Source: an uncultured Clostridium sp.
Lineage (GTDB): Bacteria; Bacillota; Clostridia; TANB77; CAG-508
Direction: 5' to 3'
Assembly: GCA_947244325.1 (NCBI GenBank)
Contig: CAMXJY010000001.1
Location: 171,322 to 235,321, forward strand
DNA: 64,000 bases
In this document: positions 1 to 64,000 of the stretch, piece after piece
Layout of the letters: each line of letters starts with the position of its first letter
Numbering within the stretch: the first letter of the stretch is position 1
Notes under the pieces: model-generated
Databases searched by the model: none
Told to the model about the DNA's origin: nothing
Seen by the model: only the letters and a program-made list of their open reading frames with translations
Made by a program: the position numbers and the translations under genes

Positions 1-11016: not shown

Positions 11017-12033
11017 TTAACTACAATAATTGCACAAAATACTTCTTAAGCCTACATCAATATCAATTTTTCCATTTTTTGAATTATAATCTAAATCTAT
11101 AAACTCATTTAAAATTTTTCTAAGTTCATCTTTCTTAAAATATGAGGCCTGCTTTTTATACTTTGTTACTAAAAATACTTGATTTGGTCTTAAACTTAAT
11201 GAATTAACTATATCTTTATTTAAGCTAACAGCAATTGTGCATAAATAGATTTTTTTAAAATGATTATATAAAGTTATTAATATTTTTTGTAATGGTTCTT
11301 TTTGATATATTAAATTATCTAAAACTTCCAAAGCTTTATCTATTTTTCTTATTGCTAAATTATCTGTAAGTTCAAAAATTACACTTTCTATTTGCTTAAT
11401 TGATAAACTATTTACATCATCAATTGTTATTGTTCCATTTTCTCCCGCATATTCAATAAGTTTTCTAATTTCATTTATTAAATTTTGAAGATTCGTTCCA
11501 GAAGTTTCTACTAAATAATTTAAAGTTGTATCATCACAATTTACTTTATATAAATTACATATTTGTTTTAATTTTTTTACAAGCTGAATAGGTTTTAACT
11601 CTTCTATATTGCATATTATTCCATTTTTTTCTATTTCTTCAAATACAACATTTTTATCTGCTTCTGCATCTGTAAAAACTATTACTACTGATTCTTCAAT
11701 TATACTCATATTTTCTCTTATGTACTCTGCTAGCTTTTCTTGTATTGGTGTACCTGATTTTTTTCTTCCATCTTTTTTGAATAATCCTGCACTTTTAACT
11801 ATAATAAGTTTTTTTTCATATCCAAAAGCTGGCATTTCTATATCTGATATAATATTATCTATATTTGTTTCATCAAGTACAATATAATTTATTCCTAAAA
11901 GTAATTCTCCAAAATTCTTTTTTATTTTATTTACACAAGTTTCAATTAAATATTGCTCTCCACCATATAATAAATATAATGGTTTTAATCCTTCAAGAAT
12001 GCTCTTATTTAATGCATCATATGTTAAATTCAT
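11017..12033 (-). CDS. holA: DNA polymerase III subunit delta
   Basis: 338 aa with LYLLYGGEQYLIE and the HolA domain pattern. Confidence 0.8.
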   Translation of the reverse strand: MNLTYDALNKSILEGLKPLYLLYGGEQYLIETCVNKIKKNFGELLLGINYIVLDETNIDNIISDIEMPAFGYEKKLIIVKSAGLFKKDGRKKSGTPIQEKLAEYIRENMSIIEESVVIVFTDAEADKNVVFEEIEKNGIICNIEELKPIQLVKKLKQICNLYKVNCDDTTLNYLVETSGTNLQNLINEIRKLIEYAGENGTITIDDVNSLSIKQIESVIFELTDNLAIRKIDKALEVLDNLIYQKEPLQKILITLYNHFKKIYLCTIAVSLNKDIVNSLSLRPNQVFLVTKYKKQASYFKKDELRKILNEFIDLDYNSKNGKIDIDVGLRSILCNYCS

Positions 12034-12203
12034 TTTTTTATCCTCTTACTTTATATAAATTTTATTCAACAATTTGACTCTTCATTTTACTATCCTTATA
12101 CTTTTCTAACTCGATTATATAAATTTCAAAATCTTTTGTCAACACGATATTTTGATATTCTATATTTCTAACTTTATATAATAATTTACGCAAAAAAGAA
12201 GAA

Positions 12204-12223
12204 GTGATAATTTTCATTATCAC
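12204..12223 (-). terminator. terminator hairpin GTGATAAT-tttc-ATTATCAC with a T-run on the minus strand
   Basis: 8-bp perfect stem 55 nt 3' of the 1079-aa gene, followed (on the minus strand) by a TTCTTCTTTTTT run. Confidence 0.6.
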
Positions 12224-12277
12224 CCCCTCTTAGAACATCATTTATATATATTCTTTTTTAAAGAAAGGAATATACTA

Positions 12278-15200
12278 TTATTTAAGATTACCAATTGTAG
12301 TTGATTCTACATTGTTTTCTGATACTTCAAATACTATTGTTACACTTGTAGAATCTGCTGCTACTTGTATTGTAGCACCTGTTCCATTTAATCCAAATGA
12401 ATCTAAGTATGCTCTTACTTCTTCGATGTTATCTTCTGTAACACCTGTTTCATTTAATAAGTCTTCATCAGAAATATCAACATTTACATCTAATGCAACT
12501 GGTGCTGCTTCTTTTGCAGTTACACTAACTGTTGAAGAAGCGCCTTTATTTACAGCTATTGATTTATCTCCTGATAAGTAAGAATCATCTATATCAACTG
12601 TTGCATCACCTTTTTGTACTTCTACATCTAAGTTTCCTGTTACAGCAACATTATTAGATGTTACAGCAACTGTTCCACCATTTGATAATATTGTAACTTT
12701 TCCTACTTGTCTGTCTGTTCCATTGTTGTTTGTATCAACGAATGCTATTGTCATAGCTTGATTTTCTTTATTTTCAAATGTATAATCTGTTTTTGAATCT
12801 CCATTAACAGCTATTGTTAATGTTGTGTCATTAACATTCATTGTTGCATCTTTAGTTGGTGTTACTTTTGTTCCGTTAACTGTAGCTGTTGTGTTAGCTA
12901 ATATTGTTGCATCATATGCAGCTGTACCACTAACTCTTACACCATTTCCTACTACTACTTCTTCAGGAGTACCTTCTACTCTAAATATAGAATTATTTCC
13001 TGTTAAAGTAACTTTTCCTGATGCGGCATTAACTATTCTATCAAAAGATGCTGTTCCTTCGATTTCAACTTCTGTATCTCCAATATCTCCTAATGTTACA
13101 GTTGTATCTGTAGCATTACCTGCATTTGTAGAGATACCAAATAATTTTAAAGTTATTTTTTCAGCTGTTGCTAATTTTACAACATCTTGTGGATATAATT
13201 TCATACCTGCAACTAATTCAACTAAAGATACGAATTCTGGTGTATATTCAGCATCTTTACCATTTGAAAAGTCATATGTTGCACCTTTGATTATTGCAAC
13301 TCCATTATCATAATAGAATGTATTTCCAACAGCTTCTTTTTCATCATTAACTATTGTTACATTGTTGATTGTTACTGATGCACGTTTTGTTCTAACATCA
13401 TAAGCTTTTCCTATATAATCTGATTCTCCTGTTATTCCATCTACTGTAGCTATTAATTTGAAAGCATATTCTGTAAAGTTATCTAATCCATCTATTACAG
13501 CTTCATTATCTTTGTTAACTTTTAAATCTCTTGTACCTACTTCAACAAATTTCTTTCTAGTTCCTCCACCGTTAACATCTTCTACTTTTTCTGTAACAGC
13601 TTTATAAACTTCTACTTTGTATGTAGGAACTTTATCATTTATTTTAATTTCATCTAAAGTAAATGTTATAGAATTTTCACCTTCTACTTTTTTAGTCATA
13701 TCTGGATCTACTACAAAGAATTCTTTTTCATCAGAAACTTCTGAATTTATAATTGGTCCATTATTTTCTTTTGCAATTACTTTTACTGTAGCTGTATAAA
13801 CTTTATTTGGAAGAATAGTAATACTTGGCTCATTAGCAAGTGAACATTTTGTTGGTAATACATTATTTACTCTTGCTATTTCTACTGTATTTCCTACTTT
13901 TATTCCATCTTCATCAAATATTTCAACTTCGTATTTTTCTATATCTTCTACTTTATTAGAATTTTCCCAAGATACTACATATTCTGTAGCACTTGTTGTA
14001 TCATTGTATTCTACATCAAATGCAACTTTTGTAGCTTCTTTTAAAGCTTTAACTTCAACAACAGCTGATTCAACTGTTTCTGAAGCATATGTTGAACCAT
14101 CATCTTTTCCTTCAACTGTAACTTCTATTTTATATTTTCCTGGTGTAGCTAGCATTATATCTGAAAAATCTACTTTTTCTACATCATCTGTTCCATCTTC
14201 TAATACAACTTCTTTAACTATTTTATCATTGTTATATAAAACAACTTTAACTTTTTTATCAGTTGTTTCTTCTAAAGTCCATTCAAATCCATTTTTATCT
14301 GCTGCTTTAAATGTAGGAACAACTATATCTTTTATAGCTTTTTCTTCTTCAACGTTACCATTTTCTTTAGAAATAACATATTTTTGAGGTGTAACTGTTA
14401 CACTTCCAAAATTGTTTTCTATTACATAATATAAATCATATGCTTTAGCAGTCTCTAAGTCACTAGCAACTACATAATTTTTTAATTCATTGTTAGCCAT
14501 GCTAACTGGTTTTGTTTCTAAAAGATCTGTTTGTGTTGGAGCTGCGCTTCCTTGAGCAACTACTTTATAGTAAACATTTTTAGCTGTTCCTTCACCATAA
14601 TATGTGAAAGATGCATTTGCTCTATCAGCATCAATACGTTTTGTTGATACACTTACTTTATCTGGATTTACTACATTTTTTACTAAAGTTCCTGCACCTA
14701 CAACATCTTTACCATCTTTTAATTCAAAAGATAAATTTCCATCAACTAAACTACTTAAATCTTCATCTTCTATAGTAATTAATTTTGATGTATTAGCAGG
14801 TACTGATACAGTTACTGTTACTGTATTAGCAGGGCTTGCTGAATCTTTAATTACTAAACTTAAATTTTTAGCTGTTTTTATTTCTTCTTTAAGACTTACA
14901 TCTATTTTAGATTTTGAAGCATTCATATTATTTACCATATCGTTTTCATTAACTGTAACTGTATAGTTATAGTTATCAACTGGTGGTATTACAACTTCTT
15001 CATCTGGCATTGAATCTACTACTGTATCTTTCATTCCAACAGCATATTGTTTTACTCTTAAAGAATCTCCAGCTGTATATTTTCCATCTCTTGCATCTAC
15101 ATCAGACGCAACTGTTAATAAATTATCAAAAGTTTCTAATCCAACATTACGTTTTTCAATTAATAAAGCATCTTCACCATTTACTGCTCCATCTTTACTA

Positions 15201-15517
15201 ACATCTCCATATACTAAAACTGTATATGTTTTTCCATTTACTTTAAAAGTATCTCCTGTAGCAACTTTGCTTTCATCACTTATGCTATCAACTTTAGCAT
15301 TTGGATATACAGCTTTTATTTCTTCAAAAGTTACTGTATCATCTTTACCATGTAATATAACTGGTACTACATTTGTTACATCACTAACTAATTTGTTATA
15401 TGGTGTTTTAGCAATTTCTGTTTCTATTTCAGCTGCTAAAGTTTTTGTATTAAAAACATTTAATGTTAAAATACCAGCTAAAGCAAGGCTAGAAACTATT
15501 TTAATTTTTTTGTTCAT
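12278..15517 (-). CDS. large secreted surface protein with an N-proximal dockerin-like module and many Ig-like/beta-sandwich repeats
   Basis: 1079 aa with a signal peptide. Residues ~100-165 show a duplicated Ca-binding dockerin pattern (DVSKDGAVNGEDALLIEKRNVG / DVDARDGKYTAGDSLRVKQYAVG). The remainder is Thr/Val/Asn-rich beta-strand repeats. No LPXTG. Confidence 0.6.
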   Translation of the reverse strand: MNKKIKIVSSLALAGILTLNVFNTKTLAAEIETEIAKTPYNKLVSDVTNVVPVILHGKDDTVTFEEIKAVYPNAKVDSISDESKVATGDTFKVNGKTYTVLVYGDVSKDGAVNGEDALLIEKRNVGLETFDNLLTVASDVDARDGKYTAGDSLRVKQYAVGMKDTVVDSMPDEEVVIPPVDNYNYTVTVNENDMVNNMNASKSKIDVSLKEEIKTAKNLSLVIKDSASPANTVTVTVSVPANTSKLITIEDEDLSSLVDGNLSFELKDGKDVVGAGTLVKNVVNPDKVSVSTKRIDADRANASFTYYGEGTAKNVYYKVVAQGSAAPTQTDLLETKPVSMANNELKNYVVASDLETAKAYDLYYVIENNFGSVTVTPQKYVISKENGNVEEEKAIKDIVVPTFKAADKNGFEWTLEETTDKKVKVVLYNNDKIVKEVVLEDGTDDVEKVDFSDIMLATPGKYKIEVTVEGKDDGSTYASETVESAVVEVKALKEATKVAFDVEYNDTTSATEYVVSWENSNKVEDIEKYEVEIFDEDGIKVGNTVEIARVNNVLPTKCSLANEPSITILPNKVYTATVKVIAKENNGPIINSEVSDEKEFFVVDPDMTKKVEGENSITFTLDEIKINDKVPTYKVEVYKAVTEKVEDVNGGGTRKKFVEVGTRDLKVNKDNEAVIDGLDNFTEYAFKLIATVDGITGESDYIGKAYDVRTKRASVTINNVTIVNDEKEAVGNTFYYDNGVAIIKGATYDFSNGKDAEYTPEFVSLVELVAGMKLYPQDVVKLATAEKITLKLFGISTNAGNATDTTVTLGDIGDTEVEIEGTASFDRIVNAASGKVTLTGNNSIFRVEGTPEEVVVGNGVRVSGTAAYDATILANTTATVNGTKVTPTKDATMNVNDTTLTIAVNGDSKTDYTFENKENQAMTIAFVDTNNNGTDRQVGKVTILSNGGTVAVTSNNVAVTGNLDVEVQKGDATVDIDDSYLSGDKSIAVNKGASSTVSVTAKEAAPVALDVNVDISDEDLLNETGVTEDNIEEVRAYLDSFGLNGTGATIQVAADSTSVTIVFEVSENNVESTTIGNLK

Positions 15518-15587
15518 TATAAATTTTCCCCCTAAAATTTAAAATTTATATTATCTATAATTAAATTTTTAAAATAATTGCAAAAAA

Positions 15588-16307
15588 TTATTTATTGTTT
15601 AATTTGATTGTTCCGATAGCTGCTGCTACTATTGCTAATGCTATAACAGCTACTATTGCATAATTAACACCTGTTTGAGGTAATCTTGTAGGCATTCCAT
15701 TTGCTGCTACTGGAGCTGGGTTAGCTGTTGCTACTGGAGCAGGATTAGCTACTGGAGCTGATGGTGTTGTTGTTCCATTTCCATTATCTGGTGTTGTTGC
15801 TCCGTTTCCATTTGATGATGATCCATTTCCATCTTCTGGTGTTACTGGTGTTGGATCTACTGGTGTAGGATCTACTGGTGTTGGATCTACTGGTGGCTTA
15901 ACTTCTTCAGCTTTTTTAGTTACTTCTACTGAACCATTAAATGTTCCTACTGCAGTTGCATCTACTGAACTTGTTACATTTACTGCAACGGCTGATGTTC
16001 CTTCTGCTTTAGCTGTAAAGTTAAATGTTAAAGTTTTTAATCCTCCAATTTTAGACATAGAGAAATTAATTGTTCCTGGTGTTGGTTCAAAAGTTACTTC
16101 TGGTCCACTTACAAAAGTTAAAACTTCTGGATCATATGTAACTGTTCCATCAGCGCTTTCTGCACTTCCAAAATCTACAGTTACTGCTACTGCTTTTCCT
16201 ACTTCTTCTTTAACGCTTGATACTGTTGCTGCGTTTACGTTTGTTGTAGCTGCTGCTAATACTACAAGAGCAACTACGATTGTTAAAAATAATTTTTTCA
16301 TTTTCAT
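15588..16307 (-). CDS. sortase-anchored (LPQTG) surface protein with an N-terminal cohesin-like domain and a Pro/Thr linker
   Basis: 239 aa with a signal peptide and a ~100-aa beta-sandwich with a cohesin-like VTVDFGSA...TYDPEVLTFVSG pattern. Has PVDPT x3 and PAPVA repeats, then LPQTG + hydrophobic helix + KLNNK tail. Confidence 0.65.
   Translation of the reverse strand: MKMKKLFLTIVVALVVLAAATTNVNAATVSSVKEEVGKAVAVTVDFGSAESADGTVTYDPEVLTFVSGPEVTFEPTPGTINFSMSKIGGLKTLTFNFTAKAEGTSAVAVNVTSSVDATAVGTFNGSVEVTKKAEEVKPPVDPTPVDPTPVDPTPVTPEDGNGSSSNGNGATTPDNGNGTTTPSAPVANPAPVATANPAPVAANGMPTRLPQTGVNYAIVAVIALAIVAAAIGTIKLNNK
15853..15897 (-). repeat. 3 x 15-nt tandem repeat encoding the (PVDPT)n linker
   Basis: ggatctactggtgt(t/a) repeated three times inside the LPQTG protein gene. 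Confidence 0.7.
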
Positions 16308-16366
16308 TTTTAAAAATTCCTTTCTTATTTATATATTTCTTTTTTAATATCTAAATTTAGTTTTAT

Positions 16367-17017
16367 CTATATTTCGCGTGCTTTACATATAAGCCTTGTT
16401 ACTCCTCCAGGATTACATGTAATTAAAGTAACCTCTCTCACTTCTTCTTCAGGTGGATATAAACATTTTATATCATCTGGATTACAAGTATAAATATCAT
16501 ATATTTTATATGTAACTTTTGTTTGGGTTTCTTTGTTGATTAAATCAAATGTGTCTCCTACTTCTAATTCCTTTAATCTTTTAAGTAAATTTTTGTAGTT
16601 ATGACCTGTTATACAAAAGTTTCCAATCTCGTTTATATCTCCTCCGTAGAATTTAGTTACTGATAAATTTAATGAAGCATCATCCGTTTTTTCCAGAATA
16701 TTCTTTTTGACATCAATTTTATCAATTACTAATTCACCAATTACTTTGTAATTTCCCATTTTATTTGGTAATTCACTTACATCTACTTTTTCTAATTCTT
16801 TAACAGTATTTGTTTCAGTTATTGGCTCGTCTACTATAGTATTTGTTTCATCTGTATTTGTTGGTATGTACTCGTTATTTTTTTTACAATTCAACCAAAT
16901 GCATATTCCTACAATTACTATAATAGCTACAAGAATTAATATCGGGATTAAAAACTTATTTTTATTTGATTTTTCTTCTGCAAATCTTTTTCCCTTGTGA
17001 CTAGGCTGCTTTTCCAT
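16367..17017 (-). CDS. sortase (class B/D-type), membrane anchored
   Basis: 216 aa with an N-terminal TM, a catalytic TLITC motif, and a His region (CITGHNY). Immediately upstream of the LPQTG substrate gene. Confidence 0.75.
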   Translation of the reverse strand: MEKQPSHKGKRFAEEKSNKNKFLIPILILVAIIVIVGICIWLNCKKNNEYIPTNTDETNTIVDEPITETNTVKELEKVDVSELPNKMGNYKVIGELVIDKIDVKKNILEKTDDASLNLSVTKFYGGDINEIGNFCITGHNYKNLLKRLKELEVGDTFDLINKETQTKVTYKIYDIYTCNPDDIKCLYPPEEEVREVTLITCNPGGVTRLICKAREI

Positions 17018-17293
17018 TTGAAATTATAGATTTCACCTCCTCTAGATACCTTTGTTTAAAGACACTTAAAAGCATCTTTAACCTATTTCAAGTTAACTCT
17101 TTAATTATTCTAATCTAAAACAGGTTAAAAGTCAATAAGTAATTTAAAATATTTTAAAATTATTGTAATAATCCTTTTAATTCGTTTTTGATTAAGTTTA
17201 TTGTTTAATTTTTTTTAATACTAATAGCTTATTTTATTTTTACTTATATTTTAAAAAAAATTTTAAACAATAACAAAAAAGGAGGTAATTATT

Positions 17294-17519
17294 ATTTTTA
17301 ATAACAGGTATCCGAGAATTCGTTCGCTACGTGAAGATCATGATTTAACTCAAAAAGAAATAGCCAAAATCCTTAATATGTCACAAACTGGCTATTCAAA
17401 ATATGAAACTGGTGAAAACGATATTCCTTCAAAAATTTTAATCGAACTAGCAAAATATTATAAAACTTCAGTTGATTATTTGTTAGGTATTACAGATGAA
17501 ATTAAACCTTACCCATAAT
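17294..17519 (+). CDS. XRE-family helix-turn-helix transcriptional regulator (small, about 74 aa); start codon non-canonical (ATT?) or mutated
   Basis: Frame encodes ..RYPRIRSLREDHDLTQKEIAKILNMSQTGYSKYETGENDIPSKILIELAKYYKTSVDYLLGITDEIKPYP*, a typical Clostridial HTH_XRE protein. A strong GGAGG RBS sits at 17281-17285 but there is no ATG/GTG/TTG in frame, hence the ORF track missed it. Confidence 0.55.
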
Positions 17520-17553
17520 CTCCTTGACTTTTTATTTATTTTAACATCAAAAA

Positions 17554-17582
17554 AACTGGTAATTTTAATTACCAGTTTTTTA
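17554..17582 (+). terminator. rho-independent terminator AACTGGTAAT-tttaa-TTACCAGTT + T6
   Basis: 9-bp stem followed by TTTTTT, 35 nt after the XRE stop. Confidence 0.75.
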
Positions 17583-17601
17583 TATTCATATTATTATATT
17601 T

Positions 17602-17628
17602 TAGACAAAACCTCGGTCCCCATGTCTA
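17602..17628. repeat. palindromic element copy A: TAGACAAAACCTCGGTCCCCATGTCTA (overlaps the stop of the downstream minus gene)
   Basis: 6-bp stem + 15-nt loop. The loop is the reverse complement, with 1 mismatch, of the copy at 24125-24151. Confidence 0.6.
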
Positions 17629-18162
17629 TTTTTTATCATCAAAATTTATAAATTTACTTACGAATCCAACTATAGCGGTTGAATTTTGTTTTGCTATTTC
17701 TTTTGTTACTGCTTTTCCTCCAACTGTAAGTGATGCTACTATAGCACTAAATACAAATTGTATTTGTGAACTCATTCCATAATTTTCTGTAAGCTTTAAT
17801 GCAATCATTGCACTTATTGCTCCACTAAGTACTCCACATATATCTCCTATTACATCTGCACAAAAATTTGATACTTTTGCAGAATTTCTTATCATTTTTA
17901 TAGAAGTTTTTGCTCCTTTTATTTTTTTACTTGCTTGTGCATGAAAATCTTCTTCATTTGCTACTGTAACTGCTACACCTATTAAATCAAATAAAACACC
18001 TACTAAAATTACTAATATTAAAACTATTACTCCTAATATTATATTTAATTTTGAAATTGCTGTATTTGATATATATGAAAATAGCAATGATAGAATAAAA
18101 GTGGTAATAGCTATTCCTATTACCCAACTATTGTTATTATTTTTTTTCGATTTTTCTTTCAT
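17626..18162 (-). CDS. membrane protein with a nucleoside-recognition (Gate) domain, SpmB-like
   Basis: 178 aa with 2 N-terminal TM helices. C-terminal SGAISAMIALKLTENYG resembles the SpmB/Gate-domain SGAAALGVTAELIKTYG. Assignment tentative. Confidence 0.4.
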   Translation of the reverse strand: MKEKSKKNNNNSWVIGIAITTFILSLLFSYISNTAISKLNIILGVIVLILVILVGVLFDLIGVAVTVANEEDFHAQASKKIKGAKTSIKMIRNSAKVSNFCADVIGDICGVLSGAISAMIALKLTENYGMSSQIQFVFSAIVASLTVGGKAVTKEIAKQNSTAIVGFVSKFINFDDKK

Positions 18163-18439
18163 AGTATTCTTTATAATTAATTCTCCTTATTTTACATATA
18201 TTAATTTGATTCTTATTTTTTAGAAAATTTAAGTTTAAAAATTTTCTAAAAAATAATGAATGATTTTTACTATATAACATTTATAACTTTTTAATATAGA
18301 ACAAATCTGAAAAAATCTCAGATTATTTCAGTAAATTTGTTCGTGTGCCAAATTTATGCAATAAATTTGTGTACAATTTTTAGCGAAGCTTTTATATAAT
18401 AGGAAAGTATCACTTTCCTATTATAAAATAAATTATAAT

Positions 18440-19010
18440 TGGTAGGAACTTAAGTAAACTTTACGGTTTAGGTCTAGCAGATTTTCTCTATTTTTCACTT
18501 TCTATTACTAGAAAGCCGTTTCCGTTTAAGAAAAATACCCCTCATGCGAGGTCGCCAGATCACCACTTAAATCCGTACCTTAATCCTTAAATTCCCATGC
18601 TTATAATTTTAAGCAAACACTCTAGAAATTTTCTTTGAGTATCCTTGCCTGCTATTAGTCTTTTTTGCAACAAAAGTTTCATAATCAAATATAAAAAAGA
18701 TATGGCCGATATCTAAATTATATTTAAACGATTAATCCCCAGTTATCACTCAAGACAGTCATTACCACTACATAACAGATTGCTATATAGGTTTACCTAT
18801 TCAAATGAATAAGTCTCAACGAAAACAGGAATCATCTGTATGCCATTACAGGCTATCCTAATTTCTTTACTCTTCAGGACCACGCAAAACTGGGCGTAAT
18901 GCGCAGACTCTTGAAAAACTTCGACTGATAATACTTTCTAGTAGATTTTTAGGCCCACCCTCATAACAGGAGTGATACACTAGAATAATGCACCAATGCG
19001 ATATATTATA
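18440..19010. ncRNA. candidate large structured non-coding RNA (unclassified); ORF-free, locally GC-rich (~40-45% against a ~25% background)
   Basis: The 1066-nt gap between genes (18163-19228) has no ORF >=60 aa. The core has CG-containing, non-repetitive, GC-enriched stretches (gcgaggtcgccagatcaccac, ccacgcaaaactgggcgtaatgcgcagactc, aggcccaccctcataacaggagtg) typical of structured RNAs in AT-rich Firmicutes. Confidence 0.3.
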
Positions 19011-19228
19011 TCAGTTTGATATTTTTTTAGCAAATCTTTTGCCAACTTCTTTTAAAATGAATTTGCATTTTGCACTTATCAAAAATTAATTTATCTCTTT
19101 GATTCTCTTTTTTTCTTTCTTATACTATATAATTCTTGTTGTAAGATTTTTTAATATTCTAAAAAAAATTAGGCTAAAATAAAGTTGTTTCTATGGAAAA
19201 TGTTATTTATGCTTTTTTATATTTTATT

Positions 19229-22200
19229 CTATTCTACACTTTTTAATGATTCTATCATATCTACCTTTTTTAAAGAAAAATATGTTATAAAATTAACTAC
19301 AAATGTAAATATAATTGTTATTAAACATGCATATAAATAACTTTGTGGTAAAATTACTCTTTTAAATCTTAATATTCCTATTTCACAAGTTCCTAATATA
19401 AACGAATTTAAAATATATCCAGCTACTAATCCAAACACAATTCCTATTGCTGTTAAAACAACAATTTCTCTTGTTACATAATCATATACTTCTTTATCAT
19501 AAAATCCTAAAACTTTTATTGTTGCAAGCTCTCTAATTCTTTCACTTATATTTATATTAGATAAATTGTAAAGAACTATAAAAGCTAAAACTCCTGCTGA
19601 TACTATTAATACATATACAACTAAATTCATAGCACTTAAAGTATCATCCATTATTTGTACAAGATAACTTGTTAATGTTATTGATGCTATTTTAGAATCT
19701 TTTAAAATCTTTTCTGATAATTCATATTCTTTATTTTCATCTATTTTTTCTGTGTATTTTGTTAACAATACATTAGTAGATACTTTTTCTTTAAATAAAT
19801 GTTCATACATATTCTTTGTCATATAGACATAATGTGATATGTAATGTTCTGTTATTCCACCAACTTTTACTTTATATTCATTTTCATCTGAATCACTTAA
19901 GATAATCTCATCTCCTACTTTTACATTTATTAATTGAGATAATTTATCTGTTATTATTACTTCGTTATCATTTAAGTTTAATTTTTCTCCTGTTTTTAAG
20001 TCTTTTAATCTAATAACTTTATCTAAATCTTCTTTACTTTCTGCTACTAATATTTGTGCCTCTTCTTCTAAATCTCCATTTTTTATATCATCAGATGTTA
20101 AATAAATTTCTGTACAACTTTCTATTAGATCTTCACTTTCTAAATTTTCTTTTAAAGCACTAATTTCTTCTTTTGTTAATGTATTTTTTAGTCCTATAAG
20201 CATATCATAATTATAAATATCTAAATATTGATAATCCATTATCTTGGAAATTGAATCTTTTAATCCAAATCCTGCAACTATTAATGCTGTACAACCACAT
20301 ATTCCTACTACTGTCATTAAAAATCTTTTCTTATATCTAAACATATTTCTAGCTGTAACTTTTTGTGTAAAATTAAATCTGTTCCATATAAAAGGTATTT
20401 TTTCAATTAATACTCTTTTTCCTGCTTTTGGAGCTTTTGGTCTCATCATTTCAGCTGGTGTACTTATAAGTTCTTTATTTGCTGTATATATTGTTGCTCC
20501 AACAATACATATTGACATTATTGCAACACCCATTACTGTATAATATCTATTAAGTTCTATTACCATTTCAGATATATCATACATCATCTGATACATCGAT
20601 ATTATTATTCTTGGAAAAAATTCAAGTCCAAATATTGCACCTAATATTCCTCCTATTAATGAAGCAAGTAAAGAATAAATTATATACTTAGACATTATTT
20701 GTATTTTATTATATCCTAAAGCTTTTAAAGTTCCTATTTGTACTCTTTCTTCTTCAACCATTCTAGACATTGTTGTTAAACTTATTAATGTTGCAATTAT
20801 AAAAAATACTATTGGAAATGCTTCTCCTAATTTTTCTACATTTCCTGTATCTTGTGTATAACTACTAAATCCAGAATTATCATCTCTACTAAAAATATAC
20901 CATTTAGCATTTTCAATATCATTTACTTTTTCTCTTGCATCTATAAGTTTTCCTTCTGCATCTGCTATCTTTTCATTAAATTCTTGTTTTTTATCTAATA
21001 ATTCTTGCTGGCCTTCTGCTAATTTATTTTTTGCATCTTGAATTTCTTTTTTACCTTTTGCAATTTCTTTTTCTGCATCAGTAAACTTTTGTGCAGTTTC
21101 ATTTCTTTTTTGTGCAAGTGTTGCTTTTGATTCTGCAAGCTGATTATATCCAACCGCTATTTGATTTTGTCCTGATACTAATTTATTTTCAGCATCGCTT
21201 AACTCTTTTTGAATTTGATTTAATTGCACTTCCAACGCTGATTTTTGATTTTGACATTCTAAAATTCCTGCATTTATTTGGTTTAATTTTTCACTCGTCA
21301 TTCCATAGTTTTCTAATTCTTGCTTTTCTGCATTCATACTCGCTATTTGAGTTTTTACATATTCTATTGCAGATACAAGCTCACTTGTATCTCCTTCTGC
21401 TGTCTCTAATTCTTTTTGATATCCTGCAAGTGTATTATTTAGCATTACTAATGTTTCATCTATTTTACTAATTGTAGATAATACATTTTCAACTAATGCC
21501 TTGCTTTCTTGTAGTTCATTAATTTTTGAATCTAATGTATTTATTCCTGTTTGTAATTGTGATATTCCTGCTTCTGCTTCTTGTTTTTTTGCAGATAAAA
21601 GTGCATTTCCATCATTTATTTCTGTTTGTGACATTGCAAGTTTAGTTTCAGCTTCTGAAATTTGAGCTTCTGCATTTGCAAATTCTACTTCTGCTGTTTC
21701 TTTTCCATCTGCTAATTCTTTTTCTGCATTCTTTATCTCTTTTTCACCTTTTGCTATATCATTTTTTCCATCTGCAATTTCTTTTTCTGCATCTTGGATT
21801 TTCTTTTCTCCATCTGCTTTTTGCTGATTAAATTCTTTTTCTGCATCATCTAATTTCTGATTTGCTTCTGATATTAATTCATTATATCTAGCATTTTGTC
21901 TTTCTTCTTTTATTGACTCTAAATTATTTTCTACTTTTGATATTAATTCATCATATTCATCACTTATTGCATTATAATTTTTGCTATTTTCTGCTATAAT
22001 ATCTATTCCAGTATATATATCAGATACAATATTATTTTTATTTACATACATATAATATGTAACTTTTCCTGAGCCAAGTGTTGTAGTTCCTCTATCTCTT
22101 GATATATATAATGGACTTTTTACTATACCAACCACTTTTAATTTTGTATTTTTAAATGAGCTCTCTTCATCTTCAGTTAAGTTTTCTCTAATTTCTATAT

Positions 22201-22633
22201 AATCACCTATGCTGATTCCGTGTTTCATACTTGTTTCTATAACACATTCATCTTCATTTTGTGGAAGTTTTCCTTCTATAAGTTCTAGTTCATTAATCTC
22301 ATTTTCAAGAGCATATGCTTTTACAACAACCTCTTCATCATCTACAGTAACAAATACATCTTCACTATATGTTCCTATAGCTTTTTCTACTCCATCTACT
22401 TTTGAAATAGCATCAATATCATCATCTGTAAGTCCTAATGTTGAAACAACATTAATATCATATACATTGTATTTATCTAAATATGTATCTAATGTTATTT
22501 TCATATCAGGACTTGTTGCTCTTACACCCGCAAAAAAGCCTACCCCCATAAATGCCATAAGCAATATGGAGATAAACCTTTTATTTGTTTTCTTAATTTG
22601 TTTTATACTATCTTTTAATAAAGCTTTTTTCAT
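19229..22633 (-). CDS. FtsX-like ABC transporter permease (MacB/YxdM-type, two FtsX domains) with a ~380-aa coiled-coil extracellular insert; no cognate ATPase adjacent
   Basis: 1134 aa with an N-terminal TM, a long heptad-repeat region (..KEIADGKNDIAKGEKEIKNAEKELADGK..), then two 4-TM FtsX permease modules (..LGYNKIQIMSKYII.., ..KVLGFYDKEVYDYV..). Confidence 0.8.
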   Translation of the reverse strand: MKKALLKDSIKQIKKTNKRFISILLMAFMGVGFFAGVRATSPDMKITLDTYLDKYNVYDINVVSTLGLTDDDIDAISKVDGVEKAIGTYSEDVFVTVDDEEVVVKAYALENEINELELIEGKLPQNEDECVIETSMKHGISIGDYIEIRENLTEDEESSFKNTKLKVVGIVKSPLYISRDRGTTTLGSGKVTYYMYVNKNNIVSDIYTGIDIIAENSKNYNAISDEYDELISKVENNLESIKEERQNARYNELISEANQKLDDAEKEFNQQKADGEKKIQDAEKEIADGKNDIAKGEKEIKNAEKELADGKETAEVEFANAEAQISEAETKLAMSQTEINDGNALLSAKKQEAEAGISQLQTGINTLDSKINELQESKALVENVLSTISKIDETLVMLNNTLAGYQKELETAEGDTSELVSAIEYVKTQIASMNAEKQELENYGMTSEKLNQINAGILECQNQKSALEVQLNQIQKELSDAENKLVSGQNQIAVGYNQLAESKATLAQKRNETAQKFTDAEKEIAKGKKEIQDAKNKLAEGQQELLDKKQEFNEKIADAEGKLIDAREKVNDIENAKWYIFSRDDNSGFSSYTQDTGNVEKLGEAFPIVFFIIATLISLTTMSRMVEEERVQIGTLKALGYNKIQIMSKYIIYSLLASLIGGILGAIFGLEFFPRIIISMYQMMYDISEMVIELNRYYTVMGVAIMSICIVGATIYTANKELISTPAEMMRPKAPKAGKRVLIEKIPFIWNRFNFTQKVTARNMFRYKKRFLMTVVGICGCTALIVAGFGLKDSISKIMDYQYLDIYNYDMLIGLKNTLTKEEISALKENLESEDLIESCTEIYLTSDDIKNGDLEEEAQILVAESKEDLDKVIRLKDLKTGEKLNLNDNEVIITDKLSQLINVKVGDEIILSDSDENEYKVKVGGITEHYISHYVYMTKNMYEHLFKEKVSTNVLLTKYTEKIDENKEYELSEKILKDSKIASITLTSYLVQIMDDTLSAMNLVVYVLIVSAGVLAFIVLYNLSNINISERIRELATIKVLGFYDKEVYDYVTREIVVLTAIGIVFGLVAGYILNSFILGTCEIGILRFKRVILPQSYLYACLITIIFTFVVNFITYFSLKKVDMIESLKSVE

Positions 22634-22679
22634 TTTTTAATTTCTGTTACCTTTTCTATTTTGTTTAAATAATAATTAT

Positions 22680-22718
22680 GTGGACGATTATTGCTTTTAC
22701 CGCTTATATATCGTCCAC
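22680..22718 (-). terminator. pgi terminator hairpin GTGGACGAT-N21-ATCGTCCAC
   Basis: 9-bp perfect stem immediately 3' of pgi. Same stem sequence as the hairpin at 26858-26906. Confidence 0.55.
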
Positions 22719-22725
22719 TAACATT

Positions 22726-24027
22726 TTAATAACCTGGTTTTTCTAATAATTTGAACATGTTTTTCTTATATTCCTCAACACCTGGTTGATTAAATGGATT
22801 TACTCCTAAAAGAGAGCCTGAAATTGCACATGCCTTTTCAAAGAAATATATTAATTCTCCTAAATTCTCTTCATCTAATTTTTCTATTTCTATCATGAAA
22901 TTTGGTACATTTCCAGTAACATGTGCTAGAACTGTTCCTTCCATAGCTTTACTATTTACATATCCTAAATTTTTTCCTGCTAAATAGTTTAGTCCATCTA
23001 AATTTTGATCATCTGATTGTATTGTTATTTCAGAAGAATTTGATTGTATTTTTAGTACTGTTTCCATTAAATCTCTTCTTCCATCTTGAATATATTGACC
23101 CATTGAGTGTAAATCTGTTGTTAAATCAACTCCAGCTGGGAAAATTCCTTTTAAATCTTTTCCTTCACTCTCTCCATAAAGTTGTTTCCACCATTCTGTC
23201 ATATAGTGAAGTTTTGGTTCATAGTTTGCTAATATTTCAATTGTTTTTCCAGATCTATATAATAAATTTCTTGCTACTGCATATTTATAGCAATCATTAT
23301 ATTTTAAATTAGGATCTGAATATTTATCTTGTGCAAGCTTTGCACCATTCATTAATTTATCAATATCAATTCCAGCAGTAGCAATTGGTAATAATCCTAC
23401 TGCTGTAAGAACTGAAAATCTACCACCTACATTATCAGGAATAACAAATGTTTCATATTTTTCCTCATTTGCTAAAGTTTTTAATGCTCCTTTTTGTTTA
23501 TCTGTAGTTACGTATATTCTTTTTCTTGCTTCAACTACACCATATTTTGTTTCTAATACTTCTCTAAAAATTCTAAATGCTATTGCTGGTTCTGTTGTAG
23601 TTCCAGATTTTGAAATAACATTTATAGATACATCTTTATCACTAATAAATTCTAATAAATCATTCATATATACTGGACTTAAATTGTTTCCTGCATATAC
23701 AATTTGTGGAGTTTTTCTTTTTCCTTCTGGCATACTATTATGAAAACTATGTGTTATAGCTTCAATAACAGCTCTTGCTCCTAAATAAGATCCACCTATT
23801 CCTATAACAACAAGTACATCTGAATCATTTTGAATTTTTTTAGCTGCTTTTTTTATTCTTTCAAATTCTTCTCTATCATAATTTGTAGGAAGTTCAATCC
23901 ATCCTAAAAATTCCTTTTCATCATTTGCTTTTTCATGAAGTTTCTCATGAATTACAGCTACTTCGTCAGTTAATTCATTAATTACATTATCATTTATACT
24001 TGAATTTTCATAATTAAATTTAATCAT
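22726..24027 (-). CDS. pgi: glucose-6-phosphate isomerase
   Basis: 433 aa, Bacillus-type PGI ([15 protein letters not shown], catalytic region GESEGK). Confidence 0.92.
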
Positions 24028-24124
24028 TTTAAATCTTTCCTTTCTTAATTTATAACATATATATTATATTTTTCACTTTTCTAAAAGATTATATCATAAT
24101 GAAAAATTTTTTCAATTACTTTTT

Positions 24125-24151
24125 TAGACATGGGGACGGAGGTTTTGTCTA
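24125..24151. repeat. palindromic element copy B: TAGACATGGGGACGGAGGTTTTGTCTA (opposite orientation to copy A), plus a partial copy at 24182-24195
   Basis: Same 6-bp arms and a 15-nt loop complementary to copy A. It lies in the divergent pgi/rqcH promoter region, so it is not a terminator here. Confidence 0.6.
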
Positions 24152-24323
24152 AATAATTTTAATGTTTAAAGAAAACATTCATCCCATGTCTAAAATTTAC
24201 TCTTTTCAGGTTGACTTTTTATCCTCTAAGCTATATTATATTAAGTGTTTTTTAACATTAGCAAAGTATTCATTTTATAGGAAATGCGAAAAACTTTACT
24301 ATAAAATTTAAAGGAGATTATAT

Positions 24324-26036
24324 ATGGCATTTGATGGTTTTATCACAAAATCTATTATTTCTGAGCTTGAGCCTTCACTTGTTGGAGCAAAAGTAAATAA
24401 AGTATTTGAGCCTACAAAAAACGAAATTATTTTGGGGCTTTATAATAATGGTATAAATTACGCTTTAGAGCTTTGTGCAAATCCAGAATTTTGTAGAATT
24501 TGTTTAACTACTCACACAAAACCTAATCCACAAAATGCATACAATTTTTGTATGTTACTTAGAAAATATTTAACTGGTGGAAAAATAATAAGTATATCTA
24601 ATTATGATTTAGAAAGAACTATAGAAATAAAATTTGAAGTTTATAATGAATTAAATGATTTAGTAACAAGAAAACTATTTATAGAAATTATGAGTAGACA
24701 AAGTAATATCATTTTAACAAACGAAAAAAATATTATTATAGATACTTTAAAACATTTTGATAACAATACTAGAGAACTTTTACCAGCACATGAATATACT
24801 CCTGTGCCTACTAATAAAATTAGTTTTATTGATATAAAATCTTTTGAAGAATTTGATAATATAGTAAATTCTTCTGACGAAAGTAGTTTAGCCAAAATAC
24901 TTATGAATACTTTTATTGGTTTTAGTAAACCTTTTATAAAAGAAAATTTAAAAATTTTAGAAATTTCAGATACAGATTATTCTAATGGCGATTTAAAAAA
25001 AGTTTATAATCATATAAAAGAATTTATAAATAATATGGGAACTACTAATATTTCTTGCAAACAAATTTCTGATAAAGATTATACTCTTATTTTAAATAAA
25101 GAAAATCCTAGTGAAAATAATCTTGATATCAATTTCTTTATTGATGACTTCTATTTTAATAAAGAACAAAATTCAATTTTTATAAATTCAAGAAATAGTT
25201 TATTAAAAATTGTTTCTGCTTCTTTAAAAAAAGTATACAAAAAAATTGAAAATATAAACTCTAAACTTAAAGAATGTGATGAAATGGATACTTTTAGATT
25301 ATATGGTGAACTTTTAACAGCAAATTTATATAAAGTAAATCCTAATGAAAATCTTGAAGAAATTACAGTAGATAATTATTATGATGAAAATAAACCTGTA
25401 GTTATTCCATTAGATAAAAGCATATCTATACATAAAAACATAGAAAAATATTTTAAAAAATATAATAAATTAAAAAATGCTCTTTCTATTGTATCTGAAC
25501 AAAAAAAAGAAGCTGAAAAAGAATTAGATTATATTGAAAGTATTGTATTTAATTTAAGTAATAGTAGAACTCTTAGTGATATAAATGAAGTTTATGAAGA
25601 AATTGCAGAAAATGTTTCTACTAAAAAAGCTCTTTCTCAAAAAGAAAAAAATAAAGTTTCAAAAAAGAAAACAAAAGATACTATAATTGATTTAGAAAGT
25701 ATTGATATTGGAAAGTTCAAAATATATATTGGAAAAAATAATATTCAAAATGATTACATAAGCTTAAAATTTGCAAATCCAAATGATATATGGTTTCATA
25801 CTCAAAAAATACATGGTAGCCATGTACTTTTAAGAAATTCAGAAAACTTAGAATTTTCTGATATTCCAGAAGATATTTTATTTAAATGTGCAGTTTTAGC
25901 TAAACAAAATAGTAAAGCTTCTAATAGCTTAAATGTACCAGTAGATTACTGCTATGCTAGATATGTAAAAAAAGTTTCTGGAGCTAAACCTGGTATGGTT
26001 ATTTATAATAATTTTAAAACTATAATTGTAAAATAA
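24324..26036 (+). CDS. rqcH: Rqc2/RqcH homolog (NFACT family, fibronectin-binding protein A-like), ribosome quality control
   Basis: 570 aa. The N-terminal NFACT-N (MAFDGFITKSIISEL...), coiled-coil middle and NFACT-R C-terminal pattern match YloA/FbpA. Confidence 0.8.
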   Translation: MAFDGFITKSIISELEPSLVGAKVNKVFEPTKNEIILGLYNNGINYALELCANPEFCRICLTTHTKPNPQNAYNFCMLLRKYLTGGKIISISNYDLERTIEIKFEVYNELNDLVTRKLFIEIMSRQSNIILTNEKNIIIDTLKHFDNNTRELLPAHEYTPVPTNKISFIDIKSFEEFDNIVNSSDESSLAKILMNTFIGFSKPFIKENLKILEISDTDYSNGDLKKVYNHIKEFINNMGTTNISCKQISDKDYTLILNKENPSENNLDINFFIDDFYFNKEQNSIFINSRNSLLKIVSASLKKVYKKIENINSKLKECDEMDTFRLYGELLTANLYKVNPNENLEEITVDNYYDENKPVVIPLDKSISIHKNIEKYFKKYNKLKNALSIVSEQKKEAEKELDYIESIVFNLSNSRTLSDINEVYEEIAENVSTKKALSQKEKNKVSKKKTKDTIIDLESIDIGKFKIYIGKNNIQNDYISLKFANPNDIWFHTQKIHGSHVLLRNSENLEFSDIPEDILFKCAVLAKQNSKASNSLNVPVDYCYARYVKKVSGAKPGMVIYNNFKTIIVK

Positions 26037-26037
26037 A

Positions 26038-26080
26038 ACACAAGGTTCTCACTAAGAAGTGCTGAACCTTGTGTTTTTGT
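26038..26080 (+). terminator. rqcH rho-independent terminator ACAAGGTTC-loop-GAACCTTGT + T-run
   Basis: 9-bp perfect stem followed by GTTTTTGTT. Confidence 0.75.
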
Positions 26081-26102
26081 TACATTGCATATTGAAGGAA
26101 TC

Positions 26103-26687
26103 TTAGCTCACGTATTGCACTGTACTCGTCATTTTGTCCATCAACCAGTTTTCCGTGTCAACCACTTTATTTGGGTCTAAAGCAACCCACAATGGAGAAA
26201 TTCCCATCATGGCTATCATTGACTCCGACTTGTTGGCGATAGCCTTCTCAAACTGCTCCACACTTTGGTTTTTCGGAACAAATGTCGTTGATTTGATGAC
26301 AATAAGCTTGCATTTTTCTGGCCTCTCTGATATCACCTGAGTAATCCACTCTTTACGAGCCTTCTTTGTCATCATTCTTTCAACCGTATACAGCTTCGCA
26401 TGTGCTTCTTTTACTTTGTCACACTCCTGATCAATCATCTCCATTGCCTGCTTGCGGTTTTTAAACTTAAATTCGGGCATCTGGTATACCTCTGCTATAC
26501 TGAATTCTGCTCCCCAAGCTTTTTTCAGCTGGTCATTAATATATTTAAACAGAGTATCTAATTCATCCAGTTTTTTGCAAAAGTACCCGTATTGAGACCG
26601 AACCTCGCACCATCTTTTTTCAAAATGCTTTTTTCCAAAAAATGGTTTAATGTTATTTGCTGCCAAAAGTTCCTCAAAATTTCTCAT
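26103..26687 (-). CDS. hypothetical protein, compositionally foreign (~40% GC), function unknown
   Basis: 194-aa ORF, Trp-rich, with no family I can recognise. Flanked by convergent terminators of rqcH and ackA. Its codon usage (in-frame CGG, GCC, CTC, CCG) differs from its neighbours. Confidence 0.5.
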   Translation of the reverse strand: MRNFEELLAANNIKPFFGKKHFEKRWCEVRSQYGYFCKKLDELDTLFKYINDQLKKAWGAEFSIAEVYQMPEFKFKNRKQAMEMIDQECDKVKEAHAKLYTVERMMTKKARKEWITQVISERPEKCKLIVIKSTTFVPKNQSVEQFEKAIANKSESMIAMMGISPLWVALDPNKVVDTENWLMDKMTSTVQYVS

Positions 26688-26778
26688 GTTTCATCCCTCT
26701 TCATCTACTTAAGAAAATTACAGTATGCGAAAAAAATTACTTAATACACTCTTCGCAATACTATAACAATAAATTAGT

Positions 26779-26817
26779 TGCAAATTTATTATACCATATT
26801 TTATGTAAATTTGCAAA
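26779..26817. promoter_or_regulatory. 10-bp perfect inverted repeat TTGCAAATTT-N19-AAATTTGCAA upstream of the foreign gene
   Basis: Perfect palindrome arms about 100 nt upstream of the 26687 start. Candidate operator. Confidence 0.3.
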
Positions 26818-26857
26818 TTAAGCTAAAAAATCACTCTCATAAAAAAAGAACAAAAAT

Positions 26858-26906
26858 GTGGACGATTCAGTATAGTTTTGTCTTTTGCATGTTAAATATC
26901 GTCCAC
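26858..26906. terminator. bidirectional terminator GTGGACGAT-N31-ATCGTCCAC downstream of ackA (26961)
   Basis: Same 9-bp stem as the pgi terminator. T-runs on both sides. Confidence 0.55.
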
Positions 26907-26960
26907 TTTTGTTCTTATATAGATTCTTAAATATTTATAATATAAGTTTTCACCAATATT

Positions 26961-28154
26961 TTATTTTGTTACTAATTCATATGTGTCCTTTGCTATTATT
27001 AATTCCTCATTTGTTGGAATTATATATATTTTTACTTTAGAATCTTCTGTTGAAATACATTTTTCTTTTCCTCTTGTTTTATTTGCTTCTAAGTCTAATT
27101 TTACTCCAAATGGTTCTAAATATTTGCAAACTCTTTCTCTTGTTTCAATTCCATTTTCTCCAACTCCACCAGCAAAAGTTAAAACATCTAATCCACCAAG
27201 TGAAACTACATATTGTCCTATATATTGAGCTATCTTATATGCTTGACTTTCAAGTGTAAGTATAGATCTTTGGTCTCCCATGTTGTATCCATCTTCAATA
27301 TCTTTATAGTCTAATGATACTCCAGATACTCCCCATGCTCCTGATTGTTTATTTAATATCTCTTCTATATCTTCTGGTCCAAGATTATCTCTTTTCATAA
27401 TATATGGAATTATTGCTGGATCTATATCTCCACATCTTGTTGCCATAGGAATACCGGCTAGTGGTGTTAATCCCATACTTGTATCAACAGATTTCCCACC
27501 ATCTATTGCACATATTGATGCTCCTTGACCTAAATGACAATTTATTACTTTTAAATTTTCTTTATTTTCTCCTATAAGTTCTGCTACTCTTTGATCTACA
27601 TATCTATGGCTAGTTCCATGAAATCCATATTTACGAATTTTATAACTTGTATAATATCTATATGGTATTTGATATACATATGCTTTTGCTGGCATTGTTT
27701 GATGAAATGCTGTATCAAATACTGCTACCATTGGAACATTTGGAAGAGCATTTCTTGCAGCCTTTATTCCTGCTACTCCCGCTGGATTATGAAGTGGTGC
27801 TAAATCAATACATTTTTCAATCTCACTAATAACTTCATCATTTATTATAACTGACTGGCTAAACATTTCTCCACCATGAACTATTCTGTGTCCTACTGCT
27901 CCTATCTCTTCTAAACTGTTTATTAAATTATATTCAGGTTTTTGTAATACTTCTAAAACAAAGCTTATTGCTTCATCGTAATCTCTAGCAATATGCAATA
28001 ATTCTTCTTTGTTTCCATTTATATTTAATTTAAGTGTTGTTTTCATTCCACCTATTCTTTCAAAATTTCCTTTTGCCATTCTTTCATTTGTATCCATATT
28101 TATAAGTTGAAATTTAAGTGATGAACTTCCACAATTTAAAACTAATATTTTCAT
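26961..28154 (-). CDS. ackA: acetate kinase (copy 1)
   Basis: 397 aa with MKILVLNCGSSSLKFQL and acetate/propionate kinase family motifs. Confidence 0.9.
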   Translation of the reverse strand: MKILVLNCGSSSLKFQLINMDTNERMAKGNFERIGGMKTTLKLNINGNKEELLHIARDYDEAISFVLEVLQKPEYNLINSLEEIGAVGHRIVHGGEMFSQSVIINDEVISEIEKCIDLAPLHNPAGVAGIKAARNALPNVPMVAVFDTAFHQTMPAKAYVYQIPYRYYTSYKIRKYGFHGTSHRYVDQRVAELIGENKENLKVINCHLGQGASICAIDGGKSVDTSMGLTPLAGIPMATRCGDIDPAIIPYIMKRDNLGPEDIEEILNKQSGAWGVSGVSLDYKDIEDGYNMGDQRSILTLESQAYKIAQYIGQYVVSLGGLDVLTFAGGVGENGIETRERVCKYLEPFGVKLDLEANKTRGKEKCISTEDSKVKIYIIPTNEELIIAKDTYELVTK

Positions 28155-28256
28155 AAATTATTTCCTTTCCAAGTTTTATATTATCATACCAATTTTAACA
28201 TTAATTTAATTACTTAACAATAGTAATTTTTCAAAAGAATAGAGCTTTTGTCTAAA

Positions 28257-28287
28257 ACTATTAATTTTAGACAAAAACTCCATACTA
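28257..28287 (-). terminator. terminator hairpin TTTTGTCTAAAA-ctattaat-TTTTAGACAAAA (related to palindromic element A/B)
   Basis: 12-bp perfect stem immediately 3' of ackA copy 2. Shares the TTTTAGACAAAA arm with elements A and B. Confidence 0.55.
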
Positions 28288-28291
28288 ATGC

Positions 28292-29491
28292 CTATTTTCC
28301 TTCTACAATTCTCTTTGTATCTCTTGCTATAACCATTTCTTCATCTGTTGGAATTACAAATGCTGCAATTTTAGAATCATCGGTAGAAATTTTCTTTTCT
28401 TCACTTCTTACATTATTTCTTTCTAAGTCTAACTTTAATCCCATCCATTCTAAGTTTTCACAAATTTTCTTTCTAATGTTTATTTGATTTTCACCTATAC
28501 CACCTGTAAATACAACTGCGTCAATTCCTTTTAATGATACTGCATATTTTGCAACAAATTGAGCTATAATTTTTGTAAATAATTCTATTGCAACTTTAGC
28601 TTTTGGTTTATCATCTTCATATGAAGCAAGTTCTATTTCTCTAAAGTCTGGATTCAATCCTGTTATACCATATAATCCTGATTTTTTATTTAATACAGTT
28701 GTTACTTCTTTAGTAGTTAAATTTTCTCTATCCATTATTTCTGTTACAACAGCTGGGTCTAAATCTCCTGAACGTGTAACCATTGCAATTCCACTTAAAG
28801 GAGAAAGTCCCATTGATGTTTCTATAGATTTTCCACCATCTATAGCACATATTGATGCTCCTTGACCAATATGGCATGTAACCATTTTTATTTCTTCTAT
28901 AGGTTTTTCCATTAATTTTGCACATAATCTTGAAACATATTGATGAGATGTACCATGAAATCCATATTTTCTAATTCCATATTTTTCATAATATTCATAA
29001 GGAATTGGATATAAATAATTTTCTTGTGGGATTGTTTGATGAAATGCTGTATCAAATACACCAACCATAGGAACTCCTGGCATAGCTTTTTGGCAAGCTC
29101 TTATTCCACGTATTGTTGCTGGATTATGAAGTGGTGCAAGTGGTGAACATGAATCATATTTTGCAATTACATCTTCATCTATTCTAACTGATTCACTAAA
29201 TTTTTCTCCACCATGACATAATCTATGTCCTACTGCAGATATTTCTGATAAATCTTTTATTACTCCATAATCATTATGAACTAATTGTTCTAAAACTATT
29301 TTTAAAGCCTCTTCATGATTCATTACAGGAACTTTTGTAACATATTTTTCTCCATTAACTTTATGAGTAACAAAAGCTTCTTGTTCTCCTATTCTTTCAA
29401 AATTTCCTTTTGCTAAAAGTTTTTCACCTTCCATATCTATTAATTGATATTTTAATGATGAACTTCCACAGTTTACTACTAAAATTTTCAT
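28292..29491 (-). CDS. ackA: acetate kinase (copy 2, divergent paralog, ~55% identity to copy 1)
   Basis: 399 aa with MKILVVNCGSSSLKYQL. Same family, clearly diverged. Confidence 0.9.
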   Translation of the reverse strand: MKILVVNCGSSSLKYQLIDMEGEKLLAKGNFERIGEQEAFVTHKVNGEKYVTKVPVMNHEEALKIVLEQLVHNDYGVIKDLSEISAVGHRLCHGGEKFSESVRIDEDVIAKYDSCSPLAPLHNPATIRGIRACQKAMPGVPMVGVFDTAFHQTIPQENYLYPIPYEYYEKYGIRKYGFHGTSHQYVSRLCAKLMEKPIEEIKMVTCHIGQGASICAIDGGKSIETSMGLSPLSGIAMVTRSGDLDPAVVTEIMDRENLTTKEVTTVLNKKSGLYGITGLNPDFREIELASYEDDKPKAKVAIELFTKIIAQFVAKYAVSLKGIDAVVFTGGIGENQINIRKKICENLEWMGLKLDLERNNVRSEEKKISTDDSKIAAFVIPTDEEMVIARDTKRIVEGK

Positions 29492-29672
29492 TTTTTATTC
29501 TTCCTCCATATTTTAAATTTAATTCAAATTATTATTAAGCATTTTAATAAAAAATTAATTCAGAGCAAGTAGTGCTAGGCAAAATTTGAGAAAAATTAAT
29601 GAGCGTACGAATGGTACGTGATTTAATTTTTCGATGATTTTAACGACGCAATACGAAGCTATCAATTAATTT

Positions 29673-30665
29673 TTATTGAGCTTGGACAGCAGTAATAGCC
29701 ACAACCCCCGCAATATCCTCAGCAGAACATCCTCTTGATAAATCATTAACTGGTCTTGCAATACCTTGGCAAAGTGGTCCATATGCTTCTGCCTTTCCTA
29801 ATCTTTGAGTTAATTTATATCCTATATTTCCAGCATTCAAATCTGGGAATATTAATGTATTAGCATTTCCTGCAACATTACTATTGGGAGCTTTACTTTT
29901 TGCTACTTCTGGAACTATTGCTGCATCTAATTGTAATTCTCCATCTACTTTTAATTCTGGGTATTTTTCTTTTATCATGTTAGTTGCATCTATAACTTTT
30001 TGAGTTAATTCTGACTTTGCACTTCCCATTGTAGAATAAGAAAGCATTGCTACTTTTGATTCTTTTCCTACTAATTGTTCAAAGCTTTTACTTGAAGAAT
30101 TAGCTATTTCTACAAGTTCTTCTGAACTAGGATTTTGATTTAATCCACAATCTCCAAAAACAAATACTCCATCTTCTCCATATTCGCATTCTGGTACTAC
30201 CATTAAAAAGAATGCTGATACTAATTTAGTTCCAGGTGCTGTTTTTAAAATTTGAAGTGCTGGTCTTAAAGTATCTGATGTTGAATGAATTGCACCTGAA
30301 ACAAGTCCATCTGCTTCTTCTAATTTTACCATCATCATACCAAAATACACTTCATCTTTTATTAATTCTTCTGCTTTTTCTAAGGTCATACCTTTTTCTT
30401 TTCTAAGTTCATATAATTTCTCTGCATATACTTTACTTTTTTCTGATTTTAAAGGATTTATAATTGTTGCTTTTGAAATATCTAATCCCTCATCATTTGC
30501 CATTTTGTTTATATTTTCTTCATTTCCTATTAGAATTACATCAGCATATCCTTCTTTTAAAACTGTAGCTGTAGCTTTAATTGTTCTAATATCACTAGCT
30601 TCTGGTAATACAATTTTTTTTATGTCTTTTTTTGCTCTTTGTTTTATCGTATCAATAAAGTTCAT
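29673..30665 (-). CDS. pta: phosphate acetyltransferase
   Basis: About 330 aa from the internal Met (MNFIDTIKQRAKK...); the ORF extends 9 codons further upstream. Pta family pattern throughout. Confidence 0.9.
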   Translation of the reverse strand: MNFIDTIKQRAKKDIKKIVLPEASDIRTIKATATVLKEGYADVILIGNEENINKMANDEGLDISKATIINPLKSEKSKVYAEKLYELRKEKGMTLEKAEELIKDEVYFGMMMVKLEEADGLVSGAIHSTSDTLRPALQILKTAPGTKLVSAFFLMVVPECEYGEDGVFVFGDCGLNQNPSSEELVEIANSSSKSFEQLVGKESKVAMLSYSTMGSAKSELTQKVIDATNMIKEKYPELKVDGELQLDAAIVPEVAKSKAPNSNVAGNANTLIFPDLNAGNIGYKLTQRLGKAEAYGPLCQGIARPVNDLSRGCSAEDIAGVVAITAVQAQ

Positions 30666-30764
30666 TATTTTTTCCTCCATAAATCTAATCAAAATAAATT
30701 TATTATTAGCATTTAAAATTAATTAATTCTAATAATATTTTATTAAATAACTTGCTTAAATCAA

Positions 30765-31403
30765 TTATTTATTCTTTTTATATTCATCACAATATTTACT
30801 TACTGGACATTCACTACATTTTGGATTTCGTGCAATACATATTTTTCTACCATGCCATACTAATAAGTGATTTACGTCATAGTAATACTCTTTTGGTATT
30901 ATTTTTAATAAATCTTGTTCAATTTTTTCTGGCTCTACTTTTTTAGAAAGACCGAGTTTATTTGAAATTCTTTTAGCATGTGTATCAACTGCTATTCCTT
31001 GTGGATTATGAAAAGCTTCTAACATAATTACATTAGCACTTTTCCTTCCAACTCCTGGAAGACTTTGTAGTTTTTCCATATCTTCTGGAACAATTCCATT
31101 ATATTCTTCTATTAATTTTTGGCTACATGCTTTTATATTTTTTGCTTTATTTTTATAAAATCCACAAGGATGTATAATTTCTTCTAATTCTTTTATATCA
31201 ATTTTGGCAAGTTTTTCAGGTGTATTATATTTAGAAAAAAGCATAGGTGTTGTTTTATTTACTCTTTCATCTGTACATTGTGCAGAAAGCATTACAGAAA
31301 TCATCATTTCAAATGGTGTTGTAAAATCTAAACTACATGTTGCATCTGGATAAAATTCTTTTAAAATTTTTATTATTTCTATTGCTTCATCTTTTTTCTT
31401 CAT
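30765..31403 (-). CDS. nth: endonuclease III
   Basis: 212 aa with an HhH-GPD domain and a C-terminal 4Fe-4S cluster motif, CIARNPKCSECPVSKYC. Confidence 0.9.
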   Translation of the reverse strand: MKKKDEAIEIIKILKEFYPDATCSLDFTTPFEMMISVMLSAQCTDERVNKTTPMLFSKYNTPEKLAKIDIKELEEIIHPCGFYKNKAKNIKACSQKLIEEYNGIVPEDMEKLQSLPGVGRKSANVIMLEAFHNPQGIAVDTHAKRISNKLGLSKKVEPEKIEQDLLKIIPKEYYYDVNHLLVWHGRKICIARNPKCSECPVSKYCDEYKKNK

Positions 31404-31415
31404 TTTCTACTCCAA

Positions 31416-32609
31416 TTACTCAGAAACAACTTCTTTATTTTCTTTTTTAACAAATATTGTACTTAAAATAACTTTAAATCCATAAGCCATAACTATAAAT
31501 GTAATTATTCCTCCAACAGTTGGTATAAAACCAATTAATTCTATTACAAGATATATTGCAAGTGCTAAAACAAATTTCATTAAATTTGAACATGTTTTTT
31601 TAGTTAATTTTAATATTATCCTTGCAATTTCTAATGATGCTATTGGTACACTAATGCAAAGTGCTATAACATATAATGCTACTATTAAAAGTCCTATTGG
31701 AATTCCAACTAAAGTAACTACTAAAACAAGTGCTATAATTGGTACTAAAATTGTTAATCCTAATCCTACTAATACATCTATAATATAATTTTCTTTTTCG
31801 CTATTTTCTTTATTTTTTGTAATATTTGACCATACTAAAATTATAACTATTGCTGTAAAAGCTTTTGCTAAAATACTTATTACATCTGAAAAAGTATCTG
31901 ATTTTTTTTCTATTACAATTGGCTCTACAGGTATTACTTCTCCAAAGTTTTGATCATTTTTAATATCTATTTCTCCTGAATAAAATGTTCTTCCTGCTAC
32001 TCCACCTGCTGTATTGCTATTTATATTAGTTTTGTTTGACATTGAATAAAAATTACGATATGAATATCCTTTAAATTCACAAGTTTCTGCAAAAACTCTT
32101 ATATCTCTATAAGAATATGAATTTTCTCCAATTATAACCTTATTTCCAGCAGCATAAATATCATTTGCTCCTGAATTAATTTCTACATTATTTCCAAAAG
32201 CATATATAGATCCTGATACACTTGCATCTATTTTTACACTTTCTCCAAATACAAATAAATTTCCTGATATTGCTTGTGAAGATACAGTAACATTTTTACC
32301 TATTAAATATACATTTCCATCTACTAATTTATCATAAACTATATCTTCTGAACATAAATATACATCATCTTCTAAAAATTCTATTCCGCCTTCCTCATAA
32401 GAAATTCCATTTCTATCTGGATAATCAGATATAGGCATTATTCCATCTTCACTAATTTCATCAGTTGTTCCATCCAAAACTGGCATTTCTACATCCTGAT
32501 TTGCTGATACTTCCATATTATCATTTACTTCTGTAGCAAATGCAGAAGTTGATATTAACAATACTATTGCTAATACTAATAAAGTTTTTAAAAAGCTTTT
32601 CTTTTTCAT
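31416..32609 (-). CDS. secreted/membrane protein with bactofilin-like beta-helix repeats and a C-terminal multi-TM domain
   Basis: 397 aa with a signal peptide, repeats of GN(V/L)x(V/I)xG... (GNVYLIGKNVTV, GNLFVFGESVKI, GSIYAFGNNVEI, AAGNKVIIG), then about 5 TM helices. Confidence 0.4.
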   Translation of the reverse strand: MKKKSFLKTLLVLAIVLLISTSAFATEVNDNMEVSANQDVEMPVLDGTTDEISEDGIMPISDYPDRNGISYEEGGIEFLEDDVYLCSEDIVYDKLVDGNVYLIGKNVTVSSQAISGNLFVFGESVKIDASVSGSIYAFGNNVEINSGANDIYAAGNKVIIGENSYSYRDIRVFAETCEFKGYSYRNFYSMSNKTNINSNTAGGVAGRTFYSGEIDIKNDQNFGEVIPVEPIVIEKKSDTFSDVISILAKAFTAIVIILVWSNITKNKENSEKENYIIDVLVGLGLTILVPIIALVLVVTLVGIPIGLLIVALYVIALCISVPIASLEIARIILKLTKKTCSNLMKFVLALAIYLVIELIGFIPTVGGIITFIVMAYGFKVILSTIFVKKENKEVVSE

Positions 32610-32682
32610 TTTTTTCCTCCTAAAATTATTTTATTAAAATTTAAAATTTAATCAATTATAATCTTCATGTTTCAAAACTAAC

Positions 32683-33345
32683 TTATTCTCTTAAGCTTTT
32701 TACAGCTTCAGTAATATTTTCAGCTGATGTTAAATAACTTCCTACTGCTAATATATTTGCTCCTGCATCTATAGAAGCTTTAGCTGTTACATTATTAATT
32801 CCACAATCAACTTCAATATCTATATCTAAATTATTTTCAGATACATATTCTCTTAATTCTTTTACTTTTTCTAGTGTTTCTGGCATTAATCCTTGACCAC
32901 CTTTTCCAGGATTTGCAGTCATTATTAAAACCATATGTATATATTTTAAATATTCTTTTATTTCCTCTATACTTGTGGCTGGATTAATTGCAATTCCAAC
33001 TTTTGAACCACAGTTTTTTATTTCTTCTATAATATTTTTTACTCTTTCTTTATCTTCTTTTACTGCTTCTATATGAAAAGTTATTATTTGTGGTTCTAAC
33101 ATTGAATACTCATCTATAAATTCTTCAACATTTTCTACCATCAAATGTACATCTAATCCTAAATTTGATATATGAGAAATTGTTAATGCATAATCTTTCA
33201 TTATTTCTGTTGTATCTCTTTCAACAAATTTTCCATCCATAACATCTATGTGAAAATAATTTATTTTTGCTACTTCTAAATTATATAATGTTCTAGTAGC
33301 ATTTTCTCTCTCTAAACTTAATAATGACGCTGAAACTTCTATCAT
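32683..33345 (-). CDS. rpe: ribulose-phosphate 3-epimerase
   Basis: About 220 aa from the internal Met (MIEVSASLLS...). Rpe TIM-barrel motifs (HIDVMDG, VDGG). Confidence 0.85.
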   Translation of the reverse strand: MIEVSASLLSLERENATRTLYNLEVAKINYFHIDVMDGKFVERDTTEIMKDYALTISHISNLGLDVHLMVENVEEFIDEYSMLEPQIITFHIEAVKEDKERVKNIIEEIKNCGSKVGIAINPATSIEEIKEYLKYIHMVLIMTANPGKGGQGLMPETLEKVKELREYVSENNLDIDIEVDCGINNVTAKASIDAGANILAVGSYLTSAENITEAVKSLRE

Positions 33346-33408
33346 TTTTACTCCTATTCTCAAAATATGAGACATGATTTTTTATTTATCATGCCTCAAT
33401 TGTTTTGT

Positions 33409-35469
33409 TTATTTATCAACATTTATTACTTGGTCACCTTTTTTGAAATCAACAGTTTGAGTAAATTTAGTAACTCCATTTACTTTTACTTTTACTTCTT
33501 TTACTCCAGATGTAGTCCAAGTTTGAGAAATATCTGTTTTTGTCATATTATAACTATTGCTTAAAATTATATCTTCTCCGACTTCAATTACAACTGTTGC
33601 TTTTTCAACTTCTGGTACTGATACTGTATTTTGAACTGTATTACCAAACTCATCTGTTTTTGATTCTGTAACAGGTTTTGGTTCTGTATAATTCATTAAT
33701 GATTTTAAATTGACATTAACTGTTAATGTTGATCTTGTAGGCTGTTTATTTACAACTATATTTACTGATTCTCCCTCTTTTATTGTCTTATTAATTGGAT
33801 TTTGAGAAATAACTACTCTATCTGATTTTGAAGAATCTTCTTCATAAGTTATATTTACTACTAAACCTAAAGCACTTAGTGTTTGATATGCTTTTTCCTC
33901 TGAATCTCCTACTGTACTTGGTACAGTAACATCTTTATAAGCACTACCTTTACTTACTGTTATATTTACAACTGTTGCTGCTGTAATTTCTTCTCCTGCT
34001 TCTGGGTCAACATCTATTACTATTCCAGCTTCTACTGTTTCGCTTGTTTCTTCTTTTATTTCATATTTTAATTCTAATTCATCTAATTCTTCTTTAACAT
34101 CTTCTATATTTTTGCCTTTTATTCTTTTTGGCAATGTTACTATTTTTTGTCCTTTACTTACAATTAATTTAATTGGTTGTGTAACATTAATTGTAAAATT
34201 AGACTGATATTCTGGTGTTTGAGAAATTACATATCCTTCTTCAACATCATCATTATATTCTTCTTCAACTGTAATATCTTTAATTCCTAAATCATTTAAA
34301 GCTTTTATTGCTTCATCTTTTGACATTCTCTTTTCATCATTTGTTCCAGCAACATTAGGTATTTGTACTTGTGCTGGTCTATCTGCATTTAAGAATCCTA
34401 TTGTTCCGAACATTGCAACTACAAATAAAATTACTGCTACCAAAAGTATTGTTACTGGTTTTGCCCATTTATGATTTTCATAAAATGCTTTTATTTTATT
34501 TTCTTTTGCATTTTTAGATTTACTTTCATCTATTTTTGGTGCTTTTCTATCATTATTTTTTTCCATTTCAATTTCATATAATGTAGGTATTTTTTGTGTT
34601 GGTGAATCATCACTTCTAGTTGCTAAAACTACAAAATCTTCATTTGGTTTTTTTAGAGCAAGTGATAAATCTTGAACCATTTCTGTTGCATTTTGATATC
34701 TAAGATTTGGATCTTTTTGCATAGCTTTTAATATAATTCTATTTACGCTTACTGGTATATTTTCATTATATTTCATTGGGTCTACTGGCTCTTCTTGTAC
34801 TTGTTTTAACGCTACTGATACTGGTGTATCTGCATCAAATGGAACTTTTCCTGTAAGCATTTCATACATAACTATTCCTAATGAATATAAATCTGATTTA
34901 GCATCTGTATATCCACCTCTTGCATGTTCAGGTGAAAAATAATGTACTGAACCAATTGTTGTTCCAAATGCTGTTATTGTTGAATTTGATACTGCTTTTG
35001 CTATTCCAAAATCTGTTACTTTTGCTATTCCATCTTCTGTTATTATAATATTATGTGGTTTTATATCTCTATGTATTATACTATTTTTATGTGCTGTTTC
35101 TAATGCTGAAGCTATTTGAATTGCTATATTAACAGACCATTTCCAAGAAAGTATGCCGTCTTCTGTTATTATCTCTTTTAATGTTTTTCCTTGTATTAAT
35201 TCCATTACTATATAATATAAATTATCTTCATTACAAACATCATATATTTGAACTATATTAGGATGTGCAAGGCTTGCTGCTGATTGTGCTTCTGTATTAA
35301 ATTTTTTTATAAATTCACTATCAGTAGTAAATTCATCTTTAAGTATTTTTATAGCTACATATCGATTTAAAACATGGCATTTGGCTTTATATACAGTTGC
35401 CATACCACCATTACCGATTTTTTCTAAAACTTCATATCTATTATTTAACATTTTTCCTATAAGATTCAT
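33409..35469 (-). CDS. prkC: Ser/Thr protein kinase with three PASTA repeats (PrkC/Stk1)
   Basis: 686 aa with a Hanks kinase domain (VAIK, HRDIKPHN, DFGIA), a TM segment, and 3 PASTA-like extracellular repeats. Confidence 0.9.
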   Translation of the reverse strand: MNLIGKMLNNRYEVLEKIGNGGMATVYKAKCHVLNRYVAIKILKDEFTTDSEFIKKFNTEAQSAASLAHPNIVQIYDVCNEDNLYYIVMELIQGKTLKEIITEDGILSWKWSVNIAIQIASALETAHKNSIIHRDIKPHNIIITEDGIAKVTDFGIAKAVSNSTITAFGTTIGSVHYFSPEHARGGYTDAKSDLYSLGIVMYEMLTGKVPFDADTPVSVALKQVQEEPVDPMKYNENIPVSVNRIILKAMQKDPNLRYQNATEMVQDLSLALKKPNEDFVVLATRSDDSPTQKIPTLYEIEMEKNNDRKAPKIDESKSKNAKENKIKAFYENHKWAKPVTILLVAVILFVVAMFGTIGFLNADRPAQVQIPNVAGTNDEKRMSKDEAIKALNDLGIKDITVEEEYNDDVEEGYVISQTPEYQSNFTINVTQPIKLIVSKGQKIVTLPKRIKGKNIEDVKEELDELELKYEIKEETSETVEAGIVIDVDPEAGEEITAATVVNITVSKGSAYKDVTVPSTVGDSEEKAYQTLSALGLVVNITYEEDSSKSDRVVISQNPINKTIKEGESVNIVVNKQPTRSTLTVNVNLKSLMNYTEPKPVTESKTDEFGNTVQNTVSVPEVEKATVVIEVGEDIILSNSYNMTKTDISQTWTTSGVKEVKVKVNGVTKFTQTVDFKKGDQVINVDK

Positions 35470-35471
35470 AA

Positions 35472-36239
35472 TTATCTCTCCTTAGTTTCATCACTAATAT
35501 CTATATTGTCTATAATGATTGCCGTTATATTGTCATAACCACCAAGCTCGTTTGCGCTATTAATTAAAGCCTCTTCTGGATGTTCTGGATTTTTTAATAA
35601 TAAATTATAAATTTCATTTTCTCTTAACATATTAGTAAGTCCGTCTGAACACATTAGTATTATATCATCTTTAAAAAATCCCTTACATATTAAATCTGGT
35701 TCTACAAGAGTGTTACATCCCAAAGCTTTCATTAACATATTCTTTTTTGGATGATTATAAGCCTCTTCTTTTGTTATTGTTCCTTCTTTTACCAATTTTT
35801 CAACATAACTATGGTCTGTTGTAATTCTTCTAATTATATTTTTTCTTATTCTATAAACTCTACTATCTCCAACATGACCTATAAATACTTTATTATTATA
35901 TATTAAACAAACATCTAAAGTAGTACCCATATCTTGAAGTTCTTCATCTTCTTTTGACTTCTCACATACAATTTCATTTGCATATTCTATCGCTTCTTTT
36001 ATTAATTGTAAAATTGATTCTCTTTCTTTTCTTATATTTTTAAAATTATTAAAAATATAATTTCTTGTATTAGCAACAGCAAGTGAACTTGCAATTTCTC
36101 CGCCTTTATATCCACCCATACCATCTGCTAATATATATAATTTTATGTCATCATTTTCTAAATCTGATATATAATAACTATCTTGGTTCATTTCTCTAGA
36201 TTTTCCAATATCAGATTTCGCCAAAATTCTCAAAAACAT
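35472..36239 (-). CDS. prpC: PP2C-family Ser/Thr phosphatase (PrpC/Stp1)
   Basis: 255 aa with DGMGG and PP2C motifs. Confidence 0.9.
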   Translation of the reverse strand: MFLRILAKSDIGKSREMNQDSYYISDLENDDIKLYILADGMGGYKGGEIASSLAVANTRNYIFNNFKNIRKERESILQLIKEAIEYANEIVCEKSKEDEELQDMGTTLDVCLIYNNKVFIGHVGDSRVYRIRKNIIRRITTDHSYVEKLVKEGTITKEEAYNHPKKNMLMKALGCNTLVEPDLICKGFFKDDIILMCSDGLTNMLRENEIYNLLLKNPEHPEEALINSANELGGYDNITAIIIDNIDISDETKER

Positions 36240-37297
36240 TCACCTCTTATCTCTACCCGAAGATTCTGTCTTCTTAATTGACCACATGCAGCTGATATAT
36301 CAGCTCCTAGTTCTCTTCTTATAGTAGCTACTATTCCATGATCATTTAGGTAATCTCTAAATTTTATTATATTCTCATTTGTACTTTTAGTATATTTTCC
36401 ATCTTCTATTTTATTGATTGGTATTAAATTCACATGTGCAAGCATTCCATGTAAAAGTGCTGCAAGTTCTTTTGCATCATTTAAATTATCATTGTTATCT
36501 TTTGCTAAAGCATATTCAAAAGAAATTCTTTTATTTGTTTTTTCTATGTAATATTTACAAGCCTTCATTAGTTCTTCTATTGGATAACTATTGTTTATCG
36601 GCATCATCGAACTTCTTATTTTATTATTACTGCTATGCAAAGATACTGATAATGTACATTGCATTTTTCTATCTGCCAACTCATATATTTTAGGTACTAT
36701 TCCACTTGTTGAAATACTTATATGTCTAGCACCTATATTTATTCCTTTTGGATTATTTAAAATCTTTATTGCTTCCATTACATTTTCATAATTATCTAAT
36801 GGTTCTCCAATTCCCATAAAAACAATATTAGAAATTTTAATATTATTATCTTTTTCAATTGCTAATAATTGTTCTACTATTTCTCCTGCTTCTAAGTTTC
36901 TTGAAAATGGTATTCCTGTAGATGCACAAAATTTGCATCCCATTTTACATCCAATTTGACTTGAAACACAAATTGTATATCCATGATGATACTGCATAAG
37001 TACTGTTTCTATTAAATTTTTATTTTCATCTTGCAAATCAAATAAATACTTTTTTGTTCCATCAATAGACTCTAGCTTATGTACAATTTTAAATAAACCT
37101 AAACTATAATTTTCTTCTAATTTTTTTCTTAAATCTAAAGATAAGTTTGTCATTTCTTCAAACGAACTTACTTTTTCTTGATATAACCACTTAAATATTT
37201 GTTCTGCTCTAAATGGCTTTTCATTTAAGTTTTTTAGTTCTTCTTTTAAATTATCTAAATCATAATTTTTTATATTTTTTTTCAATGTTTCCACCAT
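36230..37297 (-). CDS. rlmN: 23S rRNA (A2503-C2)/tRNA methyltransferase RlmN (radical SAM)
   Basis: 355 aa with a CxxxCxxC radical-SAM motif (GCKMGCKFCAS). Holds the one in-frame CGG of a native gene in this window (..NLRVEI.., 10 codons from the end). Confidence 0.9.
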   Translation of the reverse strand: MVETLKKNIKNYDLDNLKEELKNLNEKPFRAEQIFKWLYQEKVSSFEEMTNLSLDLRKKLEENYSLGLFKIVHKLESIDGTKKYLFDLQDENKNLIETVLMQYHHGYTICVSSQIGCKMGCKFCASTGIPFSRNLEAGEIVEQLLAIEKDNNIKISNIVFMGIGEPLDNYENVMEAIKILNNPKGINIGARHISISTSGIVPKIYELADRKMQCTLSVSLHSSNNKIRSSMMPINNSYPIEELMKACKYYIEKTNKRISFEYALAKDNNDNLNDAKELAALLHGMLAHVNLIPINKIEDGKYTKSTNENIIKFRDYLNDHGIVATIRRELGADISAACGQLRRQNLRVEIRGECF

Positions 37298-37346
37298 TCC
37301 TATATATCGTTTGTTATATCATATAATAGTTTTTTTTACAATATAT

Positions 37347-38615
37347 TTATTCGAATTTAATATCTTCTAATTTATAATCTTCTGGTTTCAATCCAATCCT
37401 TGTTTTCATATACATTATTAGCATAATCACTATTATAAAAAATATAATTCCTATTATAATAATTGCATTAGATGAATCTGTTATTTCTAATAAATATGAA
37501 CCTATAAATCCTAAAATTGCCCTTGCTAAATTTCTACTAATAGAATTTACTGCATATATTTTAGATATTAAGTTTTCACTTGCAAAATTTTGTAAATATC
37601 TTGCTGTTATAACTTGATTTACCCCTTTAAATAAATTATAAAAAGCAACTGCTGGAAATATTATACTAATTGACAATACCATATTTAATTTTAAAACACC
37701 CGTAATACCAATAATAAATATACTAGCTAATGTTCCAACTAATATAACACTTAAAGATTTATTTTTAAATTTATTATGAAAATCTAGTTGCTTTTTTGAA
37801 CCTATCCCTGAAAAAATTTCAGACATTGATGTCTTTATTGCAAGTATAATTGCAACTGCTCCTATATCTTTTAATAGATTATTTACACAAGTAGTCATCA
37901 AACAAAATACTGCCCAAATAATACCCGAATATAATAGTAACGCTTTTAATCTATTGGATTTAAATATAAATTTTAATGAAATTTTTAATTCATTAATATA
38001 TGTAATAATACTTTCATTTTCTGTTTTATTTTCTTCCGCTATCTCTGTAAACGCTAATGACATGATTATACTAATTATTGAAATAATAAAAGAAGATATT
38101 AATGGTATATATGGGTTTACTTGATATAATATTCCAGCTAAAACTGCTGTAATAGCTGATATATAATAATAGTTTTTAGATCCTCTACCTTCTATTTTAG
38201 AATATATTTCTCCCTTTTTAGAAGTATCAGGAATAGAATTATTTAATAAACTTATATCTGCTGTATCTTTTATTGAGAAACAAAAAGCATCTAGTAATTG
38301 TGCAAAAATTAAAGTCCAAATATTTTTACAATTCATTATTACTAAAACATATAAAGCTAAAAATATATTTGCAATAACAGTACATCTCTTTTTTCCTATT
38401 TTATCAATTGCTATAACTATTGGTATTTGTAAAATTATTGAAAATAAAGAATAAAATGATTGTCCTAAAACAATATCAGATGCTGTTAAATTTTTAACTT
38501 GTGTTAAAAACATAAATTCTATAGCATAATAAAAAATATGATCTAACGATAACATTCTATATAATGAATATATTTTCATATTTTGCTTTCTAATTTTAAC
38601 ATCATTACTTTTCAT
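37347..38615 (-). CDS. MFS transporter
   Basis: 422 aa, 12 predicted TM helices, MFS-like loop (DKIGKKR). Confidence 0.7.
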   Translation of the reverse strand: MKSNDVKIRKQNMKIYSLYRMLSLDHIFYYAIEFMFLTQVKNLTASDIVLGQSFYSLFSIILQIPIVIAIDKIGKKRCTVIANIFLALYVLVIMNCKNIWTLIFAQLLDAFCFSIKDTADISLLNNSIPDTSKKGEIYSKIEGRGSKNYYYISAITAVLAGILYQVNPYIPLISSFIISIISIIMSLAFTEIAEENKTENESIITYINELKISLKFIFKSNRLKALLLYSGIIWAVFCLMTTCVNNLLKDIGAVAIILAIKTSMSEIFSGIGSKKQLDFHNKFKNKSLSVILVGTLASIFIIGITGVLKLNMVLSISIIFPAVAFYNLFKGVNQVITARYLQNFASENLISKIYAVNSISRNLARAILGFIGSYLLEITDSSNAIIIIGIIFFIIVIMLIMYMKTRIGLKPEDYKLEDIKFE

Positions 38616-38742
38616 AAGTATTTCTCCAAATATCTATATACAAATTAATTTCTTATATACATCTTTTTCTATAATTGATATTTTCTAAAAAAAATTAAGA
38701 TTTTTATTTCATTATTATTTTTTGTTAAATAGTACTTCTATA

Positions 38743-39630
38743 TTACTTTTTTAATATTTTTCTAATTGGTATTTCTATTAATAATTCTAATTTTCTCACT
38801 AGATTTAAAACTTTAAATATGAATGCTTGTATAAAATTTATTTTATTATATTTTTTATGATAATAAATTTTGCTTTTATATAATTGCTTCATTTTTTTAT
38901 AATAATTTAATGATTTTCCTATTGCTTGGCTTTCGTAATGTATAAATTTTTCACTATTTAAACTTATTGTTTTTAAACCTTTTTCTTTTAATTTATGTGC
39001 TAAAATATCCTCTTCATAAAATAAAAATACTTCTTCATCTAAAAGTCCTATATCTTTTAAAACATCATATCTTATTATAAAAAATGCTCCTGAAATAGCT
39101 TCTACTTCTAAAATTTCTTTTTTATAATCTTCTTCTGAATATTCTCCACCTCGAAGAAACTTATAAAAAAGAATTTCTAAAATTCTAGTAGAATGTATAA
39201 CATCTAAAGCAAATGTTCTAATTTTCCAGCTACTTCTTCTAATTGGCATATTATCTTTTCCAAACATTCTTGGAGCTATTACTGCTATATTTTTGTCTTT
39301 TTGAGCCACATCTAAACAATGTTCTATTGCTTGTTTTGTTATTTCTATATCTGGATTTGATATAATTATATAATCATATTTTTCGTTTAAATTATCTAAA
39401 TATTTAATACCAAAATTGTTTCCATAATCATATCCACCATTTTTTTCAGATTGAATAACTTTTACTTTATCATTTTCTAATTTTTTTAAATTTTCAAAAG
39501 CACTAATAGTAGTAGACATATTATCTACTACTACTATTCTATCTATTATATTATATTTATTTATTGTTTTAACAAATTTTTCTGTATCTTCTAAATCATC
39601 ATAATTTACTATAATAGCTGCAACTTTCAT
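38743..39630 (-). CDS. glycosyltransferase family 2
   Basis: 295 aa, GT-A fold N-terminus (AAIIVNYDD..., DNMSTT, DxD-like DYII). Confidence 0.75.
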   Translation of the reverse strand: MKVAAIIVNYDDLEDTEKFVKTINKYNIIDRIVVVDNMSTTISAFENLKKLENDKVKVIQSEKNGGYDYGNNFGIKYLDNLNEKYDYIIISNPDIEITKQAIEHCLDVAQKDKNIAVIAPRMFGKDNMPIRRSSWKIRTFALDVIHSTRILEILFYKFLRGGEYSEEDYKKEILEVEAISGAFFIIRYDVLKDIGLLDEEVFLFYEEDILAHKLKEKGLKTISLNSEKFIHYESQAIGKSLNYYKKMKQLYKSKIYYHKKYNKINFIQAFIFKVLNLVRKLELLIEIPIRKILKK

Positions 39631-39638
39631 ATATTCTC

Positions 39639-41492
39639 CTATTTTTTCTTTAAGATTACTCCTGCTTCATTTTGGAAAACTAAATCATATTTATCAATTG
39701 ATTCGTATTTGTCTCCTGTAAATAATACGAAGAATTCTTTTTCATCTTCTTTCATCCAATCATCTACACTTGTTTCAACTACTGCTTTTTGTAAATCATT
39801 TATAGATTCTCCGCCACAATTTATTCTTGATATAACATAAATCCATGCTTTACAGTTTGTATTCATTCCACCTACTAACATATTCTTTAATGTTAATCCT
39901 TCTACTTCTCCCATAGCTTCTGCAAGTTTTACTCTATTTGCATCTACTATACAAGAAACATTTATATTAGCTGTAGCTGCCACATTTGTTTCATAATAAA
40001 TTCCTGCCATACTATGTGTTCTACAAGGGTCTATATTATATACACTACTAGCTTCTATTAATGTTGGAGCTTTTTGCTGAAGTTTATCTTCTGTTCCTGA
40101 AACTGCTACATATATAATTAAACACCAAGCTACTAAATATGTTATAAGTGCTACTTGTAATTCTTTATTTTCATTAATATCACACATTACTTCTACCGCT
40201 ACTTCTACTACTAATATCCATAATATATAGTAAATTTTATAATAGTAATATGCTGATACTATTCCTACTATTGCACCTGCAAATGTAACTAAAGCTTGAG
40301 CTCCTAATATAATTAAAGCTACTGATTGATAATTAAACTTTTTACTTTTTATTGTCTTATAAACAAATATTGCAAGTAGTGGTATATAGAATAATAAGTC
40401 TTGATATAAAGATTTATAAATTCCACCATCAAATCCTATTGCATCTGTTAATTTATTTTGGTCACTGTCTGTAAATGTTGGTATTACTAAATAAAGTATT
40501 GCTAAAACAGTAACTACTAATAGTAATCCTGTTATTATTAATGTTGATTTTTTGAAAATTTTTAAATAACTTTTTTCGTCTTTTTTTGCAAAGTCTTTTA
40601 TAAAAACATATATACAAATAAATGCAAATAATGCTGGTACAAATAAGCAGTATGAGAATATTATTCCTATACCCATTAATATTATTAAACTTAATATTGT
40701 TATAAAGTTTGCTTCTTCTTTATCATATATTTTAGCTAAATAGAATAATCCTGTTGCAAAAGCTATTCCTGTACTTAAATATGAAAATCCATATAATAAA
40801 CTTGTATATGGATATGCAAATGCATATAGTATTAAAAATACTATTCCTATTGCATAATTTTGTTTTGTTTTTAATTTATCTGATATTAACATATAGAATC
40901 CTAATACATTTAGTAATAAAATTCCCATTTCAAATATTTTAAAAGTTACAAAATCTTTAAATTCTGGCATTATGCTTCTTACAACACTCATAAAGATTCC
41001 TGTATTTATGTATGCTCCTGTTTGCATTGTTTTAAAATTATATCCAGTTTGATTATCTATTTTTGAAAGTACTTTCATATTATCTGCAAAGTTTGTGGCA
41101 GCACTATAATGCATACAAGCATCTACTGATGCATTTGCCATAGTTTTTGAAAGTGGAGCATATTGAGACACTGCCATATAACATAAAATTATTACTGCAA
41201 TGGCTACACCTACAAAATCCCTTTTTCTAATTTCAAAACTTTGTATTTTTTTATCTTTGTAAATTTTAAATCCTAATCCTGCTGTTACTACTAAATCTAC
41301 AATTGATAAAAACAACAAGTTCGTAGTAACATTTAATACTCCAAATATCATACATACCATAATATTAAATGCTAAGTATGCTATTAGTGAAATTATACAC
41401 CAATTAATTAAATTTACTTTTTTATCACTTTTCTTTACTAGCACAAAACTTGCTAGCATAGCAATAACTGTTAAACAATAGAAAATTCCCAT
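39639..41492 (-). CDS. polytopic membrane protein, GT-C-like (paralog of 41569..43683); candidate membrane glycosyltransferase/polymerase/oligosaccharyltransferase
   Basis: 617 aa, more than 12 TM helices plus a C-terminal soluble domain. N-terminus MGIFYCLTVIAML... is paralogous to MGILYIITLIILG... of the next gene. Confidence 0.5.
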   Translation of the reverse strand: MGIFYCLTVIAMLASFVLVKKSDKKVNLINWCIISLIAYLAFNIMVCMIFGVLNVTTNLLFLSIVDLVVTAGLGFKIYKDKKIQSFEIRKRDFVGVAIAVIILCYMAVSQYAPLSKTMANASVDACMHYSAATNFADNMKVLSKIDNQTGYNFKTMQTGAYINTGIFMSVVRSIMPEFKDFVTFKIFEMGILLLNVLGFYMLISDKLKTKQNYAIGIVFLILYAFAYPYTSLLYGFSYLSTGIAFATGLFYLAKIYDKEEANFITILSLIILMGIGIIFSYCLFVPALFAFICIYVFIKDFAKKDEKSYLKIFKKSTLIITGLLLVVTVLAILYLVIPTFTDSDQNKLTDAIGFDGGIYKSLYQDLLFYIPLLAIFVYKTIKSKKFNYQSVALIILGAQALVTFAGAIVGIVSAYYYYKIYYILWILVVEVAVEVMCDINENKELQVALITYLVAWCLIIYVAVSGTEDKLQQKAPTLIEASSVYNIDPCRTHSMAGIYYETNVAATANINVSCIVDANRVKLAEAMGEVEGLTLKNMLVGGMNTNCKAWIYVISRINCGGESINDLQKAVVETSVDDWMKEDEKEFFVLFTGDKYESIDKYDLVFQNEAGVILKKK

Positions 41493-41568
41493 ATTTTTTC
41501 TCCTACTAAACTTTTACAATAATTTATATTGTTATATATTTATTTTTATATTGCAATAACGCACATTA

Positions 41569-43683
41569 TTATCTATTAATTTTAGCTACAAATCCATTTT
41601 CGTTTTCAAATAATATTTCTATTTCATCCATTTGCTTAATTTCTTTTAATTCTTCTTTATATTTGTTTAGTTCTGTTTGTTCTTCTATTACAGTTTGTAC
41701 AATATATTTCTTTTCTGGATTACTAATTGCAGTTTCTACTGTGTAAGGTGTCATATCTTGAACAAAGTTTTCATATTTTATATCATCACTTGTAATTTCA
41801 AGTAATGCTGTTGCCCAAATTCTATTATAATAATATCCGCCTGTTAATAATTCTATATTATTTGCTGTTAAGTCTTCTATATTTTCTCTTGCATATTTTA
41901 CAATTTCTATTTCATTAGAATTAAAGTTTTGCATTAAATCTATTAATTTTCTATGTTCACAATTTTCTAAGTAATATATTCCTACTAAATTTGGAAGTGA
42001 ATGTTTTTTCTCTTCACTTATTACATGACCTGATTTTATCCAAACCCATCCACATACAAAAACTGCCCATATAACTACACATGTAAATCCTGTAGTTTTT
42101 AAGTTAATTTTCTTTAATTTTTCAAATTTCTCAAAATTGATTTTCTTTAGTATTTCTGGAAGTACTACATATAATGCTAAGAATAAACCTATAGATATTC
42201 CTACATATACTTTTGCTGCATTTACTAATATTTTAAACTTTTCTTCTACTGGTAGTGCAGATTGCATTACTGCAAATGTTCTCGAATGTATTAAAGCATA
42301 AAATAATATACTAAATAATGCAAATATTATTGCATCAATTCTAAATTGCTTCTCTTCTATGTACTCATTCATTAAATCTATAGTAACCGCAAATATAACC
42401 ATCCACATTATAAAATAAACTTTAAGCATATAATATGGTGCTACTAATCCATATCTTAATCCTAAATATAAACAAGCTAAACATCCCATTATGCATACTG
42501 CAAAAACATCCATATATCTTAAATTTTTATTTTTAATTCTTTTTATTAATTCAGCAAAATATAAAACTGCAAATGGTATATATGGTATAAAGTTTGTGAA
42601 TTTTTCTGAATATATTGCTCCATCTATTTTTAAAGCATTTACTAAATCAGTTTGTCCTTCTATATAAAATGTTGGTATAAACAAATAGCAAATTCCTACA
42701 GCTGTTATTACAAGTAACATTCCAGTTACAATTAAAGTAGTTTTCTTAAATATTTTTAAGAAAGTTTTTCCTTCTACTGTAAAATCCTTTAAGAATGTAT
42801 AAATACATATACCTGCAAATACTGCTGGTACAAATAAACAATATGAGAATATTAATCCTGTCCCACAAATACCAATTAATGCAATTACTAAAGCTTTATT
42901 TATTTTCTCTTTAGAATAAAGCATTTCTACTACTGTTAAAAGCATAGCTACCATCATTATTCCCACTGATAAATATGAAAATCCATAAATCCATGAGTTA
43001 TATGGATATCCATAAATATATAATGCAAATAAAATTACTGTTCCAATTAATCCTTTTTTAGTTTCTACTTTTTCCATAACTGCTGAATAAAATGCAAATC
43101 CACTTAAAAATAATACTAAAGTTTCAAACATTTGATATATGTAGCAATGGTCAAGTCCTGTAATCCCATTTATTACATTCATAAATATACCATCATTTAT
43201 ATATGCACCTGTTTGCATTACATTAAAATTAAAAAATGTTTTATCTTCTACATTTACAAATATATTCAAATTATCTGAATAATGTTTTGCTGCTCTATAA
43301 TGAATTGATGAATCAACTGCAAAATGTGTTATATCGCCTTTATATATGTATAAATCTTTTACAAACATTACTGTAAATATTGCTAAAATAATTACAATTC
43401 CTGCAATATCTAATTTTCTAACAAAATATTTTTGAATATCTTTGTATCTTATTACTCTATAACTCAAAACAAGTGCAACTACTAAATTTATTATAGATAA
43501 AAGCCAAATATCTGCTGTAATATTTAATAGACCTAAAACCATTCCGATTACAACATTATATCCAAATAAGGATACAAAATAAATTATTAGCCATTTGATA
43601 AAGTTAATTTTTTCATCTGTTTTTTTGAACATCATAAAACTTATTCCAAGTATTATTAATGTGATTATGTACAATATTCCCAT
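41569..43683 (-). CDS. polytopic membrane protein, GT-C-like (paralog of 39639..41492)
   Basis: 704 aa, many TM helices + a C-terminal extracytoplasmic domain. Preceded by a conserved 37-nt motif. Confidence 0.5.
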   Translation of the reverse strand: MGILYIITLIILGISFMMFKKTDEKINFIKWLIIYFVSLFGYNVVIGMVLGLLNITADIWLLSIINLVVALVLSYRVIRYKDIQKYFVRKLDIAGIVIILAIFTVMFVKDLYIYKGDITHFAVDSSIHYRAAKHYSDNLNIFVNVEDKTFFNFNVMQTGAYINDGIFMNVINGITGLDHCYIYQMFETLVLFLSGFAFYSAVMEKVETKKGLIGTVILFALYIYGYPYNSWIYGFSYLSVGIMMVAMLLTVVEMLYSKEKINKALVIALIGICGTGLIFSYCLFVPAVFAGICIYTFLKDFTVEGKTFLKIFKKTTLIVTGMLLVITAVGICYLFIPTFYIEGQTDLVNALKIDGAIYSEKFTNFIPYIPFAVLYFAELIKRIKNKNLRYMDVFAVCIMGCLACLYLGLRYGLVAPYYMLKVYFIMWMVIFAVTIDLMNEYIEEKQFRIDAIIFALFSILFYALIHSRTFAVMQSALPVEEKFKILVNAAKVYVGISIGLFLALYVVLPEILKKINFEKFEKLKKINLKTTGFTCVVIWAVFVCGWVWIKSGHVISEEKKHSLPNLVGIYYLENCEHRKLIDLMQNFNSNEIEIVKYARENIEDLTANNIELLTGGYYYNRIWATALLEITSDDIKYENFVQDMTPYTVETAISNPEKKYIVQTVIEEQTELNKYKEELKEIKQMDEIEILFENENGFVAKINR

Positions 43684-43720
43684 AATTCTTCCCCTTACAA
43701 ATTTTTTTAATATATTTCTA

Positions 43721-43763
43721 AATATTTGCCACGCATCCTATGGGAGGCTTGCAAAAACTAATA
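43721..43763 (-). promoter_or_regulatory. conserved leader motif copy 1 (..TATTAG(T/C)TTTGCA(A/G)G(C/T)CTCCCATA..GCGT.. on the minus strand)
   Basis: About 37-nt block with roughly 75% identity to 48261..48297. Both sit about 35-90 nt upstream of large membrane-protein genes. Confidence 0.4.
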
Positions 43764-45009
43764 CATTTTCTTCTGTTCTTTATGCATGATAATTTTAGTA
43801 ACTATTGTATACATTATAAATTGTATAGCCAAAGTTGTTGTACACGAAAAAGTTGCTCCATTTATTCCTAGTCCTAAATTTCCTACTAATACATTTGAGC
43901 CTATAAAAGCTATAATCATTGAAATAATATAAATTACAAATTGCACAAACGTATGTCTTATTGTTGTTAATGTTACTAGATTTATATAAGATATTGCATA
44001 GAATATATATGAACCAATTATTACACATAAATTCATTCTATATGCTTTTAAATCTAATCCATATATTAATCCTAAAAATTCTGGTCCAAGTAAGAATGCT
44101 GCAAGAACTGCAAATCCACCAAAAGCTATAACTATTAATTTTATTTTAAAAGTTACCTTTTCAATTTCTTTTAGTTCTTTTCTTTCATACATGTCTTTTA
44201 GTTTTCCTAAAAATGGCATTACTATAAATTGTGTAAATAATGTCATTACTGTTGCTGGCATCATTATATATCCATATATTGCTTGAATGTCTTCTGTTAA
44301 GTAACTGTCTATTGCATACTTTGGAGCATTTAATATGTATATTCCTGCAAATGAATTTACAAATACAAAAAATTCAGATTTTAAAATTTGTAAAACATTT
44401 TTCATATTTACTTTATTTGTATTATCTATAAGTTTTCTTGTAATTATAAAATAATCATATATTACTAACACAAAAACATTTACAATTATTACTGCTAAAC
44501 ATGCAAGTCTTAAATCTCTTGTAATTAAATCTACTATTAAAAATAATGCTATTCCGAACAAATCCCTTTAACGTTAAAGATTGTCCTGATTTATATAAAA
44601 TATCATTTTTTTGCATTACACCATAAAGAATATCTGAAAAAGCCTCTAATCCTTTAAATATCGCAAGTAATGCAAATATTGTAGTTTTAAATGTTGGATA
44701 TTGTTTTATACATAAAAATCCTGTTGCTCCAATAAGCATCAACATACATGTAATAAATCTATTAGTTATATAATCTTTATCTTTTATTTTATTTTCTATG
44801 TCTGTTACTTGACATAGTCTTCCAGAATACATTGCTAATGTATAAAGTATTGTTGCTGTAGCATATGCTATTGAAAATATACCTGCTGTTTGAATATCAT
44901 TAACTCTTGTTACTATAATTAAAAAAAATAGTGAGTTAAATGAGTTTATTCCAGTTCCTAAACTATTCCATATAAAATTTTTCAAAAAAGATTTTTTTTC
45001 TGAATCCAT
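43758..45009 (-). pseudogene. wzx: Wzx-type (MOP/polysaccharide biosynthesis family) flippase split by a 1-nt frameshift (184-aa N-part + about 265-aa C-part)
   Basis: N-part MDSEKKSFLKNFIWNSLGTGINSF...IVTRV..AGIFS matches the Wzx N-terminus; the C-part continues the TM helices. Frames rejoin if one C is removed from coding GTT-C-GGA-ATA (+ strand ttccGaacaa, ~44545). Confidence 0.6.
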
Positions 45010-45917
45010 TATAAAACTCCTAATATAAAAATTATCCTTAAAGCTAAATCATCTACTAAACTTTTTCTAATTCTTTTTGGATAAAATGCCTTTTTTAAAG
45101 CTATAAAGAAATTATATTTTTCTTTTGAAAATAAATCTAAAATCTTTTTATTTTCTTCTGATAATTCTTCATAATATATATCTTTAAAATTAATCATTTG
45201 TTGCTTAATATCTTTCATTCCATTTTTGAATAATAGATTTTTTATTCTCCAAATAAGTAATCTAATATATCCTTGACCTTCTGATGTTGCATTCTCTTTT
45301 CTTCTTCTATATTTAACAGTTACAACATTGTTGTATGCAACATTTCCCAAACCTATACACAATATGTAAGTCCACCAATCATGAAAGAAACATGAATTTG
45401 GCATTTTTTCTATAATCATATCTCTTGTTTTTTTATTTACTGTCATTGTCATTCCTTGACCAACACAAGCAAATAAAGATTTTAAAAATGAATATTCTTT
45501 GTCTTTTTCTCCTGCTGATATAAAATTCATATTTTCATCATAATAATCTGAATTTCCAAAAACCATATTAGGTTTTTCTTCATCTAATTCATTTAAAGCA
45601 TTTACTGCAAGTTCAATTTTATTTTCCATCCAAATATCATCTTGATCTGCATATGAATAATAATCCGCTTCAGCAAGTTTTAATAACTCGAAAAAACTTT
45701 TTACAAATCCAAGATTTTCACCTTGAAATAATTTTATATTTTCATATTTTTCTTGATATTCTTTTATTATTTCTACTGTTTTATCTTTTGAACCATCATC
45801 TCTTACAACTAACTCTATATTTTTATAAGTTTGATTTAATATTGAATCTAGTTGCTCTCTTATAAAAGGCTCTCCATTATATGTAGACATTATTATTGCT
45901 ACTTTCTTATCTGCCAT
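45009..45917 (-). CDS. glycosyltransferase family 2
   Basis: 302 aa (VAIIMSTYNGEPFIREQLDSILNQTY, DDGSKD, QDD). Confidence 0.75.
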   Translation of the reverse strand: MADKKVAIIMSTYNGEPFIREQLDSILNQTYKNIELVVRDDGSKDKTVEIIKEYQEKYENIKLFQGENLGFVKSFFELLKLAEADYYSYADQDDIWMENKIELAVNALNELDEEKPNMVFGNSDYYDENMNFISAGEKDKEYSFLKSLFACVGQGMTMTVNKKTRDMIIEKMPNSCFFHDWWTYILCIGLGNVAYNNVVTVKYRRRKENATSEGQGYIRLLIWRIKNLLFKNGMKDIKQQMINFKDIYYEELSEENKKILDLFSKEKYNFFIALKKAFYPKRIRKSLVDDLALRIIFILGVL

Positions 45918-45999
45918 TTTCTAGTCCTTTCAGGGGTTAATTTTAAGTATAATTCTTTTTTATATTTCATTCACATTCAAATCTTACTGTTTAAAATAA

Positions 46000-48171
46000 T
46001 TATTTAACTTTATAAATATACATTCCATCTTCATTATAGATTTCTTCAAATTCATCTTTAAATGATTTCTCACTAAAATCTTCTTTTGAAAGAATATATT
46101 TTATATTTAATTTTTCTAAATCTTTATAATTTAATTTAATTGCTACATTATCTGCATATAATAACTCTACATCTGATTCTTCGTCTGTAACTTTAAAGTT
46201 TATATGTGCATATCTATTATATGTTATTCTATTTTCTTCAGCTTTGTCTCCTAAAATTGTTTCAAATAATTCTAAGTTTGGATACACTCCTGTTGAATTT
46301 ATTGTACGAATTCCATTTGCTACCGCATAATCATTTATATACCATCCATCTTCATGTACAGCCCATATAGCATCTGGATCTGTTTCTTTTATTTCTTGCA
46401 TTTTAATAGCAACTGGTTTTGTATAGAATATATCTGTTGTTCTAATTACTGGATTTACAGTTAGTCCAGACATTAAAGCTATTATAATTAATCCGTATAT
46501 AGTATAATTTTTAATTTTTTCATTATTGATATTTAAAATGCCATAAATTGCTGCTCCAAATATTTCAAGTGATACTAACATCTTAAAATTATCTAAATAA
46601 TTTGGATTAAAATCAAGTGTTGATTTTGCTTTATAAGCAATAAACAATGTAAATAAAACTGTTAAAACATATGTAACTTTTTTATTTATTAGTTTATCTT
46701 CTTTTTCAAAATTTCCAATTAAATAAATTAACATATAAATACATACTGTACCAAGTGGTATGCTTACTCTTCCAGCTGTTGTCATAGACATTTTTGTTAT
46801 TTTAGCTAAAATTTCTGGAAATCCAAATACACACCAAATACTTAAGAAACCACCAACAACTAACATTGGAATCCAAAAATGTAAATCTTTTTTATTTCTT
46901 AAAACATAAATTAATCCAAGTATCATTGGTATTGGGAAAAATGATAACATGCTTGACACTTCACAAGGATTTGGAAAATCATATTTAGGTAAGAAAATAT
47001 CATAAAAATATGAATATATATTTCTTGATCCTCCACCTACTTCGCATCTTTCTCCTGGATAATCTGTACTCATTTCAGCAACAAGTGTATCTTTTGATAA
47101 GCTATACCATCTTCCAAGCAATAGTACTAAAGCAATGACAGTAACTAATATTACTACAATATCATGTTTATTAAATTTGTAATTTCCATATTTTATATTT
47201 TTGATAGCTATCCATATTACTAATGCTAAGAATAAATATCCAAATGATAATTGCCATGCTGGATAAAATACAAATATATAGGATAGTCCCGCAATTAGTA
47301 TTCCAAGTGCGCATAAATATTTATTTCTCTTTTTATCTGTGTTCATAAATTTATCTAGTAAGACAATTGCAATTTGTCCCCATAAAAGAGTATCCATACA
47401 ATACCACCATTGTACTGCTGATGAAAATGTTATTACTAACATTCCACATAAAGATACTTTTTTATTTTTCTTTGTTAGTATTAAGCATAATTCATAAGAA
47501 CCTAGTAACATTGCTGTTAATCTTGCATACCAATAAAAGCTTAATCCTACATCATTTCCAAATAATAAAAATCCTATTTGAAATGGTCTTCCAAGCATTA
47601 AAATATCTGCTACAGGTGCATTAGCAACTGTAAACATATCTGTATCTGTTCCTCTTAAAACATTATTAAAATAACTAAATGGATGCTCCGCTTTACTTTG
47701 AGATAATATGTATGTAGTTGAAGTTGCCCATTCATCAGTTCTTATTGGTCTTGTATTTCCAATTAATGTATGATATCTTGTATCATCATGATGTGGTTGT
47801 ATTAATCCATTCCATATATGAAAATTTACTATTGATGAGCCTGAATATTTAAAAACCATTACAAATAGTAAAAAGGCACAAGCAATTTTGTACCTATGAT
47901 TATGTATAAATTCATACATTTTTGAAAGTTTAAATACGAAATGTAATCCTATAAACATAAATATTATAGAAACTAACATAATTCTATTTTTTGAAATAAA
48001 TTCTGGATGTGTTTTTCTAAAAATTGTATATTCACATGCAATTGATAATAAAATAGAAACTACAAAAACTAACACAAGTTTTATTTTTGTGCAATTTTCT
48101 TTATTTATAAAATATTTAAATTTATCTTCACAAGTTTTATATAAACTTCCAATTTTCTCATTAATATTCAT
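46000..48171 (-). CDS. large polytopic membrane protein (GT-C/YfhO-like?), candidate glycan polymerase or transferase
   Basis: 723 aa, many TM helices and a C-terminal soluble domain. Preceded by conserved motif copy 2. Confidence 0.45.
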   Translation of the reverse strand: MNINEKIGSLYKTCEDKFKYFINKENCTKIKLVLVFVVSILLSIACEYTIFRKTHPEFISKNRIMLVSIIFMFIGLHFVFKLSKMYEFIHNHRYKIACAFLLFVMVFKYSGSSIVNFHIWNGLIQPHHDDTRYHTLIGNTRPIRTDEWATSTTYILSQSKAEHPFSYFNNVLRGTDTDMFTVANAPVADILMLGRPFQIGFLLFGNDVGLSFYWYARLTAMLLGSYELCLILTKKNKKVSLCGMLVITFSSAVQWWYCMDTLLWGQIAIVLLDKFMNTDKKRNKYLCALGILIAGLSYIFVFYPAWQLSFGYLFLALVIWIAIKNIKYGNYKFNKHDIVVILVTVIALVLLLGRWYSLSKDTLVAEMSTDYPGERCEVGGGSRNIYSYFYDIFLPKYDFPNPCEVSSMLSFFPIPMILGLIYVLRNKKDLHFWIPMLVVGGFLSIWCVFGFPEILAKITKMSMTTAGRVSIPLGTVCIYMLIYLIGNFEKEDKLINKKVTYVLTVLFTLFIAYKAKSTLDFNPNYLDNFKMLVSLEIFGAAIYGILNINNEKIKNYTIYGLIIIALMSGLTVNPVIRTTDIFYTKPVAIKMQEIKETDPDAIWAVHEDGWYINDYAVANGIRTINSTGVYPNLELFETILGDKAEENRITYNRYAHINFKVTDEESDVELLYADNVAIKLNYKDLEKLNIKYILSKEDFSEKSFKDEFEEIYNEDGMYIYKVK

Positions 48172-48260
48172 CTTTTAAATTCCTTTTATTTTATATTTTA
48201 TCTTAATTATAAATAAAGCTTTATACATTTATTCATATTTTTCAAATAATAAAAAATAAA

Positions 48261-48297
48261 GTGACGCGCAGTATGGGAGACCTGCAAAGCTAATATG
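48261..48297 (-). promoter_or_regulatory. conserved leader motif copy 2
   Basis: See 43721..43763. Followed by the 9-bp hairpin ATGTTTCAA/TTGAAACAT (48295-48316). Confidence 0.4.
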
Positions 48298-48407
48298 TTT
48301 CAATTTATTGAAACATGGTCGACCAGTAAGGAACGCTATTTTTTATTATTTCAAAAACATGAATAAATAACAAAATACTTTTATATATAACTATTAATAA
48401 AAATAGA

Positions 48408-49448
48408 TTACCATTTTACTTCTAATTTCACTACATCTAATAAAAATCTATTTACCCAAATATAAACTATAGGTAAATGAATTCTATAAAATAAATGAAC
48501 TCCCCAAATACAAATATGTTTAAATCCTTTTGGAAGGCAATGTACAATTCTAAAGTGCTTACTATTTTTCCATTCTGGGAAATTTTCATTTAAGTATGTT
48601 ATAATCTCTTTTAAAGCTTTATTCATTTTTACTGATTTATCATATGATAGCATAAAAGCCCAAGATATGGCTAAATGTAAAAATGCCATAGTAGCTAATG
48701 TTTCTTTATATTCTTCATATTTTCCAATTTTAACAGCATGTTCTTTAGTTACAAGTAAGTATTTCTTTAAATTTTCTATATCTTTAGAATTTAAAGAATG
48801 TATTTGTGAGCTTGAACGTAAATAATAATGATATAAAACATCTGGTATAAAAGTTAGTTTTTTAACTCCATCCATATATGAATGAATTAAAAATAATGTA
48901 TCATTACATCCTCTAAAAGGTAAAAATTCTAAATGTTTAACCTTTTCTAATCTATATAATTTATTCCATAAAGAAGGGTTTGCATATACTATAAAATCAT
49001 CATTCCAATCGACTTCTTTATTCATTACTCCATATTGTGTCATTTCTGTTGAAACTACTTTTCCTGTTTCAAGTTCAACTCTATCATATCCACAAAATGC
49101 TATATCAGCATCATTTTCTTTTGCTGCATTATATAATTTCTCAGCCCATGTAACTTCTGGAATATCATCACTATCAATAAATCCGACATATTCTCCTGTA
49201 GCTTGTTTTAATCCATAAGTTCTTGCTGACCATTCTCCACCATTTTCTTTATGAAAAGTTTTTACTTTGTTTGGATATCTTTTTTTATAATCCTCTATAA
49301 TTTCTGGTGCTGAATCTGTTGAGCCATCATCTACACAAAGTATTTCTATATCTTCTAAAGTTTGATTTACAAGTGCATCTAAACATTTTGGAATATATTT
49401 TTCTAAATTATATATTGGTACAACAATAGAAACTTTTACCGAACTCAT
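48408..49448 (-). CDS. glycosyltransferase family 2
   Basis: 346 aa (VSIVVPIYNLEKYIPKCLDALVNQT, DDGSTD, DSDD). Confidence 0.75.
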   Translation of the reverse strand: MSSVKVSIVVPIYNLEKYIPKCLDALVNQTLEDIEILCVDDGSTDSAPEIIEDYKKRYPNKVKTFHKENGGEWSARTYGLKQATGEYVGFIDSDDIPEVTWAEKLYNAAKENDADIAFCGYDRVELETGKVVSTEMTQYGVMNKEVDWNDDFIVYANPSLWNKLYRLEKVKHLEFLPFRGCNDTLFLIHSYMDGVKKLTFIPDVLYHYYLRSSSQIHSLNSKDIENLKKYLLVTKEHAVKIGKYEEYKETLATMAFLHLAISWAFMLSYDKSVKMNKALKEIITYLNENFPEWKNSKHFRIVHCLPKGFKHICIWGVHLFYRIHLPIVYIWVNRFLLDVVKLEVKW

Positions 49449-49450
49449 TA

Positions 49451-50392
49451 TTATACATTTTCCTTTCTAGATTTCAAATCTTTTTCACAATCAATTAATC
49501 TCATTTCAAAATTTTGTTTTGAGTTTTGTATAATATTATCTAATGTTAGCCCTGTAAAAATTGATTGAAGTGTACATACAAAAAGTAACATACTTAAAAT
49601 AATTGATGGCACTTTTATTTCTCCTGTTTTAAACATTACTATAACTGCTGGAATAAAGAATATTAACCCAATAACAGCTATTATAAATGAAATTATTAAA
49701 AAGAAATTAAGTGGTTTATAATTTTTATAAAAACCAAATATTGTTTTTATAACTCTAATTCCATCTGGTATAGTATTTAATTTTGAAGGACTATCTGCTG
49801 GTCTATCTCTATATTCTATTATTATATTTTTTACTTTTAAATTTTTATCTAAACAATGAATTGTCATTTCTGTTTCTAATTCAAAACCTTTAGACATAAC
49901 AGGAAATGTTTTTACAAATTTATAACTAAATGCTCTTAATCCTGTCATAACATCTCTTATATCACTTTTATAAATTCTATTTATTAATGCTCTTACTGTT
50001 ACATTTCCTATATTATGAAATGGTCTTTTATTTTCTGTGAAATATGTTGAAGAAAGCCTGTCTCCTATTACCATGTCTACATTTTCTTCTAAAACTGCTT
50101 TTACCATTTCTTTTGCACTTTCTGCTGGATATGTATCATCACCATCTACCATTATATAGACCTCTGCATCTATTTCTCTAAACATAGTTCTAATAACATT
50201 TCCTTTTCCTTGCTTAGTCTCATATCTAACTATTGCTCCTGCATCTTTTGCAATTTTATCTGTTCCATCTTTTGAGTTATTGTCATATACATAAATAGTA
50301 GCTTCAGGTAATTCTTTTTTAAAATCCTCTACTACTTTTTTTATTGTTTTAGACTCATTATAACAAGGTATTAGTACCGCTACTTTGTCCAT
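49451..50392 (-). CDS. gtrB: polyprenyl-phosphate sugar synthase (GtrB/CsbB/ArnC-like GT2 with C-terminal TM helices)
   Basis: 313 aa (VAVLIPCYNESKTI, DNNSKDGT, DGDD) + 2 C-terminal TM helices. Confidence 0.75.
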   Translation of the reverse strand: MDKVAVLIPCYNESKTIKKVVEDFKKELPEATIYVYDNNSKDGTDKIAKDAGAIVRYETKQGKGNVIRTMFREIDAEVYIMVDGDDTYPAESAKEMVKAVLEENVDMVIGDRLSSTYFTENKRPFHNIGNVTVRALINRIYKSDIRDVMTGLRAFSYKFVKTFPVMSKGFELETEMTIHCLDKNLKVKNIIIEYRDRPADSPSKLNTIPDGIRVIKTIFGFYKNYKPLNFFLIISFIIAVIGLIFFIPAVIVMFKTGEIKVPSIILSMLLFVCTLQSIFTGLTLDNIIQNSKQNFEMRLIDCEKDLKSRKENV

Positions 50393-50467
50393 ATTTTTTT
50401 GTTCCTTTCAAAATTTGATATTTTTCGCATTCATTATAACATAATTTTCTACTTTTTCAAATATTAT

Positions 50468-64000: not shown

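Follow-up and report, generated by a model that had tools for sequence, protein, structure and literature searches.

How a large secreted protein that has no wall anchor of its own could be held at the surface of a Gram-positive cell is the question raised by a short gene cassette lying within a 64,000-nucleotide stretch of DNA from an uncultured Clostridium (hereafter the window). The original prediction was that a sortase anchors a small cohesin-bearing protein to peptidoglycan and that a 1079-aa adhesin-like protein docks to it through a dockerin, a compact arrangement which was regarded as unusual. Having followed this up through profile searches, structure models and comparison with related cassettes, we consider it likely that the locus is a self-contained operon for the non-covalent display of one large surface protein, probably regulated by an XRE-family protein. 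The features of the locus are:

12196..12231, minus strand: intrinsic-terminator-like hairpin, a 16-bp stem and then a T run, 3' of the cargo gene at the operon end
12278-15517, minus strand: cargo protein ORF, 1079 aa (signal peptide 1-29, N-domain ~30-100, dockerin 103-158, linker, stalk, head)
15588-16307, minus strand: anchoring protein ORF, 239 aa (signal peptide 1-26, cohesin-type beta-sandwich ~27-132, linker 133-205, LPQTG signal)
16367-17017, minus strand: sortase ORF, 216 aa
17018..17290, no strand: AT-rich intergenic region from which the regulator and sortase genes diverge
17291..17518, plus strand: XRE-family (HTH_3) regulator, ~75 aa, divergent from the sortase gene (Pfam HTH_3, 56.1 bits)

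The three-gene cassette predicted at 12278-17017 was borne out, with the coordinates of all three ORFs exact and their shared minus strand and order confirmed. The co-directional sortase, anchor and cargo genes lie 59 and 70 nt apart, each has a ribosome-binding site (RBS) 5' of it, and no terminator-like sites were found between them. What the prediction overlooked is the divergent XRE regulator. A divergent HTH_3 gene also lies 5' of the sortase gene in L011, L012 and L013, and since such a regulator stands upstream of every cassette, the unit is better described as four genes, with the operon probably under XRE regulation. The regulator ORF contains no in-frame ATG, GTG or TTG ahead of residue 31, and its probable start codon is an ATT at 17291 or 17294, following the RBS AAGGAGG (17279-17285); this RBS and the ATT-ATT-ATT that follows are kept in the window, L001, L004, L006 and L007. 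Both promoters and the operator presumably lie in the intergenic region, where a promoter-like TTGACT-17-TAGAAT (17135-17107, minus strand) is a match to consensus only, promoter-like sites being no more numerous across 17018..17290 than in shuffled sequence.

The sortase was correctly identified. It scores 62.8 bits against Pfam PF04203 (cutoff 26.6) and has the architecture of a membrane-anchored enzyme, with an N-terminal transmembrane helix and a catalytic domain at residues 96-214. Its closest solved relative is SrtD from C. perfringens (4d70; E 3e-5), in which the catalytic triad is His109, Cys171 and Arg178 (PMC4498605), and the catalytic His, Cys and Arg are kept in the alignment with 4d70 within GH(N/R), T(L/I)(I/V)TC and a downstream Arg, the window protein contributing GH, TLITC and R. 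SrtD prefers LPQTGS as its substrate and its gene adjoins that of an LPQTGS wall protein (PMC4498605). The SrtD operon therefore resembles the window in its sortase, its motif preference and the neighbouring wall protein, but the two sortases match with only 26.7 bits and the class D score of the window enzyme is below cutoff. None of the NCBIfam class models reached its cutoff (160-165 bits for classes C, D and E; NF033745, NF033746, NF033747), the scores being 58.8 bits for class C, 41.9 for class E and 37.2 for class D, and the enzyme was accordingly assigned to no class; class C sortases also occur among the PDB matches.

Within the anchoring protein, two features bear on its proposed role:

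15669..15683, minus strand: LPQTG motif for sortase recognition (residues 209-213), the same throughout the window clade
15912..16229, minus strand: cohesin-like domain, residues 27-132, ~105 aa against a Pfam model of 139 positions

The expected anchor is present on this small protein, its sorting signal reading RLPQTG-VNYAIVAVIALAIVAAAIGTI-KLNNK, that is, the motif, a hydrophobic helix and a basic tail, and all seven cassettes compared share (K/R)LPQTG without variation; the Pfam Gram_pos_anchor HMM was matched below threshold (12.8 against a cutoff of 20). The linker at residues 133-205, which is rich in Pro, Thr and Asn, would span the wall. The suggestion that the globular domain is cohesin-like needs more careful interpretation. 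When the window protein is searched against Pfam Cohesin (PF00963), residues 27-109 match model positions 3-95 of 139 with 20.6 bits (E 5.5e-4), short of the cutoff of 24.1, whilst its counterparts in the sister cassettes L011 and L012 pass, matching model positions 2-132 with 30.3 and 30.8 bits. Because its own Pfam score is sub-threshold, the call for the window protein is carried by evidence at the level of the family. The profile of the window clade (A4) aligns with that of the sister clade (A6) in hhalign with 97.9% probability (E 5e-13), and against the PDB the A6 profile finds the NagJ cohesin of C. perfringens at E 1.2e-7, the joint profile A9 finding the same cohesin at E 5e-6 as well as about 15 scaffoldin (cellulosomal) cohesins. 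The A4 profile alone gave no significant cohesin in the PDB (E 0.2-0.3), with collagenase PKD-like domains scoring equally. An AlphaFold2 (AF2) model of the domain has eight strands, against the nine-stranded jelly-roll of the cohesin fold, at pLDDT 66-88, and its two best Foldseek matches in the PDB are both cohesins, 6kgc_A (E 9e-6) and 2xdh (E 2e-5), with a target-normalised TM of about 0.5 and generic Ig sandwiches close behind at E 1e-4. Judged from this family-level evidence, residues 27-132 are a predicted cohesin homologue, and the original prediction stands at that level. When A4 was run exhaustively with HMMER against 1.84 billion representatives, only 11 matches were returned, some of them uninformative repeat or low-complexity proteins (P0019, P0021, P0026).

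The cargo protein offers the other half of the proposed pair, along with a long projecting region:

15044..15211, minus strand: type I dockerin, residues 103-158
13418..14935, minus strand: stalk, residues ~195-700, with roughly five fn3/Ig-like beta-sandwich domains in tandem
12281..13375, minus strand: C-terminal beta-rich head, residues ~715-1079

A dockerin consists of two tandem segments of ~22 residues, each with a calcium loop of the form D-x-[DN]-x-D-G-x5-D and then a helix. The one foreseen near the cargo N-terminus passes the Pfam threshold, with residues 103-158 matching positions 1-55 of 57 in Dockerin_1 (PF00404) at 25.0 bits against a cutoff of 22.9; this model is matched by 11 of the 12 cargo homologues, the best at E 2.7e-12, and the family profile matches solved dockerins (1daq, 4uyq_B, 1ohz_B and 3ul4_B) at E 1e-8 to 1e-6. 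Loop 1, DVSKDGAVNGED, is canonically spaced and has S in place of the D that close relatives carry at position 3. In the window clade, loop 2, DVDARDGKYTAGD, is longer by one residue; in the sister clades it is of canonical length but has V or K at position 3. The AF2 model places three helices here at pLDDT below 50. In the stalk, fn3 was sub-threshold for the window protein, the family as a whole matching in 11 of 12 members. The head is composed of many short strands, from which the model may be read as solenoid-like, and is modelled at pLDDT 85-93 over residues ~810-1060; it had no match in Pfam or the PDB by sequence, and fold searches with the cargo models returned fn3 matches only, with no relative for the head. 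As anticipated, this secreted protein brings no wall anchor, there being no match to LPXTG, SLH, CWB2 or LysM and no hydrophobic C-terminus. An S-layer protein was also considered and rejected, with SLH and CWB2 domains absent and no match in its support.

The same gene order occurs in seven further cassettes, three from the window clade (L001, L004 and L005) and four others (L014, L011, L012 and L013). Together these represent at least five lineages, namely the window clade and at least four diverged others in which the cargo is 33-35% identical, and the order HTH(-)/sortase/cohesin-LPQTG/dockerin protein is kept in all of them even though the flanking genes differ and the neighbourhoods are unrelated. 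Judged by these sequence comparisons, the conserved order is not chance. L013 additionally has a second ILPQTG cohesin-like gene directly 5' of a second protein with an N-terminal dockerin, here a Peptidase_M26, and so the pairing of an anchor and then its cargo recurs with different cargo. Between the window and L014, identity is lowest for the cohesin (36-37%) and the dockerin (39-41%), compared with 66% for the N-domain beside the dockerin and 75-80% for the sortase. Pairwise identities correlate for all components (r 0.67-0.96), as shared phylogeny would produce, and the cohesin-dockerin pair is therefore not singled out; we accordingly rejected this correlation as proof of co-evolution. 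A word-index search with a profile of the N-domain and dockerin (A8) yielded little beyond short gene fragments and generic dockerins, and no new full-length cargo types.

From the observed gene order, domain identities and cassette conservation, we infer how the parts may work together. The membrane sortase would cleave the LPQTG of the 239-aa protein and link it to peptidoglycan, as its motifs and its LPQTGS-preferring homologue suggest, and the Pro-rich linker would take the single cohesin through the wall. Domain identity and gene linkage suggest that the secreted 1079-aa protein would then dock on this cohesin via its N-terminal, calcium-dependent dockerin, which the small N-terminal domain may buttress in the fashion of an X-module. 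As attachment would be N-terminal, the fn3 stalk would project the C-terminal head outward, and since the head presumably binds a ligand, the cargo may be an adhesin-like fibril. Binding between cohesin and dockerin is something that we infer from sequence, and the docking logic of the original prediction draws support from the linkage of anchor and cargo across relatives only 33-35% identical and in unrelated neighbourhoods.

There are other ways in which these genes could be understood. The anchored cohesin might be a general hub, a shared socket for many dockerin proteins (peptidases, glycosidases) encoded elsewhere, with the 1079-aa protein only one client or not even the main one. Sca2 and cSca5 do bind many dockerins, including those of peptidases, a dockerin-bearing Peptidase_M26 adjoins the cassette in L013, and searching with the dockerin profile brought up many further metagenomic fragments that carry dockerins. 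However, the 64-kb window contains no other cohesin or dockerin, although the rest of the genome may do so. In L013 the M26 gene is preceded by an ILPQTG cohesin-like gene of its own, pointing to a separate anchor for each cargo, and the 1079-aa protein accompanies the anchor in all the cassettes examined. We therefore consider a hub rather unlikely. Alternatively, the genes may lie together by coincidence, in which case the small protein would be an ordinary Ig-like surface protein anchored by the sortase, with no part in docking, and the dockerin would bind another cohesin or a polysaccharide, or be simply a calcium-binding module. Non-cellulosomal dockerins often have no known partner, and the shortened, sub-threshold cohesin with generic beta-sandwiches close behind it in the fold search would fit this explanation. 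Against it, the hhalign and PDB profile matches tie the domain to true cohesins, the cassette is kept in unrelated neighbourhoods at 33% cargo identity, and the cargo lacks any other way of being retained, all of which make coincidence improbable.

Lastly, the sortase might polymerise the small protein into a pilus or fibre with the large protein as its tip adhesin, an idea prompted by class C being its best NCBIfam match and by the class C enzymes among its PDB matches. The class C score is nevertheless far under the cutoff of 160, there is one sortase only, and the small protein is a single domain with a long disordered linker and, on reading its sequence, no recognisable YPKN-type pilin motif. 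Furthermore, a sortase cannot incorporate the large protein, which lacks a sorting signal. A pilus is thus extremely improbable, and we rejected it on the missing cargo signal and the low class C score. We return, therefore, to non-covalent display of the one large protein.

Known systems show that calling this arrangement unusual was an overstatement, given that sortase-anchored single-cohesin anchors (ScaE, Sca2, cSca5) and a docked adhesin (CttA) have been described. According to published accounts, ScaE of Ruminococcus flavefaciens carries a single cohesin, is anchored by a sortase and docks the X-dockerin of CttA, a non-enzymatic substrate-binding protein. The same accounts describe ScaE as having, like the window anchor, a signal peptide, one cohesin, a linker and an LPXTG-type anchor, and present a non-catalytic, dockerin-bearing binding protein tethered so as to link wall to substrate. 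They also indicate differences, with the X-module-dockerin of CttA C-terminal and its binding modules N-terminal, opposite to the N-terminal dockerin and C-terminal head of the window cargo, and with ScaE also tethering the whole cellulosome via ScaB, unlike the window anchor. The ScaE and CttA genes sit in one cluster, which is not known to include an adjacent sortase or regulator gene. Sca2 of the R. bromii amylosome and cSca5 of the Limousia pullorum mucinolysome are monovalent cohesin proteins that carry a sortase signal at the C-terminus, and they have been proposed to anchor dockerin proteins in general, peptidases included, at the cell surface (PMC4611034, PMC12997984). Compared by description, the window anchor fits the shared ScaE, Sca2 and cSca5 architecture of signal peptide, single cohesin, linker and sortase signal with no catalytic module (PMC4611034, PMC12997984), but Sca2 and cSca5 serve many enzyme clients in multi-scaffoldin systems, whereas the window has one non-enzymatic client in the same operon, a dedicated sortase and an XRE regulator. 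C. perfringens, a low-GC, non-cellulolytic and host-associated Clostridium, supplies the closest solved cohesin by profile in its non-cellulosomal NagJ cohesin/NagH dockerin pair (2jh2, 2o4e, 2ozn), although its cohesins lie inside secreted glycoside hydrolases and that of the window in a dedicated LPXTG anchor protein. The principle is thus known from Ruminococcus cellulosome anchors and this packaging has not been described before; the biology extends the logic of ScaE/CttA, Sca2 and cSca5 and is no new principle.

Should the docking prove real, display by cohesin-dockerin pairs would extend beyond the multi-enzyme complexes that degrade polysaccharides, and the cassette would represent a minimal mount, one socket and one plug, for a large adhesin-like fibre on the Gram-positive wall, as well as a natural alternative to direct LPXTG anchoring that leaves the C-terminus free. 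The head, a confidently modelled region of ~365 aa for which no relative could be detected, may represent a new ligand-binding domain in a gut-type Clostridium. The diverged cassettes would also be a source of small cohesin and dockerin modules already paired by nature, along with the sortase and LPQTG signal that match them, and these could be orthogonal parts for surface-display engineering. More tentatively, we raise the possibility that these cassettes form a class of two-piece fibrillar adhesin in non-cellulolytic Clostridia, in which a dedicated sortase fixes a cohesin socket, a long stalk protein, whose C-terminal head has no recognised fold, plugs in N-terminally (a polarity reversed from that of classical LPXTG adhesins), each cassette has its own XRE switch, and the cohesin-dockerin pairs co-diversify between lineages into private, orthogonal sockets and plugs. 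In L013, two such pairs appear to lie next to each other, each with its own kind of cargo.

Three consecutive minus-strand genes in the window, where GC content is about 26% and nearly every gene lies on the minus strand, had been predicted to form a surface display module comprising a sortase, a cohesin and a dockerin protein. These genes are indeed present, and together with their downstream signals are arranged as follows.

16367-17017, minus strand: sortase ORF, 216 aa
15588-16307, minus strand: small LPQTG protein ORF, 239 aa
12278-15517, minus strand: large cargo ORF, 1079 aa
12231-12196, minus strand: terminator-like hairpin (16-bp stem and T run), 3' of the last cassette gene
12114-12142, minus strand: predicted sigma-70 promoter, TTGACA-17-TATAAT (12/12 consensus matches), between the cassette terminator and holA

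The intergenic gaps are only 59 and 70 nt, each gene is preceded by a plausible ribosome-binding site, and no terminator-like hairpin was found between the cassette genes. Given these features and the hairpin after the last gene, the three genes look like one transcription unit.

The first gene product matches the Pfam Sortase family (62.8 bits against a cutoff of 26.6), in line with its original assignment. None of the NCBIfam sortase classes could be assigned, with class C, E and D models scoring 58.8, 41.9 and 37.2 bits against cutoffs of 160-165. Among solved structures it is closest to 4d70 (E 3e-5), and the GH, TLITC and Arg motifs of the two align; 4d70 is SrtD from C. perfringens, which prefers LPQTGS and whose gene adjoins that of an LPQTGS wall protein (PMC4498605). 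The small protein ends with the anchoring signal expected of it, RLPQTG followed by a hydrophobic helix and KLNNK, and (K/R)LPQTG is retained in all seven cassettes.

Whether the small protein carries a cohesin needs careful interpretation, as the window protein itself scores below the Pfam Cohesin cutoff (20.6 against 24.1 bits, residues 27-109) and a single-sequence search of the PDB gave only a weak best match to the cohesin-length chains 5nrm/5nrk (E 0.01). The family is very rare, with 6 proteins in 5.8 billion clusters, 11 matches when 1.84 billion representatives were scanned exhaustively with HMMER, and two GTDB species representatives, both "uncultured Clostridium sp." MAGs. A profile of the window clade alone did not reach PDB cohesins. 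The link to true cohesins was instead made through homologues of the cargo, which are 33-35% identical and whose contigs carry the same cassette. In two of these loci, L011 and L012, the small protein scores above the Pfam Cohesin cutoff (30.3 and 30.8 bits) in an alignment that covers almost all of the model, and window-clade and sister-clade profiles align with 97.9% probability (hhalign, E 5e-13). The sister-clade profile matches the NagJ cohesin of C. perfringens (E 1e-7), and a joint profile that includes the window clade retains this match (E 5e-6) alongside about 15 scaffoldin cohesins. The predicted fold, which the original prediction had put forward as a check, has eight strands (AF2, domain pLDDT 66-88); its top two Foldseek matches in the PDB are the cohesins 6kgc_A and 2xdh (non-cellulosomal, A. 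fulgidus), with generic sandwiches roughly tenfold behind. From these profile and fold comparisons we conclude that the domain is probably a shortened, divergent cohesin of about 105 aa. The cohesin-like call is made at the level of the family; the Pfam score of the window protein itself is sub-threshold.

The N-terminus of the large protein resembles a signal peptide, and searches for LPXTG, SLH, CWB2 or LysM found no cell-wall anchor, as predicted. Its AF2 model (mean pLDDT 74), taken with the Pfam dockerin match, suggests the following architecture.

residues ~49-110: small N-terminal domain (pLDDT ~82-85)
residues 103-158: Dockerin_1 match (25.0 bits, cutoff 22.9)
after the dockerin: low-confidence linker
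residues ~195-700: stalk of roughly five fn3/Ig-like sandwiches
residues ~715-1079: beta-rich C-terminal region of many short strands (pLDDT 85-93 over ~810-1060)

The modelled sandwiches agree with the Ig-repeat character first proposed, and Pfam fn3 matches in the window cargo are sub-threshold. The proposed dockerin-like segment near the N-terminus is borne out by the Pfam match, which recurs in 11 of 12 cargo family members (best E 2.7e-12). In a single-sequence PDB search, the best matches of the cargo, albeit weak, are the dockerins 3ul4_B and 4uyp_B, and the family dockerin profile matches the solved dockerins 1daq, 2mte, 4uyq_B, 1ohz_B and 3ul4_B at E 1e-8 to 1e-6. The spacing of loop 1 (DVSKDGAVNGED) is canonical. 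Loop 2 is longer by one residue in the window clade (DVDARDGKYTAGD); in the sister clades it keeps the canonical length but carries V or K at position 3. AF2 places three helices here at pLDDT <50. Our guess is that this low confidence reflects a shallow alignment and a Ca-dependent fold, and so we take the model as neither for nor against the assignment.

The genes, their domains and their linkage are directly observed across loci. The order sortase, LPQTG cohesin protein (~220-245 aa), dockerin protein (~1040-1100 aa) is conserved in the window clade (L001, L004, L005, L006, L007) and in the sister cassettes L014, L011, L012 and L008/L010/L013, and the flanking genes are completely different, among them OLE/holA, a MacB-type transporter and UvrB, fatty-acid synthesis genes and teichoic-acid genes. 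An HTH_3 gene lies upstream of the sister cassettes, divergently transcribed, and the window has its counterpart (Pfam 56.1 bits); by these comparisons the conserved cassette comprises four genes, regulator included. In the reading frame of the window XRE/HTH_3 regulator, none of the codons ATG, GTG and TTG occurs ahead of residue 31. AAGGAGG followed by ATT-ATT-ATT (window 17279-17297, plus strand) is conserved in L001, L004, L006 and L007, and its retention across the window clade suggests a non-canonical ATT start codon; sister-clade regulators start with ATG or TTG.

Just upstream of the window cassette lies an OLE (Ornate Large Extremophilic) RNA (18423-19012, minus strand), full-length by Rfam RF01071 (277.7 bits, model positions 1-616/616). 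Directly downstream of it, in the usual oapA position, is a 178-aa multi-pass membrane ORF (17626-18162, minus strand) whose sole Pfam match, CNNM, is below cutoff (21.6 against 28.4 bits). The ORF at 19229-22633 (minus strand, ~1135 aa) reads as a permease of the MacB/FtsX type that contains a very long coiled-coil insertion; another ORF of ~1135 aa lies at 59205-62615 (minus strand), and upstream of the L011 cassette there is an ORF with a MacB_PCD/FtsX annotation.

A putative docking mechanism for the cassette has computational support. The sortase would attach the cohesin protein to peptidoglycan via LPQTG, with the ~75-residue linker of the small protein spanning the wall; the secreted cargo would then dock through its dockerin, Ca-dependently, leaving the fn3 stalk to present the head, and the XRE protein may control expression. 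Sortase-anchored cohesin docking is already known. Monovalent anchors of this kind are established or proposed for ScaE (R. flavefaciens, R. champanellensis), Sca2 (R. bromii) and cSca5 (Limousia), in the CttA XDoc:ScaE complex such a cohesin holds a binding protein that is not an enzyme, and C. perfringens has non-cellulosomal cohesin-dockerin pairs. Unlike these systems, the window cassette combines its own sortase and regulator in one compact unit, places the dockerin near the N-terminus, behind a small domain that is conserved, encodes a single cargo made of an fn3 stalk and a head without an assigned family, and occurs in a small group of related, uncultured Clostridia with low GC content. 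A non-exhaustive literature search found no published description of this cassette.

Comparison with the sister locus L014 indicates that the components have diverged to different extents.

Identity between the window and L014 cassettes
Sortase: 75-80%
Cargo N-domain: 66%
Cargo head: ~51%
Cargo stalk: 44%
Dockerin: 39-41%
Cohesin: 36-37%

The cohesin and dockerin, the putative partners, diverge fastest, the dockerin despite lying immediately next to the N-domain, which is well conserved. This hints that socket and plug may have been jointly diversified, or replaced, between the two loci. Across all locus pairs, however, the identity of every component correlates with that of every other owing to shared phylogeny, so the co-divergence is suggestive only.

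Related arrangements were also seen. In L013 (1-8075; also L008 and L010), a called 2790-aa gene upstream of the cassette begins with the C-terminal tail of an ILPQTG-anchored cohesin-like protein, which continues in frame, with no stop codon between, into a signal peptide, a dockerin at the N-terminal end and a Peptidase_M26. The gene is either a true fusion or two coding regions called together as one ORF; in the latter case it holds a second pair of anchor and cargo, and the cargo is of another kind. L016 (124-3613) shows a variant layout in which two cohesin-like genes stand in tandem, one for P0025 (cohesin-like, MPQTG anchor) and one for a 190-aa protein that matches Cohesin weakly; a >607-aa protein follows. 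The metagenomic protein P0024 (198 aa) joins a cohesin-like domain related to that of the window to a C-terminal dockerin (Dockerin_1 19.5 bits), the predicted architecture of a minimal monovalent adaptor scaffoldin. Another, P0019 (1984 aa), has 20 repeated stretches matching cohesin-profile positions 27-59 (E 4e-42) and may be built from repeats of part of the cohesin motif, or the match may be an artefact of low complexity.

Follow-up and report, generated by a model that had tools for sequence, protein, structure and literature searches.

A short palindrome lies in both orientations at intergenic sites of an uncultured gut Clostridium, and the question that it raises is whether its copies are terminators, sites for a regulator or RNA-binding protein, or members of a spreading repeat family. 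REP/REPIN systems, the best-known families of this last kind, are well studied in Proteobacteria and poorly charted in Firmicutes and, to our knowledge, have not been charted at all in uncultured gut Clostridia with small genomes. Here we analyse the repeat in a 64,000-nucleotide stretch of DNA (the window), in strains of the same species and in related species.

The 27-mer and its three sites

The repeat TAGACA-TGGGGAC[N]GAGGTTT-TGTCTA is present in two intact copies on opposite strands (Table 1); read on the other strand, as TAGACAAAACCTC[G/C]GTCCCCATGTCTA, it lies at 17602-17628 (+) and 24125-24151 (-). Both copies have 6-bp arms and a 15-nt loop and agree at 26 of 27 bases, with the central base as the sole mismatch, so that the original prediction of reverse complements differing at one base holds with 0 other mismatches. 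No 27-mer match is expected by chance and none arose in 100 shuffles; TTAGACA, the arm motif by itself, shows no enrichment in the window. As predicted, copy 1 overlaps a stop codon: the TAG of oapA (17626-17628) forms the first three bases of the copy, within its arm.

Table 1 Positions of the repeat copies and associated hairpins in the window
Feature	Position	Strand	Sequence and context
Bidirectional intrinsic terminator, canonical	17548-17582		A-run, ACTGGTAATT..AATTACCAGT, T-run; separates oapA from a convergent XRE-like ORF
Copy 1	17602-17628	-	TAGACA-TGGGGACCGAGGTTT-TGTCTA; oapA 3' UTR
REPIN-like doublet	24121-24195	+	Copy 2, AT-rich spacer and truncated inverted second copy TCCCATGTCTAAAA (24182-24195)
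Copy 2	24125-24151	+	TAGACA-TGGGGACGGAGGTTT-TGTCTA; between divergent pgi and rqcH promoters
Strong hairpin	28242-28280	-	Copy 3 right arm and truncated inverted second copy TTTTAGACAAAAGCTC (28242-28257); U-rich tail after
Decayed copy 3 (probable homologue)	28268-28294	-	TAGGCA-TTAGTATGGAGTTTT-TGTCTA; 6+15+6 layout; 21/27 identity; GGGAC lost

Site 2 is larger than a single copy. The partial copy that had been noted there is real, with CCCATGTCTAAAA at 24183-24195, and combines with copy 2 into a palindrome of 75 nt (-26.5 kcal/mol, z -4.9 on the plus strand; -23.8 kcal/mol, z -5.6 on the minus strand). A promoter scan places the starts of the -35 boxes of pgi and rqcH at 24115 and 24211, bearing out the predicted divergent promoter region, and the doublet fills the gap between them. 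Its order is GGGAC-first, the same as in 7/7 doublets of related species.

At site 3 a related repeat is present, as proposed, but the interval 28257-28287 first assigned to it spans one arm only; its true extent is 28242-28294. The first three bases of copy 3 are the stop codon (28292-28294) of the upstream butyrate/acetate kinase gene, an arrangement matching that of copy 1. Its homology to the 27-mers, suggested by a three-way alignment of the sites, is only probable, because it reaches just 9.8 bits against the covariance model described below. Overlapping it is an inverted pair of a 16-mer, TTTTAGACAAAANCTC, at 28242-28257 (-) and 28265-28280 (+); a search for this 16-mer gave 5 matches against 0.6 expected. 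The resulting hairpin of 20 pairs is terminator-like (-26.9 kcal/mol, z -6.9) and invariant in 11 strains, and the orthologous spacer of one relative (L018) is 25 nt long and hairpin-free. Its probable role is to terminate or attenuate transcription as it passes from one kinase gene to the other. Site 3 alone plausibly affects transcription, any effect of the elements on the host being secondary, and at the other two sites the elements are probably passengers with neutral effect.

The ~76 kb of DNA available from this species holds two intact copies and 1 decayed copy, with no further copy in the ~12 kb beyond the window; two intact copies in this length give no evidence of a high copy number in the species. 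The exact 20-mer core, AAACCTCNGTCCCCATGTCTA, had 0 matches in genome, viral and metagenome contig collections, all of them without this species, and the 27-mer had no match with up to 6 mismatches in 80 related loci.

A loop-conserved hairpin family in related Clostridia

Although the 27-mer itself is confined to the species in these searches, its structural plan is not. A covariance model, R1, whose 20 training hairpins all come from other species (~20 uncultured relatives among the gut Clostridia), ranks the two copies first and second in the 64 kb: site 2 at 24123-24153 (+) with 29.5 bits (E 1.2e-5) and site 1 at 17600-17630 (-) with 21.1 bits (E 0.0033), the third-best match having an E of 0.37. 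By their scores, the window copies thus appear as members of a hairpin-repeat family that extends across a clade of related species, in keeping with the original view that they are more than generic terminators. Judged by these comparisons, the 27-mer is a real repeat and not a private motif.

The family surfaced only through the loop word TGGGGACG, which was taken from the window motif, and its discovery is therefore partly non-independent of that motif. The word occurs ~24 times in 1.3 Mb, against 2-3 occurrences estimated by chance. Among hairpins with a 15-nt loop and a stem of at least 6 bp, GGGAC stands at loop position 3 in 26/488, and 19 other permutations of the word give 0-8. The family loop is 15 nt long and starts NNGGGAC(G/A); the stems vary in sequence in a compensating manner, with 95% of cells paired and 7/7 pairs changing on both sides, evidence that is partly circular because the instances were picked for pairing.

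All of the tabulated copies (36/36) are intergenic. Most lie just past stop codons rather than in promoters; many are 0-30 nt after, and at least 8 have an overlap of 2-6 nt with the stop codon. Besides single copies, inverted doublets are frequent in relatives; all seven are GGGAC-first and near-perfect palindromes of 70-170 nt. Tandem clusters occur in two loci (L022, L048). Density in relatives is ~1 element per 3-5 kb, and the genes flanked are housekeeping genes. Copies are near-identical in sequence within one genome and different between genomes. The hairpin feet read AAAAAA before TAGACA, TTTTT before TAGACA and AAAA before TAGGCA at the three window sites and are likewise varied in relatives. 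TA flanks both window copies and some of the relatives' elements and is absent at others; with TA flanks inconsistent over the family, no clear target-site duplication was found.

The family is apparently undescribed so far. In the window, OLE RNA alone reaches an Rfam gathering threshold and no Rfam family corresponds to the 27-mer; permissive Rfam scans of site 2 and of locus L037 gave only chance-level or generic long-hairpin matches, and a literature search by sequence returned no relevant description. A related subfamily, GCCAAAGGGGACGGGCTAT, was found in 3 metagenome stretches only, with 0 viral matches.

Occupancy of orthologous positions varies between species and not among strains. 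The element is absent from the positions orthologous to all three window sites in the nearest relatives. In some species the spacer between pgi and the thioesterase gene measures 12-40 nt and contains no element; in others it holds different elements. The position after gpsA carries one subfamily in L035 and another in L037. Both copies are present in all strains (copy 1 in 13/13 strain contigs covering its site), and no within-species insertion polymorphism was seen. What does vary among strains is the base after GGGGAC, for which three alleles are found; it is also the exact end point of a 13-bp duplication. Two of the three strain lineages have the same central base at sites 1 and 2. C-to-T changes at the central CpG, in the context CCTC(C)G, may mark hot spots of deamination.

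Alternative readings: terminators, RNA signals, operators and crossover sites

One alternative is that each copy is an intrinsic terminator of separate origin and that the likeness among them is due to chance or convergence. Copies do lie at gene ends, site 3 has a terminator-like fold, and site 3 and many family members are flanked by A- and T-runs. The combination of a stable GC-rich stem and a U-tract, however, is found in the inner hairpin of site 3 only, and sites 1 and 2 lack it. At site 1 the original prediction of a terminator at the end of oapA does not stand: the lone hairpin is weak (-6.7 kcal/mol, z -1.3), the sense strand has no U-tract (AAAAUAU follows the hairpin), and the next hairpin, 20-50 nt downstream, is a true terminator (Table 1), which is likely to serve oapA in place of the 27-mer. 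The loop of that terminator occurs in either orientation, depending on the strain (TTAAAA or TTTTAA). No gene ends at site 2. Rho-independent terminators of different genes and species have no conserved unpaired loop of 15 nt in common, and it is in this loop that GGGAC lies here. Sequence statistics (26 of 27 bases identical, with 0 matches expected) effectively refute this explanation. The motif does occur only at these sites in the ~76 kb, but the homologous family in other species speaks against independent terminators. This reading has hardly any credibility.

The conserved loop with its covarying stem is also what a cis-acting RNA hairpin would show if a protein recognised the loop, for instance in stabilising, processing or attenuating 3' UTRs, with the hairpin kept at gene ends by selection. 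The many copies 0-30 nt past a stop codon fit such a role, as do the sense orientation of GGGAC in ~2/3 of single copies, the sense orientation of site 1 in the 3' UTR of oapA, and the family member found directly after pgi in seven species, always in the sense orientation. Yet the strand bias (14 sense, 7 antisense) is not significant, in doublets each strand carries the loop, the two strong promoters flanking site 2 both lie downstream of it, and the lone hairpin is weak and matches nothing in Rfam. Many species have empty orthologous spacers, and the filled ones differ in sequence. We consider this explanation unlikely.

The element might instead be a double-stranded DNA operator, with TAGACA-N15-TGTCTA or the word GGGACG bound by a transcription factor, for example the XRE-like protein encoded beside site 1 (ORF at ~17300-17518). 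In favour of this, the centres of the inverted arms are separated by 21 bp, and two sites adjoin promoter elements: the pgi -35 box at site 2 and candidate promoters for the downstream kinase gene at site 3. Site 1, however, lies in a promoterless convergent 3' region; in relatives the arms vary from copy to copy and the supposed spacer is the conserved part; TTAGACA shows the lack of enrichment noted above; and relatives have another conserved box at the pgi promoter. An operator seems quite improbable. The earlier suggestion of a regulator or RNA-binding site is unsupported and of low probability, given variable stems in relatives, an orientation without significant bias and a position mostly after stop codons.

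The two copies could also be crossover sites of a site-specific recombinase like the gix and hix sites of the serine invertases Gin and Hin, making the oapA-OLE-ftsX-pgi segment invertible, since they form near-perfect inverted repeats 6.5 kb apart. The central base agrees in two of three strain lineages, and the 13-bp duplication ends at the centre. The native gix core is CTGTAAACCGAGGTTTTGGA (PMC5175349), and site 1 shares 12 nt of it, ACCGAGGTTTTG. The resemblance is confined to one half-site: the Gin/Hin core AAASSWWSSTTT of a 12+2+12 site is not matched, since the copies read GGACCGAGGTTT and GGACGGAGGTTT and the left AAA is missing. The gix-like half, GAGGTTT, is not conserved in the family, GGGAC takes the place of the AAASS half, and the 12+2+12 layout is misaligned with the palindrome centre. 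No recombinase, invertase or other resolvase-type gene was found among the window ORFs scanned and no inversion was seen; gene order is constant in 7/7 contigs spanning sites 1 and 2 (five distinct assemblies) and the same in relatives without the repeat. We therefore rejected an invertible segment as very improbable. A replication terminus or dif-like site was likewise discarded, GC skew being uniformly negative over the window.

A probable REP/REPIN- or MITE-like repeat

The reading that fits best, and one that the original prediction had named, is that the 27-mers represent, in this species, one subfamily of a clade-wide set of short palindromic repeats, non-coding and similar in behaviour to REP/REPIN or MITE elements; we regard it as probable. 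The units multiply within a genome, insert only between genes, typically at stop codons, just past them or in the gap between divergent promoters, differ or are missing at the orthologous spacers of related species, and decay by truncation, as in the second copy of site 2 and in site 3. The basic unit is a hairpin with a freely varying stem and a 15-nt loop beginning NNGGGAC(G/A), and the fuller form consists of two inverted units, GGGAC first and GTCCC second, flanking an AT-rich spacer.

Bacterial MITEs include Correia, RUP and BOX elements and the IS200/IS605-derived PATEs. The repeats resemble MITEs in being non-coding, ~30-170 bp long, bounded by terminal inverted repeats and variably present between related genomes, and in inserting beside genes with possible side effects as promoters or terminators. 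They differ in that no parent insertion sequence with matching ends is known and target-site duplication is inconsistent; PATE ends are direct, whereas the doublets here are inverted.

REP, BIME and REPIN elements, in Proteobacteria and others, are mobilised by RAYT (TnpA-REP) nucleases of the HUH-Y1 type (PMC6006769, PMC3337134), and in canonical REPs the foot of the hairpin is preceded, at a distance of 0-2 nt on the 5' side, by the tetranucleotide GT[AG]G (PMC6006769). The likeness lies in short extragenic palindromes found between genes only, often at 3' ends; in species-specific sequences on a shared structural plan, with subfamilies within genomes; and in the occurrence of singlets, tandem clusters and inverted doublets, the last giving a larger hairpin when folded. 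The inverted doublet of BIMEs and REPINs is represented by the seven in relatives and, in truncated form, by window sites 2 and 3. In contrast to canonical REPs, the window elements have no GTAG or GTGG at the foot, and the conserved part is the 15-nt loop (NNGGGACG...) instead. Canonical REPs have a fully paired basal stem of 7-20 nt closed by a 2-5-nt loop, or else a long stem with a bulge; here the unit has a stem of 6-9 bp and a 15-nt loop, a long stem arising in the doublet form only. The host, too, is different, a low-GC uncultured lineage of gut Clostridia. Canonical REPs are also dispersed in many intergenic copies per genome and accompanied by one cognate tnpA-REP gene, present in single copy with the repeats on its flanks; a RAYT gene was not found in the scanned DNA.

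Spread of such units would need a trans-acting enzyme that recognises the folded single strand through its conserved loop, the most evident parallel being a RAYT-like nuclease of the HUH/Y1 type. This enzyme may cut and rejoin DNA at the position after GGGGAC; the three alleles of that base and the end point of the 13-bp duplication would both follow from this. No transposase or recombinase was present among the window ORFs scanned with Pfam (those outside 7-15 kb and 48-64 kb), and a loose tblastn search with approximate Y1 transposase probes gave no match in ~1.6 Mb of the DNA analysed. A REPtron-like arrangement was rejected on this negative search and on the housekeeping nature of the repeat-flanked genes. 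The 194-aa ORF between sites 2 and 3 matches no Pfam or PHROG family and thus offers no connection to the repeats.

More tentatively, and as a possibility that we rate well below the repeat reading itself, uncultured low-GC gut Clostridia (Candidatus Scatovivens / CAG-type lineage) may carry an undescribed REPIN-like system with the loop, in place of a GTAG foot, as its determinant. This would imply a new cognate enzyme that processes single-stranded DNA, cutting or joining it right after GGGGAC, or possibly a loop-binding RNA protein. A loop-conserved family would entail a different mode of recognition and possibly a new domesticated nuclease.

The consequence for the window genes is likely to be small. 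The repeats mark recent genome turnover, with insertions beside oapA/OLE, pgi, rqcH and the butyrate/acetate kinase genes, and they may disrupt metagenome assemblies. The triallelic loop base and the 13-bp duplication provide strain markers.

Copies of the repeat and their gene context

The window, from a low-GC (~26%) lineage of uncultured gut Clostridia, carries two copies of a 27-mer, TAGACAAAACCTC[G/C]GTCCCCATGTCTA, at 17602–17628 (+; site 1) and 24125–24151 (−; site 2), both with 6-bp arms (TAGACA/TGTCTA) around a 15-nt loop. As the original prediction held, the copies are near-identical, differing at the central base alone, and 100 shuffled sequences gave no 27-mer match; that the sites are independent terminators is extremely improbable. 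The predicted partial copy beside site 2 is real (CCCATGTCTAAAA, 24183–24195) and forms with the full copy a 75-nt palindrome (24121–24195; fold −26.5 kcal/mol, z −4.9). The predicted third site is probably a relative, as a degenerate 27-mer at 28268–28294 (21/27 identity), and is built of two inverted copies of TTTTAGACAAAANCTC (28242–28257 and 28265–28280; 5 matches found versus 0.6 expected), the right-hand one extending into that 27-mer. Once the GGGGAC strand (− at sites 1 and 3, + at site 2) is set on top, the three sites align over ~41 columns. In the ~76 kb covered for this species there are two intact copies.

Site 1 starts with the oapA stop codon, and 20–50 nt downstream of it comes a canonical bidirectional terminator (17548–17582). 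By promoter scan, pgi and rqcH have divergent promoters, and site 2 occupies the gap that separates their −35 boxes. Site 3 starts with the upstream kinase gene's stop codon and holds a strong hairpin with a U-rich tail.

Features of the window and doublet palindromes in related loci
Feature	Sequence	Position	Strand	Detail
Sortase	window	16367–17017	−	
Small XRE-like ORF	window	about 17300–17518	+	
oapA	window	17626–18162	−	
OLE RNA	window	18423–19012	−	277.7 bits (Rfam RF01071)
FtsX-type permease	window	19229–22633	−	
pgi	window	22726–24027	−	
pgi promoter	window	24115–24088		TTGAAA-16-TGnTATAAT, 11/12 matches
rqcH promoter	window	24211–24239		
rqcH (NFACT)	window	24324–26036	+	
194-aa ORF	window	26103–26687	−	
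Acetate/butyrate kinase genes	window	26961–28154, 28292–29491	−	
PTA_PTB	window	29673–30692	−	
Doublet palindromes	L037	7037–7146, 12098–12270, 14040–14150		
Doublet palindrome	L035	12250–12380		
Doublet palindrome	L048	9141–9208		

The full-length OLE RNA, here in the MAG of an uncultured Clostridia member from animal gut with 26% GC, lies upstream of a 178-aa membrane protein gene placed as expected of oapA; homologues of this protein are present in the related loci L012 and L031. The XRE-family HTH frame (~72 aa) converges on oapA and has a good GGAGG ribosome-binding site, but its expected start lacks ATG, GTG or TTG, and gene callers give just a 46-aa C-terminal piece.

A loop-defined hairpin family in related species

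The exact 20-mer core of the repeat had no match in three public collections (genome, viral and metagenome contigs, the window species not being among them), nor did a fuzzy 27-mer search match in 80 related-species loci. In family discovery, which used a search word derived from the window motif, the loop word TGGGGACG occurred ~24 times in 1.3 Mb of related loci (2–3 estimated by chance), nearly always at the loop start of a hairpin with arms varying between copies: CTGCACA-TGGGGACGTTAAAAA-TGTGCAG (L050), GTGTGTCA-TGGGGACGTGTTTTT-TGACACAC (L034), ATGTCTCAT-TGGGGACGTTTCCTA-ATGAGACAT (L048), TGCCAA-AGGGGACGGGCTATT-TTGGCA (L035, L037) and AGGGATTT-TAGGGACGGGGCTTC-AAATCCCT (L037). GGGAC stands at loop position 3 in 26/488 hairpins with a 15-nt loop and a stem of 6 bp or more; the enrichment is specific, because the 19 other orders of its letters give 0–8 each. 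Stem-pairing statistics refer to hairpins preselected for pairing. A covariance model (R1) trained on 20 hairpins, all from species other than the window's, gave its best window match at site 2 (29.5 bits, E = 1.2e-5), followed by site 1 (21.1 bits, E = 0.0033), with the next match at E = 0.37 and site 3 at 9.8 bits, the E-values being rough because calibration was shortened.

R1 matches with E < 1 number 46 over ~20 species. Tabulated copies are all intergenic, with an overlap of 2–6 nt with the upstream stop codon in at least 8 cases, and the genes that copies flank are housekeeping genes. Single copies lie 14 sense versus 7 antisense, a preference that is not significant. Seven doublets, all running from a GGGAC copy to its inverse, fold as near-perfect palindromes of 70–170 nt; hairpins cluster in tandem in L022 and L048 and reach a density of ~1 per 3–5 kb (L029, L032, L035, L037, L048). 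The pgi-to-thioesterase gap is 12–40 nt and empty in several species and holds differing family members in others, and the spacer after gpsA carries different subfamilies in L035 and L037. In the window species' nearest relatives, none of the three orthologous places holds the element: 3′ of oapA, L012 carries a terminator of its own, the kinase–kinase spacer is 25 nt in L018 versus 137 nt in the window, and relatives' pgi promoter region has a different conserved box.

Together, intergenic placement, doublets, clusters, density and spacer turnover are characteristic of non-autonomous repeats resembling REP/REPIN or MITE elements, and not of a regulatory site under conservation. The predicted REP/MITE-like nature is the best-fitting reading; the predicted regulator site is not supported. 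An RNA hairpin recognised by a protein is unlikely given the empty orthologous spacers, the non-significant strand bias, the doublets and predicted transcripts that do not include site 2; a transcription-factor operator is still less probable, the arms being variable and site 1 lying in a convergent 3′ region. The repeats behave like REP/BIME/REPIN elements, defined by a GT[AG]G foot, a 7–20-bp stem and a 2–5-nt loop (PMC6006769, PMC3337134), but have no such foot and pair a 6-bp stem with a 15-nt loop. Loose tblastn over the fetched DNA found no Y1 gene, no Rfam family matched the hairpin and a literature search by sequence string returned no relevant record.

In L011, L013–L016, L018 and L030 a conserved box, ATTTCACATAAAAAACATA, directly precedes the pgi −10 region. 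The window species lacks this box, and its repeat doublet adjoins a different −35 region. Relatives also carry a palindromic repeat, GTTATCCGTTCGAACGAAGTGAGTTACGGATAAC, that shows no sequence relationship with the GGGAC family, single and tandem directly after pgi (L032 after pgi, L085, L022).

Strain variation and a proposed mechanism

Contigs matching the window came from NCBI (MAG GCA_948988285.1), JGI, ENA and Logan assemblies, the closest named relatives being Candidatus Scatovivens MAGs. Twenty same-species contigs fell into three lineages. Site 3 is unchanged in 11/11 covering sequences. On the GGGGAC strand, site 1 has C, G or A as the following base and site 2 has G, G or A, the two sites sharing an allele in two lineages; as this position forms the G of a CpG, one cause may be parallel deamination of a methylated C. 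The L001/L002 lineage carries an exact 13-bp tandem duplication, TAGACATGGGGAC|TAGACATGGGGAC, without microhomology, ending just before the variable base. Both changes are consistent with DNA being broken and joined after GGGGAC, without proving it. The duplication, at the position of window 17615–17628 in L001, L002, L091 and L092, was seen in two independent assemblies (NCBI MAG, JGI contig). Separately, the terminator loop at 17563–17568 is inverted between lineages (TTAAAA versus TTTTAA, − strand reading), a change of the kind expected from palindrome template switching.

Another reading takes the sites as Gin/Hin-like crossover sites: site 1 has the string ACCGAGGTTTTG in common with the gix core CTGTAAACCGAGGTTTTGGA (PMC5175349). 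This reading is highly improbable: the gix-matching half of site 1 is not kept in the family, the required AAASSWWSSTTT lacks its AAA, gene order is constant, without inversion, in all assemblies spanning sites 1 and 2, and the Pfam-scanned window ORFs (from the parts up to ~7 kb and between ~15 and 48 kb) include no invertase, recombinase or transposase gene.

We consider it rather probable that the 27-mers are a loop-defined REPIN-like element. A putative enzyme acting on the folded single strand would copy it in trans; it would be a neutral passenger at sites 1 and 2, and at site 3 it may have been co-opted as a terminator or attenuator.

Other hairpins, a probable ORF insertion and tandem paralogues

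A second two-copy hairpin family, specific to this species, AGTGGACGATAT...AATCGTCCACAT, lies after the pgi stop (22680–22718) and after the downstream kinase gene stop (26858–26906), both on the − strand, with differing loops and the word GGACG in common with the main family. It is found in strain contigs and in none of the 80 related loci. Six independent Logan contigs (L094–L099) stop ~75–105 nt past the downstream kinase stop, at the GTGGACGAT hairpin (window ~26860), which suggests a recurrent assembly break at this repeat or strain variation beside the inserted ORF. That 194-aa ORF (GC 0.38–0.42 versus 0.20–0.28 around it) matches no Pfam or PHROG family and lacks homologues among the 80 related loci; there, rqcH adjoins the kinase gene. 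The ORF was probably inserted after horizontal acquisition and has hairpins on its flanks.

Genes at 48–64 kb look like polysaccharide-synthesis paralogues. Within this cluster, four tandem paralogous genes (~52700–61000, −), probably glycosyltransferases, share 60–88% DNA identity over blocks and carry repeat families D1–D7 and others.

Follow-up and report, generated by a model that had tools for sequence, protein, structure and literature searches.

The window, by which we mean the whole 64-kb stretch of DNA that was analyzed, contains an interval (18163-19228) flanked by two minus-strand ORFs, one of 1134 aa (19229-22633) and one of 178 aa (17626-18162). We have very little doubt that the interval holds an OLE (ornate, large, extremophilic) RNA gene (19012-18423, minus strand) and that the next gene downstream (18162-17626) is that of its membrane partner, oapA (Table 1). 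As originally predicted from the DNA letters, no ORF of at least 60 aa is present in the interval on either strand; the largest ORF overlapping it has 51 aa, and the largest internal to it 37 aa.

The core of the interval (18440-19010) is set apart by its composition, with a GC content of 0.349 versus 0.259 in the whole window and 0.19 in both flanks. The original prediction had put the core at 40-45% GC, which is too high: the measured value is ~35% (34.9%), and the richest 200-nt window (18800-18999) reaches 39.5%. The claimed enrichment in CpG was borne out, with 14 sites in the core (24.6 per kb versus 4.7 per kb window-wide; observed/expected ratio: 0.84 versus 0.30). For the OLE match itself, the GC content (0.339) is equalled or exceeded by 1.6% of the 590-nt windows in the 64 kb, and the CpG density (23.8 per kb) is reached by 0.5% of windows. 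The core is also without internal repeats, as had been noted, the sole repeats in the interval being the hairpin arms of the 3′ spacer.

Table 1 Features of the OLE-oapA locus, in positions of the window
Feature	Position	Strand	Remarks
Sigma-70-type ole promoter	19005..19033	-	-35 TTGCTA 19033-19028, 17-nt spacer, TGn-extended -10 TATAAT 19010-19005
OLE RNA gene (Rfam bounds)	18423..19012	-	RF01071 model 1-616
P1 strands	18996-18992 / 18443-18439	-	
First CUAG palindrome	18980..18983	-	Within UAUUCUAGU
Domain 1 (P3 to P9)	18640..18977	-	Rfam structure and published names
P3/P3.1	5′ strand 18978-18967, 3′ strand 18651-18639	-	P3 covaries
P4	18959-18940	-	20 nt, A-rich loop CUAAAAAU
OapC k-turn region (J4a/5)	18919..18928	-	Comparison of 73 OLE RNAs
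P5/P5.1	18918-18870	-	49 nt, loop ACGCCCAGU
P6/P6.1	18865-18821	-	45 nt, loop UAAUGGCAUA
P7	18813-18796	-	Truncated, 18 nt
P8	18790-18768	-	23 nt
P9	18756-18658	-	99 nt, loop UCGGCCAU
Domain 2, 3′ part	18444..18636	-	Rfam structure and published names
P10	18636-18626	-	11 nt
Second CUAG	18625-18622	-	
P11	18616-18597	-	
P12/P12.1/P12.2 to P15	18596-18444	-	
P13	18552-18538	-	15 nt, ACCUCGCAUGAGGGG = CCUC-GCAU-GAGG
P14.1	18516-18497	-	20 nt, GUAA cap
ole-oapA spacer	18163..18422	-	260 nt, strongly structured
oapA	17626..18162	-	178 aa, four-helix membrane protein, starts 260 nt downstream of the OLE match

Identity of the RNA

We scanned the whole 64-kb window against Rfam 15 with cmscan at gathering thresholds, and additionally scanned positions 17000-19400 permissively at E <= 1. 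OLE (RF01071) was the single gathering-level match in the window (277.7 bits, E = 9.8e-78; gathering score 50), and it spans all 616 model positions (1-616). ROOL, GOLLD, HEARO, raiA, group II intron, RNase P, and tmRNA gave no gathering-level match in the window and none at E <= 1 in 17000-19400; in the flanks, too, cmscan at E <= 1 (17000-19400) revealed neither a riboswitch, a leader, nor any other RNA family. The original prediction had proposed a large structured ncRNA, with OLE as the first-named family and an Rfam cmscan as a check; the scan returned a full-length OLE match, which at 18423-19012 nearly coincides with the predicted core and also supplies the strand (minus), for which no prediction had been made. 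OLE is already known and catalogued in Rfam, and a standard Rfam scan annotates it here; the locus thus holds no new kind of element.

The cmscan alignment agreed with the window sequence without mismatches, and 143 model pairs were retained, of which 130 are canonical and 13 non-canonical. The bit score is low within the family, in which full-length matches at homologous loci span 224-558 bits, because the stems are AT-rich and P7 and P13 are truncated. The core of the transcript likely extends from ~18997 (the predicted start) to 18439 (the 3′ strand of P1).

Stems and loops

We transferred the published stem names to the Rfam structure line by means of a cryo-EM review (PMC12265935), which is also our source for the definitions of the dimerization loops: P4 bears an A-rich loop, the loops of P5.1 and P6.1 kiss, and the loop of P9 is palindromic, while P3 closes domain 1. 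All of these dimerization loops are present in the window's OLE, namely CUAAAAAU in P4, ACGCCCAGU in P5.1, UAAUGGCAUA in P6.1, and UCGGCCAU in P9. Element lengths were measured between columns of a MAFFT alignment. P4, P5, P6, P9, P10, and P14.1 are of full size (Table 1). P7 is 18 nt long versus 27-72 nt in cultured or high-scoring OLE RNAs, the sole exception being that of L052 (14 nt; L numbers denote loci compared with the window). P8 has 23 nt versus 26-58 nt in the same RNAs, and P13 has 15 nt versus 21-22 nt in classical OLE RNAs. Some OLE RNAs carry large insertions: the P9 region measures 208 nt in L010 (1115-1864; whole RNA 750 nt) and 154 nt in L034 (886-1538), and the P13 region measures 80 nt in L042 (1295-1911).

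Covariation and selection on the RNA

The window's OLE and 72 full-length matches were aligned by MAFFT on sequence only, and the window's Rfam pairs were projected onto the alignment. Across these 73 sequences, standard pairs occupied 84.3% of cells, versus 39.5-46.0% when the 3′ partner was slid by 1-3 columns, and double (compensatory) changes occurred at 120 of the 143 pairs, versus 73-90 in the slid controls. P1 (RNA positions 17-21 with 570-574) and P3 (36-38 with 371-373), neither of which is annotated by Rfam, covary as well; the P1 pair 17-574, for example, is AU in 43 sequences, GC in 14, UA in 8, and GU in 5.

The same pattern is visible within the window's own lineage. Between the window and L007, 29 of the 40 differing pairs are still canonical (null: 17.4; reached in 0 of 2000 shuffles), and between the window and L017 this is true of 38 of 49 (again reached in 0 of 2000 shuffles). 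A covariation analysis had been proposed along with the original prediction, and its outcome, with compensatory changes well above both slid and shuffled controls, supports a structured RNA. Conservation relative to L007 is 0.87 at unpaired positions and 0.74 at paired ones. Alignment with L007-L009 gives 78-83% identity for ole and for oapA, whereas the intergenic flanks are unalignable, and strain-level contigs are ~99-100% identical across OLE while the adjoining spacer has a 187-nt indel. Structure-conserving changes, loop conservation, and divergence of the flanks together speak against a coding gene in decay and equally against an RNA that survives only as a dead relic.

Predicted protein-binding sites

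In full-length OLE, the mapped OapB site is a P13 with a GNRA tetraloop and a single bulged nucleotide. P13 of the window's OLE has neither the GNRA loop nor the bulge. A GNRA-capped P13 of 21-22 nt is present in all classical OLE RNAs and is missing in 42 of the 73 sequences, mostly from gut MAGs; the secondary site, P14.1, retains its GUAA loop. Since P13 has lost the tetraloop and bulge needed for OapB, the particle here is probably a reduced one that works without OapB docking at P13.

The OapC k-turn is built from J4a/5 and J5/6 (PMC9723947). In the window this region reads UC-AGUC-GAAG versus the consensus UC-GAU-GAAG, so that the bulge has 4 nt (AGUC) and not 3, a change common to the window, L007, and L008. 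The region keeps the GA-AG step, and the partner strand after P5 is UAAAGA, which retains the G for the essential C-G pair.

Two CUAG sites are conserved in all 73 OLE sequences. A published review states that OapA binds two palindromic sequences in or near P2 and P4a, whose sequence it does not give; we take the two conserved CUAG as the putative palindromic OapA-binding sites.

Promoter and ole-oapA spacer

The ole promoter matches the consensus at 10 of 12 positions in addition to its TG, and sits at the 5′ edge of the Rfam match; the placement of the -10 box predicts a start at ~18997-18998, 1-2 nt before P1. When loci were anchored on the conserved GGUGCA, 70 of the 73 homologous loci showed a good promoter at the corresponding position, and in 53 of the 73 the -10 box lies 9-11 nt upstream of GGUGCA. 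Judged by its sequence, a dedicated promoter abutting P1 is thus shared across the family as represented by these 73 loci. No significant structure was detected in the 216-nt stretch preceding OLE, which holds the promoter (z = -1.06).

The spacer between ole and oapA, by comparison, folds with an MFE of -62.2 kcal/mol (z = -7.55 versus shuffles). It contains a 14-bp hairpin (arms 18392-18408 and 18412-18428) that overlaps the 3′ edge of the OLE match by 6 nt, a terminator-like stem at ~18298-18330, and an 18-bp AU palindrome (18213-18230 with 18239-18256). About 187 nt of it (~18221-18407) are missing from L003 and L006, which are otherwise 99% identical, and present in L001, L002, L004, and L005; in L007 and L009 the whole spacer measures ~21-26 nt. 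Given a structured spacer of 260 nt with a terminator-like stem, co-transcription of ole and oapA is uncertain in this strain.

We considered the 187-nt segment as a mobile or repeated element and rejected this: BLAST against the window and all 86 loci gave only orthologous copies, and the segment is single-copy. The segment is also strongly folded. Within it are an imperfect direct repeat of 22 nt (18319-18340 and 18349-18370) and, on the minus strand, a promoter-like site (TTGGCA, 18 nt, AATAAT at 18351-18322). A regulatory role for this insert, as may be suggested by the indel and the predicted folding on which the idea is based, would be new.

The only good Shine-Dalgarno sequence of oapA, AAGGAG (18188-18183, minus strand), is 20 nt away from the start codon (ATG at 18162), and the corresponding spacing is ~8 nt in L008 and L009. 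Judging from these positions, ribosomes may initiate weakly or in an unusual manner on oapA in this strain.

The neighboring gene oapA

The 178-aa ORF had no useful NCBIfam match, and its match to Pfam CNNM (PF01595, 21.6 bits, E = 1.8e-4) is below the cut-off of 28.4. This is as expected of OapA, which in a published survey with a CNNM HMM was the next-best cluster after the Mg2+ transporter MpfA, and which was described as having a DxxxD motif absent from CNNM domains, four transmembrane helices, and a predicted structure best matching CorB (PDB 7M1U) (PMC11332333). An exhaustive HMMER search gave 1114 representatives (E <= 1e-3). Among 56 aligned family members (35-62% identity), the DxxxD motif lies at residues 103-107 with D103, G106, and D107 invariant, and D59, S113, G114, K150, and K154 are likewise invariant; a Lys/Arg-rich loop is located at approximately residues 78-96.

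AlphaFold2 with the family alignment predicted a structure (pLDDT 91.5, pTM 0.81) with long helices at residues 11-37, 41-67, 94-128, and 133-159, that is, four transmembrane helices in a CNNM-like fold without cytosolic CBS or CorC domains. In a Foldseek search of the PDB with this model, the four best matches were all to MtCorB (7M1T and 7M1U), and TM-scores of 0.53-0.61 were obtained with the CorC transmembrane domain (7CFF/7CFG). The sub-threshold CNNM match, the DxxxD motif, the four helices, and the CorB-like fold together identify the 178-aa gene as oapA.

Linkage across genomes, host, and neighborhood

From the OapA family alignment we obtained 80 loci on one-genome-per-species contigs. 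In 78 of them an Rfam OLE match lies upstream of the oapA homologue and shares its strand. The two loci without an OLE call are L043, which offers just 189 nt of upstream sequence to search, and L062 (an uncultured Bacilli MAG, 1-4492), in which OLE was not found within 2 kb upstream of the oapA homologue even at E <= 1. The OapA homologue of L062 has 177 aa and 49% identity, with 234 nt of noncoding DNA upstream; this oapA is either an orphan or has its ole gene at another site. The OLE matches of L057 and L065 end >1.7 kb upstream of oapA, so something intervenes.

Cultured species represented among the 80 loci include Acetobacterium paludosum, Clostridium subterminale, Fictibacillus gelatini, Alteribacillus, Pseudalkalibacillus salsuginis, and two Bacillus species, and many loci come from MAGs that are labelled Clostridia or Clostridium and derive from gut samples of rabbits, sheep, deer, and humans. 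An identical OapA is encoded in MAG GCA_948988285.1 and in several metagenome contigs of matching gene order. The host is an uncultured AT-rich Clostridia bacterium with relatives from animal and human gut metagenomes, and so belongs to the Bacillota, as do the hosts of OLE in general, which are typically anaerobes or extremophiles. OLE-oapA loci also occur in MAGs labelled Bacteroidaceae or Muribaculaceae (L057, L067, L080), and these probably represent binning contamination or transfer, as the literature says of the few non-Bacillota OLE matches.

The usual neighborhood of ole, which includes isoprenoid, DNA-repair, and nusB/folD genes, is absent here, and the neighbors are instead an FtsX-family permease and a sortase. 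In H. halodurans, the genes for OapB (KOW-like) and OapC (YbxF/L7Ae family) are unlinked to ole. Directly downstream of oapA on the minus strand (12278-17017) are the sortase (216 aa), a protein of 239 aa with a Pro/Thr-rich linker, a C-terminal membrane anchor, and a weak cohesin match, and a surface protein of 1079 aa with a dockerin-like segment and a weak fn3 match; this cell-surface cluster is unlike the housekeeping cluster usually described around ole. The gap between oapA and the sortase gene measures 608 nt (17018-17625), with only 13% GC at 17100-17299, and contains a 46-aa plus-strand ORF (17378-17518) that is called as a gene in L002 with a weak match to HTH_3 (PF01381). Farther along the window (26961-30692, minus strand), the translations include two tandem acetate kinase-like paralogues (397 and 399 aa), each with MKILV.NCGSSSLK at its start, and after them a phosphotransacetylase-like ORF of 339 aa.

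Alternative explanations

The absence of ORFs and the coding-like GC content are also what a decayed protein-coding gene would leave if it were richer in GC than its surroundings by chance, a possibility that the original prediction had itself raised. No sign of such a gene was found, and we consider it extremely improbable: the covariance model matches over its full length (E 1e-77), the compensatory pair changes are far above controls, the largest internal ORF has 37 aa, and the unpaired loops are more conserved than the stems, which is the opposite of codon-driven conservation. Even less probable is another class of large ncRNA (ROOL, GOLLD, HEARO, raiA, a group II intron, or RNase P), for which the general profile given in the original prediction is the one point in favor; none of these classes reached a gathering score in the window or E <= 1 in 17000-19400, and both the OLE-specific loops and the neighboring oapA are present.

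The third possibility is that this OLE is a relic, a still recognizable RNA pseudogene that selection has ceased to maintain in a reduced gut genome. The low bit score within the family, the truncation of P7 and P13, the altered k-turn, and the 13 non-canonical pairs would all fit, but we give this reading only a small chance, because none of the four dimerization loops and neither CUAG site is disrupted, the ole promoter is intact and strong, and oapA is intact with all of its invariant residues. Within the lineage, changed pairs keep pairing well above chance, and strain contigs remain ~99-100% identical over OLE despite the 187-nt spacer indel. Moreover, dozens of related MAGs have these truncations too, and a reduced form typical of a whole clade has already been published.

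Proposed function

We therefore return to a working OLE RNA with its partner OapA. OLE RNAs are characterized as abundant, membrane-localized transcripts whose deletion gives stress phenotypes. By analogy with the H. halodurans work and the Clostridium cryo-EM, the RNA would fold into two domains and would dimerize through the A-rich loop of P4, the kissing loops of P5.1 and P6.1, and the palindromic loop of P9, and each of these loops is intact in the window. OapA, which is a putative transporter of divalent cations, would bind OLE at the palindromes (taken as the two CUAG sites) and hold the RNA at the membrane, and the resulting particle may help the cell to cope with short-chain alcohols, cold, excess Mg2+, and poor carbon sources. 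This copy is a reduced form, with P7 a stub of 18 nt and a P13 devoid of OapB-binding features.

The window thus offers a natural reduced OLE that keeps every dimerization contact and the putative OapA sites, with most of P7 gone and P13 devoid of its OapB site. This combination supports the idea that P7 and the P13 OapB site are dispensable for core function. Earlier work has described these reduced features in gut clades, and the value of the locus is modest, lying in a natural minimal architecture, a conserved promoter placement, and a strain-variable structured spacer. A bolder reading, which we think unlikely as a whole, is that this lineage of gut Clostridia has a stripped-down OLE-OapA core without OapB and perhaps with altered OapC recognition, and that the 187-nt insert is regulatory and uncouples oapA from ole in some strains; the published work on variant OLE RNAs already anticipates the stripped-down core.

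Comparison with known systems

The window's protein is closest to OapA and to the CNNM/DUF21 domain of the Mg2+ transporters MpfA, CorB, and CorC. In common with other OapA proteins, it differs from CNNM proteins in its invariant DxxxD, its four long helices, and the absence of cytosolic CBS and CorC domains; it has a length of 178 aa only.

Full-length OLE (RF01071) has been studied in Halalkalibacterium halodurans, and structures of the RNAs of Clostridium acetobutylicum and C. botulinum have been obtained by cryo-EM. The window's RNA has a like architecture (model 1-616) and keeps P1, P3-P6, a full-length P9, P10-P12, P14, and P14.1, as well as the CUAAAAAU, GCCCA, AAUGGCAU, and GGCC loops and the CUAG palindromes, with oapA immediately downstream and a promoter directly upstream. 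It differs from full-length OLE in that P7 and P8 are short, the mapped OapB site on P13 is missing, and the k-turn bulge is AGUC and not GAU; its GC content is 34% versus 45-58%. The gene neighborhood is also different, and the host, judged from the sources of its relatives, is a gut-type anaerobe and not an extremophile.

OLE "variant 1" has shorter P7, P8, and P9 and has lost the OapB site at the P13 tip; it is commonest in the uncultured gut clade TANB77, whose members are largely without OapB and OapC (Fernando and Breaker 2024, PMC11332333). The window's RNA shares three of these four traits, with a short P7, a slightly short P8, and loss of the OapB site at the P13 tip, and its host is likewise an AT-rich, gut-associated member of the Clostridia. 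Its P9, however, measures 99 nt versus 57-68 nt in short-P9 relatives (e.g., 57-61 nt in L011, L015, L024, and L025). With three traits of variant 1 and an unshortened P9, the window's RNA is intermediate between full-length OLE and variant 1.

Follow-up and report, generated by a model that had tools for sequence, protein, structure and literature searches.

A self-contained single-gene cassette between rqcH and ackA in AT-rich gut Clostridia and its possible role in immunity or defence

In lambdoid phages, autonomous promoter-gene-terminator units known as morons lie between conserved prophage genes. The islet studied here, within a 64,000-nt stretch of an uncultured Clostridium sp. contig that we call the window, resembles a moron in that it contains one ORF with its own promoter and terminator, has a foreign composition, and stands between genes that are adjacent in relatives. 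Unlike a moron, it is located in a chromosome between the housekeeping genes rqcH and ackA, has no phage match, and carries a promoter spacer and a leader that are conserved throughout its family and across insertion sites. With defence-island hotspots the islet shares a fixed intergenic site with alternative contents and deeply diverged alleles between near-identical flanks, but it consists of a single 0.6-kb gene with no integrase, no neighbouring defence gene and no known defence domain. Orphan immunity genes of polymorphic-toxin or bacteriocin systems are likewise small, cytoplasmic and non-catalytic, with tandem paralogues, strain polymorphism and foreign composition; the family described below differs from them in having no adjacent toxin at any of eight sites, no match to Imm or SUKH families, and solitary or paired genes rather than arrays. 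Integron gene cassettes, finally, are also single-ORF units exchanged at a fixed place, with a hairpin conserved in shape over sequence, whereas our unit has its own promoter, a hairpin 5' of the ORF inside the transcript, and no attC core sites.

Composition and setting of the islet

The 194-aa ORF at the center of the islet has a GC content of 39.3% compared to a window mean of 25.9% (z = 3.8; 0.25% of 585-nt windows are equally high), and the GC maximum of the whole window falls on it (top 585-nt window 0.403, start 26037). The GC content at third codon positions (GC3) is 45.6%, versus 7.9% in rqcH and 9.5% in ackA, and codons that make up under 10% of their synonymous family in host ORFs (rare codons) represent 31% of its degenerate codons, versus 4–5% in rqcH, ackA, and pgi. 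The foreign composition claimed in a preliminary description of this DNA, made from the sequence alone, is thus real, although the codons named there as being in frame were only partly found: CGG (1), CCG (1), and GCC (2) are present while CTC (0) is not, and CTG is seen four times. Translational selection was considered as the source of the high GC3 and rejected, as pgi and ackA, glycolytic or fermentation genes in the same window, keep the AT-rich codons of the host.

The islet is flanked by rqcH and ackA and, as the preliminary description had it, lies between two terminator hairpins (Table 1). The rqcH-side hairpin has T-runs on both strands and is the terminator common to rqcH (+) and the cassette gene (−); 3' of the ORF, this shared hairpin is the only element, with no attC site. 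A simple terminator scan called neither hairpin because their loops exceed 8 nt. The loop of the ackA-side hairpin varies between strains, and a contig from a metagenome-assembled genome (MAG; L001) changes to a different neighbour at this same hairpin. The absence of an integrase or other mobility gene was confirmed among the ORFs at 22.7–30.7 kb. The perfect palindrome reported upstream of the gene (10-bp arms, 26779–26817) exists and is slightly longer, with 11-bp arms (Table 1). It spans the −35 element and the transcript start and is not kept in the sister-species locus L010; it is the promoter region of the cassette gene, not a mobility site.

Table 1. Features of the rqcH–ackA interval (positions in the window)
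Feature	Positions	Strand	Basis or remark
rqcH–ackA intergenic interval, 927 bp	26034–26960	.	holds the cassette here
Terminator hairpin, 14-bp perfect arms, 15-nt loop	26035–26077 (arms 26035–26048 / 26064–26077)	.	inverted-repeat scan
Protein gene, 194 aa, undescribed family	26103–26687	−	ORF, composition, homologues, model
Mosaic segment, ~codons 51–142	26225–26537	−	comparison with conspecific allele L002
Shine-Dalgarno AGAGGGA, 6 nt 5' of ATG	26694–26700	−	read from sequence
5' leader, ~95 nt	26688–26781	−	transcription start inferred from −10 element
Leader hairpin, centroid structure of leader	26717–26767	−	folding
Promoter TTGCAA-17-TGgTATAAT	26788–26816	−	near-consensus match
Promoter elements	−35 TTGCAA 26811–26816; 17-nt spacer; TG 26795–26796; −10 TATAAT 26788–26793	−	
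Conserved spacer box TTTACATAAA	26800–26809	−	within promoter spacer
Palindrome, 11-bp perfect arms	26778–26816 (arms 26778–26788 / 26806–26816)	.	inverted-repeat scan
ackA-side terminator hairpin, imperfect	26846–26916 (arms 26846–26866 / 26898–26916)	.	inverted-repeat scan

Protein family, promoter, and leader

An exhaustive HMMER search of 1.84 billion proteins recovered 66 representatives of the family; this search was needed, as a word-indexed protein search gave only 3 and then 10 relatives. Most representatives are ~180–210 aa long, and the frame is kept; the full family alignment was too divergent to be used for locus finding. The AlphaFold2 (AF2) model of the 194-aa protein, built from 47 sequences (pLDDT 96.8, pTM 0.84), predicts a long antiparallel helical hairpin (residues 19–58 and 78–120; 60 angstrom) on a small alpha/beta base formed by the N-terminus and residues 121–194, and no fold match was found for it. 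Nearly every conserved position among the 47 members is occupied by F, W, Y, L, I, V, A, or P; N11, R111, C126, and S188 are the only polar ones, no catalytic-type residue is conserved, and the most variable part comprises the distal halves of the two helices. The earlier characterization as a Trp-rich protein of no recognised family holds for the family; “Trp-rich” amounts to 5 W in 194 aa (2.6%), each at a position where W is the majority residue in 81–100% of the 47 members.

Comparison with reference databases gave nothing above noise for the 194-aa protein (Pfam, NCBIfam, PHROGs, and PADLOC) and nothing consistent for its 47 relatives (Pfam, PHROGs, and PADLOC), the latter giving only two unrelated single matches in PADLOC-DB 2.0, and a PDB sequence profile search returned only coiled-coil noise (E at least 0.15). 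No match was obtained to a toxin (ToxN/AbiQ or other), Imm, or SUKH-type family, nor to a transposase or recombinase (Pfam for the protein and the 47 relatives, NCBIfam for the protein). The preliminary description had proposed to look for the same gene on plasmids or phages, and none was found, by DNA or by protein, in 72,556 plasmids and 50,697 phages; IMG/VR held no relative of the protein, no phage or viral match was seen by DNA, protein, or fold, and there were no signs of drug resistance.

In AT-rich Firmicutes, islands of high GC content often prove to be RNAs, and an OLE RNA lies 7 kb from the islet, so one might ask whether the stretch is a structured RNA or its ORF spurious. We regard this as having practically no chance of being correct, since Rfam 15 gives no relevant match within 25900–27100, either at the gathering score or with E values of up to 1 admitted, the 66 representatives preserve both frame and length, the AF2 model scores as highly as given above, and dN/dS of the cassette gene is 0.26–0.38 in three comparisons and never above 1. 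Judged from these substitution patterns, the cassette gene is protein-coding and under purifying selection.

In AT-rich gut Clostridia, the family occupies eight different housekeeping sites, some of them with tandem copies. The neighbours are housekeeping or sporulation genes, and half of the sites (4/8) are next to genes for sporulation or the cell wall (the spoIIA operon, spoVT, ypeB/sleB, and a dcw cluster with spoVD/spoVE-like genes). Every member is GC-richer than its host (17 genes read), and each has the same promoter including the spacer, a hairpin leader of ~95 nt, and a terminator. None of the eight sites has a toxin gene, a phage gene, or another defence gene as a neighbour. A conserved partner gene was also considered and dismissed, the small ORFs beside some members being unrelated to one another.

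Within 1.1 Mb of host DNA, every match to the promoter pattern of at least 33 bits precedes a family gene, with one match only inside the window. Counted from the first base 3' of the −10 element up to the ATG, leaders are 75–107 nt in all family members read, and other members have a hairpin in the corresponding position whose stem differs in sequence. The leaders show more structure than shuffled controls (z = −1.98 here and a mean of about −1.8 over 12 leaders), and 7 of 14 pairs of the hairpin have compensatory changes, with a covariation term that is not favourable and hence weak covariation support for the hairpin. The leader contains an 11-nt imperfect repeat in two copies (26711 and 26730) and no tandem repeat array of the type III toxin-antitoxin kind. 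With 12 of 15 positions in agreement, the spacer box, TTTAYRTAAA, resembles the consensus for CodY, AATTTTCWGAAAATT, and CodY is therefore one candidate to bind it; a literature search for the promoter box yielded nothing relevant. Together, the strong promoter and the pseudo-palindromic box suggest that expression may be high but gated by a dimeric repressor. Among 2.9 million viral contigs, 8 also carry the 22-nt promoter core ahead of unrelated genes, which is about the chance number by rough calculation, so that a reading of the spacer box as an “operator” is weak.

An autonomous unit whose ribosome-binding site is preceded by a long structured leader might also be a selfish addiction or toxin cassette, whose protein would be harmful when overmade and be held down by the leader or by rare codons, and whose costly loss would keep and spread the cassette. 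The 31% share of rare codons, the scattered intergenic sites, the duplications, and the foreign composition would agree with such a cassette. We nevertheless consider it quite improbable, given that no antitoxin gene and no type III-like tandem RNA repeats in the leader were seen, that the protein matches neither ToxN/AbiQ nor another toxin and has no conserved catalytic residues, and that covariation support for the leader hairpin is weak.

History of the rqcH–ackA site and exchange of alleles

In about 15 related species, with RqcH 66–75% identical, the rqcH–ackA gap is empty (31–94 bp, with a single terminator hairpin), and the islet is therefore an insertion relative to the wider clade. 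The nearest relatives are filled: conspecific strains carry an allele 86% identical, and two sister species carry alleles 43–47% identical, one of these species with two cassettes. Homologues thus occupy the site in only some relatives, and none has a housekeeping annotation. No further family copy was found in the window or in ~60 other rqcH loci, and unrelated cargo occupies the rqcH–ackA site in L014, L020, and L036. The flanks are 90–100% identical where the cassette homologues are only 43–86% identical, and the junction sequences and the promoter are common to the window, the conspecific locus L002, and L010.

These occupancy data bear directly on the possibility that a plasmid or phage recently supplied this strain, in a one-off horizontal event, with a gene for defence or resistance, to which the foreign composition and codon usage and the empty site of more distant relatives might point. 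With conspecific strains and two sister species carrying the cassette at the same junctions, a recent and private acquisition is already contradicted both on “recent” and on “this strain”, and in view of the lack of matches in the plasmids, the phages, or IMG/VR and of any resistance or defence family match, we give it very little credence.

A small mobile element or remnant (IS200-like, MITE-like, or integron-type) moved by a recombinase encoded elsewhere could likewise yield a ~0.8–0.9-kb unit with one ORF at many unrelated intergenic sites. It would be in keeping with the hairpin of each unit, conserved more in structure than in sequence, and with TTTTGTTAC, a direct repeat of 9 bp whose copies mark the two borders (26075 and 26964). 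As a transposon target duplication this repeat is unconvincing: its right-hand copy belongs to the coding end of ackA and is missing from L010, and this AT-rich stretch of 1 kb contains five exact 9-mers that recur. Furthermore, no transposase or recombinase match and no conserved catalytic motif were found, the hairpin is located between promoter and ORF rather than at a cassette end, and no terminal inverted repeats were found, so that a mobile element of this kind is also highly improbable.

Divergence of the cassette gene far exceeds that of its surroundings. Between species, dS is 1.17–1.60 in the cassette gene versus 0.29–0.37 in rqcH and ackA, and within the species it is 0.26 versus 0.045–0.063 in the flanks. 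Compared to the L002 allele, the cassette gene of the window has 55 nucleotide differences, only one of them in the first 150 nt, and the mosaic segment (Table 1) holds 25 of the 28 amino-acid differences, with a dS of 0.40 versus 0.16 for the remainder of the gene and 0.05–0.06 for the flanks. Mutagenesis of the diversity-generating retroelement (DGR) type was rejected here, the strain substitutions being mostly transitions, in both directions, and not adenine-specific.

Exchange was also seen in another lineage at the murE/2-hydroxyacid-dehydrogenase site, where the flanking proteins are 98–99.7% identical while the two cassette proteins are 29% and 41% identical. Nucleotide identity drops there from 92–100% to about 45% across the cassettes, and the low-identity stretch begins just 5' of the promoter of the first cassette and ends just beyond the terminator of the second. 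In the family tree, the “a” alleles at this site fall on unrelated branches. Alleles this different between near-identical flanks indicate that whole cassettes were replaced. In cluster P0079 (46 members), by contrast, 11 aligned members differ at few positions only, and this stability within a class indicates that diversity lies between allele classes rather than arising by continuous hypervariation. Such deep allelic polymorphism at fixed sites would fit a function in defence or immunity.

The same data were weighed against a lineage-specific host gene with an ordinary role, such as a stationary-phase or sporulation regulator or a structural protein, whose codons would be held by selection (for instance, because rare G-ending codons slow translation, or because the mRNA gains stability) and whose diversity would reflect relaxed constraint plus recombination. 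The hosts have sporulation genes, and the adjacency of 4/8 sites to sporulation or cell-wall genes, the promoter and leader conserved like those of a regulon member, and one allele class that is common and stable in human-gut metagenomes are all in its favour, as is the GC excess in 17/17 genes and every host, which selection explains more easily than 17 recent imports. We still regard it as unlikely, as the gene is absent at the rqcH–ackA site in most related species, the family has just 66 representatives in 1.84 billion proteins, dS exceeds that of the flanks 3–5-fold, different lineages have the gene at different sites, and alleles 29% identical between flanks 98–99.7% identical are not expected from relaxed constraint.

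A candidate immunity or defence gene

We favour, with about an even chance of being right, the view that the islet is a swappable, self-contained cassette carrying a conflict gene (immunity or defence) whose protein binds a partner stoichiometrically, the role being read from the pattern of conservation and exchange. The unit comprises a strong sigma-A-type promoter with the family spacer box, the ~95-nt hairpin leader, an ORF of ~195 aa, and a terminator. It entered the single bidirectional rqcH–ackA terminator once, in the ancestor of three sister species, after which exchange or recombination has altered its coding part much more rapidly than the flanks; elsewhere, in another lineage, whole cassettes have been swapped between near-identical genomes. 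The absence of catalytic-type residues, the aromatic and hydrophobic core, and the variable distal hairpin make non-enzymatic, stoichiometric binding the most likely mode of action. Similarly, the diverged alleles at fixed sites, the tandem paralogues, and the foreign composition make a rapidly evolving antagonist the most likely partner, be it an incoming toxin or a protein of a phage, and a partner of this type would in turn imply an immunity- or defence-type gene.

Several observations speak against this favoured view. The GC excess of every member is unexplained unless alleles come from a GC-richer pool, and no search found such a pool. No known immunity or defence family of PADLOC, PHROG, or Pfam is matched among the 47 members, and none of the eight sites has a toxin, phage, or defence gene beside it. 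Within allele class P0079 the protein is stable, and dN/dS is never >1. More tentatively, the units might form an unrecognised class of autonomous, promoter-bearing cassettes in AT-rich gut Clostridia, exchanged whole at fixed housekeeping sites, maintained as deeply diverged alleles by balancing selection, and encoding a new-fold, single-gene immunity or defence factor; both the GC-rich, rare-codon ORF of the family and the shared promoter and leader would then serve in regulation or movement and would not be remnants of a recent transfer. We see this as possible but doubtful.

If the gene is indeed a conflict gene, the family would represent a new single-gene, new-fold candidate for immunity or defence, from uncultured small-genome gut Clostridia that are hardly covered by defence catalogues. 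The combination of a GC excess and a conserved regulatory module with alleles 29–47% identical in flanks 90–100% identical poses a question in its own right, as the GC excess should have decayed under the mutation bias of the host, and whether allele replacement or selection on composition accounts for it is directly testable in existing metagenomes. More generally, where a very AT-rich genome has a GC-rich islet between two convergent genes, the islet is not necessarily an RNA or a recent transfer.

Composition and expression signals of the cassette

The 194-aa ORF lies within the GC peak of the whole 64 kb (z = 3.8), its GC content being 39.3% vs 25.9% for the window, and third codon positions carry most of the contrast (GC3 of 45.6% in the ORF, 7.9% in rqcH, and 9.5% in ackA). 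Host-rare codons (each chosen by the host in under 10% of cases for the amino acid concerned) make up 31% of its degenerate codons vs 4-5% in rqcH, ackA, and pgi, and G-ending codons predominate. The preliminary description of a GC-rich islet of foreign composition between two terminators is thus borne out, with hairpins flanking the gene on both sides; it held for the in-frame codons as well, except for CTC, which is absent in frame. In the one other GC-rich stretch, the gene for a 239-aa surface protein, LPQTG-anchored and with a repeat rich in Pro, Thr, and Val (PVDPTPVDPTPVDPTP), adjoins a sortase-like gene; the high GC there is due to amino-acid composition.

Coordinates of features in the window and in the loci (L-numbers) compared with it
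Sequence	Position (strand)	Feature
Window	15588-16307 (-), 16367-17017 (-)	Sole other stretch with GC of at least 36%
Window	18423-19012 (-)	Full-length OLE RNA (RF01071, 277.7 bits, model positions 1-616)
Window	25009-26919	99.5% identical to MAG contig L001
Window	26035-26077	Bracketing hairpin
Window	26103-26687 (-)	Cassette ORF, 194 aa
Window	26778-26788 / 26806-26816	Palindrome upstream of cassette ORF, 11-bp perfect arms
Window	26846-26916	Bracketing hairpin
Window	26961-28154 (-), 28292-29491 (-)	Tandem acetate kinase paralogues, ~68% identical in DNA
Window	29673-30692 (-)	Phosphotransacetylase-like gene (pta), identity by eye from translation
L001	1-496	Switch relative to window 26917-26919
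L014	7839-8579	Lipoprotein-like ORF, 246 aa, in rqcH-ackA gap
L020	3940-4647	Phosphatase-like ORF, 235 aa, in rqcH-ackA gap
L036	7915-9861	Three small ORFs, secreted or membrane, in rqcH-ackA gap
L040	7809-8774 (-)	Second cassette of this sister species, 321 aa
L090	4544-4723	Small ribbon-helix-helix-like ORF, 59 aa
L090	3300-4382	Large ORF with prepilin-type N-terminus
L099	11421-12686	Large ORF with prepilin-type N-terminus
L102/L105 (viral)	1690-1711, 2047-2068	22-nt promoter core
L104/L107 (viral)		22-nt promoter core

A common promoter, spacer included, stands upstream of every family gene examined (consensus AATTTG(c/t)nAATTTACATAAAATATGGTATAAT), and the part adjoining the -10 is the TRTG '-16' element of Gram-positive promoters. 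Scored with a weight matrix derived from 12 sites, nearly all of these genes have 33-46 bits upstream (about 22 bits for the divergent promoters in L080 and L092); the window has one match, and the maximum elsewhere across 1.1 Mb of host DNA is 24.6 bits. As the scored sites also served to train the matrix, the informative point is that no further matches occur elsewhere. The perfect palindrome noted in the preliminary description is real, although its arms are 11 rather than 10 bp; it represents promoter plus transcript start and is not conserved in the sister species L010. The spacer carries a TTTAYRTAAA box centred on CA or TG, as expected of a dimer's site. Since 8 viral contigs among 2.9 million contain the promoter 22-mer, a number close to chance expectation in a rough calculation, reading this box as a putative operator is only a lead. 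The viral matches stand before unrelated phage genes (one possibly RecA-like), have good -35 elements, and are probably convergence on a strong promoter.

Downstream of the promoter are leaders, 75-107 nt long, with a hairpin at the centre; the sequence of its stem varies among members. Folding z-scores for 12 leaders averaged about -1.8 (range +0.56 to -4.70), and RNAalifold on seven leaders gave 14 pairs, half of them (7/14) with compensatory changes, at an unfavourable covariation term, which is suggestive, not proof, of a conserved structured hairpin. Each family unit is closed by its own terminator. The cassette is an autonomous unit of promoter, leader, ORF, and terminator.

An undescribed protein family with a confidently predicted fold

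The preliminary description recognized no family for the protein, and Pfam, NCBIfam, PHROGs, and PADLOC likewise gave no match. While a word-indexed search of 5.8 billion proteins returned three relatives, searching 1.84 billion representatives exhaustively with HMMER recovered 66 members, mostly of 180-210 aa, none of which bears a name. An RNA or a spurious ORF is scarcely conceivable, as dN/dS among alleles is 0.26-0.38 and the reading frame is therefore under purifying selection; an Rfam search of the islet also gave no match.

AlphaFold2 with a 47-member alignment yielded a model with pLDDT 96.8 and pTM 0.84 (pLDDT 51.7 with 4 sequences only), consisting of a short N-terminal helix, two antiparallel 40-residue helices (residues 19-58 and 78-120) connected by a 19-residue tip, and a C-terminal beta-alpha-beta-beta-beta domain; no match was found for this fold. 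W114 never varies, while conservation exceeds 90% at F4, W58, and F75. Nearly all conserved positions are aromatic or aliphatic (polar exceptions only N11, R111, C126, and S188), and variability is highest in the distal halves of both long helices, from which we infer a binding protein, not an enzyme. The second cassette of the sister species L040 has an in-frame duplication of the domain's N-terminal half (ENNIKKPMTALG... and ENNIKKPRTALG...), and family members P0022 and P0028 are similarly doubled.

Insertion and exchange of cassettes at fixed sites

The uncultured host, a gut Clostridium, is close to Candidatus Scatovivens, and the OLE RNA suits an anaerobic Firmicute. Some 15 related species, with RqcH identities of 66-75%, have an empty rqcH-ackA site, where 31-94 bp and a single bidirectional terminator hairpin separate the genes; family members occupy it only in conspecifics and in the two nearest species (RqcH 90-91%, AckA 97-98% identical), with one cassette in L010 and two in L040. 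The left junction (GTTTTTGTTACAT), promoter, and right junction are common to the window, the conspecific L002, and L010; the cassette was therefore inserted once into this terminator region, before these species split. The recent one-off transfer of the preliminary description, in keeping with the foreign composition, is at odds with this age and very improbable. Cargo of other kinds, unrelated to the family and with a GC like that of the host, fills the gap in three further species (L014, L020, L036), which makes it a general gain site. The acetate kinase pair is retained in the sister species. In L001, ackA is replaced from the ackA-side terminator hairpin onward by an opposite-strand NUDIX-like gene; either the hairpin was a point of rearrangement, or the assembly is chimeric.

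The conspecific allele, on seven metagenome contigs, is 86% identical in protein, with flanks 97-100% identical in DNA. Of 55 nucleotide differences, one falls in the first 150 nt (chance of so few ~2e-6 by our binomial estimate) and 45 in nt 151-470, the dS of the central segment being 0.40 vs 0.05-0.06 in the flanks; the two alleles differ as a recombination mosaic rather than by uniform divergence. Between sister species, rqcH-site proteins are only 43-47% identical, and dS is 1.17-1.60 for the cassette gene vs 0.29-0.37 for flanking genes.

The DNA examined covered 17 family genes, distributed over eight sites on the chromosome: rqcH/ackA, murE/2-hydroxyacid dehydrogenase (a tandem pair within the dcw cluster), ypeB/vanW, upstream of the spoIIA operon, DUF4130/ABC transporter, spoVT ... 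gap, purD/purN, and one short contig. No mobility, phage, toxin, or defence genes adjoin family genes at these sites. A small mobile element, which could suit the spread over sites, is most unlikely; an addiction or toxin cassette, which could suit the self-contained architecture, is improbable to a lesser degree. The neighbours in L090 and L099, including ORFs with a prepilin-type N-terminus (...GITLISLVVTIIILLILAG...), are not common to other family sites.

At the murE site, the cassette proteins share only 29% and 41% identity between contigs with 98-99.7% identical MurE, dehydrogenase, and PBP, and on a third contig (flanks 98.5-99.6% identical) these differ by 10% and 40%. DNA identity is 92-100% outside and ~45% across both cassettes, the low-identity span starting shortly upstream of the first promoter and stopping shortly beyond the second terminator. 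A rough neighbour-joining tree groups the rqcH-site alleles in one clade and the murE-site 'b' alleles in another, while 'a' alleles fall on unrelated branches; cassettes thus not only diverge or are exchanged in place but are also replaced outright, and such exchange or replacement occurs at fixed sites between close relatives. Within any one allele class, the protein stays stable and is frequent in human-gut data.

GC excess and the nature of the cassette

All family genes are GC-richer than their hosts (GC 35-48% and GC3 31-57%, vs host GC 26-32% and neighbour GC3 8-30%). By our own estimate (host equilibrium GC3 near 8-10%, window-L010 flank dS ~0.3), a neutral GC3 excess should have fallen to ~1/3 per lineage since the single insertion, so that the observed 46% and 37% would require an impossible starting GC3. 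The excess therefore reflects either re-import from a GC-richer pool or GC kept by selection or biased conversion. Plasmids, phages, viral contigs, and the protein searches revealed no such pool. The likeliest of the alternatives, though still unlikely, is a host gene of ordinary role, specific to the lineage, whose codon usage is selected. The dS excess of 3-5x over the flanks is about that expected for out-of-equilibrium GC-rich sequence under the host's AT-biased mutation and is thus no proof of allele import by itself, which the intragenic mosaic and the sharp murE-site breakpoints can provide.

Integron cassettes, insertion sequences, and type III toxin-antitoxin systems were rejected by the features tested. 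Phage morons are closest in architecture, with their own promoter and terminator, odd composition, and position between genes adjacent in relatives, but the defining phage context is missing here. In behaviour, the cassette is like both orphan immunity genes and the variable hotspots found between core genes, and none of the families described for either matches it. We class it as an accessory cassette occupying a hotspot of the chromosome; a more distinct nature is less likely than not. The cassette and its exchange are much more secure than its function, and the full reading, an autonomous exchanged cassette encoding an immunity- or defence-type stoichiometric binder, stands at about an even chance. 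Under this reading, the protein would be expressed from a strong, probably repressible promoter, and its variable helical hairpin would contact a fast-evolving antagonist.

Follow-up and report, generated by a model that had tools for sequence, protein, structure and literature searches.

A hairpin-enclosed intergenic element and its putative relic in a surface-glycan gene array of an uncultured Clostridium

Results

Genes and intergenic sites of the locus

The DNA analyzed here is a 64-kb stretch from an uncultured Clostridium sp. (the window). It contains a locus of cell-surface glycan genes, all co-directional here and separated by short spacers, with two similar intergenic sites, called copy A and element B. 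Their features and those of the neighboring genes are as follows, with positions counted from the first letter of the window.

41569-43683, minus strand: gene for a 704-aa polytopic membrane protein, downstream of copy A; no family match (Pfam)
43678-43685, minus strand: UUAUGGGA, which includes the AUG of the 704-aa gene; its complement is UCCCAUAG in copy A (43738-43745)
43731-43763, minus strand: copy A (TATTAGTTTTTGCAAGCCTCCCATAGGATGCGT), junction and 3' box only, i.e., the 3' third
43758-45009, minus strand: Wzx-like flippase gene, upstream of copy A; frameshifted into two ORFs (44455-45009 and 43758-44561)
46000-48171, minus strand: gene for a 723-aa polytopic membrane protein, downstream of element B; DUF7657 (E = 1.9e-100) and DUF7654 (E = 1.6e-35) (Pfam)
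48229-48366, minus strand: whole element B, an AT-rich outer helix of ~30 bp enclosing a GC-rich core
48258-48340, minus strand: conserved core of 83 nt, variant B1, at the apex of the AT-rich palindrome
48262-48279, minus strand: 3' box CTCCCATACTGCGCGTCA, 3' strands of P2, P1b, and P1a
48283-48294, minus strand: junction ATTAGCTTTGCA, consensus WTAGCTTYGM in alignment A3, predicted unpaired
48295-48316, minus strand: P3 hairpin ATGTTTCAA-TAAA-TTGAAACAT, a perfect 9-bp stem
48320-48334, minus strand: 5' box GTTCCTTACTGGTCG, with the CU-rich bulge UUCCU(U) and the 5' strands of P1b (UAC) and P2 (UGG)
48408-49448, minus strand: GT2 glycosyltransferase gene, upstream of element B; Glycos_transf_2, E = 4.6e-37 (Pfam)

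The sequence-only reading of this DNA had placed each site ahead of a large membrane-protein gene, and this is borne out: A and B lie in one orientation, each upstream of a gene for a large polytopic membrane protein, with 10 to 14 hydrophobic segments across the two proteins (about 10 in the 723-aa protein). No homology is detectable between the 704-aa and the 723-aa proteins, and the 704-aa gene is a tandem paralogue of 39639-41492 (repeats D5, D8, and D10). The upstream genes differ, i.e., GT2 at B and the frameshifted Wzx-like gene at A, so the two sites are not leftovers of duplicated genes that share a 3' end, an origin that had also been considered. The Wzx-like gene has a weak Polysacc_synt match (Pfam) and is unbroken (417-420 aa) in six relatives (L011, L013, L019, L021, L063, and L070). 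The operon start lies beyond the window, and element B sits between internal cistrons. ARAGORN finds no tRNA or tmRNA in the window.

Architecture of element B

RNAfold pairs the two arms of the outer helix (~48341-48366 and 48229-48257) end to end, and against shuffles element B has a folding z of -5.3 on the sense strand and -5.4 on the antisense strand. The GC content of the core is 41% versus 26% for the genome. With the covariance model R1 the core scores 105.5 bits (E = 1.2e-28), the sole real match in the window, and its homologues score 99 bits (L066), 108 bits (L063), and 87 bits (L016). The two boxes are nearly the same as in the copy of Candidatus Scatovivens faecipullorum (copy S), at 14 of 15 positions for the 5' box and 17 of 18 for the 3' box; the 3' box of L063 has two substitutions, both of which preserve pairing. 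In place of P3, S. faecipullorum has a longer hairpin (GTTTTCAAAATC...GATTTTGAAAAC).

The earlier reading described a unit of ~37 nt with a TATGGGAG core and pairing flanks. This has to be redrawn: the reverse complement of the 3' box contains TATGGGAG, the junction is the TTGCAAA..CTAAT part of that motif, and the unit is actually the 3' box and junction of the 83-nt core. The motif common to both sites is real and makes up the 3' portion of a larger intergenic element enclosed by a hairpin. A UC/UC internal loop is conserved in the core; read on the antisense strand, it would be a tandem G-A pair. Both CU-rich boxes (UUCCUU and CUCCCA) are conserved and are complementary to Shine-Dalgarno and start-codon sequences. 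As to a small protein-coding gene or pseudogene fragment, one sense frame has no stop in either the B or the S copy (..FLTGR..SFAGLPYCAS.., ORFs of 24 and 42 aa); its only starts are TTG, with no Shine-Dalgarno sequence and downstream of the conserved 5' box, and copy A is frameshifted relative to B in that frame.

Similarity between the two sites

On the plus strand, TATGGGAGNCYTGCAAA, a pattern defined post hoc from already inspected data, matches at 43739-43755 and 48272-48288 only, with 0.03 matches expected from shuffles. In gene sense (minus strand), TATTAGtTTTTGCAaGcCTCCCATAggatGCGT (43763-43731) aligns with TATTAG-cTTTGCAgGtCTCCCATActgcGCGT in 26 of 33 columns (~79%) with one gap, and the similarity claimed from sequence alone thus holds. 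Its score is reached by one of 3000 shuffles of either region (~3e-4; scoring adjusted for 26% GC). Among 930 intergenic-versus-intergenic comparisons in the window, the A-B pair (score 24.8) ranks third within a continuous score tail (other pairs, 26.3, 24.3, and 24.1), nhmmer gives a local E = 0.22-0.38, and blastn-short does not report the pair; on these three grounds the match alone is borderline at the window level. It is credible by its context, i.e., the same orientation of A and B, and the orthology of A's intergenic region to the site of the full element in S. faecipullorum.

One could argue that the resemblance is a coincidence of a GC-rich patch and that B is alone in the element family. 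The score inside the tail, the nhmmer E values, the lack of a covariance-model match to copy A at E <= 10, and the nonsignificant similarity of copy A to the S. faecipullorum copy alone would all be expected in that case. Such a coincidence would have to produce by chance a pair-specific shuffle probability of ~3e-4, the shared orientation, and a match that runs through the junction and then the 3' box in the correct order and spacing, in exactly the spacer where S. faecipullorum has its full element; we consider it improbable.

Copy A is not a second functional copy of the structure, since the 5' two-thirds are absent, the covariance model misses it, and substitutions are accumulating (two in the 99% strain L066). 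The Wzx-like ORF stops at a TAG (43758-43760) inside copy A, which has no significant fold (z = 0.2). An 8-bp helix of UUAUGGGA with UCCCAUAG is present in both the MFE and the centroid folds of 43655-43765, which are not significant (z = -0.1). Judged from its sequence, copy A is a decaying relic fragment.

Covariation and the question of strand

The S. faecipullorum copy folds with z = -7.7. In the three-variant core alignment (A3), 92% of the cells pair and four of 13 pairs are changed on both sides (GACC/GGUC versus GGUUG/CAACC; C-G versus U-A in P1b), a combination matched by seven of 500 shuffles; if the partner is slid by one to three columns, only 26 to 59% of the cells pair. RNAalifold independently recovers P2 and P2b, and the outer helices of B and S, unrelated in sequence, each have at least 24 bp paired. 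The check by folding and covariation that had been proposed is therefore positive at B, with the statistics thin because there are three distinct full sequences, all from one uncultured genus. Between lineages the boxes are ~87% identical, the flanking genes 74 to 86% (DNA), and the intergenic flanks unalignable. B1 and B2 differ by ten substitutions, none of them in P2, P2b, P3, or the box cores, and four fall within three P1b pairs and improve the pairing; the core divergence of 13% is similar to the 14.8% at third codon positions, so short-term constraint is not demonstrated.

The compensatory pairing points to a structured nucleic acid, and this is probably a sense-strand RNA. Sense-strand G-U wobbles (pairs 5-101 and 13-98, one in P1, and GUG/CGU in L066) outnumber antisense ones about 5 to 1, one position favoring antisense. 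Folding energies favor neither strand consistently, and a DNA-level element would fit the palindromic architecture just as well.

Another candidate is a separate gene for a small RNA on the antisense (window plus) strand, in which case a tandem sheared G-A motif (UGG-GA-GACC / GGUC-GA-CCA) and TATGGGAG would lie within the RNA. GA/GA internal loops are a common stabilizing RNA motif, and the invariant UC/UC loop is GA/GA on the plus strand; the antisense folds of B2 and S are the more stable ones, and a -10-like AATAAT is located ~7 nt before the plus-strand core (TATACA-17-AATAAT, 48222-48250). However, promoter-like matches in this AT-rich DNA are below chance (65 found versus 82 expected), a terminator is not consistently present (on the plus strand, S lacks a U-tract behind its core), the wobbles favor sense, and nothing coding lies opposite. 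An antisense gene thus seems to us a poor fit to the data as a whole.

Database and class tests

With Rfam 15 (riboswitches, ribozymes, EAR/epsC, and Y RNA among its families), the whole window at the gathering threshold gives OLE only (18423-19012), 43000-49000 at E <= 10 gives no match overlapping the motif, and a query of 146 nt with lax filters and one of 211 nt give generic hairpins (miRNA and CRISPR-repeat models) far below threshold. A consensus scan for intrinsic terminators (GC-rich stem and U-tract) is negative at both copies; the one consensus site in 41-50 kb is intragenic and equals chance expectation. The run of U that follows B belongs to the outer helix as its 3' arm, and a U-tract is lacking in both S and A. 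Element B shows no evident expression platform and no promoter signal above chance.

Hallmarks of three known classes were looked for and not found. MITE/REP/ERIC-like repeats have multiple copies per genome and this element has one. For an inverton, the intact element is in a single orientation on the contigs and no integrase or invertase domain is present in window ORFs of at least 100 aa; a recombinase may be encoded farther away. For a NusG-paralogue antitermination site, no NusG_N or KOW match is found in the window ORFs, and the element is internal, not in a leader. As for structured cis-regulatory RNA, compensatory structure is present in three sequences; conservation upstream of orthologous genes is not seen.

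Presence, loss, and rearrangement in relatives

A search of related genomes, another check proposed earlier, returns other occurrences (L066, L063, and S. faecipullorum). Full copies are found in the 99% strain, a 93% relative, and S. faecipullorum, there at a different intergenic position, the one orthologous to that of copy A. The element is missing at position B in L010/L067, L013, L015/16, L019, and L070 and at position A in L013, L019, L021, L063, and L070, and in some close relatives the corresponding intergenic regions are only 23 to 27 nt. The 92% relative L010 has just a short AT palindrome at the B position; compared with it, a 10-nt loop is swapped for the ~120-nt element, and by the phylogeny ((L063,L010),(window,L066)) the element would have been lost cleanly from L010. 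In the S. faecipullorum population the element is rearranged in many contigs, and a palindrome-mediated variant with inversion and deletion is common.

The main rival to a structured RNA is a small palindromic insertion of DNA, neutral or selfish (MITE-, REP-, or ERIC-like), that has settled at the tip of AT-rich intergenic hairpins and is decaying without any regulatory role, A and B being two insertions of shared descent. The patchy presence among very close relatives, the loop exchange and clean loss in L010, and the common rearranged variant all speak for it, as do the structural symmetry on both strands, the short-term divergence near the synonymous rate, and the other small GC-containing hairpin repeats, unrelated in sequence, that occupy the same regions in L063 (position A) and L021 (position B). 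Its difficulty is the copy number, which is one in the 64 kb by the covariance model and one in the S. faecipullorum species representative; the exact 3'-box 18-mer is found in one of 185,579 species genomes (S. faecipullorum), and its two real metagenome matches are both from the same locus; please note that such exact-pattern scans overlook diverged variants such as B2. Furthermore, B (GAAATAATAAAAAATA...) and S (TTTTGTTGATATATTTT...) have outer arms of unrelated sequence, i.e., there are no conserved terminal inverted repeats, no target-site duplication is recognizable at the junctions versus L010, no transposase or recombinase is nearby, and no plasmid or phage similarity was found. Conserved boxes and compensatory helix changes over ~22% gene divergence are also unexpected for a decaying neutral insert. 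We regard such an insertion as a serious contender, if on the whole an unlikely one.

A site acting at the DNA level, i.e., an operator, a phase-variation inverton of surface glycan genes, or an attC-like site, might be expected from inverted repeats of 20 to 30 bp around a segment of ~80-100 bp upstream of surface-polysaccharide genes, and one population variant (L015) has the 5' half inverted. This variant is partial, with deletions on both sides, and is thus not a reversible flip; the orientation relative to the genes is identical in all eight full S copies and in all B copies, as counted on assembled contigs (S copies plus the window strain, L066, and L063). It is the interior that is conserved and the inverted repeats that vary, contrary to the expectation for a recombinase site, and the 64 kb encode neither a recombinase nor a regulator. 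Nor do the conserved boxes have a palindromic, operator-like form, against the operator proposed in the sequence-only reading. Any of these DNA-level functions is very improbable.

That reading also proposed a shared cis-regulatory RNA that coordinates the two genes. The RNA part stands insofar as a structured nucleic acid with compensatory changes is present at B, and fails at copy A, which is unable to form the structure. Coordinated regulation is unsupported: copy A is a relic, most close relatives lack the element in their orthologous leaders, and the window encodes no regulator, recombinase, or NusG paralogue. The element, intact at one site, in decay at the other, and not shared by most close relatives, is not a conserved switch for both genes.

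Discussion

We tentatively favor, at less than even confidence, a model in which element B is a structured RNA, specific to this lineage and lying between cistrons of the operon transcript, that is dispensable and in decay and does not act as a coordinating operator. Element B would be transcribed within the co-directional glycan operon, just before the cistron of the DUF7657 membrane protein. An AU-rich closing helix P1 (24-30 bp) would enclose the GC-rich core, made of the short helices P1a and P1b, P2 (UGG:CCA), the conserved UC/UC loop, a variable helix P2b, a variable hairpin P3, and the conserved unpaired junction UAGCUUYGC. The long duplex may determine RNase III-type processing or stability, the CU-rich boxes may modulate ribosome access, or both may apply; by either route, the downstream cistron would be tuned in its expression against the glycosyltransferase genes that precede it. 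Copy A would be the truncated remnant of a second, older copy in which the structure cannot form; at most, its free UCCCAUAG might pair with the UUAUGGGA that surrounds the 704-aa start codon. Repeated loss or rearrangement in relatives suggests that the element is dispensable.

A more far-reaching possibility, which we think doubtful, is that B and its relatives represent a class of intercistronic regulatory RNA not described before, with a core enclosed by a long stem and a home in the surface-glycan operons of one uncultured clostridial genus from the gut. If so, the conserved CU-rich boxes and the UAGCUUYGC junction would bind a factor or a ribosome-binding site, and the class would gate large membrane glycan-assembly proteins through processing, translation control, or EAR-like antitermination, with the truncated copy A as a constitutive anti-start-codon hairpin.

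Among known systems, ERIC/IRU, BOX, REP, and MITE repeats resemble the element as imperfect palindromes of ~110-140 bp that lie in presumably transcribed intergenic DNA, vary in presence by strain, and undergo secondary rearrangements; those are multi-copy with conserved ends, whereas this element is single-copy and its outer arms are unconserved. Invertible promoters (Bacteroides CPS invertons and the cwpV/flgB switches of C. difficile) share the inverted repeats, the surface-structure genes, and the gut anaerobe host, but here the element is in one orientation with no recombinase nearby, and the interior is conserved instead of the repeats. RNase III processing hairpins, e.g., the sites of the phage T7 early mRNA and the stems of rRNA operons, lie between cistrons. 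Element B is similar in having a duplex of at least 20 bp with internal loops between the cistrons of a putative polycistronic transcript, and different in its almost pure A-U stem and in a conserved 83-nt GC-rich core that those sites do not need. The ops/JUMPStart, LoaP, and UpxY recruitment sites exert cis control of long glycan operons (PMC12691694, PMC11685472). The present element differs from them in lying deep in the gene array, with no ops-like sequence and no NusG paralogue in the window.

EAR (eps-associated RNA; the Rfam epsC motif) is an intergenic, intra-operon RNA in the long, co-directional exopolysaccharide operon of Bacillales, which are Firmicutes (PMC7858274). Element B differs from it in having no Rfam match and no downstream terminators above chance, and in not being kept among close relatives. 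To our knowledge, a long AU closing helix is no feature of EAR. Both would be structured RNAs between cistrons and not in a 5' leader, of comparable size (about 100-120 nt), and by this analogy EAR is the closest functional precedent for element B.

A motif shared by two intergenic regions of the glycan locus

The window has a GC content of 25.9%, its minus strand carries nearly all of its ORFs, and its 37-64 kb part is a cell-surface glycan locus that adjoins rlmN, PP2C, and PknB. The gene products of the locus include many GT2 glycosyltransferases, GtrA, a GtrII-like protein, an MFS protein, a Wzt ABC ATPase, a Wzx-like flippase, and also three large polytopic membrane proteins. All ORFs of ≥100 aa in the window were searched for recombinases, transcription factors, and NusG paralogues, and none was found. 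Relatives retrieved via the proteins assign the clade to Candidatus Scatovivens, Clostridiaceae, which is known from gut metagenome-assembled genomes. The features concerned are as follows.

41569-43683 (-), gene of a 704-aa membrane protein
43731-43763 (-), copy A of the motif, upstream of the 704-aa gene
43758-45009 (-), Wzx-like flippase gene
46000-48171 (-), gene of a 723-aa DUF7657 membrane protein
48229-48366 (-), full element B, with its core at 48258-48340, before the DUF7657 gene

The sequence-only reading reported a motif of about 37 nt at 43721-43763 and 48261-48297, and both stretches were confirmed in the window sequence. On the gene-sense (-) strand, copy A (43763-43731) is TATTAGTTTTTGCAAGCCTCCCATAGGATGCGT and copy B is TATTAGCTTTGCAGGTCTCCCATACTGCGCGT; a 17-mer pattern derived from the motif occurs just twice in the window. 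The pair has p ~3e-4 in a test allowing for base composition and ranks third among 930 intergenic-region comparisons without being a clear outlier, and nhmmer gives E = 0.2-0.4 only. Judged by these statistics, the similarity is real but weak when taken alone, and it is convincing only because of the comparative data from relatives described below; that the resemblance is a coincidence we consider improbable. Descent from the shared 3' end of duplicated upstream genes, which had been named as a refuting alternative, is ruled out, since the upstream gene is a GT2 gene for copy B and the frameshifted Wzx-like gene for copy A (its stop codon is the TAG within the motif), and no homology was found between the two downstream membrane proteins. 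Blastn, nhmmer, and a covariance model found no further copy in the window, and a high-copy repeat was thus rejected.

Several other observations concern the genes of this locus. In the window, as in L066 (99% strain) and L010/L067, the Wzx-like flippase gene consists of two overlapping ORFs of 184 and 267 aa; it is intact (417-420 aa) in L011, L013, L019, L021, L063, and L070. The split gene is likely to be either a pseudogene caused by a frameshift or a case of programmed shift. The 704-aa gene and its tandem neighbor at 39639-41492 (-) encode paralogues of 704 and 617 aa, each predicted to have 12-14 hydrophobic segments, for which Pfam and NCBIfam gave no match. They belong to an uncharacterized membrane-protein family of glycan loci, and an AUGGGR start is common to all members seen here. 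The GT2 genes at 53042-54559, 55834-57300, and 57328-59205 (-) contain internal repeat segments, the direct repeat families D1-D4 (71-83% identity, spacing ~2.6-2.7 kb), which indicates recent tandem duplication of glycosyltransferase genes. The glycan locus of L010, a 92% relative, contains an inserted pair of nucleotidyltransferase and HepT-like genes (L010:793-1540), as does that of L067; this toxin-antitoxin-type module is absent from the window.

Structure and variants of element B

The 236-nt spacer at 48172-48407 holds a strong inverted repeat (folding z = -5.3 on either strand), in which ~30-bp AT-rich arms surround the GC-rich core (48258-48340, 41% GC). The core is identical in L066. 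A variant with 10 substitutions (B2) occurs in L063 (~93% DNA identity in the flanking genes), and a third one (S) in Candidatus S. faecipullorum (genes 74-86% identical). Variant S is placed differently from B: its spacer has the flippase gene on one side and, on the other, the orthologue (688 aa) of the 704-aa gene, which makes it the position of copy A.

Conserved boxes and helices of the element in the window (B1), L063 (B2), and S. faecipullorum (S)
5' box: GTTCCTTRYTGGTCG, conserved across B1, B2, and S
Junction: WTAGCTTYGM, conserved across B1, B2, and S
3' box: CTCCCAYACTRCRCGTCA, conserved across B1, B2, and S
Helix P2b: GACC/GGTC in B; GGTTG/CAACC in S
Helix P1b: UAC/GCG in B1; UGU/ACA in B2; UGC/GCG in S
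Helix P3: 9-bp hairpin in B; >18-bp hairpin in S
Outer arms: sequences unrelated between B and S, with pairing in both

In the three-sequence alignment, 92% of the cells pair (26-59% in slid controls) and double-sided changes are seen at 4 of 13 pairs; among 500 shuffles, only 7 equalled this. The element has a conserved, compensatorily evolving secondary structure, and it lies between co-directional cistrons in a consistent orientation. A covariance model built from this alignment matched element B (105 bits), L063, L066, and L016 (S. faecipullorum), with nothing else credible in the window or nine representative loci. What the sequence-only reading reported is thus the junction and 3' box of this larger structure. 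Its proposal of a shared cis-regulatory RNA element or operator holds in part: the element is real and probably RNA-structured, but does not amount to a conserved motif through which the two genes are coordinated.

Other identities were considered, most of them rejected. No tRNA or tmRNA was detected and no intrinsic terminator was found; promoter-like sigma-70 matches are fewer than the chance count, and a sigma-54 promoter (TGGCAC-N5-TTGCA) was dismissed on visual inspection, as TGGGAGNCYTGCA falls 3-4 nt short of its GG-to-GC spacing. The intact element was seen in one orientation only, contrary to an inverton. As to a coding relic, an open frame is present, with no usable start.

Distribution among relatives

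At position B, the spacer orthologous to that holding element B, the element is present only in the window, L066, and L063, and absent from L010/L067, L013, L015/16, L019, and L070. A 10-nt loop of a short AT palindrome replaces it in L010/L067, and the gene-identity tree, ((L063,L010),(window,L066)), indicates that L010 lost it. In L070 the spacers at positions A and B are just 23-27 nt. At position A, the element is intact in one S. faecipullorum haplotype (8 contigs, one orientation throughout). In the second haplotype (L015 and 15 similar contigs), the 5' half is inverted, 141 nt of upstream sequence are deleted together with the 3' box, and the flippase ORF has 436 aa in place of 419. Template switching mediated by the palindrome, not a reversible flip, appears to have produced it. 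On comparison of the two (L015:14340-14420 vs L016:14374-14600), the rearranged form is the commoner among the contigs read.

This patchy distribution, together with the colonization of the same spacers by other small hairpin repeats (position A of L063 holds a different 41-nt tandem repeat), favors the main rival reading, i.e., that the element is a neutral or selfish palindromic insertion. However, the element is single-copy, its outer arms are not conserved, and its boxes are kept across deep divergence, and we regard such an insertion as less likely than not.

Exact-pattern scans of sequence collections found the S. faecipullorum locus alone. The 18-mer gave 21 matches in the genome collection, 20 by chance in GC-rich taxa and one real, and the two-box pattern gave 19 in metagenomes, two of them real and both from S. 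faecipullorum. The viral scan gave one match (L043:139-156, an IMG/VR contig of 44% GC), in which 20 nt are identical to CTCCCACACTGCGCGTCAAC and make up the loop and 5' arm of a hairpin resembling a terminator (CCTCCC...GGGAGG, then a T-run); we judged it to be chance because the context is otherwise unrelated. Plasmid and phage BLAST gave chance-level matches only. As variants such as B2 would escape an exact pattern, this narrow distribution is a lower bound.

Further small repeats and inserts were seen in these spacers and elsewhere. A second repeat, tAGACATGGGGACsGAGGTTTTGTCTAAA, unrelated to the element, has two window copies (17603-17625 (-) and 24128-24150 (+); 0 expected by chance) and a partial inverted copy near 24181-24193, and two tandem 41-nt copies of it (L063:10434-10497) fill the L063 spacer between the flippase and 704-aa genes, the site of copy A in the window. 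Position B of L021, a 71% relative, has a different GC-rich core in a ~25-bp AT palindrome before the DUF7657 gene (L021:9790-9960, folding z = -3.7); homology to element B was rejected, as the similarity is not significant on either strand. The eyeballed "decayed copies" at L010 position A (ttgctggctg..aggtttctaagactacgcatca), L010 position C, and L013 position C have no nhmmer or covariance-model support.

Copy A

Copy A aligns solely to the junction and 3' box. It is without the 5' box, the 5' strands of P2 and P2b, and P3, the Wzx-like ORF filling that space; it has no significant fold and is undetected by the covariance model at E ≤ 10. The L066 copy has already acquired two substitutions within the motif (CTCTCATA and GCGTGTC); the B core of that strain is unchanged. 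We read copy A as the relic of an older copy, at the place where S. faecipullorum keeps an intact one. An 8-bp pairing of copy A with the start codon of the 704-aa gene is present in the MFE and centroid folds, in a fold no better than that of shuffles; that its UCCCAUAG might act on translation of the 704-aa gene in this way is speculation.

Other features of the window

A full-length OLE (ornate large extremophilic) RNA is located at 18423-19012 (-) (277.7 bits, E = 1e-77, model positions 1-616), with a 178-aa ORF without a Pfam match just downstream (17626-18162). The presence of OLE points to an anaerobic Firmicute as the origin of the window. Two adjacent full-length acetate kinase genes, 26961-28154 (-) and 28292-29491 (-), adjoin a phosphate acetyl/butyryl transferase gene (29673-30692).

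Possible mode of action

The element would act as an RNA on the operon transcript. The element's arms would form an AU duplex of 24-30 bp, and RNase III cleaves substrates of this type. Shine-Dalgarno and start sequences have complements in the element's two conserved CU-rich boxes: UUCCUU complements AAGGAA preceding the DUF7657 gene, and UCCCAUA complements UAUGGGA at the 704-aa gene start. The duplex and this complementarity lead to our best guess, held tentatively and at less than even confidence, that the RNA element may control processing or stability, or modulate ribosome access, for the downstream cistron. Against an important role stand the repeated loss of the element, the short-term divergence of the core (13%, close to the synonymous rate, third codon positions 14.8%), the lack of a visible expression platform, and the strand-symmetric architecture. 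Antisense sRNA and a DNA-level site are lesser rivals here; G-U wobbles are more numerous on the sense than on the antisense strand, and strand assignment by folding energy was rejected, as the copies are inconsistent.

If it acts on mRNA, the element would help to address how the expression of very large membrane proteins of glycan assembly is tuned relative to that of the neighboring soluble glycosyltransferases. Its practical value is limited, with one uncultured genus, three known sequence variants, and evident dispensability. More generally, a short GC-rich motif common to two AT-rich leaders can be an intact structured element plus a decaying fragment, and the orthologous intergenic regions of close relatives offer a quick check on whether it is a regulator that has been conserved.

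Comparison with known systems

The element is a new, lineage-restricted structured intergenic element of a broad class, here with one intact copy and one relic. The element was tested for the features that define MITE/REP/ERIC repeats, invertons, intrinsic terminators, and NusG-paralogue sites, and in each case they were not found. Rfam, searched at the gathering threshold and at lax E-values (6 kb, 146 nt, 211 nt), gave nothing at the motif, and membership in EAR fails for lack of an Rfam match. The closest functional analogue of element B is nevertheless EAR, a structured RNA that lies between internal cistrons of the Bacillus eps operon, which is a polysaccharide operon (PMC7858274). If element B acts on mRNA, it would join EAR as a second case of an RNA that sits between the cistrons of a polysaccharide operon in a Firmicute.
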